Under the pieces are notes generated by a model, which was given only the letters and a program-made list of their open reading frames with translations, was not told where the DNA came from and did no database searches. Positions 1 to 64,000 of a stretch of 64,000 nucleotides of DNA are shown here, piece after piece. Location: NCBI RefSeq assembly GCF_964355755.1, contig NC_092678.1:3364422-3428421 (forward strand), given 5' to 3'. Position numbers and translations under genes: made by a program. How positions within the stretch are numbered: the first letter of the stretch is position 1; each line of letters starts with the position of its first letter. Origin of the DNA: Antedon mediterranea (Eukaryota > Animalia > Echinodermata).

Positions 1-1
1 A

Positions 2-805
2 GAACTCTTTTCACCAGAGGTGACAAGACTTTTGCAAATCAGAACATGCTACTTTCAAAACATAGGAATTGCCTCTTACAAGTTTGATCTTTCACAAATA
101 CAATAACCTGATGATGCATTAACGTTTACAATGGTATATGGACACTTGTTAAATTTTGAAACGTCAAATAATCCAACATGGGAATCATTGTTCCAGAACT
201 ATGATCAGGTTAATAATTTCCACATTTCTCCCGAAGTAGGAGATGGATTCACACGATATGATCCTGAATTAATTAGTCAAATAGCCAAAATAGCATAATT
301 GAATGATATAAGGACATGGTAAAAGTTGACTTTAACTTACGAGGTACGGATGCCATTAAGAAAATGCTAAGTTTAGTAGAAGGCGCTGAAAAGGGATATG
401 CATTTGAGACTTTGATAGACAATAGTTGCAGGCTTATAGCCATAGGAGCAATAAAAAAGTACCTTCATGGTTGGATTAAAGTATGTCACAGGAAGCTTAC
501 TCTCTTTTGTGGAGGTGAGCCATAGTAAATATGAAGTTGATACTATCAGTAATGTGGTCACTTATGCACAGCAAAAACCAGATGCGATGATATGGATGTC
601 CTTTGTTAAAATGTTGAAGGTTTTGACTTCATGAATTAGAAAGCAAAGATAAAGAAGCACTCTGAAAAATGTCAGAAATCCAAAATTGAGGCCAAGCAGA
701 TTCTGACAGAAAAGAAACATCCTTTTGCTTTCATTGCCTTTCCAGCCAATCAGCTGCCTGTAGTGAGGAGTAGGCCACTAAAGCTAAGTTATCAAAGAAG
801 ATAAT
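2..805 (+). pseudogene. Decayed coding-like sequence of unknown identity, 5'-truncated by the window edge
   Basis: Long protein-like frames interrupted by isolated stops and frameshifts (ELFSPEVTRLLQIRTCYFQNIG...*PDDALTFTMVYGHLLNF...; then ORF 316..525 MVKVDFNLRG...). No family recognised. Confidence 0.3.
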
Positions 806-1449
806 GGGTTAAATGTACATGTGATAATTTTCTCTGAAATTTATACAGATTTTTTTTTTTTTGACCAAAAAAGGAAATGATGTGCAGCAGGAAATGATTG
901 TGGTATTATTTATATAATTAAAGCATTAATAGGGAAAACATCAACATTCACTAAAGTTGATGGTAAAATTAATTCTCCGTTTCTGTAATTGTATCTTTTA
1001 TATTTTATTAAATCGGCAAGAGCCGTATTATATAAACCCAATACTTTTTAATTACCTTTTACAGTTATATCTTTTTTTTTTTAATTTCATATGGTAATAT
1101 CGGCTAGTGATTTAATTTTAAACAGTACCAGGTAAAAATGAAAGAATATATTAATTGTGTTTGTAGCAATCCAAATTTCGGTAGTTGTAAAACAGACTTA
1201 TCCAAGATCAAGTATAACAAAAACGATTATCTAGTGTATGTTCTATATACAGGGCCACAGCGAGAGGTAAAAAATAAATTAAGCAAAGATGTTTTAAATA
1301 TATTTAGTAATATAAATTACACAAGCTGTGTGAAAATTCAAAACTCCAGACAAGCTACAGTAACTGCCTCATCTGCCTTGACATAAATTTGTAGAATTTG
1401 AAAAAAATGAGCACACTCTACTAGTGCAGTTGTACAGCGTTGTATCAGT

Positions 1450-4400
1450 CAGTGTTTCATCAAAACTTTGACCTTCAACCTCAACATCATTTTCAACATT
1501 TTTTGCAAGTTTCAGGTTGTGCCCCTAAAAGATAAAACACAAATTAAAATATTAGAGAGAACTAAACATATTAATATCAAAAAGTAGTTCATAATGTCAT
1601 TTTAGGTGTCAAATGTGGGAGCATGCCACACAAGTGACACTCTCTTGGATCCGCCCCCTGGAAGCTGCTTTGCTTAAATAATTATAATTTATTATGACTT
1701 TCCAATAATAATTTATGTAGATACTTTGCAAAAATATTTGTTCAATATTGTAATATCTTAAGTACCTCACTTAGTTCAGGAAAGTCGTCCTGTAAACAAA
1801 ATGGACACAGACCAGTATCATCTTTACACACTGGGTTGGCATTACCAAGTTCCCCACCATGTGGACATCGACAAGCAATTTGTATTACTTGGCCAAGCTG
1901 AATCCGGTTCTCAAGCCTTTGGTTTTCTTGTTTCAATGTCTGTCAAATTAAAACAGTAAATAAAATAAATATAAAATCATATTTAGCATAATAGGGTAGA
2001 AGTAGATATAATAATAATAATTTAGGTATTTGTATAGCACCAGATTCATCTAAACTGAAGTAAAAATCAAATGTGCTTATATTGGTTGTTAAAAAGATGC
2101 ATTTTAAGTTCTTTTTTTAAAAATAGCAATAGAAGTTGATTTAGTAAAATGGGGAGGGAAAATTATTTTATAGAGAATACATGCATTATGCATTAGGTAG
2201 GCATACCTTAATAATTGCGCCTGCTTTTCTTGGGCACAGTCCGCACACAAACTGTATCAATGACTGTGTGTGAGGATCAACCCATTATCAAGAAGCACAT
2301 TGACACAGATTTTTTGTCTTGGGCAGTTACCACCATCAATGTCACATCATTACAACTTTTACCTTCAACCTCAACATCATTTTCAACATTTTTTTGCAAG
2401 TTTCAGGTTGTGCCTCCTAAAAGATAAAACACAATAAAAATATTAAGTATTATTAAACGGGGGAGCACTAAACATATTAATATCAAAAAGTAGTTCATAA
2501 TGTCATTTTAGCCGTCAAAAGTGAGAGCATGCAACGCAAGTGCCACTCTCCTGGATCCGCCCCCTGGAAACATAATACAACGAAGCTGCTTTGTCATGCT
2601 TAAATAATTAATTATTTTTTTTATTATGAATTTCTAAGTCTGGTTAGGGAATACTACTTGACTTTATTATGTAAATAAAGTAAAGCAAAATAAGTAAATA
2701 CACAAATATTTGTTCAATATTGTAATATCTTAAGTACCTCACTTAGTTCAGGAAAGTCGTCCTTTAAAAAGAATGGACACAGACCAGTATCATCTTTACG
2801 CACTGGGTTGGCATTATCAAGTTCCTAGCCACATGGACGTCAACAAGCAATTTTTATTACTTGGCCAAGCTGAATCCGGTTCTCAAGCCTTTGGTTTTCT
2901 TGTTTTAATGTCTGTCAAAATAAAACAGTAAATAAAATAAATATAAAATCATATTTAGCATAATAGAGTAGGAGTAGATATAATTCAACAAATTAATTTA
3001 CAGAGAATACATGCATTATGCATTAGGTAGCCATACCTTAATAATTGCACCTGCTTTTCTTGGGCCCAGTTCGCACACAAACTGCATCAATGACTGTGAG
3101 GATGCTCAACAGTACGGTTTATATCCACTCCAACCTCGTTCACATGGTAAATAAATTGTGTTTATCACTAATTGCTTTTGTTGGAATGAATCCCATCAAC
3201 TCATTATCAAGACGCACATTGACACAGATTTCTTGTCTTGGGCAGTTACCACCATCAATGTCACATCATCACAACTTTTACCTTCAAACTCAACATCATT
3301 TTCAACATTTTGTGCAAGTTTCAGGTTGTGCCCCTAAAATATAAAACACAAATTAAAAATATTATTAAACGGGGGAGCACTAACATATTAATATCAACAA
3401 GTAGTTCATAATGTCATTTTAGCCGTCAAAAGTGAGAGCATGCCACCCAAGTGCCACTCTCCTGCATCCGCCTCCTGGAAGCTGCTTTGTCATGCTTAAA
3501 AAATTATTATAATTATATTTTTATTATGACTTTCCAAGTCTGGTTGGGGAATACTACTTGACACTCTTCATTGGACCATTACCTACTTTGTCAAAAAATA
3601 AAAATATGTAAGACTAAAAAAAGCTTTCAAAATGTACCTGAAAACCAAAGTTCCATCATTGACATAATAATAATACTCGGACTCGACATGTGAAATATAT
3701 TGGATCCATTACATACTTGAACGTAGTTATGTTGTCACGCGTAACCATCAAAGAACACTTGCATTTCAGCATTGAAGGCTTTATCTTCATCACAACTGGT
3801 TGGACAATTTCTAGTAGGTAGGTAGCTGTGACGTCTTCTACAACTACATTTTGTTCCATCATGCAATTCTGCAATTTAAAACATTGTAATATCAAAATCA
3901 TTATCTTAAATGCATCTCAAGCTGTCTCCGGTTCTCAAGCCTTTGGTTTTCTTACGTCGTAATGTAGGCATACCTTAATAATTATGTCTGCTTTTCTTCG
4001 GCCCAGTCCGCACACAAACTGCATCAATATATCCACTCCAACTTCGTTCACACAGTAAATAAATTGTGTTTATCACAAATTGCTTTTGTTGGAATGAATC
4101 CCATAAACCCATTATCAAGACGCACATTGACACAGATTTCGTCCTATGGAGATAGCTTGACACAGTCGGAGAGTGTTTTGCCGGAATTCACTCTATAGTC
4201 GACGAACAATTTGTTTTACTTGCCCTACCACCAATTTTCCTGCAATAATATAATTACATTCTTTATTCAAATTTCTTCAGTTTCCAGGTAAATAGAGGAT
4301 GATTAACAACACATTTTTCACTGTAGCTTACCAATATAAAATTAGCCAGTGTTTCTTTCGTCAACATCTGGAATCGCTCTTCGGAGGTCACTATTTGGAA

Positions 4401-5905
4401 TAAAGATCTCAAATCCTTGCATCGATTGGTTAATTCTGCACGGATATTGTACAAAGTAATTGTTTTGTTTCCATAGTACTAGTAAACAAAAAAAATTAAA
4501 TATTTATGACATATTCATATAAAATGGTAGAAAGAATAACTTGATAGTAGTCAAGTTTCTATCCATGTACTCTAAGTGCTACAAAGGCTAGACTACAACT
4601 GTAGCTTCTCAAGAATCTCATTCAAAGCATCTGCAGGACTAGCGTCCACAGCTGACTGTAATACTCAAAATCATCCACTGCCATCTTACAAATGTTTTGG
4701 GTGTACATGTGTATGGTCAAGCACATCCCCTGATTAACCGATATAAAAGTAACTATGTTGAATGTTTACCTTTCACCTATCTTTGCTGTATCAATCTTGA
4801 TAAAACCAGCACAATTTATGAATACTTTGGGACCCAAACTGCAAGTTGTCACAAGCTGTGTCCGGTTCTCAAGCCTTTGGTGTTCTTGTTTCAATGTCTG
4901 TAAATTAAAACAATAAATAAAATAAATATAAAATCATATTTAGCATAATAGGGTAGGAGTAGATATAATTCAACAAATTATTTTATAGAGAAATGCATTC
5001 TGCATTAGGTAGGCATACCTTAATAATTGCTCCTGCTTTTCTTGGGTCTAGTCCACGCACAAACTGTATCAATGACTCATTATCAAGACGCACTTTTACA
5101 CAGATTTGTCTTGGGCAGTTACCACTGTACTTCGTGCTATAGAGATAGCTTGATGCAGCTGTTGATGGTATTGCTGGAATTCACTCTGTAATCAAAAATA
5201 ATACTAAAGTAATGCTTAACTTATTACTCGATAGCAACAACAATTACAATAATCCAGTAGCTGTATTCACCAATCATACTTATTATTAACAATTAACAAA
5301 AAGTAAAGTTTATTTTTTTAAGCAACATTTTTATCATTTCACAGTACATCACAACAGATACTCATTGTAGGAAAGTGGTACCATGTGGAAATAGTTATCT
5401 TATAATGACAAAAAAAAATGTTTACAGTACCTCTGCAATATTTGATGTCTGAAAAATCATAGCAACATTATCCTCAATAAAGGCATTATCTGCTGCTTGG
5501 TTTCCAGTTCATCGATACATTTCTGAATGTCCAGGATTGACCTTCTAAAACACCAAGAAAAAAATATTACTAATATTATTATTCAACTATGTTAATACTG
5601 GACAGTTTGATGTCTGCTGTTCCAGAAATGTCTTGTGTTCTGTATTGGGGGAGTGGACTGTGAATAGACATCAGCAACTGCTTTAACAATTATTTGTAGG
5701 TCTATTATACAAAGCAATATAGACTAAATACTTGTTTGTCTACAAAATAGATGTTTGAACTAACCTGGACTCTGCCATAACACCACATGAGGATTTTTAC
5801 TTCACAAGGAGTTTTCAATATCCACGTCCTTTAACTCTTTGTCTTATTTCAAATGACTTTGGTACTTTTGAGAAAGTTTGGCAGATAAACTTCTCTTTTG
5901 CCATC
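1450..5905 (-). pseudogene. SUPT6H: Scrambled, partly triplicated unprocessed pseudogene fragments of transcription elongation factor SPT6 (YqgF/HhH/S1 region)
   Basis: Minus-strand translations match SPT6 motifs: YGNKTITLYNIRAELTNRCKDLR...FQMLTKET (4330-4475); [36 protein letters not shown] (4790-4900); ANPVCKDDTGLCPFCLQDDFPELSE (1765-1845 and 2735-2815); NEVGVDINR..LMQFVCELGPRKAGAIIK (3040-3145); [19 protein letters not shown] (4070-4125); IEDNVAMIFQTSNIAE (5431-5480). GT/AG splice sites are retained, there are many stops, and the fragments are out of native order. Confidence 0.85.
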
Positions 5906-6520
5906 CATTTTTTTAACACACAAACTTTTTAGTAACTTCAAAAACTTTTTTACAGAAATCTTTTTAAAACAATTTTTTTTGTATTTTATTTTTTGTATTT
6001 TTTTTGTATTTTTTTTTTTTAAACTGCACAGAAACTGTGAAAAGTTGAAAATACCAATTTTTTTGTATTTTATTTTTTAAATTTTTTTTGTATTTTTTTT
6101 TTTTTTTTTACGGCCTGAGATGCGCGGATAGGAATGGTTTCATCCTAGGTCGAAATGCACCCAATAATCTACACTACAAAACTATGCCCAAATCATATAC
6201 ACAACAAGAAAGTAAAATAATAACACAAGGAATAAAAAAGCAATGAAAATAAACAGAAGAATGACAAAAATAGAAATTAAACAAAAAGATAAAAAAGAAA
6301 AACATGCCTGTGGCCAGGTTAAATACCAGATATCTTTGTATTTTGTTTGGTATTTTTTTTTTGTATTTTATTTTTTAAACTGCCCAGAAACTTAGTTCTC
6401 AAAAGCGAAAATACCTTCTAGAAATTCTTTTTCAAAATAATTTTTTTTGTATTTTATTTTTTGTATTTTTTTTCCCATGAGAACCAGAAAAAAGTAGATT
6501 CGATTGACATGTTGTCTTGG

Positions 6521-6853
6521 CATTTTCTTGTCTGCATTGATTACAGAGAGTGTTTTATCTCTGTCCATGATATACTTGATGCAGACACGGCATTATCTTG
6601 TCTGCATTGATTACAGAGAGTGTTTTATCTCTGTCCATGATATACTTGATGCAGACACGGCATTATCTTGTCTGCATTGATTACAGAGAGTGTTTTATCT
6701 CTGTCCATGATATACTTGATGCAGACACGGCATTATCTTGTCTGCATTGATTACAGAGAGTGTTTTATCTCTGTCCATGATATACTTGATGCAGACACGG
6801 CATTATCTTGTCTGCATTGATTACAGAGAGTGTTTTACCTCTGTCCATGATAT
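6521..6853. repeat. 70-bp tandem repeat, ~4.8 near-identical copies
   Basis: Unit cattatcttgtctgcattgattacagagagtgttttatctctgtccatgatatacttgatgcagacacgg starts at 6521, 6591, 6661, 6731 and 6801. Confidence 0.95.
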
Positions 6854-7213
6854 AAACATTAGTAAATACAAAGCATGGTGGCCACAGGAAGTAAAATAAA
6901 AGAAGTAAAGAAGATAAAAGGAAGAAAAATAAAAAGCAATGAAGAGAAAGAAAAAGTTCAGGCAACGGCATGAAGAGGCACAGAGTGGGGCTAGCAGGAC
7001 ACAGATAGCCGGGCATTCAATCCATCCGAATCATCAGTGGGTATGTGTACGAACAAGATCAGATGTTAAATGGGAAGAAAGTCGTCAGCTACCAATATTC
7101 ACCAATAAATAATAATAAATGAAAATAATAAATAAAAATAAAACAATAAATTAAAAAAATATTAAATAAAATAAAATAAATATTAAATTAAATATAAAAA
7201 AAATAAATAATAA

Positions 7214-8431
7214 ACTAGATTTGAACTCGTCACTACGGACGAGTTAGGTTATCCGCAGCGCAAAAGCCACGTGCACGTCATACGTTAGAATATTGAGCGC
7301 AAAAAAAAAAACGATTATGGCATTGAAAAATGTTAGTGCGCTCTCTATTTTGCGTCGCGTCTAAGTATATACGGTATAACACTATATACTGTATACGTAC
7401 TACATACAGTGCAGAATAGGTGAAAATAAGTGACCAAAGTTATTGACGCATTTGAACATGATGACGTCATCACAATTTTTAAAATGGTGGATCATGTGAA
7501 AGATAATTGATTGATCTAGACAATATAAAAAAATTGAGTGAAATGGAATAAGGATAAGTAGAGATGCGCTCTATTTAAATTGACGAGCTATGACGAAAGA
7601 GAAAAAAATCCTATATTTTATATTCGGGTGGCCATACGATGACGTCACAATGTCCGGTTAGCCATATCAATGCATGATTCGAGAAAAACAACTCATCTAC
7701 TTCCAGAATATGTAATTTTAAAAAAGTTCACCACGTAGTTTAGAATGTATGACTGTTTAAAAAAAGGTCTAATTTTGACGATTTTTTGAAGTTTTTCATC
7801 AAAAATGCGCGCAAATTGTTCAATTCTACGTGCTCGTATGACGTGATATTAAGTCGAAATTGTATAAAAATTGGTAAAATTACTAGAAAAGGCTGAAAAA
7901 ACAAAAATCAAGCAAAAAAAGGATGTTTTTGCTATAAGTGCGCACGTGCGCGTAAAAAAATTGCGCACGCGTGGGAATTTTTGAAATGCTCAAAATGACA
8001 TGAAACGCGTAGAAAGTTGATTAGAAATTGATTTTTCGCATTTTGAAATTTTAAACGCGCGTGCACGCGTAACTTTTTGTCAAACATGCCATTTTTAATC
8101 CATAGAAAGTTTGCGCTTGATATGACTTAAATTTTCACCAAGTTTCATTACAAAATGACTTTTGATTTCTAAGCTATGATCAATCATTGAAATTCATAAA
8201 ATCGCGCGTAACTTACGCTGCGCGACTCTAAAGTTAAAAAACGAAACGTCCTGCACATCTACATCTAGAGGTCAATCTTATGACAAAGTTACACAATCTT
8301 ATATTGGCCAGAATTAGAGATACGCTGCGAACAAAATTCCGGGAAAGAAAGAAGAATAAGATAGAAAAAAAAAAAGAAAAAAAAAGATCCTGACAATAAC
8401 AAGGGGTTATCCGCCAAGTGCGGATAACCAA
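7214..8431 (-). mobile_element. Non-autonomous Helentron/Helitron2-type element (HINE/DINE-1-like)
   Basis: On the minus strand: a 5' hairpin GGTTATCCGC-n5-GCGGATAACC (8405-8429), the matching subterminal IR at 7247-7256, a 3' stem-loop AACTCGTC/GACGAGTT (7224-7245) and a terminal CTAG (7215-7218). Inserted in an A/T tract with no TSD. Confidence 0.75.
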
Positions 8432-10439
8432 AAAATTAATATAAATAAATAAAAATAATATAAATAAATTATAACAAACAATAATAATAAAAATAATTTT
8501 AAAAAGATGCACAAAATTTGGCCTACGGAAAATGAAAAGTAAATGAGCGGAAAATTAACCCACAGATGATTTTGTTATTTGTTTGTATAAGTAAATTACT
8601 TAGGCTATACTCCATAACCAGATAGGGGTTTCTTATTATTTGATAATTAACTTAGGCTATTCCATTAAACCAGATAGGGGTTTCTTAATAATCAACTTAG
8701 GCTACTCTCGTAAACCAGATGTTATTTTATATCTTATCTATTTTTTTTTTTTTGACATTGCATTTTCAGTAACTGCAGATCCTAAATATTGATTAGCAGC
8801 CAGAAGCTGGTAAGCAATAAATAATGGTGATGGAGATTTTAATTATTGAGAAATAAATATTGATTAGCAGCCATATTTTAGCATCTTGTTTCGAGACATT
8901 CAATTCTCTCAAGAGACAAGAGTAATTTGGCCTAAATGACGTATACCAAGACAAAGTATTTAGAGCAGATATGAAAGGAAACAACTGTAAGATGCAGTTC
9001 CCACCTTGAAATGATTTAAAGAGAAGATTTTGAATTTCAAGAATCGGTATAGTGTGAGCTACACAATATTGAGACAGGTGATGCACTTACAAAAAAGAAC
9101 AAGAACAGTAGGCCTAATACAATATTAACTGGAGTAATTTATAAAACACCAATTATGCAAAATGTATAGACCTACAGAAAGTTGGTAAGCAAGAAATAAT
9201 GGTGAGGGGAGATTTTAATTATTGAGAAATAAACAGGAGTAAAGAAATAACAAGGCCGTAGCGAGAAGTAAAAAACAGATAAGGCAAAGATGCATTCTAA
9301 ATATTGATCTATATTAATATGAGGTAAAGATGCTTTAAATATAATTATTGTTATAAAATACGACAATCTGTGCTGGGAAATTGGGGTGGGTGGTGAAAGT
9401 TGAACATTTCAGACTGGCTACGGCCCTGAATACCTCATCTGGATTACTGACACAAGCCTGCAATCCAACGTAGAACAACAACAATTATATTAGAGATTAA
9501 AGAAAATTCATATGAAACAAGAATAAAAAAACTAAACTTACTGACACTAGAAGATATTAGAAAAAAGCTGACCTTATTCAAGTATTTAAAATGAATAGAG
9601 AAATTTTTGGGAATTTCATGTTCAGCCAACGTGTTATTGAAAATTACTAAGGGCGGAACGCAACTCTATCTAGAGATGGTAGGAGCGGCAAGTTCATCAA
9701 CAAAGGATGGACAGTACAAATGTACGGCTCCGAGAAAAGGAATAGGTCAAGTGCAATCAATTTTTGTTTGCACTCTATATGCAAGAGAAGGGATGTGTTC
9801 AAGTCACTGGGTTGTCAAGGTTGAAACCTTACCTATGGCCCTAAGAAAATAAACATGGACCAGTGGATATGATGAGCACTTTAAACCATAAATTAAACAA
9901 TATTTTGTAATAAATATTTGTTATACTTTTTCAATGTTGTTGCACCATACTGATATGAAAAATCAATGGGCAGTTTATGAATTTTCTACACCTGTCAATT
10001 TCAATACATGGCTGGGGAGGTCTACTATCAACAAAATACAGGACAGAAGTGTTTTCCATACAGAAATAGGATTTATAAAAGGCTCTTTTTAAAACAACTT
10101 TAGTTGCATACATAAAGGTATAAACTAAATAAACTGCTGTTGCCAATATAAGGAAATGGTTCCTTTTATAGCAAATGCTATCATAGGAACTGGTTATGAG
10201 AAGCTTTCTTATGTTATGTATTAGAAAAATACACGCTTGGATTGAAAACTTTGTTTCAAAAAATAAATGCGATATCATTGTTGTTAAAATTTCAAATTGA
10301 CCCCACAATTCACCATTACTAATGGTATTATAGATCTCGTTGCGTGTTTGAAGAAATGCCAAGATCGTTTGAGGATTGTATGAGATGCTTTTAAAATTTA
10401 ACCATCCATTTACTTGTGTTCAGTGTTTTTCACAGACGG

Positions 10440-11030
10440 TTTTTATTCTTTATGCTCTCTGCGTGTAACATTTAGAAGCCTTTGGTTTTCTTGGTTTTTC
10501 CCATTCCATTTCCTCTAACTGGTACATTGTAGTTTCCGGTACAGCTATTTTGTGAACTGGTCAACAAATGATTTCTATCATTACCAATTAGTTTGTATTT
10601 CTTCTTTGTCCCATCAACCAGAATAGTCTGGTTTTCAGGTGTTTTTTTTTATGCTCTCTCTCAACATTCAAAAGCATACAGTTTTCTTGTGAAAGTATTC
10701 CATTTCCTCTAACTGGTACATTGTAGTTTCCGGTACAGCTATTTTGTGAACTGATCAACAATGATTTCTCTCAATACCAATTAGTTCATCCAACAATGAT
10801 TTCTGCCAATACCAATTAGTTCGTATTTCTTCTTTGTCCCATCAACCAGAGTTGTTAATTTACACATATTCTGGTTTTCATGTTTTTTCTTTTTTATCCT
10901 CTGCGTGCAACATTTAAAAATATTTGGTTTTCCTGTGAAACCATTCCATTTCCTCTAACTGGTACGTTGTAGTGTTCGGTACAGCTATTTTGTGAACTGG
11001 CCAACAATGTTACCAAACCATATTCTGGTT
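10440..11030. repeat. Three degenerate tandem copies of a ~200-250 bp unit
   Basis: The core ttccatttcctctaactggtac..ggtacagctattttgtgaactg recurs at ~10504, ~10698 and ~10944. Confidence 0.85.
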
Positions 11031-11429
11031 GTTGTTCTTTATGATGATTCAAACTGATTGGATGTGGATATATATAACATAGGCTACTTTGCCTCCTGAT
11101 CAGTAATAGGAAACAACTCATTTATACTATACTTAAATTCCTGTATAGTAAGGTGCAGTCTAAATATCCCTGGTTGCCAATATGTCATTTAAAAAACACA
11201 AGGGCATTGAAGAATGTACAGTATCTTGTCATAAATTATTTCAATTTTCCATAATATGTACTAAATAAATGGTAGTTAAATTTCTTTCTCCTTGTACAAA
11301 TCTCAAAAGATATAAGACAATTAACAAATAGTAAATTTAAATTTAATTTTTTACCAAATGGTGAACTGCAGAGTCTGTTTAATTTTGGAATTCTTTTGGA
11401 AAACAAAACGAAGTTTAAAACCCTAATGT

Positions 11430-14400
11430 TAACTATGCCCAATTATATTGCATAATGGCAATACATAAACACTATACAAGCTAGGTCTTACTGCTTGTAA
11501 AAAAAGGAACAAGATTATTTTTCTGCATATAACAGCACTATATACAACAATCTACAATCAATGTTTGATGGCAATTGAAAATGAAGAGACACAGTATACC
11601 TAATATTGGTACAAGTGTATTTAAGCAAGAAGCTTATAGCATAAAAATGGAAATGAAAAAAGGATGTAGATGCAAAGCTCTTAGAGCATGCAAAAGTGGT
11701 TATTAGCGTTCTAGGTAATAGGACTACAAAAGGAGTGATGTTTGGGCACAGGGGAAACAATATATCAATATTTTGTCTTATACCAAGTAAAGGTTTAAGA
11801 ATCTTTAAAGGTTAGGTAAAGACATATAGCATTGAAATAATCAAGGTGTAGATGCAAGAGGGTAGTGTGCAAAGCTCTTAAAACATGCAGAATGGTTGCT
11901 TTTTTAAAAAGTGATGTTTTGGTACAGGTGATAACAATATCACCATTATGTCTTGTACCAAGTAAAGGTTTAAGAACAGTATGGATTTTTGTTTAGTCAA
12001 CAACATTGAAATAATCAAGGTAAATAATAATTTCTGGTCATGTCAACAGAGCAGTGACTAAACCATAAGGAAAGGATGAGATCATTACACTGAATGTTCA
12101 AAAGGATGCAGGGATATAGTTGAAAATAAAAGGATACAACTCATCCACATAATTGGCCATTTTGAAAATGCAAATGGCTTTGATGAAGATATTTTTTAAA
12201 GATGACTATTGGGTTATCAATTAGAACTATGCCCGATTATATTGCTTAAATGCAATTCATAAACACTATACAAGCTAGGCCTTACGGGTTGTAAGAAAAG
12301 GAAAAGTGCTTTCAAAAAAATATTGTTTTTAAGAGCTAGTGCTGCATATAAGAGCACTATACAACAATCTATGATCAATGGTCGATGACAATAAAAAGGA
12401 AGGAAAAAGAGACTCAGTATACCTAAGATTGGTACAAATGTATTTAAGCAAGAAGCTTAGGCCTATAGCACCAAGAATGGGAATGGGAAAAAGATGTAGA
12501 ATCAAGAGGCTAGTATGCTTCCAGGCTGATAGCCTTCTGAATGCTCTATCAGCCTGGAAGCAGCAAAGCAGGTTTTAAAAAAAGATTGTTTTTAAGACCT
12601 AGTGCTGCATATAACAGACAACAATCTACAATCAATGGTTGATGCGATTGAAAAGTAAGAGACACAGTACACCTAATATTGGTACAAGTGTATTTAAGCA
12701 AGAAGCTTATAGCATAAAAAAAAATGAGAAAAAGATGTAGATGCAAGGCTCTTAGAGCATGCAAAAGTGGTTATTAGCGTTCTAGGTAATAGGACTACAA
12801 AAGGAGTGACGTTTGGGCACAGGGGAAACTATATATCACTATTTTGTCTTATACCAAGTAAAGGTTTAAGAATCTTTAAAGGTTAGGTAAAGACATATAA
12901 CATTGAAATAATCAAGGTGTAGATGCAAGAGGGTAGTGTGCAAAGCTATTAAAACATGCAGAATGGTTGATTTTTTAAAAAGTGATGTTTTGGTACAGGT
13001 GAAACAATATCACCATTATGTCTTATACCAAGTAAAGGTTTAAGAATCTTTAAAGGTTAGGTAAAGACATATAACATTGAAATAATCAAGGTGTAGATGC
13101 AAGAGGGTAGTGTGCAAAGCTCTTAAAACATGCAGAATGGTTGCTTTTTGAAAAAGTGATGTTTTGGTACAGGTGATAACAATATCACCATTATGTCTTA
13201 TACCAAGTAAAGGTTTAAGAACAGTATGGATTTTTGTTTAGTCAACAACATTGAAATAATCAAGGTAAGTAATAATTTCTGGTCATGTCAACAGAGCAGT
13301 GACTAAACCATAAGGAAAGGATGAGATCATTACACTGAATGTTCAAAAGGATGCAGGGATATAGTTGAAAATAAAAGGATACAACTCATCCACAGAATTG
13401 GCCATTTTGAAAATGTAAATGGCTTTGATGAAGATAGTTTTTAAAGATAACTATCGGGTTATCAATTAGAACTATGCCCGATTATATTGCATAAAGGAAA
13501 TTCATAAACACTATACAAGCTAGGCCTTATGGGTTGTAAGAAAAGGAATAGTGCTTTCAAAAAAATATTGTTTTTAAGAGCTAGTGCTGCATATAACAGC
13601 ACTATACAACAATCTATGAACAATGGTCAATGACAATTAAAAAGGAAGGAAAAAGAGACGCAGTATAACTAAGATTGGTACAAATGTATTTAAGCAAGAA
13701 GCTTATAGCACCAAGAATGGGAATTGGAAAAAGATGTAGAATCAAGAGGCTAGTATGCTTCCAGGCTGATAGCCTTCTGAATGCTTTGTTTGCCTGGAAG
13801 CAGCAAAGCAGGTTTTAAAAAAAGATTGTTTTTAAGACCTAGTGCTGCATATAACAGCACTATGCAACAATCTACAATCAATGGTTGATGCGATTGAAAC
13901 GGAAGAACCACAGTATACCTAATATTGGTACAACTAGTGTATTTAAGCAAGAAGCTTATAGCATAAAAAAAAATGAGAAAAAGATGTAGATGCAAAGCTC
14001 TTAGAGCATGCAAAAGTGGTTATTAGCGTTCTAGGTAATAGGACTACAAAAGGAGTGATGTTTGGGCACAGGGGAAACTATATCACCATTATGTCTTATA
14101 CCAAGTAAAGGTTTAAGAACAGTATGGATTTTTGTTTAGTCAACAACATTGAAATAATCAAGGTAAATAAAAATTTCTGGTCATGTCAACAGAGCAGTGA
14201 CTAAACCATAAGGAAAGGACGAGATCATTACACTGAATGTTCAAAAGGATGCAGGGATATAGTTGAAAATAAAGGGATACAAGTCATCCACAGAATTGGC
14301 CATTTTGAAAATGTACATGGCTTTGATAAAGATATTTTTGATGGAGATATTTTTTAAAAGATAACTATCGGGTTTCAATTAGAACTATGCCTGATTATAT

Positions 14401-15560
14401 TGCATAAAGGCAATTCATAAACACTATACAAGCTAGGCCTTACGGGTTGTAAGAAAAGGAACAGTGCTTTAAAAAAAGAGCACAATACAAACAACAATCT
14501 ATGATCAATGGTCGATAGCAATTAAAAAGGAAAGAAAAAGGAAACACAGTATACCTAATATTGGTACAAATGTATTTAAGCAAGAAGCTTATAGCACCAA
14601 GAATGGGAATGGGCAGGTTTTAAAAAAAGATTGTTTTTAAGACCTAGTGCTGCATATAACAGCACTATACAACAATCTACAATCAATGGTTGATGCGATT
14701 GAAAAGTAAGAGACACAGTATACCTAATGATTTGTTTTAAAAAAAAAACTTCTGCATGCTGCCTTGAAGCAGCAAAGTTCTAGGTAATAGGACTACAAAA
14801 AGAGTGACGTTATGGGCAGAGGTGAAACAATATCACCATTATGTCTTATACCAAGCAAGATTTAAGAATCTTTAAAGATTAGGTAAAGGCATTGCATAGG
14901 TAAATAATATTTGATTTAATATTTCAAATTCATTTCTGGTCATGTCAATAGAGCAGTGACTGAACCACAAGGACAAGATCATTACATTGAATAATCCAAA
15001 GGAGTGTGCAGCCAGCCTAATGTTGCAGGAGTGTGCAGCCAGCCTAATGTTGCAGGAGTGTGCAACCAGCCTAATGCTGCAGGCGTGTGAAGCCAGCCTA
15101 ATGCTGCAGGAGTGCGAAGCCAGCCTAATGCTGCAGGAGTGTGAATCCAGCGTAATGCTGCAGGAGTGTGCAGCTAGCCTAATGCTGTAGGCGTGTGAAG
15201 CCAGCTAATGCTGCAGGAGTGTGAATCCAGCCTAATGCTGCAGGAGTGTGAATCCAGCCTAATGTGACTGAATCACAAGGAAAGTTCGAGATCATTACAT
15301 TGAATAATCAAAAGGATGCAGGAGTGTGAAGCCAGCTTTTGACCACACATGCAAATGGTGTGTGAAGCCAGCCTGAAAGCAGCAAAGTTCTAGGTGATGG
15401 GACTACAAAAAGAGTGACGTTTGAGCACAGGTGAAACAATATCACCATTATGTCTTATAACCAAGCAAAGGTTTAAGAATTTTTAAAGATTAGGTAAAGA
15501 CATATAGCATTGAAATAATAAAAGGTAAATAATATTTGATTTAATATTTTGAATTCATTC
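11430..15560. repeat. Complex tandem array of ~0.8-1.25 kb units with internal sub-duplications and deletions
   Basis: The anchor aactatgccc/t..ttatattgc recurs at ~11431, 12225, 13470 and 14384; ttctaggtaataggactacaaaa recurs at ~11709, 12780, 14029 and 14778. Duplicated spurious ORFs 12549..12764 and 13750..14013. Confidence 0.9.
15000..15265. repeat. 27-bp minisatellite, block 1
   Basis: Unit ctgcaggagtgtgcagccagcctaatg (reads LQECAASLM), about 10 copies. Confidence 0.95.
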
Positions 15561-15641
15561 TATGGACTTCAATTTATTAGGTTTCTGGTCTGAACCATAA
15601 GCAAATGACGAGAATGATCACTACACTGAATGATCAAAAAG

Positions 15642-15830
15642 CTGCAGGAGTGTGCAGCCAGCCTAATGCTGCAAGAGTGTGCAGCTAGCCTAATGCTGCA
15701 GGAGTGTGCAGCTAGCCTAATGCTGCAAGAGTGTGCAGCTAGCCTAATGCTGCAGGAGTGTGCAGCTAGTCTAATGCTGCCGGAGTGTGCAGCTAGCCTA
15801 ATGCTGCAAGAGTGTGCAGCTAGCCTAATG
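15642..15830. repeat. 27-bp minisatellite, block 2
   Basis: Same unit, 7 copies. Confidence 0.95.
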
Positions 15831-16309
15831 ATTTTTAGCAGGCCAAGCTGCCACGATTTGACAACACATTGGCCCATGCAAACAAAGATAGTGGCAGGTC
15901 AAGATGCCACATTTTGACCACATACAAACAGTATGTGAAGCCAGCATACTTGGGTTTAGGGTCAGGTCTTGTTACAGATCCAATATCTTATCTTATCTTA
16001 TCTTATCTTATCTTGTTTGTAAAACTGCCATAGACACAGAGGGTAAAGTTTTCTAGTTGTAGTACTACACGTTACTGAAAATGCAATATAGTCAAAATAC
16101 ATATATAAATAAATGGAATTAGCTATTGTAACAAATTGCAATATTATGGTTCATTATGGTCAGATGTTTTGTCCTGGTTTGTTATACTGTAGTATATTTT
16201 ACTGATCATATTTTACTAATAAATAACAGAATCTATAAAATATGTTATCTGCATATAAATGCATACAATTTTATCCCAACACACCAGTAAACAAATTATA
16301 AAAACATAA

Positions 16310-18095
16310 TATTTAGAATACAAAGATCTACAGACTTTTAAAAAACCAAAACGTTTATAAACTTTAAAAAAAAAAGAAAAAAAAAAAGAATACAAACAAA
16401 ACAAAAACCACCTCTTCTCCAAGAGCCGTACATCCTCATGCTTAAGTGTTGTTTTGGTTGTTCTGCCAACTAAGATGACAAACCAAAAAGGTCAATTTGA
16501 TTTTACTATGAAGTACTCCAACAATTTGACATGAAAATACCCACAGAAATTGGATACTAACCACCAGACTATGCATGTAGAGTAGACTCTACCATTGCTA
16601 GAGTGCGCCTACCGATGTTAAAGTGCGCCTACCGATGTTAGAGCACGCCTACCAATGTTAGAGCAAGTCTACTGAAGAGTGTGAGCCTATGGAAGAGTGC
16701 GTGCCTACGGAAGAGTGCGTGCCTACGGAAGAGTGCGTGCCTACGGAAGAGTGCGTGCCTACGGAAGAGTGCGTGCCTACGGAAGAGTGCGAGCCTACGG
16801 AAGAGTGCGAGCCTACGGAAGAGTGCGTGCCTACGGAAGAGTGCGTGCCTACGGAAGAATGCGTGCCTACCGAAGAGTGCGATCCTACCGAAGAGTGCGA
16901 TCCTACCAAAGAGTGCGATCCAACCATAGAGGACATGCCTACATTAGAGTGCGAGCCTACCGAAGAGTACGAGCCTACATCTGCTGAAGAAGCTGCTAAG
17001 GGAAGTACAAGCCTACAGCTGCTTCAGAAGTACAAGCCAACCGCAGCTGAGAAGTACGAGCCTACAGCTGCTACAGAAGTACCAGCCTACATAGTACCAG
17101 CCTATCACTGCTAAAGAGTGCGAGCCTAGAGCTGCTAAAGAGCGCAAGCCTACAGCTGCTAAAGAGTACAAGCCTACACCTGCTATTAATTGCGAGCCTA
17201 CAGCTGTTAAAGAGTGGGAGCCTACAGCTGCTAAAGAGTGCGAGCCTAACGCTATTAAGAATGTGAGCCTAACGCTATTAAGAATGCGAACTAACTCTAT
17301 TAAGAATGCGAGCCTAACGCTATTATGAATGCGAGCCTACTGCTATTAAAGAGTGCAAGCCTAACGCTAATGAGAGTGCGAGTCTAACACTAGTAAGAAT
17401 GCGAGCCTACGGCTATTAAGAGAGCGAACCTAACTCTAGTAAGAGTGCGAGCCTAACGCTATTATGAGTGCGAGCCTACAACTGCTAAAGTACAAGCCTA
17501 CAGCTGCTAAAGAGTGCGAGCCTATACAGCTGCTAAAGAGTGCGAGCCTAACGCTATTAAGAATGCGAACTAACTCTATTAAGAATGCGAGTCTAACGCT
17601 ATTAAGAATGCGAGCCTACTGCTATTAAAGAGTGCAAGCCTAACTCTAGTAAGAGTGCGAGCCTAATGCTTAACGCTATTATGAGTGCGAGCCTAACGCT
17701 ACCAAGAGTGCTAGCCTAACGCTATTAAGAGTGTGAAGTAGATCCCCTATAACATCAGTAGACAAACGCTAACACCAGTAGACAAACGCTAACACCAGTA
17801 GACGAACTTTAACAATGGTAGAGTCTACTCTACAAGCATTTGTCCAGTGGTTAATAACCAATTTCCATAGGTAATTCCATGTCAAATCATTGGAGAACTC
17901 CAAAGTCTAACCAAATTGGCCTTTTCGGTTTGCCTCTTAGTGGGCAGAACAACCAAAACAAAACAAAAAGCATGGGGATGTACAGGAGTCGGAGAGGAGG
18001 TAGTTTTACAAAGTACAAACAAGCAAACAAAACGTTTATAAACGTTTTGGATTTTTAAAAGTCTGTAGAGCTTATAACATAAAATTCTAAATAAA
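16310..18095. mobile_element. Foldback-like structure: ~290-bp imperfect inverted repeats enclosing a ~1.15-kb minisatellite
   Basis: 16310-16600 (..ctacagacttttaaaaaaccaaaacgtttataaac...gtagagtagactctaccattg) is the reverse complement of 17812-18095 (caatggtagagtctactctac...gtttataaacgttttggatttttaaaagtctgtag). Confidence 0.7.
16600..17740. repeat. Minisatellite grading from 18-bp (gaagagtgcgtgcctacg) to 21-24-bp (gagtgcgagcctacagctgctaaa / gagtgcgagcctaacgctattaa) units
   Basis: Tandem units read directly; they explain the low-complexity ORFs 16658..17114 in several frames. Confidence 0.95.
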
Positions 18096-18699
18096 ACAAA
18101 ATTTAAAAAACGTTTTAAAATAAAACTGACCAAATTTTGTCTTCTAAGATCCATAGTTATTATTTTTCAGATTTATTTGTTTTTTTTTTTAATGTCTTTT
18201 AAAAGGTCCATGCCTTGGTTGTTTTTTTTAATGTCTTTGAAAAGGTTGATGCCTTGGTTGGTTAGTTGTTTATTTTTTAAATGTCTTTGAAAAGATTCAT
18301 ATGGCAAAGCATGGCACACCATTTGTATTTGAAGAGTACCTTAGCATTATACTTAATTCTCAGAAGTAATATTTAAAATAAATGAGAACTTTAAAATTTC
18401 CTGTCGTTTCACAATGTTGTGTCACTCATGATATGTCATGTCACTCGCAATATCATATTAGTATGCAAAAGAGGACACAAGACTAATTTTTTTTTAAATA
18501 GTAAGTATCTTCCCTAGTTTTCCAAATTACCCTTTGCTAAGAATAGTTGGGTGATGATGGCATGTTTGTGCGGGGTGGGAGACCCAGAGCTGTACACAGG
18601 GACACAGGTCACATTGATAAGTGGCACACATTATACTTTTCTGTTTACAAGGCGAGTTACTTTTCCTAGGATGGCCTAGGCCTTCCTAGGAAAGACAGA

Positions 18700-19385
18700 C
18701 TGTGGGTAAGAACTTAGCAGAACAAGTGCAATAGGAGAATACATTTCTGATGAGGTTCAAGGGATCATCTTGTACCCTATTCACTGTAATGAGTCACTAT
18801 AAGGATATTCGCAGCAATTACATTAAAATTCAACCAGTTGTGTCCGACTATGCTTTAAAAAAAATTTTTTTTTAGTCAGTTGAGAAGAGTCGTCACCCTG
18901 AAAACAAGATATTCCAGAGTGACGTACTGCTCAAAATTTTAAAGCAGATGTTCACGCTCTATTAAATAACTTTGATGGATGGGAATGTTGAGTGGATTTT
19001 TCCTGCAACGTCCCATAGCAATGGAGAAGTTGATGGCTTTGGAGGGACTTGCAAGCATAGCGTTCGAGGAGAGAAGACCAATGCTAGAGTTGATCCTCAA
19101 ACTTCTAAAAAATGTGCTGATTATGCATCTGAAGTGTGCAGCAAAATCACATACAGAAAAGGAGAGTGGGTGAAAGTTTTGTATGACAATAAACAGCATG
19201 TTAGAGTTTTTCACAAAACCTCTTTCAAAGTGAAGTGCCTCTTCCCAAAGGAAGAGTGCTGGAAGCTAGAATGTGACAATGATGCAGTGTGGTATAGGGA
19301 ATGTGAGGTGGTGAACCATAAATCAAACCCTGGGGTGACCTATACCAGTTTTAAAGAGGTCAGTTATAATGCAGTTTGTTTTTGA
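18700..19385 (+). mobile_element. Degenerate DNA transposase relic, probably Sola2-type
   Basis: ORF 18972..19385 contains WIFPATSHSNGEVDGFGGTCKH, resembling the WxFxATSHGKGxxDGxGGTxKR motif. Frameshifted DEVQG and CTLFTV remnants lie upstream, and KGEWVKVLYD lies C-terminally. Confidence 0.6.
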
Positions 19386-20569
19386 TGATGCTATAATTCA
19401 CTCAGATTATAATAATGCCAATAAAACTACGACACATAGGGACAAACTTTCTCCATAGAGAAATATATACTTATATTTTAGAAAGGTACAATATTTATGT
19501 ACAAGTATTACCCATGATACCCTTGTAGAGCAGTGGTGGCCCCTGGATTTTTCCGAGGGGGTTGGGTCGGAGGCTATGCGAGCGAGCGAAGCCCCTGGAA
19601 GCAACGTGTTTCTAGCGTAATTTGAGGCTGTAGAGGTAGAGAGCAGATGAAGGTCCCAAACGATTGGGTTCAGACTAGCGTGTATTGTCAGGCCACACTG
19701 CACACTTTGTGGACTAGACACCTTGTTCATAATAATTAGACAATTTAGGGTTTTTATAAAGAAAATCAATACTTTATAATCAAAGATTGCAAGCAAACCA
19801 TCCACAGAAAGATTACAGGCCGAAGCTTTTAAATAATGGTATGTACCGCCCCTACTGTCGCTGGTTTTTACACTTTGTGATTTGTGCAAATGGGATCATC
19901 ATAGAGCAAAGAAAAACATGCCTCATCTTACGGCTGTTAATGCAACAAAAATCCTAGAGATTTCAATGCTGCGATTAAATGCAAACATTATCCGATGATG
20001 AAGAGTCGTTTAGATTTGTAGTAAATGTGGGAAACCGGATGTACCGATAGGGGGATCTATACACTAATTATTATCAATATTTTTACACATGTGACTTTGT
20101 GCAAACGCGATAAAAGTGAGGAAAAAATACACGGCTCATCTTACGGCCGTTTGTTCAAGGCGAAATTACATCAAGGACACAACAGAAAGTTAACAAAAAC
20201 TTTTTGGAAATATTAAGCCTAGATCCTAGGGATATCAATGCTGTGATTAAATGCAGACATTATCCAACACTAGACGAGGCGTTAAGATTTGTGTCAAACT
20301 AAAGTGTTCAGTGTGCTGGATGCAAAGGATGGATACCTGGATAGATGTGGACTAGACATCTTGTTCAATATAAGACAATTCAGGGCTTTTATAAAAAAAA
20401 TTAATACTTTGTAACCAAAGATTACAAAAGGAGGCCTTCAATTTCGTTAAGGGCGTTGAATACTGTTCTTTATGGTAGAGTTGTCCGGATAGATGAACAC
20501 ATCCGCACAGAGAAGAAAAAGAAGACGAAGAAAAAACACAATCAATTAAACAAACAAAAAACAGCAAAC

Positions 20570-21451
20570 ATGAGTCGCTTACAAACGTGAGGATAATGTT
20601 TAAATCTTATCTAACACTTTTATTAATTTAATAAGCCCGCAGTTTTAAATTTTGTTCACACATCTAAAGCTGGATATGAAGAAGTAACATACTAAGATTG
20701 AAAATTTGGAACAGCAGAAAACTACTGAATTATCAATATTTTTACACATGTGACTTTGTGCAAATGCTATAAGAGTGAGGCAAAAATACACGACTCATCT
20801 TACGGCCGTTAGTTCTAGGCGAAATCACAAGGACACAACAGAAAGTAAACAAAAACTTTTTGGAAATATTAAGCCTAGATCCTAGGGATATCAATGCTGT
20901 GATTAAATGCAGACATTATCCGACACTAGACGAGGCGTTAAGATTTGTGTCAAGCTAAAGTGTTCAGTGTGCTGGATGCAAAGGATGGATACCTGGATAG
21001 ATGTGGACTAGACATCTTGCTCAATATAAGACAATTCAGGGGTTTTATAAAAAAAAATTAATACTTTGTAACCAAAGATTACAAAAGGAGGCCTTCAATT
21101 TCGTTAAGGGCGTTGAATACTGTTCCTTATCAATATTTTTACACATGTGACTTTGTGCAAATGCTATAAGAGTGAGGCAAAATACACGGCTCATCTTACG
21201 GCCGTTAGTTCCAGGCGAAATCACAACAAGGACACAACAGAAAGTAAACAAAAACTTTTTGGAAATATTAAGCCTAGAATTGATAGGATATTGATATGTG
21301 ACACGCGTTAACAGAATCTGGACCAATTACATATAATGGACCATATTGATTAAAGTTTAATTTGTTTCACTTATTATATTTTGTTTCTGTTTTTAACAGA
21401 TTGTTAAACGAGGGGCACAATTTCGTATACGAGGGAGTTTACCGTTCCTAA
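20570..21451 (+). CDS. Putative spliced 22-aa micro-ORF, copy 1: join(20570..20586,21400..21451) MSRLQTLLNEGHNFVYEGVYRS
   Basis: aaacATG start, donor AC|gtgagg, acceptor ttttgtttctgtttttaacag|A, phase-compatible, TAA stop. Paralogous to the N-terminus of the orphan gene; may simply be a truncated pseudogene. Confidence 0.3.
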
Positions 21452-22201
21452 AAAAAAAATACTTTGTAACCAAAGATTACTAAACGAAGCCTTCAATTTT
21501 GTAAAGGGCGTTGAATACCATTCCTTACGGAGACCAAGATAGATGAAGAAATGCGAGTTTCGCCAGTTTCATCCCTATGGACATAATTGGTTCGTTTCAA
21601 TGCTGCGATTAAATGCAAACATTATCCGATGATGAAGAGTCGTTTAGATTTGTAGTAAATGTGGGAAACCGGATGTACCGATAGGGGGATCTATACACTA
21701 ATTATTATCAATATTTTTACACATGTGACTTTGTGCAAACGCGATAAAAGTGAGGAAAAAATACACGGCTCATCTTACGGCCGTTTGTTCAAGGCAAAAT
21801 CACATCAAGGACACAACAGAAAGTTAACAAAAACTTTTTGGAAATATTAAGCCTAGATCCTAGGGATATCAATGCTGTGATTAAATGCAGACATTATCCG
21901 ACACTAGACGAGGCGTTAAGATATGTGTCAAGCTAAAGTGTTCAGTGTGCTGGATGCAAAGGATGGATACCTGGATAGATGTGGACTAGACATCTTGTTC
22001 AATATAAGACAATTCAGGGCTTTTATAAAAAAAAATTAATACTTTGTAACCAAAGATTACAAAAGGAGGCCTTCAATTTCGTTAAGGGCGTTGAATACTG
22101 TTCCTTATGGTAGAGTTGTCCGGATAGATGAACACATCCGCACAGAGAAGAAGACAACGAAGAAAAAACACAATCAATTAAACAAACAAAAAACAGCAAA
22201 C

Positions 22202-23083
22202 ATGAGTCGCTTACAAACGTGAGGATAATGTTTAAATCTTATCTAACCCTTTTATTAATTTAATAAGCCCGCAGTTTTAAATTTTGTTCACACATCTAAA
22301 GCTGGATATGAAGAAGTAACATACTAAGATTGAACATTTGGAACAGCAGAAACCTACTGAATTATCAATATTTTTACACATGTGACTTTGTGCAAATGCT
22401 ATAAGAGTGAGGAAAAAATACACGGCTCATCTTACGGCCGTTAGTTCTAGGCGAAATCACAAGGACACAACAGAAAGTAAACAAAAACTTTTTGGAAATA
22501 TTAAGCCTAGATCCTAGGGATATCAATGCTGTGATTAAATGCAGACATTATCCGACACTAGACGAGGCGTTAAGATTTGTGTCAAGCTAAAGTGTTCAGT
22601 GTGCTGGATGCAAAGGATGGATACCTGGATAGATGTGGACTAGACATCTTGTTCAATATAAGACAATTCAGGGCTTTTATAAAAAAAAATTAATACTTTG
22701 TAACCAAAGATTACAAAAGGAGGCCTTCAATTTCGTTAAGGGCGTTGAATACTGTTCCTTATCAATATTTTTACACATGTGACTTTGTGCAAATGCTATA
22801 AGAGTGAGGCAAAATACACGGCTCATCTTACGGCCGTTAGTTCTAGGCGAAATCACAACAAGGACACAACAGAAAGTAAATAAAAACTTTTTGGAAATAT
22901 TAAGCCTAGAATTGATAGGATATTGATATGTGACACGCGTTAATAGAATCTGGACCAATTACATATAATGGACCATATTGATTAAAGTTTAATTTGTTTC
23001 ACTTATTATATTTTGTTTCTGTTTTTAACAGATTGTTAAACGAGGGGCACAACTTCGTATACGAGGGAGTTTACCGTTCCTAA
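22202..23083 (+). CDS. Putative spliced 22-aa micro-ORF, copy 2: join(22202..22218,23032..23083)
   Basis: Same structure as copy 1, with one synonymous difference (AAT>AAC). Confidence 0.3.
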
Positions 23084-23836
23084 AAAAAAAATACTTTGTA
23101 ACCAAAGATTACTAAACGAAGCCTTCAATTTTGTAAAGGGCGTTGAATACCATTCCTTACGGAGACCAAGATAGATGAAGAAATGCGAGTTTCGCCAGTT
23201 TCATCCCTATGGACATAATTGGTTCGTTTCAATGCTGCGATTAAATGCAAACATTATCCGATGATGAAGAGTCGTTTAGATTTGTAGTAAATGTGGGAAA
23301 CCGGATGTACCGATAGGGGGATCTATACACTAATTATTATCAATATTTTTACACATGTGACTTTGTGCAAACGCGATAAATGTGAGGAAAAAATACACGG
23401 CTCATCTTACGGCCGTTAGTTCTAGGCGAAATCACAACAAGGACACAACAGAAAGTAAACAAAAACTTTTTGGAAATATTAAGCCTAGATCCTAGGGATA
23501 TCAATGCTGTGATTAAATGCAGACATTATCCGACACTAGACGAGGCGTTAAGATATGTGTCAAGCTAAAGTGTTCAGTGTGCTGGATGCAAAGGATGGAT
23601 ACCTGGATAGATGTGGACTAGACATCTTGTTCAATATAAGACAATTCAGGGCTTTTATAAAAAAAATTAATACTTTGTAACCAAAGATTACAAAAGGAGG
23701 CCTTCAATTTCGTTAAGGGCGTTGAATACTGTTCCTTATGGTAGAGTTGTCCGGATAGATGAACACATCCGCACAGAGAAGAAGAAGACGAAGAAAAAAC
23801 ACAATCAATTAAACAAACAAAAAACAGCAAACAAAC

Positions 23837-24320
23837 ATGAGTCGCTTACAAACGTGAGGATAATGTTTAAATCTTATCTAACCCTTTTATTAATTTAATA
23901 AGCCCGCAGTTTTAAATTTTGTTCACACATCTAAAGCTGGATATGAAGAAGTAACATACTAAGATTGAACATTTGGAACAGCAGAAAACTACTGAATTAT
24001 CAATATTTTTACACATGTGACTTTGTGCAAATGCTATAAGAGTGAGGAAAAAATACACGGCTCATCTTACGGCCGTTAGTTCTAGGCGAAATCACAAGGA
24101 CACAACAGAAAGTAAACAAAAAACTTTTTGGAAATATTAAGCCTAGAATTGATAGGATATTGATATGTGACACGCGTTAATAGAATCTGGACCAATTACA
24201 TATAATGGACCATATTGATTAAAGTTTAATTTGTTTCACTTATTATATTTTGTTTCTGTTTTTAACAGATTGTTAAACGAGGGTCACAACTTTGTATACG
24301 AGGGAGTTTACCGTCCCTAA
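23837..24320 (+). CDS. Putative spliced 22-aa micro-ORF, copy 3: join(23837..23853,24269..24320) MSRLQTLLNEGHNFVYEGVYRP
   Basis: Same structure with a shorter intron. Synonymous differences GGG>GGT, AAT>AAC and TTC>TTT, plus a terminal S>P. Confidence 0.3.
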
Positions 24321-25667
24321 AAAAAAAAGAATTTGTAACCAAAGATTACTAAACTAAACTTCAATTTTGTAAAGGGCGTTGAATACCATTCCTTACGGAG
24401 ACCAAGATAGATGAAGAAATGCGAGTTTCGCCAGTTTCATCCCAATGGACATAATTGGTTCGTTTGGTTCCACGGACGATTGGGTGCAGATCGGGCCATA
24501 CTGCACATGTTGTGGACTAATTAAATGATAAGCTAGGCCAACACAAAGTAGACAGTTTGGACCTTTTATAAAAAGAAATCAATACTTTGTAATTCTATTT
24601 TAGATTATGCCTTATAAAAAGGATGATCCCAATGAAAATAATATAAGCTAACCTTTTTGGACTTAAATTACTCGACACGATAAGTTTAATTGCTGTATGG
24701 TCTATAATAATATGAATACATTTAGGCCCAAGATGCTCCTGAACAATTCATATATCATTGGCTTGCACTGCGAATTCATGAATTTGCGCTTAAAAACGTA
24801 TAAAAGAAGTTAAGAATACGTGACTATGTCACAGTCGTGATTATGCTAGGGCATACTTTGATAAGAGAATTGTTAGCAAACATCATAAAAGACATGTGGA
24901 AGTGTACTGGATATAATAAACAAGGCAAGCTCACAACCTTGTAAGCGACATGAGTTTGTAATATGTAATATGTTATATTATTATATATAGTAAAATAAAG
25001 AAGAAATTTTGAATGGGTGCCATAAATAAACAAATTTTTTCTTATTCAGGAGAAAAGAGTGCTATTGGATATTTAAGCCGTAGAGAGTCGCAAGTAAAAC
25101 AAAATATTCAAAAAAGAGTGGATAGTCCAGCAGCATAGTCATGTCGTCATGTTGTCGTGTCATGGAAAGAAGAAATTTATGACATGCAGTGTTGTGTTTT
25201 TATTAATGAACTGGATTGACTGTGCATCAACCTTACAACCAAACATTTTTACTCCTTGTAGATTAGTAATTACTATGTTTGAAAGATGGATCCTTCCTAT
25301 TACAGCATATAATGTACATATAAAATAATTGTTTTTATTAATTTTCTAATTTCTTGATAATATAATGTAAAACATTTTTGTAATCAATTTTTAGGTTAAA
25401 CCAAACAAGATTCAATAGGGTCAACTATTAATTTTGCAATTTGTTTTGAAAAGAGCTAATTCCATTTATTCATGATAAGAAAAATTAAAAGTTACATCTG
25501 AGTTAACATTGCCTAAATGGCCCGATAATATCTGTGGGGACTGTTATTACTGTATTTCAGTAATGTTTTTTTCTTTAATAATTATCTACCTTCTTGCAGG
25601 TAGACAGGGACTTGGGGTGTGCATCATAAAAAAATAAATAATATTAATAAAGAAAAAGAAAAAAAGT

Positions 25668-28600
25668 TTACCAATATGGTGAATACCTAACTGGTGGCCG
25701 ACTTATTCTTCCCGATCGAGTTCTGTACACGCCAGCTGCAACAGCAGGCACGGCCGCCACATCCGGCACCGGAGCAACGTCCGGCACAGGCACCACTACA
25801 GCCACATCCGGCACCACTACCGGAACAGCCGGAGCAGCAGGCACGGCCGCTGCCGCAGCCGCAGGCCCACCATCATCGGCTCTTGGATTGGGGATGCCTA
25901 GCATATCAAAATGCCCACCTGCCACGCACATCTGATGCCAATTCGCTGCTGCCCTCTGTCTTTCCGTCTCTGCATTGTAAGGTGGCAAATTAGGAGGTGG
26001 GCGAAACGCACATTCAGACGATGAACAAGTAAGTGATGATGAAGGTGAAGTGGTGCATTGTCGTGGACATTTTCGTCGCTGAGGCAGTGAATGATGTTGT
26101 GGCGGTGAATGCTGTTGTCTTGGTGGGGAATGTTGTAGTCTGCGTAATCTAATGAGGCGTTCACGTTCTTCACGTTGTCGTTGTTGTCTCGTGCGTCTGA
26201 ACTGTATTCTGTCTGGTGGTGTTTGTGGTCTGGGTGGTGAATGATGTTGTGGTCGTGGTGGTGAATGATGCTGTGGTCTTCGTCTGCGTGGTGGTCGTGG
26301 TTGTGGTGGTGGTGGTATAGGCACACGTAGTGGGGAGCGATTAAAACCTCTTGCAGTTCGGCCATAAGGATGAAACCGTCGACATTCTCGTTGTCGAAAT
26401 ACTACTTCCTCATCTATCCGGGCAACTCTACCGTAGGGACGGTAAACTCCCTCACATAAAAAGTTATGTGCCTCATTTAACAATCTGTTAAAAACAGAAA
26501 CAAAATATAATAATAAATGAGTGAAACAAATTAAACTTTAATCAATATGGTCCATTATATGAAATTGGTCCAGATTCTATTAACGTGTGTTACATATCAA
26601 TATCCTATCAAATTGAAAGTCGGAGAAACAGTCTCTGTAAATTTTTCAAAAACACATTTTCCTAAATATTGAATATATTTTTTTATGCAAATCACAAATA
26701 ATAAATGTACCTCCAAATCACCTTATTTGTTAGTTTAAACCCTATAGCGCAACCTATAATGATGACCAGTGATTTTGTGGAAGATCCAGGAATTTTAAAA
26801 AAAATATGTGGTGGGCGGGGTGGAGACTAAAAATGGTAAAATAAAGTGGGTGGAGATGATGAATCCACACCTGGTCAACTTTTTTAGGTGAAAGTTCAAG
26901 GTCATAACGAAAACAAAAATATCGTTATCCGTGTACGCGTGAAACTTTCCAAAAACACATTTTCTTATCAATTTTGAAAAATATCAACACTTGCGCAATG
27001 AAAATTTATATATATCTTTTTTAAATAAATGAAATGTTTCAAGAGATCTTGCCAGGAATATGTGATCAAAATTAAATTGTGTAAAGCTCTGTGTACCATT
27101 TTTGTCAAACTAGTGATATATGCCCAAATATGGTAGTGATATGACACCATCATGAAATAGGTTGTTCAAACAACAACAAAATTATAATTTGTTGAATTTA
27201 CATACAATTCAATTTATACACTACAGGACTCTTAATCAATTTTTTGGGGGGGTTTAATGGGATGTATGTTTTTTTTAGGTTTGCAGAGTTTAACATTTAT
27301 TTTTAACCAAAAAAATGATGTTTTACCCCAAAAATAGGTTTTTAAAAGAACAAAAAAACTACATGATTTTATTGCTTTAATTGGTTTTCTGTTTTTTTTT
27401 TCGGTTTGATCGGTTAAACAATTATTTATACCAAAAAAACGATGTTTTACCCCAAAAAATAGGTTGTTACTTCACAGTCAATAATTTGTTGAATTCATAT
27501 ACAATTCAATTCATACAGTACAGGATGTAATTGCTTTTATTTTGTTTTCATGGGACGTCTGTGTTTTTTAGGTTTGCAGAGTTTAATAATTATTTTTCAC
27601 CAAAACTAGGTTGTTAAAACAAAAAAAAAATTATAATTTATTGAATTTACATACAATTCAATTCATACACTACTAGTATTTAATTACTTTTAATTACTTT
27701 TTTATGACCTTCATAAACTTCAAGTTACTTCTTTTATGTTTGAATATGTTACTGGTTTACTACCAAAGTCTGTTTCAATGTTATTTTCAAATCGTTTATT
27801 AGATCATACCTATAACATAAGAAATCCACATAAATTGTATGTTCCATTTGTTAAACTTAGAAAAAGCCAGTTTTTTATTACTTATTTAGGACCAACGTAT
27901 TGGAATAATCTAGATTCAACTGCCATCAATCATTTATATACTGTAAATTCATTTAGAAAGCATATAAAAATCCTTTATTTATCTTGTTACCAAACCTACT
28001 AAATATGTTGCGCACTGTATAATTTATTTAAATTCTATGCGTTGTATTTGTATATTTATACGGTACCGTTCTTATTTTTGTTTGAATTATTATTATTTTA
28101 GGGGTCAATGTGAGACAAGTTCTACTTCTAATTTTGATCCCTAAGATGGTCTTATATTAATTGTTTATGATTGTTTATTGTAATATTGTTTGTTATATAT
28201 TGTGACCATCTTAAATAAATGTATTATTGAATATTGAATTGGTTTTCATGGGATGCCTATGTGTTTTTGAGGTTTACAGAGTTTAACAATTATTTTAAAG
28301 AAAAAAAATGATGTTTTACCTCAAAAATAGGTTTTTAAAAGAACAAAAAAACTACATGATTTTATTGCTTTAATTGGTTTTCTGGGTTTTTTTTAGGTTT
28401 GATCGGTTAAACAATTATTTATACCAAAAAAATGATGTTTTACCCCAAAAAATAGGTTGTTACTTCACAGTCAATAATTTGTTGAATTCATATACAATTC
28501 AATTCATACAGTACAGGATGTAATTGCTTTTATTTTGTTTTCATGGGACGTCTGTGTTTTTTAGGTTTGCAGAGTTTAATAATTATTTTTCACCAAAACT

Positions 28601-31600
28601 AGGTTGTTAAAACAACAACAAATTATAATTTATTGAATTTACATACAATTCAATTCATACACTACTAGTATTTAATTACAATTAATTTTAACCAAAAAAT
28701 GATGTTTTACACCCAAAAATAGGTTGTCCAAACAACAACAAATTATAATTTGTTGAATTTACATACAATTCAATTTATGCAATACAGGATTTAATTGATT
28801 TTATTTGGTTTTCATGGGATGTGTATGTGTTTTTGAGGTTTGCAGAGTTTAACAATTATTTTTAACCCAAAAAAAAATGATGTTTTACCCTAAAAATAGG
28901 TTTTTAAAAGAACAATACAACTACATGATTTTATTGCTTTATTTGGTTTTCTGGTTTTTTTTTAGATTTGATCGGTTAAACAATTATTTATACCAAAAAA
29001 CAATGTTTTACCCCAAAAAATAGGTTGTTATTTCACAGTCAATTAATAATTTGTTGAATTCATATACAATTCAATTCATACAGTACAGGATGTAATCGCT
29101 TTTATTTGGTTTTCATGGCATGTGTATGTGTTTTTGAGGTTTGCAGAGTTTAACAATAATTTTTAACCCAAAAAAATTATGTTTTACCCCAAAAATAGGT
29201 TGTCCAAACAACAAAAAATTATAATTTGTTGAATTTACATACAATTCAATTCATGCAATATAGGATTTAATTGATTTTATTTGGTTTTCATGGGATGTGT
29301 ATGTGTTTTGAGGTTTGCAGAGTTTAACAATTATTTTTAACCCAAAAAATGATGTTTTACACCCAAAAATAGGTTGTCCAAACAACAACAAATTATAATT
29401 TGTTGAATTTACATACAATTCAATTTATGCAATACAGGATTTAATTGATTTTATTTGGTTTTCATGGGATGTGTATGTGTTTTGAGGTTTGCAGAGTTTA
29501 ACAATTATTTTTAACCAAAAAAAAGATGTTTTACCCCAATAGGTTGTCCAAACAACAAGAATTTACATACTATTCAATTTATGCGATACAGGATTTAATT
29601 TATTTTATTTGGTTTTCATGGGATGTGTATTTGTTTTGAGGTTTGCAGAGTTTAACAATAATTTTTAACCCAAAAACATTATGTTTTACCCCAAAAATAG
29701 GTTGTCCAAACAACAAAAAATTATAATTTGTTGAATTTACATACAATTCAATTTATGCAATACAGGATGTAATTGATTTTATTTGGTTTTCATGGGATGT
29801 GTATGTGTTTTGAGGTTTGCAGAGTTTAACAATTATTTTTAACCAAAAAAATGATTTTTTACCCCCAAAATAGGTTGTCCAAACAACAACAAAATTATAA
29901 TTTGCTAAATTTACATACTATTCAATTTATGCAATACAGGATTTAATTTAGTTTATTTGGTTTTCATGGGATGTGTATTTGTTTTGAGGTTTGCAGAGTT
30001 TTAACAATTATTTTTAACCAAAAAAATGATGTTTTACCCCAAAAAATAGGTTGTCCAAACAACAAAAAATTATAATTTGCTGAATTTACATACAATTCAA
30101 TTTATGCAATACAGGATTTAATTGATTTTATTTGGTTTCATGGGATGTGTATGTGTTTTGAGGTTTGCAGAGTTTAACAATTATTTTTAACCCAAAAAAT
30201 GATGTTTTACCCCAAAAATAGGTTGTCCAAACAACAAAAAATTATAATTTGCTGAATTTACATACAATTCAATTTATGCAATACAGGATTTTATTGATTT
30301 AATTTGCCTTTCATGGGATGTGTATGTGTTTTGAGGTTTGCAGAGTTTAACAATTATTTTTAACCAAAAAAAAGATGTTTTACCCCAATAGGTTGTCCAA
30401 ACAACAAGAATTTACATACTATTCAATTTATGCGATACAGGATTTAATTTATTTTATTTGGTTTTCATGGGATGTGTATTTGTTTTGAGGTTTGCAGAGT
30501 TTTAACAATTATTTTTACCCAAAAAAATGATGTTTTACCCCAAAAATAGGTTGTCCAAACAACAACAAATTATAATTTGCTGAATTTACATACAATTCAA
30601 TTTATGCAATACAGGATTTAATTGATTTTATTTGGTTTCATGGGATGTGTATGTGTTTTGAGGTTTGCAGGGTTTAACAATTATTTTTAACCAAAAAATG
30701 ATGTTTTACCCCAAAAATAGGTTGTCCAAACAACAAAAAATTATAATTTGCTGAATTTACATACAATTCAATTTATGCAATACAGGATTTTATTGATTTA
30801 ATTTGCCTTTCATGGGATGTGTATGTGTTTTGAGGTTTGCAGAGTTTAACAATATTATTTTTACTAAAAAATGCGGTTTTACCCTAAAAATAGACCATTA
30901 ATTAATAATTTGTTGAATTTACATACAATTCAAATCATACACTACAGGGTTTAATCGCTTTTATTTGGTTTTCATGGGGTTAATATATTTTTGTAGAGGT
31001 TTGCATTTATTTTTAAAAAAATATACAATGCGAGTTTTTAAGGGATGTGCTACCATGATATATAAATTGTTTAAAATACAACAATCACAGAAGCCTAGGC
31101 ATAGATACATTTATATTATTCAGGGGCGGATCCAGCATTATAAATTAGGTTGGAGAGGGGGGGGGGGGGGGGGTGCTAAATATTTCATAATGATAAAAAC
31201 GATCCGTCGGGTTGCAGAAAAATTTAAAATAGTGTTTTATTTAAAAAAAGACATGGCTGATAAATGTGTACCTGTTATTATAGACCATGCATCAATTAAT
31301 AGGTGGTGTTTTTTGAAAGGTCAAATGCGCCCTCTATCTATTATCGAGAGGTAACAAAGATCTTGTGAGAGGAATCCCCTTTCTGTCAAATCAAACAATT
31401 ATAACCACAGATGGTCAGTTATATTTGTAATCCGGGAGAAAATATGGAAAACTGGAAGCACATGTTAGGCTAGGACATGAGTCTAAGTTTTATTATTATA
31501 AATAATATCATGCAAAAACCTACACACGTGTTAACCAGTTTTTGAAGGCCTGAGGCAGAGGGAGCTAACACAACCAAATCATCAGCATAGCATAAATGAT

Positions 31601-32257
31601 TAAAACATGCATTGTTAAAATAACATCCATATCTACTTTTACCAAGAGACGTACTGAGAGCGTCAACATATATATTGTATAATAGAGGAGACATTACACC
31701 CCCTTGCCTTACACCATTTGTAACTGGGAAACTATCCGATAAACAGTTACCCCATCTGACTAGAAACCGTTGTTGTTGATACCAGGACACAAGGAACCTA
31801 ATCACAACAAGAGGCACATTTCTCTCAATAAGCGTTCTAAAATGGGAGTGTTGGCAGCATGTATGTGTCTATTTAACATACCATTATTAATAGAAAGAGA
31901 ATCACTTATTTTCATTGGGATCCTTTTATATATATAAAATATTAGTTTTATATAAAATTAACAAAGTGTAGGCTAGATTTTTTAGGCCCAAACGGTATTG
32001 TGTTAGCCCAACTAGGCTAGCATATCTTCTAATAATTATGAACAAGCTGTCCATGCCTAATCCACAAAGTGTCAGTGTGGCCCGACCGTACACACTAATC
32101 TGCACCCATGGACCCAAACGGTCTCGGCTAACTAACCTCAGTCTTCTTGATTTATTGCAAACCATTTGCTATAAAAGACAGCAGTAGGGCCTATACTAGG
32201 AGGTTTACTATTGAATTAATAAGATTTAAACAATACTCACGTTTGTAATCGAGTCAT
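25668..32257 (-). CDS. Candidate orphan gene, Arg/Pro/His/Gln-rich disordered basic protein, 277 aa; complement(join(25668..26484,32241..32257))
   Basis: An 816-nt GC-rich stop-free frame is preceded by a strong acceptor (tgtttttaacag at 26485). An upstream micro-exon aaaaccATGACTCGATTACAAAC|gtgagt is in matching phase 2. The same exon pair is linked in the three inverted paralogs, and five CCAAT boxes lie upstream. Confidence 0.6.
27155..31000. repeat. ~172-bp AT-rich satellite array, interrupted by a LINE fragment
   Basis: aataggttgtccaaacaac recurs at ~29195, 29368, 29538, 29696, 29869, 30045, 30217, 30388, 30545 and 30716. More diverged units lie at 27155-27690 and 28240-29190. Confidence 0.95.
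27690..28235 (+). mobile_element. 5'-truncated non-LTR retrotransposon 3' end (CR1/L2-group ORF2 C-terminus plus 3' UTR)
   Basis: ORF 27736..28002 HTYNIRN..FFITYLGPTYWNNL..NSFRKHIK is the typical ORF2 tail, followed by a T-rich UTR with aataaa. Confidence 0.8.
31470..31840 (-). mobile_element. Non-LTR retrotransposon reverse transcriptase fragment (RTE-X/L2-like)
   Basis: FPVTNGVRQGGVMSPLLYNIYVD...HLCYADDLVVLAPSASGLQKL, i.e. the RT QG and YADD motifs. Confidence 0.9.
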
Positions 32258-32384
32258 GGTTTTATTTTGATTTTGTGATTTTTTTGTGTGGAATGGCGGC
32301 AGTGAATGGCGGCAGTGAATGGCGGACGGAAAGATTGAAAAAGTGGATCTTGCATTCTTGGCGGCAAAATCACGAACGTGTTGT

Positions 32385-32555
32385 CTTTTGACCAATCAGA
32401 AACAGTTTACTAATCAGAAACAAAAAAATGGCCAATCGCCGCACACAACACCAACAGGTGGTTTTGACCAATCACAAACAAATAACTGTACAACCAATCA
32501 GCTTTCTTGTTAATGTGACTCTGACATGAACTAACAAGAACTGGCCAATCGCCGC
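32385..32555. promoter_or_regulatory. Cluster of five CCAAT (NF-Y-type) boxes upstream of the orphan gene
   Basis: RRCCAATCR at 32392, 32432, 32468, 32494 and 32545, 135-290 bp upstream of the minus-strand ATG at 32257. Confidence 0.6.
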
Positions 32556-32822
32556 ACACAACACATCAGACACACGCACTAGAAGTTTGGATGTGGACAA
32601 TTATTGCAGCAGGGCCACTAAATGGCAAAGCCTATACTATGCTTTTCCATTTTGTGCTCATATAATCCCGTATTTTGATGTTATTTGCTGTGATGTTGAA
32701 TATATTGATGATGTTTGACATTATTAAATTTACAAAAAGTGCAATTTCCAGCTATCCGAGTAATTGTTAATTATTGTTATTATAATAATATACTACCTTG
32801 ATACCTCCATCATCCATGCTTG

Positions 32823-32856
<34 letters not shown>

Positions 32857-33649
32857 TTTATTCGGTCATCAATGTAAAAATAACCAGGAATGAGAATATA
32901 TATATATATATATAAAGTATATAAACGAAACAAACCTAAATTTGTTTTTGTCTTGATTTAGTATCATAATCATAGTCCTGAAATAAAGGTTTTGCACCAC
33001 TCTAGCCACGTTCACCTGATAATTTACCAACGTTAGATCAGTGCTATTTCGAACCTTCTGAAGATAGTCCGTATAGCATGGTAACTAAAGAGTACAGTTT
33101 CTAGGCAATTAAATGTAATAAGCCTAATGATTATTATAATCCCGGAAAACACGTAATTGATTTTTACCATTTTTATGATTTATATAATTTTAAGGTTGGT
33201 ATTTTTATGGTTCAAAACGAGAGCTTTATACCTCTCACGGGCGGAACGATTTTTTATCATTCAACCTATTTAAAATTCATAAAAAAATTTTTATAACGAT
33301 ACTGGTTTAAAACTTAAAGCATTTTCTAAACTATCAAACTTTATTTGTCAAAAAATGTGATGTTCCCATATATGGTAGTGTTATGCTTAAATATGGTAGT
33401 GATATGATATCATCTCTATATATCACTTTTTTTTATTAACGAAATTGAACATTTAAAAATTGCTTTTTGTCATTTATGAATATCATAGAATGTTTTAATA
33501 TAAAGGTTTGTAAATAAAAAAATAAAGGTGCAGTATGGGCCAGCCAGTTTGAACAGAGTCTAATTATTTTCTTTTGTTTTAGGCCTAAGTGAATGATTTT
33601 CAGATTAGGCCTATAACATCTGACCAAATAATTGAAATATATATTTATA

Positions 33650-33926
33650 CTGGGTAACCTCTTCAGTCAAAGACTGGTCTCACAGAGGGCCCAGTTGGTG
33701 ATCAGTGGCTGTGATGTACTAATACACCGGGGTGACCCCCACTCGTCTCGAAAGATGTACTAGGTTCTTTAAAGTGCACACGAGCTAGATGTGTACACTG
33801 GACCTACGGTTTATAGTCCTTATGTTTTACCACCAGAACCATGGAGTAAGTGAGCCTCGAACCCTTGCCGATGTTATGGCTACGTAATTATGGTTCCACT
33901 GTCTTAACCGCCCGGCCACTCACTCA
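33650..33926 (-). mobile_element. tRNA-derived SINE with a Deu/Nin-like central domain
   Basis: The minus strand has an A box (TGGCCGGGCGG), a B box (GGTTCGAGGC) and aggactataaaccgtaggtcc..ttaaagaacc..caccccggtgt, which resembles the DeuSINE core. A second copy lies at 50925-51198. Confidence 0.7.
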
Positions 33927-34790
33927 CATTGGTTACGGTTACGGTAATTTAAATATGGGAGAACTAATGCGTGATACAAAGAAAATAAAGTTTGGTGCAA
34001 GTGTTTGTTTTAATCTAAATAAAATGCCATTATACTTGGAAATAATATTGGATATTCTACTAGCATTATAGTAACCGTCTTCTTCGACGGGTGTGAAACT
34101 TAAATATATTGTTTATGTTTTGTTAATAATGTACAACTCGGTAATTTTACCTCACCTAATATATGCAATAACTATTTGGGGAGTTGCGGGGCAACGAAGC
34201 TACATAGAATACATACTTCGAAAAAGGAGCGATCAGAATTATATGTAAAGTGCACTATCCGCATCCATCAGCAAATTTATTCTATAACAAAAACCTATTG
34301 AATATTTTTGACTTGTATGAGAAGTACACTGCTGTATTTAGGTTTCAATTCTGTATGGGCAATTTACCAGTTTCATTTAACCCTTTTTTACAAAAATGAA
34401 ATCTGTACAAGAGTATGGTACGCAGAAGAAGAGTGATTTCCGTATTCCTCTAAAAAGAACAAATATAGGAGTATTGTCTATAGAGGGGCAAATATTTGGA
34501 ACCGTTTACCTGAAAACATAAAGTGTGAAACTAAAATCGGAAAATTTAGAAAGGAAATACAACTACTATTAATAAATAAATGTAGAGTTCACTTTTGTTA
34601 CTTTTACTTTTTATTTCTATTTGTACTTTTATTGTTTTATTAATTTGCTAATTAGATATCTGTATTATAGGATAATGCGTTTAAGAGCTTCGGCTCATTG
34701 CATACCCGTTTTGTATCAAATACGTTTATAGAAATATTCTTGTGAAAGAATTACTGTATAATTATATATATTTTGTTGATACAAATAAAT
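33926..34790 (+). mobile_element. Degenerate LINE 3' fragment (CR1/L2 group)
   Basis: Frameshifted remnants YGNLIWG, AIRIICKVHYPHPSANLFYNKNLLNIFDLY and IWNRLPENIK, followed by a T-rich UTR and aataaa. Confidence 0.7.
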
Positions 34791-35307
34791 GGTACGTATA
34801 GTACCGCGAATGATGATGTTGATTTCAACCGCGCCGAGAAAACTTGTCAAACGTAGGCCTAAGGTAAAATAATATGCAGGAATTGCAATTGAAGTCTTAT
34901 TTTTTTATGTTTTAAATCCATTTGTACACAAAAGATTGATATTGAAAGAAAGTCATGGTAGGCTAAATGCTTATTATAAATAATGCAATGTATGCGGCGG
35001 TCAGTAAAATTCATTGTAATAAAATTAAAGATTAGGCCTATATTTTAAATACACTTGCAAGTGTTACGTTGCCTACGTCCGTAATCTGAAGTTTAAAAAA
35101 AAAGTCCACTGTTATTTAGGAATTCGAAAGTATTGCTAGAATATAGGCCTATTGAAAGAGTTTTGAAAATGGTGGTACGTCTGTAGATAGGCAAATAATT
35201 AATATTATTTTAATTAATGATTACCATACAGTACAGAAATGTGTTTCCTTACAGGTAGTAGTCGTTTATTACTGAAATACAATGCAAATACAGTACAAAA
35301 CAGATAG

Positions 35308-35569
35308 AGCGTGGTTCCCACTAGCGACGCAACACAAGAACGTAACGCAACGCAAGTGAATTGACCAATCACAAATGATGGTTATTCGCTTGTGATTGCT
35401 CTCTAGCTTGGTTTCCACTAGAACGTAACGCAAGGACGTAAACGCAACGAAAGCGTTTTAACCAATGACAAGCGAAGTTATAGACAGTTAGTAGCCATCG
35501 CTTGTGATTTGGTCATTTCACTTGCGTTGCGTTACGTCCTTGCGTTGCGTCGCTAGTGGGAACCACGCT
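35308..35569. mobile_element. Palindromic MITE (PIF/Harbinger Tourist-like)
   Basis: ~70-bp inverted arms agcgtggttcccactagcgacgcaac... / ...gttgcgtcgctagtgggaaccacgct, with flanks tag/tta. Confidence 0.8.
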
Positions 35570-37103
35570 TTACTGTATTCATGTACATGTAATTAGGATG
35601 GTTATGGAAGAACTATAAATTACTTCATGGGCTTATATACATTAACACTAATTTAACTGTAGGACTTTCACTACAAAAGTTTACTTGGATTGGATAGACA
35701 AAAATCAAAAACTAACATAAGCTACAGTACAGTTTTATAACAATTACGTTACTAATTGATCAATAATCTGGAAATCAGCAGACTCGTGTGGTTTAACGTT
35801 GACAATCCCGAATACGATGATACAATTGGACTCGTAGGTACAGTATCCATCGTGGAAACTGATGTAGCCTAATAGCTGCGAAGTAAAATTAAAGTGCATT
35901 ACAAACTTTTTGATTAAATTAGGTATTCCAGAGTAAAAATATGATAAGGTACCAACAATATGCTTGTAATTATTCGGCAGATTAGTAATAGTAGAATAAT
36001 GAAGAGTATTACGTAGGCTAACTGTGTATAACATGGGATTGTGTAGGGACCGTCAGGGCTACAGTATTCTTAGAATAAAAACGTAGCAAAAGGTTATAGT
36101 AATAATCACCTTAACGAATAATTCCCATTCCCATTGTTACAATACAGGTGGCAAAGCCGATGTAGGATTTTGAACGCTAATGAAAGAAAACGAATAAACT
36201 TAGAGCCATACTTCGAATTTTACAAAGATATAACAATATAGTTATGTAGCCTCTATAAATAATCCTATAAATGTTTATTATTAAAAATGGAAGTGAACGA
36301 AAATAATCCACGACCACGTTGCTTTTATTTTACTTTAAAATTGTGCCTACCTTATTGACTTGTCACCTCTCTAAACGGTAATGCTGCCCATTTTTCTCGA
36401 TTCCTGCTTTTATAGTTTAATGACGCCCTCTGGAAATTTCATAGCCCTTTGATCCAGAGGTAAATTTTAAAACATTTAATAAGTCATAATTTAATAAATA
36501 TTTGGTTTACGAACTTTTTATATAGCCCATTACTATCTCCGTTGCAAGATTGATGTCGAGTGCAAATCAAAAAACCAATCAGAGGTTGTACCGCGGCGTG
36601 CAGTGAGGACAAACATTTTGTGATTAAACCATAGCCAAAAACTGGACAGTTTTCGAAATATTATAAATATGATTAAAGTATAGTATTATTATCTCTGGTT
36701 TTTTTTATGTGGGTTGTTCATGTGTGAAGTCCTTTCAACCGATTGTGTGGCAACATTGCTTTGAAGTAAACAGTTGATGAAACGTGACATTTGGAGAAAT
36801 GGTATAAAGCTTTATCTACACTATCAAACTAGTTTAACAAAAAATGATGTGATGTGCCCAAATATGGTAGTGATAAGCTCATTAAATATGTTAATGATAT
36901 GACATCATCATGTAGCCTACTAAGTAGGCCTACTATCACGAACATTTTTCTCAAATTTGATTGTTGTTATAGAGAATTATATAGAATTAGAAGTTTGTGT
37001 AATCTAAACCCACCCACAAGCTTTGCTTTCTGTTGTATTATTATAAACATTATTATTTATATTTATTGCCGCTTCTCCGACATTCAACTCGCTTGCGTTG
37101 CGC

Positions 37104-37141
37104 CATAGAGATATTATAGTGAACTATATAATATCTCTATG
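37104..37141. mobile_element. 38-bp palindromic insertion with a 7-bp target-site duplication
   Basis: gttgcgc|catagagatattata..tataatatctctatg|gttgcgc. Confidence 0.6.
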
Positions 37142-37230
37142 GTTGCGCCAACTAAAGTGTTATGTGTGGGAACCACTTTCTGTGGGTTAATGTATCGTAT
37201 ATTTAAACTCGAGCGAACAAACGGTACAAC

Positions 37231-37238
37231 CCGGAAGT
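37231..37238 (+). promoter_or_regulatory. ETS-type motif CCGGAAGT in the twinfilin proximal promoter
   Basis: Exact CCGGAAGT about 85 bp upstream of the ATG at 37320. Confidence 0.45.
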
Positions 37239-37319
37239 TGTGAACAACAACGGCATCTCAGAGTTTGTGGAAAGAGGACCCGGTGTTTTGCCTATTTCAA
37301 CTGTTTCTTCCAATATAAA

Positions 37320-40300
37320 ATGTCACATCAGACAGGAATAACTGGTATTTAATGATTTTACATATCATATTTTCATATGTGTATAATACAAATTGAATAA
37401 AGTTCTGTAAATACGATTTTGATGCTTGTTTGTCTAGGCTACTTTGCTAAGCCACCTGTTTTAAGTTTCCCAAAGGGAGTGGGTACGTTTTATGTGTAAG
37501 CCATGTGACGTAAGGAAGTGATCATTTGTGTATTTTTTTTAATTTTGTTTTAGCTTCTCAAAATCTGAAGGCCTTCTTTGCTTCAGCAAAGGCAGATGAA
37601 AATATCAGAGCCATAAAAGTGAACATTGATGTTGAAAATGGTAAGTTACTAAAGTAATAATAATATATATTCATATTGTAAAACAGTACTAGGCCTAGGC
37701 CTATATTGGTTACATTGTTATACCAACCGTTGGTATAACAATGTAGAAATACCGTGTAGAAATGTGGACAAGTGTAAATGCACGTTGCACAAGAATTTCC
37801 TTGTGCAATTTAAAATTTCTCTAGGATTTGAAATTAGCTTGTAACCCCCACCATTGACAATTTCTATTTTTACAGAATTAATGGAGGTAGCATCAAGCTA
37901 TGAAGTTCATGGAAACTGGGAAGATGATATCCTTCAATCTCATAAACAAACACCTACAATTATTTAATGCAATACAAAATCCAGTTAAAACAAAACAGTT
38001 AGATCTATTATTGTTTTTACCTTTATTACCATACCTTTTTCTTCTATAACATAACGTAAAGCCCATCTCAAAAAGAAGCCCCTCCCATTCCCCACCTTTT
38101 TTGATTTGCAAATATAATTTTGAAAAAGAAGCACATTTCGATAAGAAGCCCACCCAAGAGTCAAAGCCTTGTCTACACTATCAAACTTTATGCGACAAAA
38201 AAGTGAAATGTGCCCAAATATGGTGGACATGATGATGTCATATCACTACCATATTTGGGCATATCACTACCATATTTGGGCACATCACACTCAGTGTAGA
38301 CAGAGCTCAAAAGGTTATCCTCTGCTATGTCATATTTGTTTTTTTTGTGGTTTTGAGATTGTTTTTATTTCATCTGGTATTAATGTTTTGTTCTATTAGC
38401 AATACATATTACAAACAGACAATAAGATACAAGACAATTTGAGTTTCTTTAACAATTTATTACATTATGATAAGGCTGTGCTGCCAATGCTGGTGCAGAA
38501 GGAATCCTGTTATGTTATATATCGACTGGACACCAAGACAGACCTAGGCTTTGAGTGGGTTTTCATTCTGTATGTTCCAGATTTTTGTCAGGTTAGCTAT
38601 CCACATATTTTTAAAGCTAATTAGTTTTTTTATAACACACCTGTATTCTTGGAATTTGATTGGTTAATTACACATCACATGTTGTTTGGTATTAGGTCAA
38701 AACGGTGATATTTAATGATGACAGGTTCCATATTGATGTTTAACTTTTTGTAAATGTTTCCAGAATTGTTCACCTTTGAAAATCAACTTGTTGTGCGGGC
38801 CATCTCTAACTGTCCTACTCCTCAGTTGGAGCAATGCCTTTTTGAATATAGCCTAGCTTCCGTTTTTTCCTTTTTTTTTGGCTAGCTTCCTGGCCTGGCA
38901 TTTTTCAATGATTTACGATGAATAAATTGAAAAAAGGGTGTAAAACAATCATACAAACAATATTTTGTGTTCGTTATATATATTTATTTTATTAGATGAA
39001 AAATTGACTGCTCTATTTTTCAACTCATTCATTATTTGTATATTACTACAACTAGACCATTATTTAACCAGCTATGCTTCTCCATCCATTATTCAGGTTC
39101 GAGACAAAATGTTATACGCAAGCACCAAGTCATCTCTTAAGATAGAATTTGGCTCTGCACAAATCAAGCGGGAGTTGTATGGTACCATACCGGTAAGTAT
39201 GCAGCTTGTTGGTTATTTTGTTAACTAATTTTATGTCATATATAATCCAGATGAGGCCTTGGTTCAAGACAGGCAGCAAACTTGCACTCCTTTTAACATA
39301 TTCAGGGGTGATGTTTGTGTCTTGGTGTGTAGAAGTTAAGTGAATCACACTCCTCCATTTTAAGAGTGTGTTAAGCTCTGTCTACACTATCAAACTTTAT
39401 GAGACAAAAAACGTGATGTTTCCATTATATGATTATGTCATATCACTACCATATTTGGGCACATCACACTTTTTTGTCAAACTAGTTTGATAGTATAGAC
39501 AAAGATTTAGGTGAGTGATTGCACTCTAAAAAAAAATTGGTTGTATATTCAGGATGATGTGTCATTGAATGGTTACCACAAACATTTAGAGGCTGAATCT
39601 GCTCCAGCACCCCTAACAGCGGCTGAGGAAGATCTTCAATTTATGCGGAAAACCGAGAGCTTTCAGAGTATCGGAGTTGACACAAAACATCAGACGATGC
39701 AAGGGGTTAATTTCCCATTATCAAATGATGCAATAAAACAGCTTCAACGGCTGGCCAATCACCAAACATCATATGTGCAGTTGGTAAGCTTACTTAAAAC
39801 AAGGCAATCCAACAACAGGATGTTGAGCTCCGGAGATCAAAGGGTTTATCTGTGGCTGCGCCACGATCAGTTCCACACCCTTAAAATGCACAGCTCGCAG
39901 CGAAGAATATGTGAATAGTACCGTTTCGTTGGTATTTTTCGCAGCCCGACATAAGATCAAAGGGCTGTTACGTGTTCCTATTTTGGCAGGGCGGACTCAG
40001 CATCCTGTTGTTGGATTGCCTTGCTGAAAAAAAAATGGTTGCTAACGATTTTAAAACAGCATATATCATCAGCACAGAATCAATATTCTATTCAATTTGA
40101 ATTGAGTAAGTTATGTTTTATTTTGAACCATTTTGCACACTGCACAAATTCCTTATGTTGTATCTGAAAGATGAGGCAAGAAGAGTACACCATTTTGACC
40201 ACAATCAAGAAGTCTCCTCCAAAAGCAATGAATAGCCTACAAAGTTTCATCTTTTTTATCATTCTTTTTCTATTCAGTCTTTAGATGTTGAAAAAGAAGA

Positions 40301-41239
40301 AATACATTTAAGTGAATACATGGATGACATTGCAGCAAATGAGTTAGCGTCACATGTTCCAGAATCATCACCTCGATATCACCTGTTCCTGTTCAAACAC
40401 ACTCATGAAGGAGATGCCTTAAAATCAATCGGTAAGGGTTTTTTAAAGAGCCTTTCATATCTGCAAATAAAATTGTGGGTCAATGTTTCATTCTCACAAC
40501 GCACCCTACCACCAAATATTTTTACTTGATAGGCGTGTAACGAAAATTTGCTAATGCTGGACGCAAACCTGAACTGGATTAGGTGTGAAAGACCATTAAA
40601 GGTCAAACCTAAGCAAACTACAGTACTATTCTTCACGTTCATGAAAACCAACAGTGCATTCCTTTGTGTGGACAGACTAATGAGCTTGGGTTTTGGCAGA
40701 TATATGATACATGAGTGCGCAATGCAGTAGGCTGCGAATTACTACATATATTTAGCAGGATTTGATGCATATAATTGTGCATTCTGAACATCAGACATTT
40801 TAGGGCAAACTGGAATGTCTGGACTACTTTACAATCTGTTGTAATAATTGGCGTTACTTCTTACAGTGTTTATTTACTCCATGCCTGGTTACAAATGTTC
40901 AGTCAAAGAGAGGATGCTGTACTCAACGTGCAAGTCGCCGTTTCTAAATGGTATCGCAAACGAGTTCAATATAGAAGTTGCAAAAAGTGTAAGTAATTTT
41001 TAAATTGCAATAATTTAATTTGTAAAAGCAGGATCAATAATTGATACAAAACAAGGATTAATAATAATAATAGTATTGCTTTTTTGTTTTTAAAGATTGA
41101 AATTGACGATGCTGCAGAATTAACCGAGGACTTTATCTATCAAGAGGTCCACCCCGTTAGGAACCTACATCGACCAACATTCGCCAAACCAAAGGGTCCC
41201 GCGGGAAAGAGAGGAGCGAAACGACTAATTAAAGAATAG
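37320..41239 (+). CDS. TWF1: Twinfilin (two ADF-H domains), 345 aa; join(37320..37344,37554..37640,37876..37926,38464..38591,39097..39192,39553..39783,40278..40431,40867..40988,41096..41239)
   Basis: MSHQTGI start, [78 protein letters not shown] and the C-terminal [12 protein letters not shown]. The exons sum to 1038 nt in frame. Confidence 0.97.
37927..38463 (+). other. U12-type (minor spliceosome) AT-AC intron, twinfilin intron 3
   Basis: 5' site ATATCCTTC, branch site TTCTTTAAC at 38445-38453, and 3' end TAC 10 nt later. Removing it restores W-E-D-D-Y-D. Confidence 0.92.
38165..38307. mobile_element. Tourist-like MITE family A copy
   Basis: TIR agc(t/c)(c/t)tgtctacact...agtgtagacagagct, with internal gtcatatcactaccatatttggg repeats. 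Confidence 0.8.
39374..39506. mobile_element. Tourist-like MITE family A copy
   Basis: tta|agctctgtctacactatcaaact...agtttgatagtatagacaaagat|tta (TTA TSD). Confidence 0.85.
39800..40023. mobile_element. Short TIR element (CA...TG ends, hAT-like) in twinfilin intron 6
   Basis: caaggcaatccaacaacaggatgttgag / ctcagcatcctgttgttggattgccttg, 28-bp TIRs with one mismatch. Confidence 0.75.
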
Positions 41240-42638
41240 TGTAGTAATCATTTTTCGAATTATACAATTTTATACCAAACTTTGGAGCCTAGAAATAATC
41301 TTTTGATAACATTTTGGTTGATTTGCAGTGTAGTAAATCAAAACAAGTTTCCAGATTACTATTTTCAATAAAAAGTTATATTTTTACATGGAAGAATTGT
41401 GTTCTTTACAATACTGTATGCAATGAATACATGGTGGCAAAATAGTACTCTATGTAGATTTGCTTAACATCTATCAATAGACACACTGCATGATTAAATA
41501 CTGTAATTGTTGTTATTTGGATAACTGTATAGCAAAAACCTTATTTTTACTATTAAAATAAACATTCAAAATGTGTTAAGATGTAGTTGATTAAAAGAAA
41601 AAAAATTACCTAGATGAAGTAGTAAAAGCTATTTTAATAACGTATTGTTAACAAGAAGCCCTCCTGTTTATGCAAATTGTTGAATAGATTATTACTGACA
41701 TATTATGTTACATGAATTTGTACAGGTTAGGGGTTTAAAATGAAAAAAATGTACCAAATAGGCGATATTGGAAAAAATCAGCCAAATTGAAAGTTAATGA
41801 CATTTCTGTATATTTTATCACTGTTTTGAGTTTGAATTTATATAAAATTTAATATATATTTCTTATTAGTTTATTTGAAATTTAATAGCATGAAGAAAAT
41901 AATATTGAATGTTAATTAAGTATTATGTTATAATAAAAAATTACTTTGACCTTTAACCTTTAATGCACAATATTCTTTTGGACGAATAACATTGTCAATT
42001 ATGTTAACATTTTCTAAAAATTAATTCAGGGATCCAATTAGAACTATTTAAAAAATGTGATTTGATTTTTAGACATAAACTGTTGTAAAATCTTAGTACT
42101 TATTAGAATTCATTTTATTACATTTGAACTGCAGAATAAAGCCATTTTAATCTAAATATTTGGTATATAATTTTTTAATTAGAAGTAGAATACCTATAAC
42201 AGTGACTGAATTGAATTTTTCACACATAACTCCTAGAGCTACCTATAAAGAAGCACTTAATATGCAACTAATTTAACCTGAAAATGATGAAATATGCCTT
42301 AAAAAGTATCATTTTAAAAGTGAAATTTTTTAACCGGAAATGATGAAGAGAGTGAAAACGAGAAAGAACGCCAACTTATGTTGATAACAAGTTTGCAGTA
42401 CACCATGTGATCGAAGCCTATTCATCAAAATGTTGAGTAAACTCAACAGTTCTTTTCACAACTACACACATGGTGTACAGCAAACTAATTGAAGTCTACA
42501 CTATCAATCAAATATGGTAGTGATATGACATCATCATGTCCATATATGGGCACATCACATTTTTTTGTCACATAAAGTTTGATAGTGTAGACAGAGCTTA
42601 ATACTAACTTACATATAAAATTAAACAAAAAAGTTCTG

Positions 42639-45600
42639 TCATAAGTTTTCCTGATCATCATTTGATTTGAGTAAATTCTTTTTCTTTAATTCCGTTTCCA
42701 TGTAGTCCAGCATCATCGGTGTCATACTCTTTCTCATTTGACTAGAAAAAAATACATTTTTTACGATAAAAGTACTAAAAGTATTTATAAAACATTTTCT
42801 TTAGATACCATATATACTACAGTATACCCAATAAAGTGTTCCAATATATATAACAAGGCCAACAGCCATTAAGTCGCGTGCTACAATGCATAGTGATACC
42901 GGACCGACAGACAGACCGACAGACAGACAGAGAGACCGACCGACTGACATAGTGAACTATACTGACCGAAATTACTGAACATGTTTAAAAATGTTGAAAT
43001 GTTTAAAAACATTTATTTTTTTAAAATTTACACGTGCGTAGCCTGTCACTTTCGACGTGCTCGTATAACGTAATTTCGAGTTGAAAAGTAAGTCAAGAAA
43101 ACAGAAATCGGGCAAAAAGAGTGCGCAATAACATTTAACGCGCAGTGCGCGCGCAAAAATATGCGCACTCATGGCAATTTTGTAAACGCTTAAAATTGCC
43201 TGAAATGTACTCTTATTTCATCGAAAATAAATTTTGAAAATGTTAAGCGCGCGTACGCATGCGTTACATGCGCTACGCACGTAATTGTATTGCCATATGA
43301 TGATTTATGCCCTGAAATTTATGAGTACCAAATTTTATTTAATTGTGATTCATGGTTGTGAAGATATGATCACAAACGTGATTTTGTTAAATCGTGCGTA
43401 GACCGCGTCATTTTTTATTGCGCACCGTGAAAACATAACCACATTGATTCATGGCCATAAGGAATATACTGTGAAAAATTGACCTAGCTAGATTAAACTG
43501 ATATCAAGATAAGGTCAGAAAGCGATAAAACGCATAGTGATACCGGACCGACAGACAGACAGACAGACAGACAGACCGACCGACCGACATAGTGAACTAT
43601 AGAGTCGCTTCCACGCGACTAATAATATGGGTTGGCCATTTATTACCCACCATTCCTTTCACAGGAAAGTGTCCCCTTTATAGGGGTGCCCGATATTCCC
43701 CAGAGGGTCTCCCATCCAGGCTCTAACCAGGCCCAACGTTGCTTAACTTCGGTGATCTGACAAGAACCGGTGTTTCAACATGGTAAAGCCATATAAAAGG
43801 GAATACATCCTTACTATAGCTCTGTCTACACTATCAAACTTGCCCATATATGGACATGATGATGTCATATCACTACCATATTATTTGGGCACATCACAAA
43901 GCCGTATGTTGTCTCGATACTTACATATCTTGCCAGTGCTCTTTGGCGTATTCAAAACGCTTTCGACGATAACGCTCTAAATTATATTCTCCTTTTAATA
44001 CTTGAAACCCTAACATGAAAACACCTGCAGGAATTCTGTCAAAAAGAATCAAATTTTAAACTTTATTTTCCTTATAACGGCGATGATTTTTTAGGAGTAA
44101 TTTACATTAAACTACTTACTTATAACAGTATCAGAAAGTTTCGATTTGCAACGACTGATGACATAACTAGGTCAGGTCAATCGATGTGTCTTCAGAAGTG
44201 TGTGGGTGTGTGTGTGCACAGTAGATTACCCTTATTATCTATAAACCAAAAACTTACCCAACAAGTGTTCCAGCGAATGCACCACCCACCATACCTTTCA
44301 GACCTAAATTAAATCTATACAGAGCACCCATCGTTGCTGAATAAAAAATAAGAAAAAACAATTAAGACTAAAGAAATTGTAGTATTTTAGAAAAAAATAT
44401 TTTTTGAGTATAAACAGCCAAACAAAATTGATAAACCAGAATAAACTAATATATATACAAAAATCCCCACTATTACTCAACCTACATACAATAGGAAAAT
44501 CAATGGGGCCAGGGGGTGTTCATGGCAATTAAATTTTACCTTATAGTCCATATTTATCGGACTTCGTAAATGTAACTAATTTGGAGAAATTCTCAAGCTG
44601 CAACAAATTACAATACACTAATCACTCAATGTTTTTATTAAATACAAATGATATAATCTAATCACCATGGATCACTTACCACTAGCAACAGCATAGTTGA
44701 GTAAATCATCTTTATTTCTATATATTGCTAGATTTGTTGATAGAATACTGAAAAAAAAAAGATTTATAGATAAAGATTTAAAGATGTATTGTCTCCAGAA
44801 ATCATGAAAAATGAAAATTAATAAAATCAAACTTTGAATAGTTCATTTTGTCAATTTTTTTGCTTTAAATCACTTTTTTTTTCCAGGTAGATAAAATGCT
44901 TAAATTTTTGGTCAAAGTGAATAACTATTATGGAACATTAAAATGGCATATTCAACAAAACATTTTGTTTTCAAATACTTTATATATATTTATTGCAATA
45001 AAGATGATTCTGATTTGATTTAACCAATAATGATGTGCACAAATGAAAATCAATTTATCACAATTAACACCAATGAAAAGTTTTATAATAAAAAAACCAC
45101 TTACTGAAATGCTCCACCTAAAACTGCTGACCGCCATCCCCATCTAAACCCGTAACGTATAAAACCACGGGATCCCGCATTCTGGGCAGACCTCTGTGGA
45201 AGATAAGAAAATTTATAAAATGTATAACTGGATTATTTAAATTTGGTTGATAATTTCCTATTTCTTTCTATACAAGTATGCCATATTATTCCACAACATC
45301 TACTTAAGTTTTAAAAGTTTAAATTTAATAACATTTCAGTTTTTTAACAGCCAACATTACAGAGTACAGTATCTAAAACCTGAAGAATGTTGGGCTAAAG
45401 GCCAATTTACACAGACGAGCAATAACGGTAAGCGCAAATCTATCCTGAGCATAAACTGCCTGTTCACTCCGCGTTGTGTGTAAATGGTCATAAGGAGTAA
45501 CATAGATTCAATATTTTAATTATCGTTACTGCTTGTCTGTGTAAATTGCAATAGACCTGAACTACCCTTACATATCACCATCAAACAGCCACATTTAAAC

Positions 45601-46974
45601 AATCAATCAACATCTTTATTTATTCACGAAATTATAAAATACAAAAGTACAAAATATAAAACTCATTCACCATAAAATAATGGTGTTCTTCCACAAGTTT
45701 GTGATAGGTAATATAATATATACAAATAATACTGTGTATACACATTTATACAAAAACATTAAAAGAAATAATTTATAAAATAATACAGTTTAAATATGTT
45801 TGCAATTTATTTTTTAAATACGTTCAGATATTGTGGCAAATGCACTAGGCGATGCGATTTGGTCTATTTTGAAGATAATCAACACTCATACATTGATGTA
45901 CTAGAGATATATACTAACTGGTATGCAAAGAGATGAACTGGCTGTCACAATGGCAGAGAGGAAATTATGGAGGAATCTAGTCATATAAGGGGTATGTCCT
46001 GGACTAAGTAATTGTTTTAAAAAACCACTCACCACTGCCTGTATTCGATGTTCATATACTTCAGTGTTGGATACTTCTATATAACGACCTCGTGCATGAC
46101 GTGCTGCTGGTAGACCACCATAAATAGCGCCACCTATGAATGCTGTAATCGGCACTATAACCATCTCATACAGTTCCTGCCTCATGCCTTCTTTATCTAT
46201 ACTGTTAATTGTAAGTAAAAATATATTTGTTGAATAGTAAAATACATAAACATTACCAAGGTACTTGTTTGGGTGGGGTCTTATGAATAGCTTAATGATT
46301 GAACCATAGCAAACTAAATTGAACCAGGGTATAACAAGTTACCCCAAATGAAAAATATCCATCCGCTGCAAGCCGGTAAGGAGGTATGAGCATATCTTAT
46401 GCCCAACAATTTTGAATGGTCAATGGTGCATATACTCACCATGGTTCATTGTGAATGGTTAACTGTGGTTCATTGGGTAATTCATTATTGTACTGTTCAT
46501 TCACAGGCATTGTTGTGGTTTTTTGTGGTTCACTGTGGTTCATCGGGAATAGCTGTGGTTGGGGTAATTCATCAGACCGCCGGTGGCTCTAAAGCTCCAT
46601 TTACACTATCAAACTACATGTAGCAAAAAAATGTGATGTGCTCATATAGACATGATGTCATATCACTACCATATTTGAGCATTTCATTGCCATATTTGGG
46701 CACATCACAATTTTTTTGTAAAACTAGTTTGATAGTGTAGACAGGGCTTAGAAGGGAAATAAGGATAGGGGGAGGGGCAGAAAGTATCCTATCATACTGT
46801 TACTGTAAAGTTCTCTCTCTAATCATTGTATACTTACTCAATGGTATAAACACTTTGTAGTCTTTCTAAGCCATTATTTTCCATAGGTATGTTGTATCTT
46901 CTTTCCAACTCTCTTAATTCATCTGATTTTGCTGCAACCTTTGTTGTGGCAACTTGTTTTTTATTTGTTTCCAT
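42639..46974 (-). CDS. TIMMDC1: Complex I assembly factor TIMMDC1, 251 aa; complement(join(42639..42741,43925..44035,44258..44336,44680..44747,45105..45193,46033..46201,46838..46974))
   Basis: NGLERLQ, GAIYGGLPAARHARGRYIE..EVYEHRIQAV, RGFIRYGFRWGWR, LAIYRNKDDL and GALYRFNLGLKGMVGG match TIMMDC1. All introns are GT-AG and the exons give 756 nt in frame. A probable 5' UTR exon donor lies near 47565. Confidence 0.95.
42852..43622 (-). mobile_element. Non-autonomous Helentron-type element (HINE) with (GACA/GACC)n microsatellites
   Basis: Terminal hairpin agtcgc-ttccac-gcgact (43603-43620), matching subterminal agtcgcgtg (42872-42880) and an aacaagg end. Its core resembles 7860-8230. Confidence 0.7.
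43686..43795 (-). pseudogene. 5S rRNA pseudogene (or 5S-derived SINE head) in a TIMMDC1 intron
   Basis: The reverse complement taccatgttgaaacaccggttcttgtcagatcaccgaagttaagcaacgttgggcctggttagagcctggatgggagacc..gggaatatcggg follows metazoan 5S rRNA with several substitutions and degenerate ends. Single copy in the window. Confidence 0.85.
46593..46748. mobile_element. Tourist-like MITE family A copy
   Basis: agctccatttacactatcaaact...agtttgatagtgtagacagggct. Confidence 0.8.
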
Positions 46975-48781
46975 GGTAATTTAAATATTTTCTGCATCAC
47001 CCACTTTTATTGCACTGATCTATCTTTCATCAGCTGAAATTATTTATTATGAAAAAAAAAAATTGTAATTTGAAAAAAAAACCTTTGCAAAATATTTTCC
47101 TAGCCGTACAGCACAGGCAATAGTAGATTTTTGCATGCTTTAAAGTTGATTGAAGAGTTTCTTTGCAGTGACATTTTCATTGACGACATATATGAGCTAG
47201 GATACTAGCTAGCCTAGGCCTACAGGCTACTTTTAGACCTTGGCCTATATGAATATGTATATTCATGGAGGTATATTTGAGTGAGGACCTCCATGATCAG
47301 GCTAAGGGCCTAGGCCCTGCTAATAAGCCAGGGCAGGCCCAGCAGGCTGGCTGGTGGGCATGCAGCAGCCAGCTAGCTCTGTTCTGAGCTAGCTGCTGAC
47401 AACAGACAGAAACTAAGGGAGAGAAGGCCAGCCTTTTTTAGCTTGCTAAGTCTAGCCTCTATTTTTAGAGTATATATGACGTCCTAATTCGTTTAAAATT
47501 AATATAAAATATCAAAGCAATTACAAAATAAATGAAAAAACTAGGCCTAGGCCTAGCCTGCTTACCACTGGCAGAGAAAGTACGTCTCGCCGTGTGCCAA
47601 CATCGTAACGGTACTCTAGCCCAACCTCTAGCCTAGGCCTACTCTGTTTTCCCACCACATGTCTTGAAAACAGTATAGAGGGCGCTATATGAGTATGATT
47701 AAATATCAATATTCAATTTTATATGTTTTTACCCGGTTTTTAAATTCATTTTAGTCATATTTAATTACTTTACAATAACAAGTAAACAAAATAGGCCTAC
47801 TATAATACTTTAGTACTATATTTATTATTTACACTCAATGAATGCAGAAAAAACGGCGGAATATATCAAATAAAAACTTAACAAAGGTATAATATTAGTT
47901 CATATGGTTACAATATTAGTAAAACTACTAAAGTATTACCATTTTACACGGATATTGCGCATAAAAACGTACTAATTTTAAAGAAATGATAGGGAAAGAG
48001 TACCAACATTCTATTGTCAGTCAGGTTCCGATATTATTGTACTTTGAAAACGGTATATATCGTTACCCTCATAACAAAAAAAAGACAAAAAAACTCATAA
48101 ATTCTTTAAAAACAAATATTTATTCATTATTTTTTCTATAAATATATATCAATAGAAGCTAAATGTAATGTAGGTAAAAAGACGCAATATAATTATTGCG
48201 CAACGTAATAAAATGACTTAGGCAAAAATATTTTGAATATAGTGTGACTTAGGCAGTTTTACAAATGAAAATTGAAAAAAAGTCAGACAAAAAACGATCT
48301 GAGCATGTGCAAATGTATAAAGCACACAGATAATGTAAAATTTTAGAACAACGACATTGATATAATTTCTTATGCATAGCCTACAATAGGTCACTTATAT
48401 GTCACTTATTTACCTGTCTAATCAAGCATAAAGGTATTGATTTAATAGATCAATGAGTTCAAATTTCACATTTCACTGCATCTTGTTCATTCCAGTGCTG
48501 CTATTGCAAATAAGTTGAGAATTCTAGTGAATTCCTTTTAAAATTAAAGAATTGGGTACAGGGCAACTATCACACGGCCGTTATATAACTCCTAAAAAGG
48601 TAAGAAATATGAAACATTTACGTAACATGAGGTACGTCTACCCGTTATGCGTTTTGTTTATCATAAACTCTATTTATACAAACCGTTATGCATAGTTTTA
48701 CATGCATTACATGCCAATACGTTGATTCGATTTTTCCAGAGGGCGGAAGACACAAAAAAACGTTGTTCAGAACTGTCTTCA

Positions 48782-48916
48782 AGCTCTGTCTACAAAAGCA
48801 AACTGTATGTGACAAGAAGATGTGCTGTGCCCATATGGACATGATAATGTCATACCACTACCATATTTGGGCACATCACGCATTTTTTTGTCAAACTAGT
48901 TAGTGTAGACAGAGCT
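48782..48916. mobile_element. Tourist-like MITE family A copy
   Basis: agctctgtctaca...tagtgtagacagagct|tta. Confidence 0.8.
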
Positions 48917-49040
48917 TTATACAGAGAGAGCATAATGTATATTCATCATTCCATTCACAAATCAAATGTAACCAAAATAATGAATGAATATTAAATTTAT
49001 ATGTATTTTAAAATTTTATATTATTTTTTTTTATATAGAT

Positions 49041-49511
49041 ATGAAGATATCCAATGCCCATCTTCAACCATTATCTACCACCATACGTTTTATCGCATAC
49101 GGAGTTCATGGCTTTCTTGACGAAATCGTTTTTACAGCATTATGGCAACTAGTGTTTGAATCATTTGACCCTCGTTTAATTGGCTACACATCGTTGTATT
49201 CATTCATAATTTACGGAACAGGTAGTTTTATAATTGAACGTATATATCTTCGCCTACAAGAAAAAGACGTTGCGTGCATTGTACGGGTGTTTATATACAC
49301 ACTGATAGCATACGCTGTGGAATTAAGCTCCGGTTTAGTTTTAAGACAATTTGATGCATGTCCATGGGATTATAGTGACCGGTCAATGAACTTTATGGGA
49401 CTTATAACGCTGACATATGCCCCTGGATGGGCGCTTCTGGGCTACTGGCAAGAAGTATTTTCTGGATTTTTATTAAGTTTACGACAACCTGTGAAGATGA
49501 AGCAGAAATGA
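49041..49511 (+). CDS. TMEM229A: TMEM229-family membrane protein (TMEM229A-like), 156 aa, single coding exon
   Basis: RFIAYGVHGFLDEIVFTA, GYTSLYSFIIYG, ACPWDYS and NFMGLITLTYAPGW. The acceptor ttttatatag lies at 49038, just before the ATG at 49041; a likely UTR exon donor is at ~48600. Confidence 0.88.
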   Translation: MKISNAHLQPLSTTIRFIAYGVHGFLDEIVFTALWQLVFESFDPRLIGYTSLYSFIIYGTGSFIIERIYLRLQEKDVACIVRVFIYTLIAYAVELSSGLVLRQFDACPWDYSDRSMNFMGLITLTYAPGWALLGYWQEVFSGFLLSLRQPVKMKQK

Positions 49512-50387
49512 TGAAGTTTAAAATTCACTATCATAAAGAAATGTCATTCTAACATATTCAAATTTATTAGAAAGCAATAAATATTATTAAATAATATTTT
49601 TAAAATGCATTGTTGTTGTTTATCAAAGAACCATGTCCATGTTCTACTGCAGTTACTGCAGTAATCTCATGATGTTTCTGAAATAAAATGATTTTATTTT
49701 GTTTCAATGTAAAAGTTTATGAGGCAGTCACTGCATTAAACATAAAAATCTAGTTACTGCAGAAACTGCAGTAGATTATTGACATGGTCTCTAAGGTAGT
49801 TAAATAATATATAAAAGGAATGCAATATTTTAAACCTACAACTAAATATACATTTAAACATTGACAATAAGTATACTGTTTCAATTAAATATTTCAATTG
49901 ATAATACCTGAATAACAAAACTGAAAACCTAAAATACATTTAACTACACTACTATGCTATCAGTACATCTTAACTTAACTTAACCATTCAGAACCTATGT
50001 TGCAATTACACACACTTTGTTTATAAAAATACATAATTAATTGCTCTATATACCTAACACATCATTATTTTACCTACTTTTGTTTACAATTTATGGAATA
50101 TTACATAGTTTTTGCTGCATAAATTATGTTTTTCATTAAATAAATTAACACATTGCATACTACACTAATCTGCATATAAGTACAACAGCCACTTAGTTAA
50201 AAATAAAATAGATTCTTTCCCAACCAAATACCAAATTATTTTCTGCTATTACCTATAAACAATTAATTAATATAAAACGATTAAATATATTAGCACTCTA
50301 CAATATACTAAACTGTGTAAATATATTTGGCAAGGAAATTTATGCCTCCTTTATTATATGTTAAAAATTAAAATATCTGTGTTACGG

Positions 50388-50668
50388 CAAATCCCTTTAC
50401 AACATGAAGGGGAAATCCCATTACGGTACCTCATTAAGCAGAAATCCCATTATACCTCATTAACCAGAAATCCCATTACAAAATGAAGGAGAAATCCCAT
50501 TACAAAATAAAGGGGAAATCCAATTACAACATGAAGGGGGATGTCCAAATAGATTATAAAGGGATACAACATGGATGAGGGAAAAACCCATTACAACATC
50601 AAAGAGAAACCTATTGTATCGCTAAAGTAAACCCCATTATATCATCATTGAAAAAGGGAAACCCCCTC
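50388..50668. repeat. Degenerate ~25-bp tandem repeat in the dehydrogenase 3' UTR
   Basis: Recurring aaatcccattacaa(c/a)atgaagg(g/a)g-like units. Confidence 0.7.
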
Positions 50669-50669
50669 A

Positions 50670-53600
50670 TTAAATCAAGGCTTTTAAGTGCCATTCATTA
50701 TCCACTAAAGACTTGATAATTTGCTTGCTTCTGTTTGGCCAAATTGGATGAAGTTCACGACTCAATTTATCTGCAATTTCATTTGCTGCCTCTACAGGAG
50801 TGATATTGTCATCTTCAGCTTTCTTTAAAATCTTGTTAGTAATGTTGAATATCTGTGAATATATATAATACATTTATTTATTGAATTGCACTATATCTAA
50901 GAGTTGAACATGTTCACTGGCAGGGCCAAAGACTGGTCTCCCAGAGGGGGCAGTTATGATCAGTGGCTGTGATGTACTAAGTACACTGGGATAACCCTAC
51001 TTGTCCCAAACGATGTACTAGGTTCTTTAAAGTACACATGAGCTAGATGTGTACACTCATGGACTTACGTTTATAGTCCGAAAAGACTCGTTCTACCTAC
51101 CACCAGAACCATGGATCGAGTGAGCTTTGAACCCTTGGCGATGTTATGGCTACGTAATTACAGTTCCACTGTCTTAACCGCTGAGCCATTCACTCGCTCT
51201 TAAGGGTCTTTCACACCTGTTCCGGCACGGTTCCGGTCCGGCGCCCAATCGAACGTCAATGTTTCGTTTTTACGCGGCTAAGCGCATATCGATTGGCGCA
51301 TAGCCGTGTGGAGAGTCGTGAAAACGAAACATTGATGTTCGATTCGCCGGACCGGAACCGTGCCGGAACAGGTGTGAAAGACCCTTTAGGGAGTTTCTTG
51401 GTTAACCATTGTAAAATTTACGACTAAAATAGATTTTTTTAAAAACATAGAAAGCTAATACCATTGTTTTGAAGGTGGATGTTACATATTTTCACATTAA
51501 GGCATATTAGTTCACCAATATTTAAAATGTAAACAACCATTGAAATTATGTATACCATTATCTAACCCCAAACTACCGTACTCACCGAATTCTCCCATTC
51601 CTTGTTAAAATGACGAGTAATAGCTGGATCGTCCGGTAGTCTTCCGTAAACCTCATTTGCGCAATTTACAATACCCTGGAAAAAGTAATAATAAATATTA
51701 TCCTATATGCAGTGTGGTGACATCACACAATAACTACCTTTTAAAATAAGTTCCACATTATTATTAGGCATCATGTTTTAAATAAGCGTCTTATAATTAT
51801 TAGTACTGCATATAAATAAATGTAGTTTTGTAATTTGATCAATCACAATTGATAGATTATTTGATTGATTTGGTTATTTGCAAAAGGGCTACGTCCTTTG
51901 TTGTATCTCTGTTGGGAGCCAAGCTTATAAAAAGAGGCTTTATCAAAATAAGTGCTCCATTGTATCGGTGGTACTTATAAAGTGTTGATGAAATAAATAT
52001 ACATATAGTATATATTTACCATTCTATTAGCTAGAAAGTCAACAATGTAAGAGATGCCTCTTTCCTTCAGCAACTCGTTATCTGCTGGGCATCCCAGCTG
52101 GTTGTTGGCTGCACCGCATACAATCTTAGCATTTATCATAGGAATCGTATCTGCATTTAAAACCTGTGAATAAATAACTTTGTTCAAGTAATCTAGAAAC
52201 AGTGGCATAACGGCTTAATGGCTAAACCCAGAGACTCTCAGCAGTGTCCAGAAGAAAAAACAGGAATTAAAATATGTCAATAAAGGCTAAAAACGTCCAA
52301 GGCCTCCAGCGTTGGAGGGCCACTTAGGGTTCCTAAACCAGAAGCCTCAGGTCTCTACATTACGCCACTGTATAGAGGACCTCTTAATATCGGTTCTTTT
52401 TAATAAAGAATCTGCACAGTTTATCCTTTTTAAAGAACGAGTAAACTAGAAGGGCACATATATACAGAAAGATTTTTAACTTAACCCTGGGACCGCTGTT
52501 GTTTTTAACTTACGTTTCCTAGAGCACAAGGAGAGAATATATCACACGGATAACCTGCTACCGAATTGTCATCAATCTCAACTTTCTCAACTTGTAAAAT
52601 ATCTTTATACTGTAAATGAAACAAAATGTCATAGATTTAATACGATATGATATTATTTATTGTCATTCAAAGGTAAAAATGAAATGAATGAAATTTATTT
52701 TGGTTGAATTAACATACAATTAGACAAATGAATACAATATATAAAGCTTCGTAACCAGTGGGAAAGAGACCCTACAAACTATTAATACATGAATTGAATT
52801 ATAAAGAAATGATTGTTGGCAGCGTTTAGTGTTTGATACCAAATATGGTAGTGATATGCCCAAATATGGTAGTAATATGACATCATCATGTCTATATATC
52901 GGCACATCACATTTTTTTGTCATATAAAATTTAATAGTGTAGACAAGGCTTTATGCGAGTAAGAAAAATGGGGGATGAAAAACACCTCCAAGACTATCCG
53001 AAGACTTGGGAAGTCTGTAATAAAACCTGCTGTCGAAATGAATATAGCATTTGAGAGCTGGTTACCTTTGGATAGAACCGGTTTCTCATGTCCGTTACTC
53101 GTATCTGATGACAATCTGTCACGTAGATGTGCGATACGCCTTTTTGCAGCAGCTCTTCTACTATCACAGTTGCTAGGAAACAAGTAAACAGTGGATTAAA
53201 TCAATTATCATTAAATTATTTTTTTGCTTTAAATTACATTTAAAATGGTATATTCAACAAAAATGTGAAGAAAAAAATTGTTTAGGGGGACAATATATCT
53301 TTAAGGAATGTCTGTAGAATATCATAGATCACAGGTAAGACTGTGTGTAACTTTACACAGATGACTGTCTTACCAACATTACCGGCTCCTTGGATTGCAA
53401 TACGTTTCCCTACCAATGTACCCATGTTAAGGTAGTCCAAGGCTCCTTCCATTGCACAAACAACACCTACAAATGAAGAACACAGCATACATGAAACAGT
53501 ATTATAAATTATAAATTTGTTAGAAACTCATAGTGTTCTGTAAACCTAAATATAGGGTGTATTGCTGACCAAACTTAATGCGGGAATATTAACTGTACTC

Positions 53601-56600
53601 ACCTTTTCCCGTTGCGATTGAGGGATTGCCGGATCCACCCTTGACTTCTGATATACATGTTGTATAGCGTGTGAACATGTGCACATTGTCCAAGTCAGAC
53701 ACATTTAAGCCGACGTCCTCCGCAGCAACTAAAACAATATTCAGAAATTATATAGAAATATTAATATTTTGTAGTTGGATATCTGAAAAAATGATGTTTT
53801 ATGAGATGATTGTTTCTCATAATAGTACTATATAGTACTGTAGTGGAGCTGTAGCTTGGTGGTTAACGTGCTTGCCTTCCAATCCCAAGGTTCAGGGTTC
53901 AATCCTGACCTAGAGCCAGGGTTCAATTCTGATCTAGTTCCAGGATTGTAACTCACAACTCTTTCAACTCCACTCCCTAAGTCTCTAATAAGCACGATAA
54001 ATTATATAATAGTTTATCCATCCTGTAATTGGCGAGTTTGTGCTCGCTGTAGGATGCGTAGGAAATAAAACAGTTACTATATTCAATTCAAATGGTCCCC
54101 TTCCATCATTCACCACACAAAGGTTTAAATGCAGAAAATACTACACATTTGGTTGCAACTTTCTTATTTATAAAACATGGCATTAAAAATGATTACTGAT
54201 AATTTTTTGTGCATACATTTTTTTGCAACACAATGCATGCATTTACAAAACTTTTTTTAGAATAACAAACCAATGAATCAGTGTTTTCAAAGTTATCAAT
54301 CATCATTATCATATTGTTGAACCAAAAGTGTGTGCAATATTAATATATTAAAACATTGAAAACTGACATGCAAGTGGCAGTGTGCAGATTAAAAAACATT
54401 GTGTTATTCCTTTTATATACTACACCCTCCCCCCTTTTTAAAAAATTTAAATTAGAGACAAAATGCTGAACTTTATAAAGCTAACAAAGCAGCAAACATA
54501 CCAATGCAACCATTCAGAGAAGAGAAAAAGCAGCCCAAGTCATAGAAAAGTTGCGTACGAAACTCGGGCTGTCGATGATGCTTATCAGGTGGTTCAGGAA
54601 CAAGTCCTATACCGCCACCATACCTCAAAAAATGCAGAATTAGAGTACACATATTAATCAGTGCAAACAAATAAACATAAAATGTACAGCTTTAGCATGT
54701 GATAGAGAGCAGATGGAATATGTTATTAAACTATGTCTATCTGCACTATCAAACTAGTTTGACAAAAAAAGTGTGATGTGCCCAAAAAAGGTAGTGATAT
54801 ATCCAAATATGGTAGTGATATGACATCATCATGTCCATAGGCACATCACATTTTTTTGCTATATAAAGTTTGACAGTGTAGACAGAGCTTAAGGTTATTT
54901 TTATAATAATAGTAGAAGAATAAATTACAGTAACCCAAAGGACAATAAGAAATATTTTCTAGGAACATATAAAAAAGTCCATTTGGTATGTAAACCTACA
55001 TTTATGGAGATTATGATGTAATTAGGATGATCAATTGTTGTTTATATAATTATGACATTATATTTATGTTATGCAACGAAATGTCTTTATAACATATAGT
55101 ATCCCTTAAAAACCACCCAACATGCATTTTTAAGAGCTAAATCCTTGTTATTGTAATATTATTTTAATAAGACAACCACTGTGTTTCGTAAAGGTCACTA
55201 AATTAGGAATACCAGTAGGTGTATAATAATAGAAAGTTGAAGGCTATGTTAATAGACCAGATGGCGTACACATGCACCAAATTGATATTCTAGGCTGTAA
55301 AATTTGCATCAAGTCAAAGATACAGTACTTAAAATTATGAATGAGATTAAAACGTAGAATATTAAATATACTGTATTAAATAAGAGTTTAAAGGCTTCAG
55401 TTGAATAATCTGGAATAAATTATTAAATTTGATAAAGATTTTTACCATAGAATTGGCCACTAAACAAAATAATGACTGATTTCACTTAATAATAGTTCTA
55501 TTAGTTTTACGTGATCTTTTAATTAAATAAATCGACTGTGAAAGGTCCAGAAAAACAGTTGAAATTTATATACAACTAGTATTATTTGGTCGTGTTCTTT
55601 CTTCTTTTAGTTATGGGTCATTACATGAATACACAATTGTATGATGTATTGATCCCATTGTCACAAATCAATTTGTTACTAATATTAATACAACATTTCT
55701 GAATAAATATTTAATTTGTATCATATGTATTATTTATTATTAGAGCACCATAATTCTGGGAGCATATAATATTAATAGAAAGAATTAGTAGAGCAGTATA
55801 AAAAACAAAATTAAACAAAAAAATACAAACATGAAAATTAATAATATCTATGAGAAAGTAACAAAAAAGAAAGAATGAAATTAAAATTGAAGGAGGGTAA
55901 CTCTACCATAACAGCCATTGAGAGAGGAGAGAAACTCTCCATAATCATAGAACAAAGAAGTACGAAATTCTGGGTCCTTGTGGTTGTCTGATGGTGGCTC
56001 CTGGATAACGCCCTTGCCGCCACCGGCCCTGCGGAACAGAACGATGCTAATAAATGGTGCCAAATCACAAGAAAAGAACACTTGCAATGCAAATTAGATT
56101 AGATATTTAAAACTACGATGAAAATTATATTTTAATAATATTATAAGCAGTAATGTGGTAAAAAGTAATATTATTTGAATAAAATAAAAGGTACTTTATT
56201 TCAATGTAATCATGATATTACTTGTTTAATCATTTTTATAATTATTAGTATCTTAAATTGGTAACTGTATATATATAGCCTTAGTATTACCTTCATATGA
56301 ATAATTATGGGCTCAAGAGAGAATATTCTAGACAAATTTGTTTGATACTTTTTGCATGTCACTGGAATTACAAGTGCGGTGTTATCGCAAGAATTTGTTA
56401 TGTATTTATGTACGTAAACTTTTAGTATTAACAGTTATGAACAATCTAGAGTTATTCTTTACCATAAGCCAGCAAGGGCCGACTTGACTCCCATACCCTG
56501 TCCAAGGCGTAGACCATCTCGTAGGTATGCTTCCATGTCCGCGTAATCCCACAAGCGTATACCACCGCACTAGGTAAAAATAAAATAGATTATTATATTA

Positions 56601-57319
56601 TATTTTTATTAAAACAAAAGTTATATTTAAAAAAAAATCTGAAATTTGAAAAGAGGCATTATCTTAATTTTCTCCTATAATATCTCAATGAGCTTGCTTC
56701 TACTGAAAAAAAAAACCACCAAACTTATTAATTAATTGTAAAATGATGCAAATAACCAAAAACAATTAAAATTTACCGCCTGTCCCCGGTTTGTTCGCCA
56801 TATAAATGCACCAAGAAGACAATTTGTTCGCTTTCCTAACTGCATAAAAATGCCTTCATGTTCGTCAAAATCTACTTTGTCTTTTAACAAAAACAATTTT
56901 AATTCTTCAAGAAGTCCTGGATGCGAAACTTTCACCGCCTTTTCTTCGGGATCAAATACTAAATACAGACGTCTGATATTTTCAGCTTTTAAATAGTCAA
57001 TGAAATTCTGAGGAGATAACTTCAATAAAGACGTTTTGGAAGAGGCTGACCCTGTATTAGCAACTAGAGGGGTTGTTAAGAATGTCCGATGGCTGGATAG
57101 AGGCCAGGCCGCAGCACTACCACCACGAAGAGCTCCACGACCGGTTTCATCCTGCCGGTTTTTGTGGAGGAACACTGACTGCCGCTTGTTGAATCGATGG
57201 CCTTCGTGGTTATAATTAAAAGAGTTGCATGCAATATTACGAACGTTTAGATTCAATAATGTTGGTGAAATATAGCGTTTAGCAGAATATCTGAAATTAT
57301 TAAGTGATAATGCCATCAT
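50670..57319 (-). CDS. Leucine-dehydrogenase-like Glu/Leu/Phe/Val dehydrogenase with a probable mitochondrial presequence, 536 aa; complement(join(50670..50852,51586..51675,52020..52163,52514..52609,53066..53172,53374..53466,53603..53728,55907..56028 [or 54502..54623],56463..56569,56777..57319))
   Basis: GGIRLWDY..DGLRLGQGMGVKSALAGLW-AGGGKGVI, SLNGCYVAAEDVG, GGSGNPSIATGKGV, IAIQGAGNVA (Rossmann fold), CDIFSPCALG and IVCGAANNQL. All introns are GT-AG; 1611 nt in frame with one copy of exon 3. Confidence 0.93.
50925..51198 (-). mobile_element. tRNA-derived SINE with a Deu/Nin-like domain (second copy)
   Basis: Colinear with 33650-33926. A box TGGCTCAGCGG and B box GGTTCAAAGC on the minus strand. 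Confidence 0.7.
51203..51385. mobile_element. Palindromic MITE with TTA TSD (PIF/Harbinger-like)
   Basis: tta|agggtctttcacacctgttccggcacggttccggtccggcg...cgccggaccggaaccgtgccggaacaggtgtgaaagaccct|tta. Confidence 0.88.
53845..54070 (+). mobile_element. tRNA-derived SINE (tRNA-Gly-like head)
   Basis: A box TAGCTTGGTGG, gccttccaa anticodon-arm remnant, B box GGTTCAATCC, no acceptor stem pairing, and a tail with aataaa. Confidence 0.6.
54502..54623 (-). CDS. Alternative duplicated exon 3b of the dehydrogenase (YGGGIGLVPEPP...SSLNGCI)
   Basis: 122 nt, the same length and phase as exon 3a (55907..56028), with 25/40 aa identical. Acceptor ttttttgag (unusual GAG), donor gtatgt, no stop. Confidence 0.8.
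54730..54889. mobile_element. Tourist-like MITE family A copy
   Basis: cactatcaaactagtttgacaaaaaaagtgtgatgtgccc...agtgtagacagagct|taa. Confidence 0.8.
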
Positions 57320-57329
57320 TTTGGTTTAC

Positions 57330-57620
57330 TTTCACTCTCTGAAGTTAGGCCTAACCTACCGATCCTCTCGCGAGACGACGAACCAGCAATATTTATAAAG
57401 TGCGCCCTCTCTGGTGGACATAACTAAAAACTAGTCTTTGAGCTTGACGATACCTACTAATTACTTAGTACGTCTGGTGGTAAAAGACTACGCGGAAGTA
57501 ACTTTAAGAAAACTTTACGGTCGAATAAGTTTTGTAAATAAACTTCGATCGAGAAAATCAACAATTGTATACTGGTGGTACGCCTTAGTTTGACCAGGTT
57601 TGACAGATGTTTAAGGTAAG
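57330..57620. promoter_or_regulatory. Probable bidirectional promoter between the dehydrogenase (-) and plexin (+)
   Basis: Palindrome TCTCGCGAGA at 57366-57375, GCGCCCTCT at 57402 and CGGAAGT at ~57493. Dehydrogenase ATG at 57319; plus-strand consensus donor AAG|GTAAGT at 57616. Confidence 0.5.
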
Positions 57621-57762
57621 TATAAGAATATAAAGTCTAAATAATAACTTAACAGACGAATGCTATATGTAAGTGTATATTTAAACTTAAAAAAATTAAT
57701 TCATAGACCAAGATATTCATATACAGACCGACGATTTTCGGTCAAGAATTGAGGTAGGCTAG

Positions 57763-58770
57763 GGTAGCTGAATACAGATCACTCCGGCCGCGCTTCACTC
57801 CGGCCGCGCTTCAATCCGGCCGCGATTCATCCGGCCGCAACTATGGAGCGCCCATAGTCTTCAACCGAGACACGTTTTTTGTAGAGAATCAAAATAAACA
57901 TTTGTAATCATATTCAGTATATTTTTTCTCTTTCAGGATCACAACAACATCGCAAGTGTTTTAAATTAGGTCTAATGCTAAAACAAAATAATTTATGTGT
58001 TTTATCCAATGTAATAGGCTAGTATATTAATTGTAATGTAATTAATTATGTAATTTATTGCAATGTACCCTATATGTCATATTATTTTTATCATATATAA
58101 ATTAAAATATAAAATCATTGTAAATTGGACTGTACAAAAATGATATATTAATTCTTGATACAATTCCAGGTAACATTAATTAGACGGATATTTGATTATT
58201 TGAAATAAATTAATTAATATTGTAAATATTGTTATTAACTATAACAAACATCAATAGTAATTGATTATTTGAAATAAATTAATTAATATTTTACATATTG
58301 TTATTAATTATAATTAGTAAGTATGGGTACTGGCAAGATAAAGTGTTATAAAAATAAGGGTTTTAACTAATTTTTAATGTTAATAAATGTAAAGCTATAA
58401 AAATAAATGTACATAGAAAGAAATTAAATATTGTTATTCAAGCATTAATTAGACGGGTATTTGATTATTATTTTATTATTGAATTTAATTAAGTTAAGTT
58501 TAGTTTGAAAGAAAAAGCAGTTCCAACTTCTTTGATTGTTATTGTTAATGAAAAAAGTAAAATTGTTGCTAATAAATATTCAACTAGTTCCATTTAAATT
58601 CACCAAGAATTTGTTATAACACTGAACAGTATAGAAAACGTAGATATGGGCGCTCCATACTAACGGCCCCTTTGCACAGGAAGTCGAATTGAATAGCGGC
58701 CGGAGTGCATAACATCGCGCTAAACTGATACGGCGGCCGGAGTGAAGCGCGGCCGGAGTGATCGGCTACC
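57763..58770. mobile_element. 1008-bp non-autonomous DNA transposon with modular TIRs and a 6-bp TSD
   Basis: ggctag|ggtagc..gatcactccggccgcgcttcactccggccgc ... gcggccggagtgaagcgcggccggagtgatcggctacc|ggctag. Inner IR tatggagcgcccata/tatgggcgctccata; AT-rich non-coding interior. Confidence 0.85.
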
Positions 58771-59278
58771 GGCTAGCTTCACCATCATGTGCGACTCCTT
58801 CCTCCTCCATCACTACTAGTCCTAGTGGCACATTACCAGGGAGGTATAAAAATATTTTTATACCTCCCTGCTATTACCACTGTACTACAAAAAATACAAT
58901 TCTGTGTGTAGGCTAGGTTGAGTAATACAATTTAGAATGCCCTCGTTTAACGTTTGACTTAAAAAATTAGTAAAATTCTATTTTATTATGAAAAATTCAA
59001 CATCACTTTTTAAAATTATTTTTAAATGCTCGTTCTACGTTATTACTGTTAATGAAAAATTATTAGGGTTATTATGAATGTTGTTGCCAAGGTTACAAAA
59101 ACTTTCTGCCAGCTACACTTCTGTTAAATGAATTAAATATCCAACAAAGTATTTCTTAACTGTTTTGTTGTCTCCAATTTTCATAAAAATTTCACAATTC
59201 TATTTAAATCTATTTGTTTTCAGAATATATCATGTGCCAAAGATTAAAGAGGATACATTTTATTTGATTAAAGACAGA

Positions 59279-62200
59279 ATGGATCTATTAAGAACCACTT
59301 GTTTATATAAGCTAAGCTTTGCGTTACTAGTGTTATGGTTGCAGACACTATCCATACAAAGTGAGACTTTATCAGCCTACCTTTTAAATCAGTTCACGCC
59401 ATCCTCTCCAGTCAGTTTGCAACATATCGCAATCCACAATCGCACACGAGATGTCTACGTTGCCGCAAACAACAAGGTGTTCAGATTGTCAGATGATCTT
59501 ACGTTATTAAATAGCAATTCGACTTGTGATGAATCGGATGACTGCGTTAATGTCAACAAGGTTCTCGTTATCGATTATGAAAACGATAGATTGATAACAT
59601 GTGGAGGGGGTAACATGGGAAAATGTGAAGCATGCAACTTAATTGATTTTCAATATTTGTTTACATCTGCCGAGCAAGTCGTTGGTACCGAAGATTTATC
59701 AGCTGTGGGATTTATAGCTCCGGCCCATTCCGGTAGCGCATTATACACAGCGTCGCGCGATGATGGTGATGAAACATTCTCTTTTATTTCACGAAGGGAG
59801 TTATCCGATCTTACACCTGTAACACCAAGAAATGAAAATAGAATGCAAGTAGCAAGTGGCTATTATTTAAATATGTTACAATATGTCTCTGGTTTTTCTT
59901 ATGATGGATTCAGTTATTTCGTATCAAATAGACAAGATTCATTGATCACAGATGTTACATCTAGACTCAGTCGTGTTTGTGAAAGTGAAACAAACCTGTA
60001 TACATTTTCAGAAGTTCATTTGAAATGCAATGGATATGAATATGTCCGAAGTGTGTCTGTTGGTACCATAGGAAAACACCTTTCAGAATCATTAGGCCTT
60101 CAAGTTGGAGATAATGTTCTATTTGGAATTTTTTCAAGGAGCTCTACTAGTTTAGAATCTGCTCTTTGTATTTTCAATTGGATTGATATTAACCAAGCAT
60201 TTCGAAATGCCTTAAAAGGTTGCATTATACAGCCAAAGAATGATGATAATAAGTTACTGTATGCTAGTGGTTCTTTATGTACAGGTGGTGTAAGTATTTT
60301 TATTTTAAAGTTTTGAAATAACACAGAAAAATTAATATTAAAACAGTTGACTATGGTTTCCTGTTGGTTACTTAAGAAATATAAAAGTAGAGTTCCTGTG
60401 ATCACACACAAAAATATTATCTTTTCTGATACAGTATTAAAATAAATTTGTTTTTTTATCAGGTTGAATCTTTGAGTGATGCTCAAATAGACCGTTACCA
60501 ATGCGATTATGATTCTACATTTTATAAATACTCACAAGGCCTCATATCAGAAGCAGCTGCAGCTGATCCTGTATTACAGTTACCAAATCACAATCTCACA
60601 GCCATCACTACAGTAGTGGAACAGAACCACACGATAGCATTTCTAGGAACTGCCAGTGGAGAATTGCTAAAGGTAAGAACAAATGATGGTACGAAAAATA
60701 TTGGCAACATCAAGGATGATAATAAATAAATATGCCAATCAAAATGAAATATTTCTAAATTAACAAGCTTATATTTTTAATGAACACGTACAGGCACAGA
60801 TTGTTGACACTGCTACATCACGTGTATATGAAACCATTCCCTTGGATGATAAACCTGTGAAGCCTGACATAGTCATCAGCGACAACCTTGCGCATATTAC
60901 AGTACTGACGGAACAAACGGTGAGAGTAAAGAATTAAACTGCATTGCTAATGAACATAAAAGGTAACGAACAAGTTACAAGGAATTGTTTATTGTATATA
61001 GGCGTACAGTACTGGCGAACTCAAAAGTAGCAGAAACAGTAAGGAAAGAACTTAGATTACGAACAAACAAAGGAAGAAATTATTAGTTAAGATTTTGAAA
61101 AAACTCAAGAATTAAGATGGCCTAATAAATTTTCTCAACTAATATACGTTACTCCACAGCACTATAAAAATCTTTAGCCTTGTACTATGTTTGACCTTAG
61201 TACTGAATATTTATTTGTTATTTTAGGTTTTAAAGTTACGTGTGGAGAATTGTTCTCAGTATACTACATGCGATGAGTGCATTGGACCAAATTCCGGCAG
61301 CGATGGTGACCCGTATTGCGGATGGTGTACTCTGGAAAAAAAGTAATAATTTTAGCACATAAGCTCATATTAACAATTTTGGATTGTGGAAACAAGATGG
61401 GGAGAATGATATTTTGTTGCAAATCAGAATAATTTTATGATCTCTTTCATAAAGTAGACAAGGGCGGCCCAATCAAAGCTTCACCCTCCACCCCTCTCCC
61501 CAGTAATAAAAACTATTTACATATTAACAATTTTGGATTGTGGAAACAAGATGAGGAGGATGATATTTTGTTGCAAATCAGAATAGTTTCATGATCTCTT
61601 TCATAAAGTAGACAAGGGCGGCCCAATCAAAGCTTCACCCTCCACCCCTCTCCCCAGTAATAAAAACTATTTAAATTGATATATTCATTTTCTTTACAAT
61701 TATTTTCAGGTGTAGTCGCCAACAAGATTGCGCAACAACATGGCTTCCATACAACAACGCTGTTTGTGCTGAAATCTTATCCGTAGAGCCACCTGCTCTT
61801 CTTGACACACAAGCTAGCCAAACTGTAAGTGTCCAAAATACTACAAAGAATGCATACATGCATTAATGGAAAATATTGTTAAGCCTAATATTAATAAATC
61901 ATGAACAATAAAGTGGTATCATATAGAATTTTTAATTTTTCGTAAGTCCAACCAGAGACTTGGAAAGTCTGTATTTTAACAACACAATGTACAGTATGCT
62001 TTCCAGTGCAATTGGATAAACCAATCTGTTGTATTATTTTTATCTTGATATTGTTTGACTAATCATTACATTATTCGTGTTCATGTTTGATTTTAGATAA
62101 CTTTAGATATACAGGAACTTCCTCCACTTACTGATGGCTCAAGTTATAGATGTGATTTTGACAAGGGCGCGTTTGAGTCGGAACTCGTAGTTGGGACGAC

Positions 62201-62858
62201 CACCACGTGTTTATCACCTTCATTAGATAAAATACCAAACATACCTACTGATGAAGGTAAAAAAAAAGATTTTTAAGTAAAAACACCATGCCGCAAAATA
62301 TAATTTATTAAAGTTAACAAAATAAGTTCATATCATCATGATAGTTTGTTTGTATATATATTAGATTTTGTTTTGTGCCTATATTATTATAATATTTTAC
62401 GTATGTTGACATGTTTCTATGACAATTCTATTTAGTTTTAAATACCTGTATAAATATTATTTATTAAAGATTGATATGAACCCACAAAAGACAAAAAAAA
62501 AGTAAAAAAATAACCTGTGCCTGATGAAATACCAAAAGGCAGGGTAATAATAATGAAATGCTATAATCGGGCCATTTTTTTGTAACAACCATAAACAAAT
62601 AATCATTCTCACTGCACTTAATTACACATAATTCTGTACATGTCAACAGCAGACAATATTTAATGAAAAATAAAAGCCTATTTGTGTAATCCAATGAACA
62701 AACATAGCCAATTTTTAAAACTATTAATTTATTTTTAACAAATATATTTTTAAAATTTCAGAATTCATTACAATTGAACTTGCTGTATATTCTTCAGAAA
62801 CGAGAATTAATTTTTTAGAAACCGAATTTGTGTATTACAATTGTGGTAGATTTTCGAC
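59279..62858 (+). CDS. Plexin-family receptor, 5' part (signal peptide, Sema, PSI, TIG-like); join(59279..60289,60463..60672,60794..60919,61227..61342,61710..61824,62097..62256,62762..62858), presumably continuing beyond the window
   Basis: Signal peptide [11 protein letters not shown]; [52 protein letters not shown] and [14 protein letters not shown]; PSI domain [29 protein letters not shown]; FVYYNC. All introns are GT-AG and in phase. Confidence 0.92.
61367..61672. repeat. 154-bp tandem duplication within a plexin intron
   Basis: atattaacaattttggattgtggaaacaagatg... at 61367 and 61521. Confidence 0.9.
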
Positions 62859-64000
62859 GTAAGTACAACAACTCATGAGAAAAAAAGAAAAAAACAGGGA
62901 TGGTGGGGGTAGGGACACACACCAGGTTAAGAGATTCAACCATATGATAGACACAATTTGTGAAATAGTATAACATAAAGAATTTAAGAGATATAAACAA
63001 ATTGATTTAGTGTTAGTATGAATAGACAAATACAAATTTAGATTAGAATGAATAATTTATTGATAGTGAACAGGATATAAATCTGTATGGAGAAAGGATA
63101 AACAAACTCTATTGAAAAAGCCACAAAGGATTATGAGTAATGCTTTAATTGTTGGACTGATAGCAACAATTATAAGGAAACCATTCAATTGAAAACATGT
63201 AATTCAACTGTAAACTGCACAACTATCCTATTATTAAATGTCAATGATAAAGATCTCATGGCAAATTTTAGGTCCTGTCCTGTTTGTATTGTAATTTGCA
63301 AAATTATGAAGGGGGTCCCTGGGGCTGGCTTGGCCCAGGGGCTGGCTTGGCCCCGCCCCTTTGAGTCACGTATGATTGTTAGTATAAAAGGTAGCAAAAT
63401 TGGTTTTTAAAGGTGGAATTTAAGTTTAAGAATGTAGAGAGTGTGTGTAAAACAAATAACTGAAACTAACATCCAGAAGTTGTTTAAAAGTGGCTGAAAA
63501 CCACCCTATGTTTAAAAAACAATTTCTACTCAGATGGTAGACTGACCACTGCATTTATTATCATTAGACCTATACTTAAGATTTCTCACAATTATATTCA
63601 CTAAAATATTTATTTCTGTTGCAGAAACAGATGTTAAGTAGGTTGATGCAGCAAAGTGATATTAAATTTTCAGGAAACTCTTCTATTTCATTATCATAAT
63701 GATAAAAAGCATTTTTAATGTGCCATATATCCGATATAATTTCTCATATATAGTAGTACAGTGTAATAAAATAACATGTTAAATAGAACTGTAACTTCCT
63801 CATATTCTGCTTATATAAATAGGGTGATGATGATCTTTGAAATTCACCTCTATGACTTCACAATCATTTTTTAGTACCCATATGCTTCCTTGTTTGTATA
63901 CAGTAATACTATTTCCTGGTAGTACTCCGACCAGTTTAATCCACTACTAACCGGGTCAAAAAATGGTATTCTAATACATTCAGTTCTAGAAAATTTTATT

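Follow-up and report, generated by a model that had tools for sequence, protein, structure and literature searches.

Can one gene supply, through the choice of a single exon, both an amino-acid dehydrogenase and a twin that lacks its catalytic lysine? This question is raised by a 64,000-nt stretch of the Antedon mediterranea genome (contig NC_092678.1, positions 3,364,422 to 3,428,421; hereafter the window, to whose numbering all coordinates refer). A dehydrogenase gene lies on its minus strand, with ten coding exons that run from 57319 to 50670, and the third of these is present in two versions of 122 nt each, exon 3a (55907..56028) and exon 3b (54502..54623). Splicing with 3a yields a protein of 536 amino acids identical to the A. 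mediterranea RefSeq "leucine dehydrogenase-like" protein (P0001), and splicing with 3b yields another open frame of 536 codons with a single terminal stop.

The coding part of exon 1, from the ATG (56777..57319), contains an N-terminal extension that is basic and disordered, followed by the start of domain I. Within the first 40 residues there are four Arg or Lys versus one Asp or Glu, and the pLDDT is below 50 over residues 1–94 of the Anneissia model. From its sequence the extension is likely a mitochondrial presequence. A 15-nt in-frame deletion at 57120 within this extension is carried by one contig of run X5. Exon 2 (56463..56569, 107 nt) encodes a GG-x-R loop and K210, the equivalent of the carboxylate-binding K68 of leucine dehydrogenase (LeuDH), and exon 4 (53603..53728, 126 nt) encodes the AED motif with D262 (LeuDH D115); both exons are common to the two isoforms. 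Exon 5 (53374..53466) contributes the GAGNV part of the NAD-binding motif and is followed by exons 6 (53066..53172), 7 (52514..52609), 8 (52020..52163) and 9 (51586..51675). The coding part of exon 10 reaches the stop codon (50670..50852), and an RNA-like contig (record 2) extends to 49699, covering the 3' UTR.

The intron between 3a and 3b contains a MITE-like element (54736..54886, no strand assigned) with 47-nt inverted arms and many genomic copies, located 112 nt upstream of the 3b acceptor. The same element also occurs at 52839-52960 and at about ten other places in the window, with very high contig depth in the DNA runs. Two further high-copy repeats are found in introns of the gene, at about 53850-54050 (with a 24-nt tandem pair) and at 51045-51370. 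By tblastn within the window, no other exon of the gene has a second copy, and none of exon 2 or exon 4 lies near 3b; Rfam gave no match in 49000-60000. On the plus strand, convergent with the dehydrogenase gene, a 175-aa ORF (48984-49511) matches Pfam ABC_trans_CmpB (E 5e-9) and is presumably TMEM229-like; X1 contigs of the two genes stop at 49636 and 49699, 63 nt from each other. A long plus-strand exon of a Sema-domain protein (59132-60316, E 2.5e-6), which we take to be plexin or MET-like, lies in divergent orientation to the dehydrogenase gene. Elsewhere in the window are an ORF of tandem EECVPT-like repeats (16662-17114, plus strand) and a 289-aa low-complexity ORF rich in Pro, Arg and His (25668-26537, minus strand).

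The initial annotation described 3a and 3b as homologous exons of equal length and phase, both open and both flanked by AG/GT sites, and the coordinates, lengths and phases proved exact. Exon 3a is bordered by CAG|G and TG|GTAGAG and exon 3b by GAG|G and TG|GTATGT. The two share 25 of 40 amino acids and 73 of 122 nucleotides, with different codons at 15 of the 25 shared residues, and identity at codon positions 1, 2 and 3 is 27, 31 and 13 of 40. Synonymous sites are saturated (pS 0.81) while pN is 0.29 (Fisher p 1.4e-6). The flanking introns appear unrelated, with local alignment scores of 47 and 61 against shuffle means of 46 and 44 (maxima 71 and 78). Since the introns align no better than shuffled sequence and saturated pS is paired with low pN, the pair is an old duplication under selection at the protein level, as had been proposed.

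The acceptor side of 3b contains a candidate branch point, CTAAT (A at -17), pyrimidines at 13 of 17 positions and a 64-nt AG-free zone. Its GAG is unique among the ten acceptors of the gene. The 3b segment is identical at 38 of 40 amino acids to the Anneissia X2 isoform, with the acceptor AG at exactly the homologous position. Allelic differences were seen at 54620, which is synonymous and in the first 3b codon (one contig of run X4), and at 54696, which abolishes an upstream out-of-frame ATG (run X1).

A mutually exclusive layout is borne out by a tandem pair of homologous exons that match in phase and length, either of which alone keeps the frame. As also predicted, joining both exons leads to an early stop at codon 263 and skipping both to one at codon 228. 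Steric exclusion of 3a and 3b is ruled out by the 1283-nt intron between them, with branch-point candidates adjoining 3b, and so it is probably frameshift and decay that keep the two exons exclusive. No convincing docking or selector pairing was found; the inverted repeats in 53600-56600 are those of the MITE and AT-rich pairs.

What the choice of exon changes depends on the family to which the protein belongs. P0001 scores 39.4 and 88.8 bits against Pfam PF02812 and PF00208, and P0002 scores 32.9 and 87.6, above curated cut-offs of 25.3 and 23.4; in these and in the fold tests, the b form was represented by the Anneissia b isoform as a stand-in. The nearest structures in the PDB are bacterial LeuDH and phenylalanine dehydrogenase (PheDH), with a sequence E of 4e-60 and fold TM of 0.84-0.90. 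The Anneissia b isoform is modeled as a whole two-domain LeuDH/PheDH fold with TM 0.85 to 3vpx, the AlphaFold pLDDT is 96-98 over residues 211-260, and residues 219-226 are placed in a β-strand. However, the alignment behind this model consists mostly of K-type rows, and the model is thus weak evidence on b-specific changes.

Alignment to the PDB matches places K210, K222 and D262 at LeuDH K68, K80 and D115, which are named as catalytic positions in the available text of PMC2723916. Of these three, exon 3 holds only K222, preceded by a GGG loop. In the 3a version (P0001 residues 218-257) the motif is GGGK, whereas in the 3b version it is GGGI, with Ile at position 222 in place of the catalytic Lys, so the loss of this residue noted in the initial annotation holds when aligned to LeuDH K80. 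The annotation was also correct that the GGGK lysine is catalytic; its role as a Schiff-base lysine did not stand. In the consulted parts of PMC12018205 and PMC6033044, K80 is instead a general base, activating the water molecule that attacks the imine. K80 mutants retain about 1.5% of wild-type deamination (PMC12018205, from the portion available), and K80A keeps leucine binding, with a Km of 3.7 versus 5.1 mM (PMC6033044, likewise).

Isoform a also keeps the equivalents of LeuDH G41/G42, G77/G78 and G290 (G183/G184, G219/G220 and G447) and the NAD motif at G326/G328. Leucine-pocket positions L40, A113, V291 and V294 align with C182, A260, I448 and C451, which are aliphatic in character, not identical. 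Based on this residue inventory, the 3a form is likely an active enzyme of the leucine-dehydrogenase type. The other pocket residues (K210, D262, G183/G184, R186, A260 and the NAD motif) are all encoded in exons shared by both isoforms.

The absence of exon 3b from related species, which would have counted against the initial annotation, is not what was found: protein records of seven other species contain full-length isoforms without the Lys. Among ten isoform pairs checked, seven differ only within residues 218-257. These alternate K with M in the crinoid Anneissia japonica (X2, full length and 95% identical to 3b), with I in the brittle star Amphiura filiformis (in which the a segment is 2 aa longer), with V in the sea stars Patiria miniata, Acanthaster planci, Asterias amurensis and A. 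rubens, and with T in the acorn worm Ptychodera flava, a hemichordate. Three other pairs are of different kinds: an N-terminal truncation in Tubulanus, an 11-aa deletion in Centruroides and a 4-aa insertion in Branchiostoma lanceolatum. The b isoforms of the seven species are database gene models, known here from protein records alone. NCBI builds such transcript variants from transcript evidence.

The column itself is highly conserved. K222 is present in 137 of 147 homologues; three have gaps, and the remaining seven are precisely these b isoforms. Among more distant representatives that cover the column, 128 of 131 have Lys, and one of the exceptions is a Priapulus paralogue that also lacks K210 and R186. 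With the Antedon window included, b is found in 8 of the 12 ambulacrarian species of the set; Saccoglossus, Glandiceps, Apostichopus and Holothuria have a records and no b record in this set. No sea urchin is among the matches listed (120 of 1128), the Antedon database record (a protein cluster of one) has the a form only, and a search for short ORFs resembling the Amphiura b segment gave no candidate.

Between the two crinoids, b is 95% identical, a is 90% and the rest of the protein is 92%, and among sea stars b is 78-92% identical. Across classes b is 42-65% identical versus 65-75% for a, and b diverges faster in most class pairs. The eight b exons all agree at 14 of 40 positions (including GGG, EP, R, D-G-F and LNGC), compared to 22 for the a exons. 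In a tree of exon 3 segments (36 rows by 40 columns), one branch parts all eight a from all eight b with support of 91/75 and in 200 of 200 bootstrap trees; the amphioxus exons group with a. A b clade was not recovered in this 40-column tree, yet it was not rejected (p-AU 0.34). When exon 3 is left out, the ambulacrarian sequences form one orthologous group (100/98). The sequences are consistent with a simplest history of a single duplication and a single loss of Lys before echinoderms and hemichordates parted, after which I, M, V and T replaced one another at this position.

The explanation we put forward, on which our judgement is evenly balanced, is a splice switch between a likely active a enzyme and a nearly inactive b twin that acts as a ligand-binding regulatory subunit in a shared oligomer. 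Splicing would pick either 3a, giving the enzyme with Lys222, or 3b, giving its Lys-less twin of the same length. In b the base would be gone and imine hydrolysis nearly lost, and the protein is predicted to be nearly inactive. Binding of amino acid and NAD(H) should nevertheless persist with low turnover, because the carboxylate, amine and NAD contacts are in shared exons and K80A still binds leucine. LeuDH-type enzymes are oligomeric (PMC2723916, in the part available), and since the two isoforms differ only within a 40-residue segment, one would by default expect mixed oligomers, in which b would co-assemble with a. The a:b ratio set by splicing could then tune amino-acid oxidation, either by dilution or through allosteric sensing by b in the manner of Thermus GdhA. 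Nonsense-mediated decay would dispose of transcripts with both exons or neither, and b would be a minor, slowly spliced form in Antedon owing to its weak GAG acceptor.

A different role for b would be that of an enzyme with other chemistry, one that keeps hydride transfer but has lost imine hydrolysis, and that reduces preformed cyclic imines (pyrroline- or piperideine-2-carboxylate) or converts 2-oxo acids to hydroxy acids. D262, K210 and the NAD motif are retained in b. The equivalent Lys in PheDH holds the keto carbon 5.1 Å from NADH and prevents phenyllactate formation (PMC6033044, in the text available), and catalytic-site switches between mutually exclusive exons might yield different functions according to the accessible part of Lam et al. 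(PMC7954323). The replacement is always M, I, V or T in the eight species, which is suggestive of a shaped pocket, but these are equally the residues that a β-strand tolerates, and 219-226 lie in a strand in the model. In addition, no acid catalyst takes the place of the lysine, b exons of different classes are just 42-65% identical in this segment, and the sea-star b isoforms also change G223. Altered chemistry is the chief rival of the splice switch and seems unlikely to us.

Alternatively, b may be inactive and work apart from a, in cells that make b only, as a sensor of NAD(H) or amino acids or as a scaffold for another partner. Crinoids on the one hand and sea stars on the other each conserve their b-specific residues at surface positions 229-236, although this loop varies between classes. 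There is also precedent for a Lys-less homologue of this type, since one of alanine dehydrogenase regulates a CoA transferase (bioRxiv 10.1101/2025.10.31.685773, as far as its available text goes). Against a separate life for b, its identity to a outside the 40 residues would make co-assembly the default where both are made, and we judge this possibility decidedly unlikely.

Whole-gene homologues with degenerate active sites in protostomes fit a sensor that works alone. These fall in a long-branched group (80/93) of the exon-3-free tree. In Priapulus caudatus (P0149, P0157) the paralogue without K210, K222 and R186 has a VGGGSS motif that resembles the b exons; bivalves P0084, P0109 and P0150 and Owenia P0033 lack D262, and arachnids P0049, P0139 and P0148 have M for E261. 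Degenerate sites in several whole genes make a non-catalytic use of this protein plausible in animals, including the use as a regulatory subunit proposed here.

Both of these alternatives, like the splice switch itself, have b made as a full-length protein, and here the RNA evidence from Antedon is divided. Run X1 was classed as RNA by guess, and it behaved as spliced RNA, with contigs that end at exon borders; the match of the exon 1 contig (record 8), for example, ends at 56777. The X1 contig over 3b (record 4) matches as far as 54502, beyond which come 28 more letters that reproduce the first nucleotides of exon 4 (53728-53701). Three DNA-like runs from one sample are continuous across 54502. 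Because the X1 contig jumps to exon 4 where the DNA-like runs read through, the 3b donor is used. On the other side, record 4 spans 54502-54764 unbroken, so that the GAG acceptor is unspliced and at least 141 nt of intron are included, up to an end inside the MITE. No joint of exon 2 to 54623 was found among the X1 contigs, which come from one run and drop rare joints. Of the two splicing events by which exon 3b could be recognized, the one out of 54502 was therefore found and the one into 54623 was not.

This read-through counts against a simple cassette reading, and exon 3b could instead end an alternative first exon in or near the MITE, or belong to an intron-retaining, unproductive transcript that lowers output. 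An in-frame ATG at 54652 is present in the intron sequence that runs through the GAG acceptor (54624..54652, minus strand), with an in-frame stop at 54694-54692, and is covered by record 4; a protein started there would have no exons 1 and 2. Record 4 is spliced on its 3' side only, record 8 seems to run from exon 1 through 2 and 3a to 4 without a branch (its 257 further letters equal 107+122+28, that is exon 2, 3a and 28 nt of exon 4, by arithmetic), and Antedon has no recorded form other than a. However, a protein without exons 1 and 2 would lack half of domain I, the near-complete match of 3b to a full-length Anneissia b isoform includes the acceptor position, and the missing joint is that of a single run in which rare joints drop out. 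X1 contigs also cover other stretches of the 3a–3b intron and of the exon 2–3a intron, as would be seen for a slowly spliced intermediate, and none covers 54062-54498. We read the 3b contig as such an intermediate at a weak acceptor, and regard a non-cassette role for 3b in this species as improbable. A last reading, that b exons are independently decayed duplications or annotation artefacts without function, draws on the short, low-support tree, the four species without a b record and the status of b models as predictions, but is very improbable given that eight species of two phyla keep the frame, the length and 14 invariant residues, that saturated synonymous sites go with low pN and crinoid b exons are 95% conserved, and that echinoderm and hemichordate a exons cluster together, apart from their own b. 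The reading of the locus as an active enzyme and a pseudo-enzyme is supported in part, by the exon duplication, the exclusive layout and the loss of Lys; the exon 2–3b junction was not found in the Antedon X1 run.

Several known systems resemble parts of the splice switch. Like bacterial LeuDH and PheDH (6acf, 1leh, 3vpx, 1c1d; PF02812 and PF00208), Antedon a keeps the equivalents of K68, K80 and D115 and the pocket glycines. It differs in being an intron-rich animal gene with a long N-terminal extension and C, I and C at pocket positions 40, 291 and 294, and in having a b form without the K80 equivalent. The hetero-hexameric glutamate dehydrogenase GdhA/GdhB of Thermus thermophilus (3aoe) belongs to the same superfamily and pairs an enzyme with a homologous subunit that is inactive, as b putatively is. 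In the portion of PMC9570180 available, the catalytically inactive GdhA subunit regulates activation by leucine. By analogy b may work like GdhA, yet it is no GdhA, as it does not come from a separate paralogous gene: the Thermus subunits are encoded by two bacterial genes, whereas Antedon b is a product of the same gene as a through one swap of a 40-aa exon. The alanine dehydrogenase-like NAD+ sensor ADLP of Thermus has its catalytic Lys variously replaced across its clade, keeps NAD(H) binding and is regulatory, but it is from another enzyme family, is a separate gene and regulates an unrelated enzyme (bioRxiv 10.1101/2025.10.31.685773, in the text available).

Mutually exclusive exons in enzymes such as PKM1/PKM2, PFKP, OGDH 4a/4b and fly CG42249 likewise arose by tandem duplication, share a phase and have one copy chosen, as far as the accessible parts of these sources describe them. 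Computational work has listed nine events affecting catalytic residues (Lam et al. 2021, PMC7954323, in its available text). PKM and PFKP remain enzymes whose allostery or oligomeric state is switched, whereas 3b removes the general base. CG42249, according to the available text, concerns a single fly gene and was identified by computation; the Lys-less dehydrogenase exon is retained across two phyla. The initial annotation knew of no description of such a switch, and none was found in open-licence PMC and bioRxiv texts, supplements aside; the same search found no study of the animal leucine-dehydrogenase-like family. Each ingredient is known; their combination in a single gene, where the choice of one exon takes away the general base and that exon has been retained in two phyla, did not turn up in these texts.

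Taken more broadly, the switch between an enzyme and a Lys-less subunit for sensing or altered chemistry may have been kept in echinoderms and hemichordates as a single-gene counterpart of GdhA/GdhB, with the a:b ratio setting the mixed oligomer, while some protostomes obtained Lys-less or Asp-less forms through whole genes. Our confidence in this wider proposal falls a little short of even. On that proposal, the two phyla would have used the switch for over 500 million years. In enzymes, most known cases of mutually exclusive exons adjust allostery or oligomeric state, and 3b removes the catalytic base with the rest of the pocket intact. The a and b isoforms, which are present in RefSeq as unremarked X1/X2 models, would be a clean natural pair of enzyme and predicted pseudoenzyme only 15-20 residues apart, and bear on the conservation of dead enzymes and on the control of metabolism by splicing.
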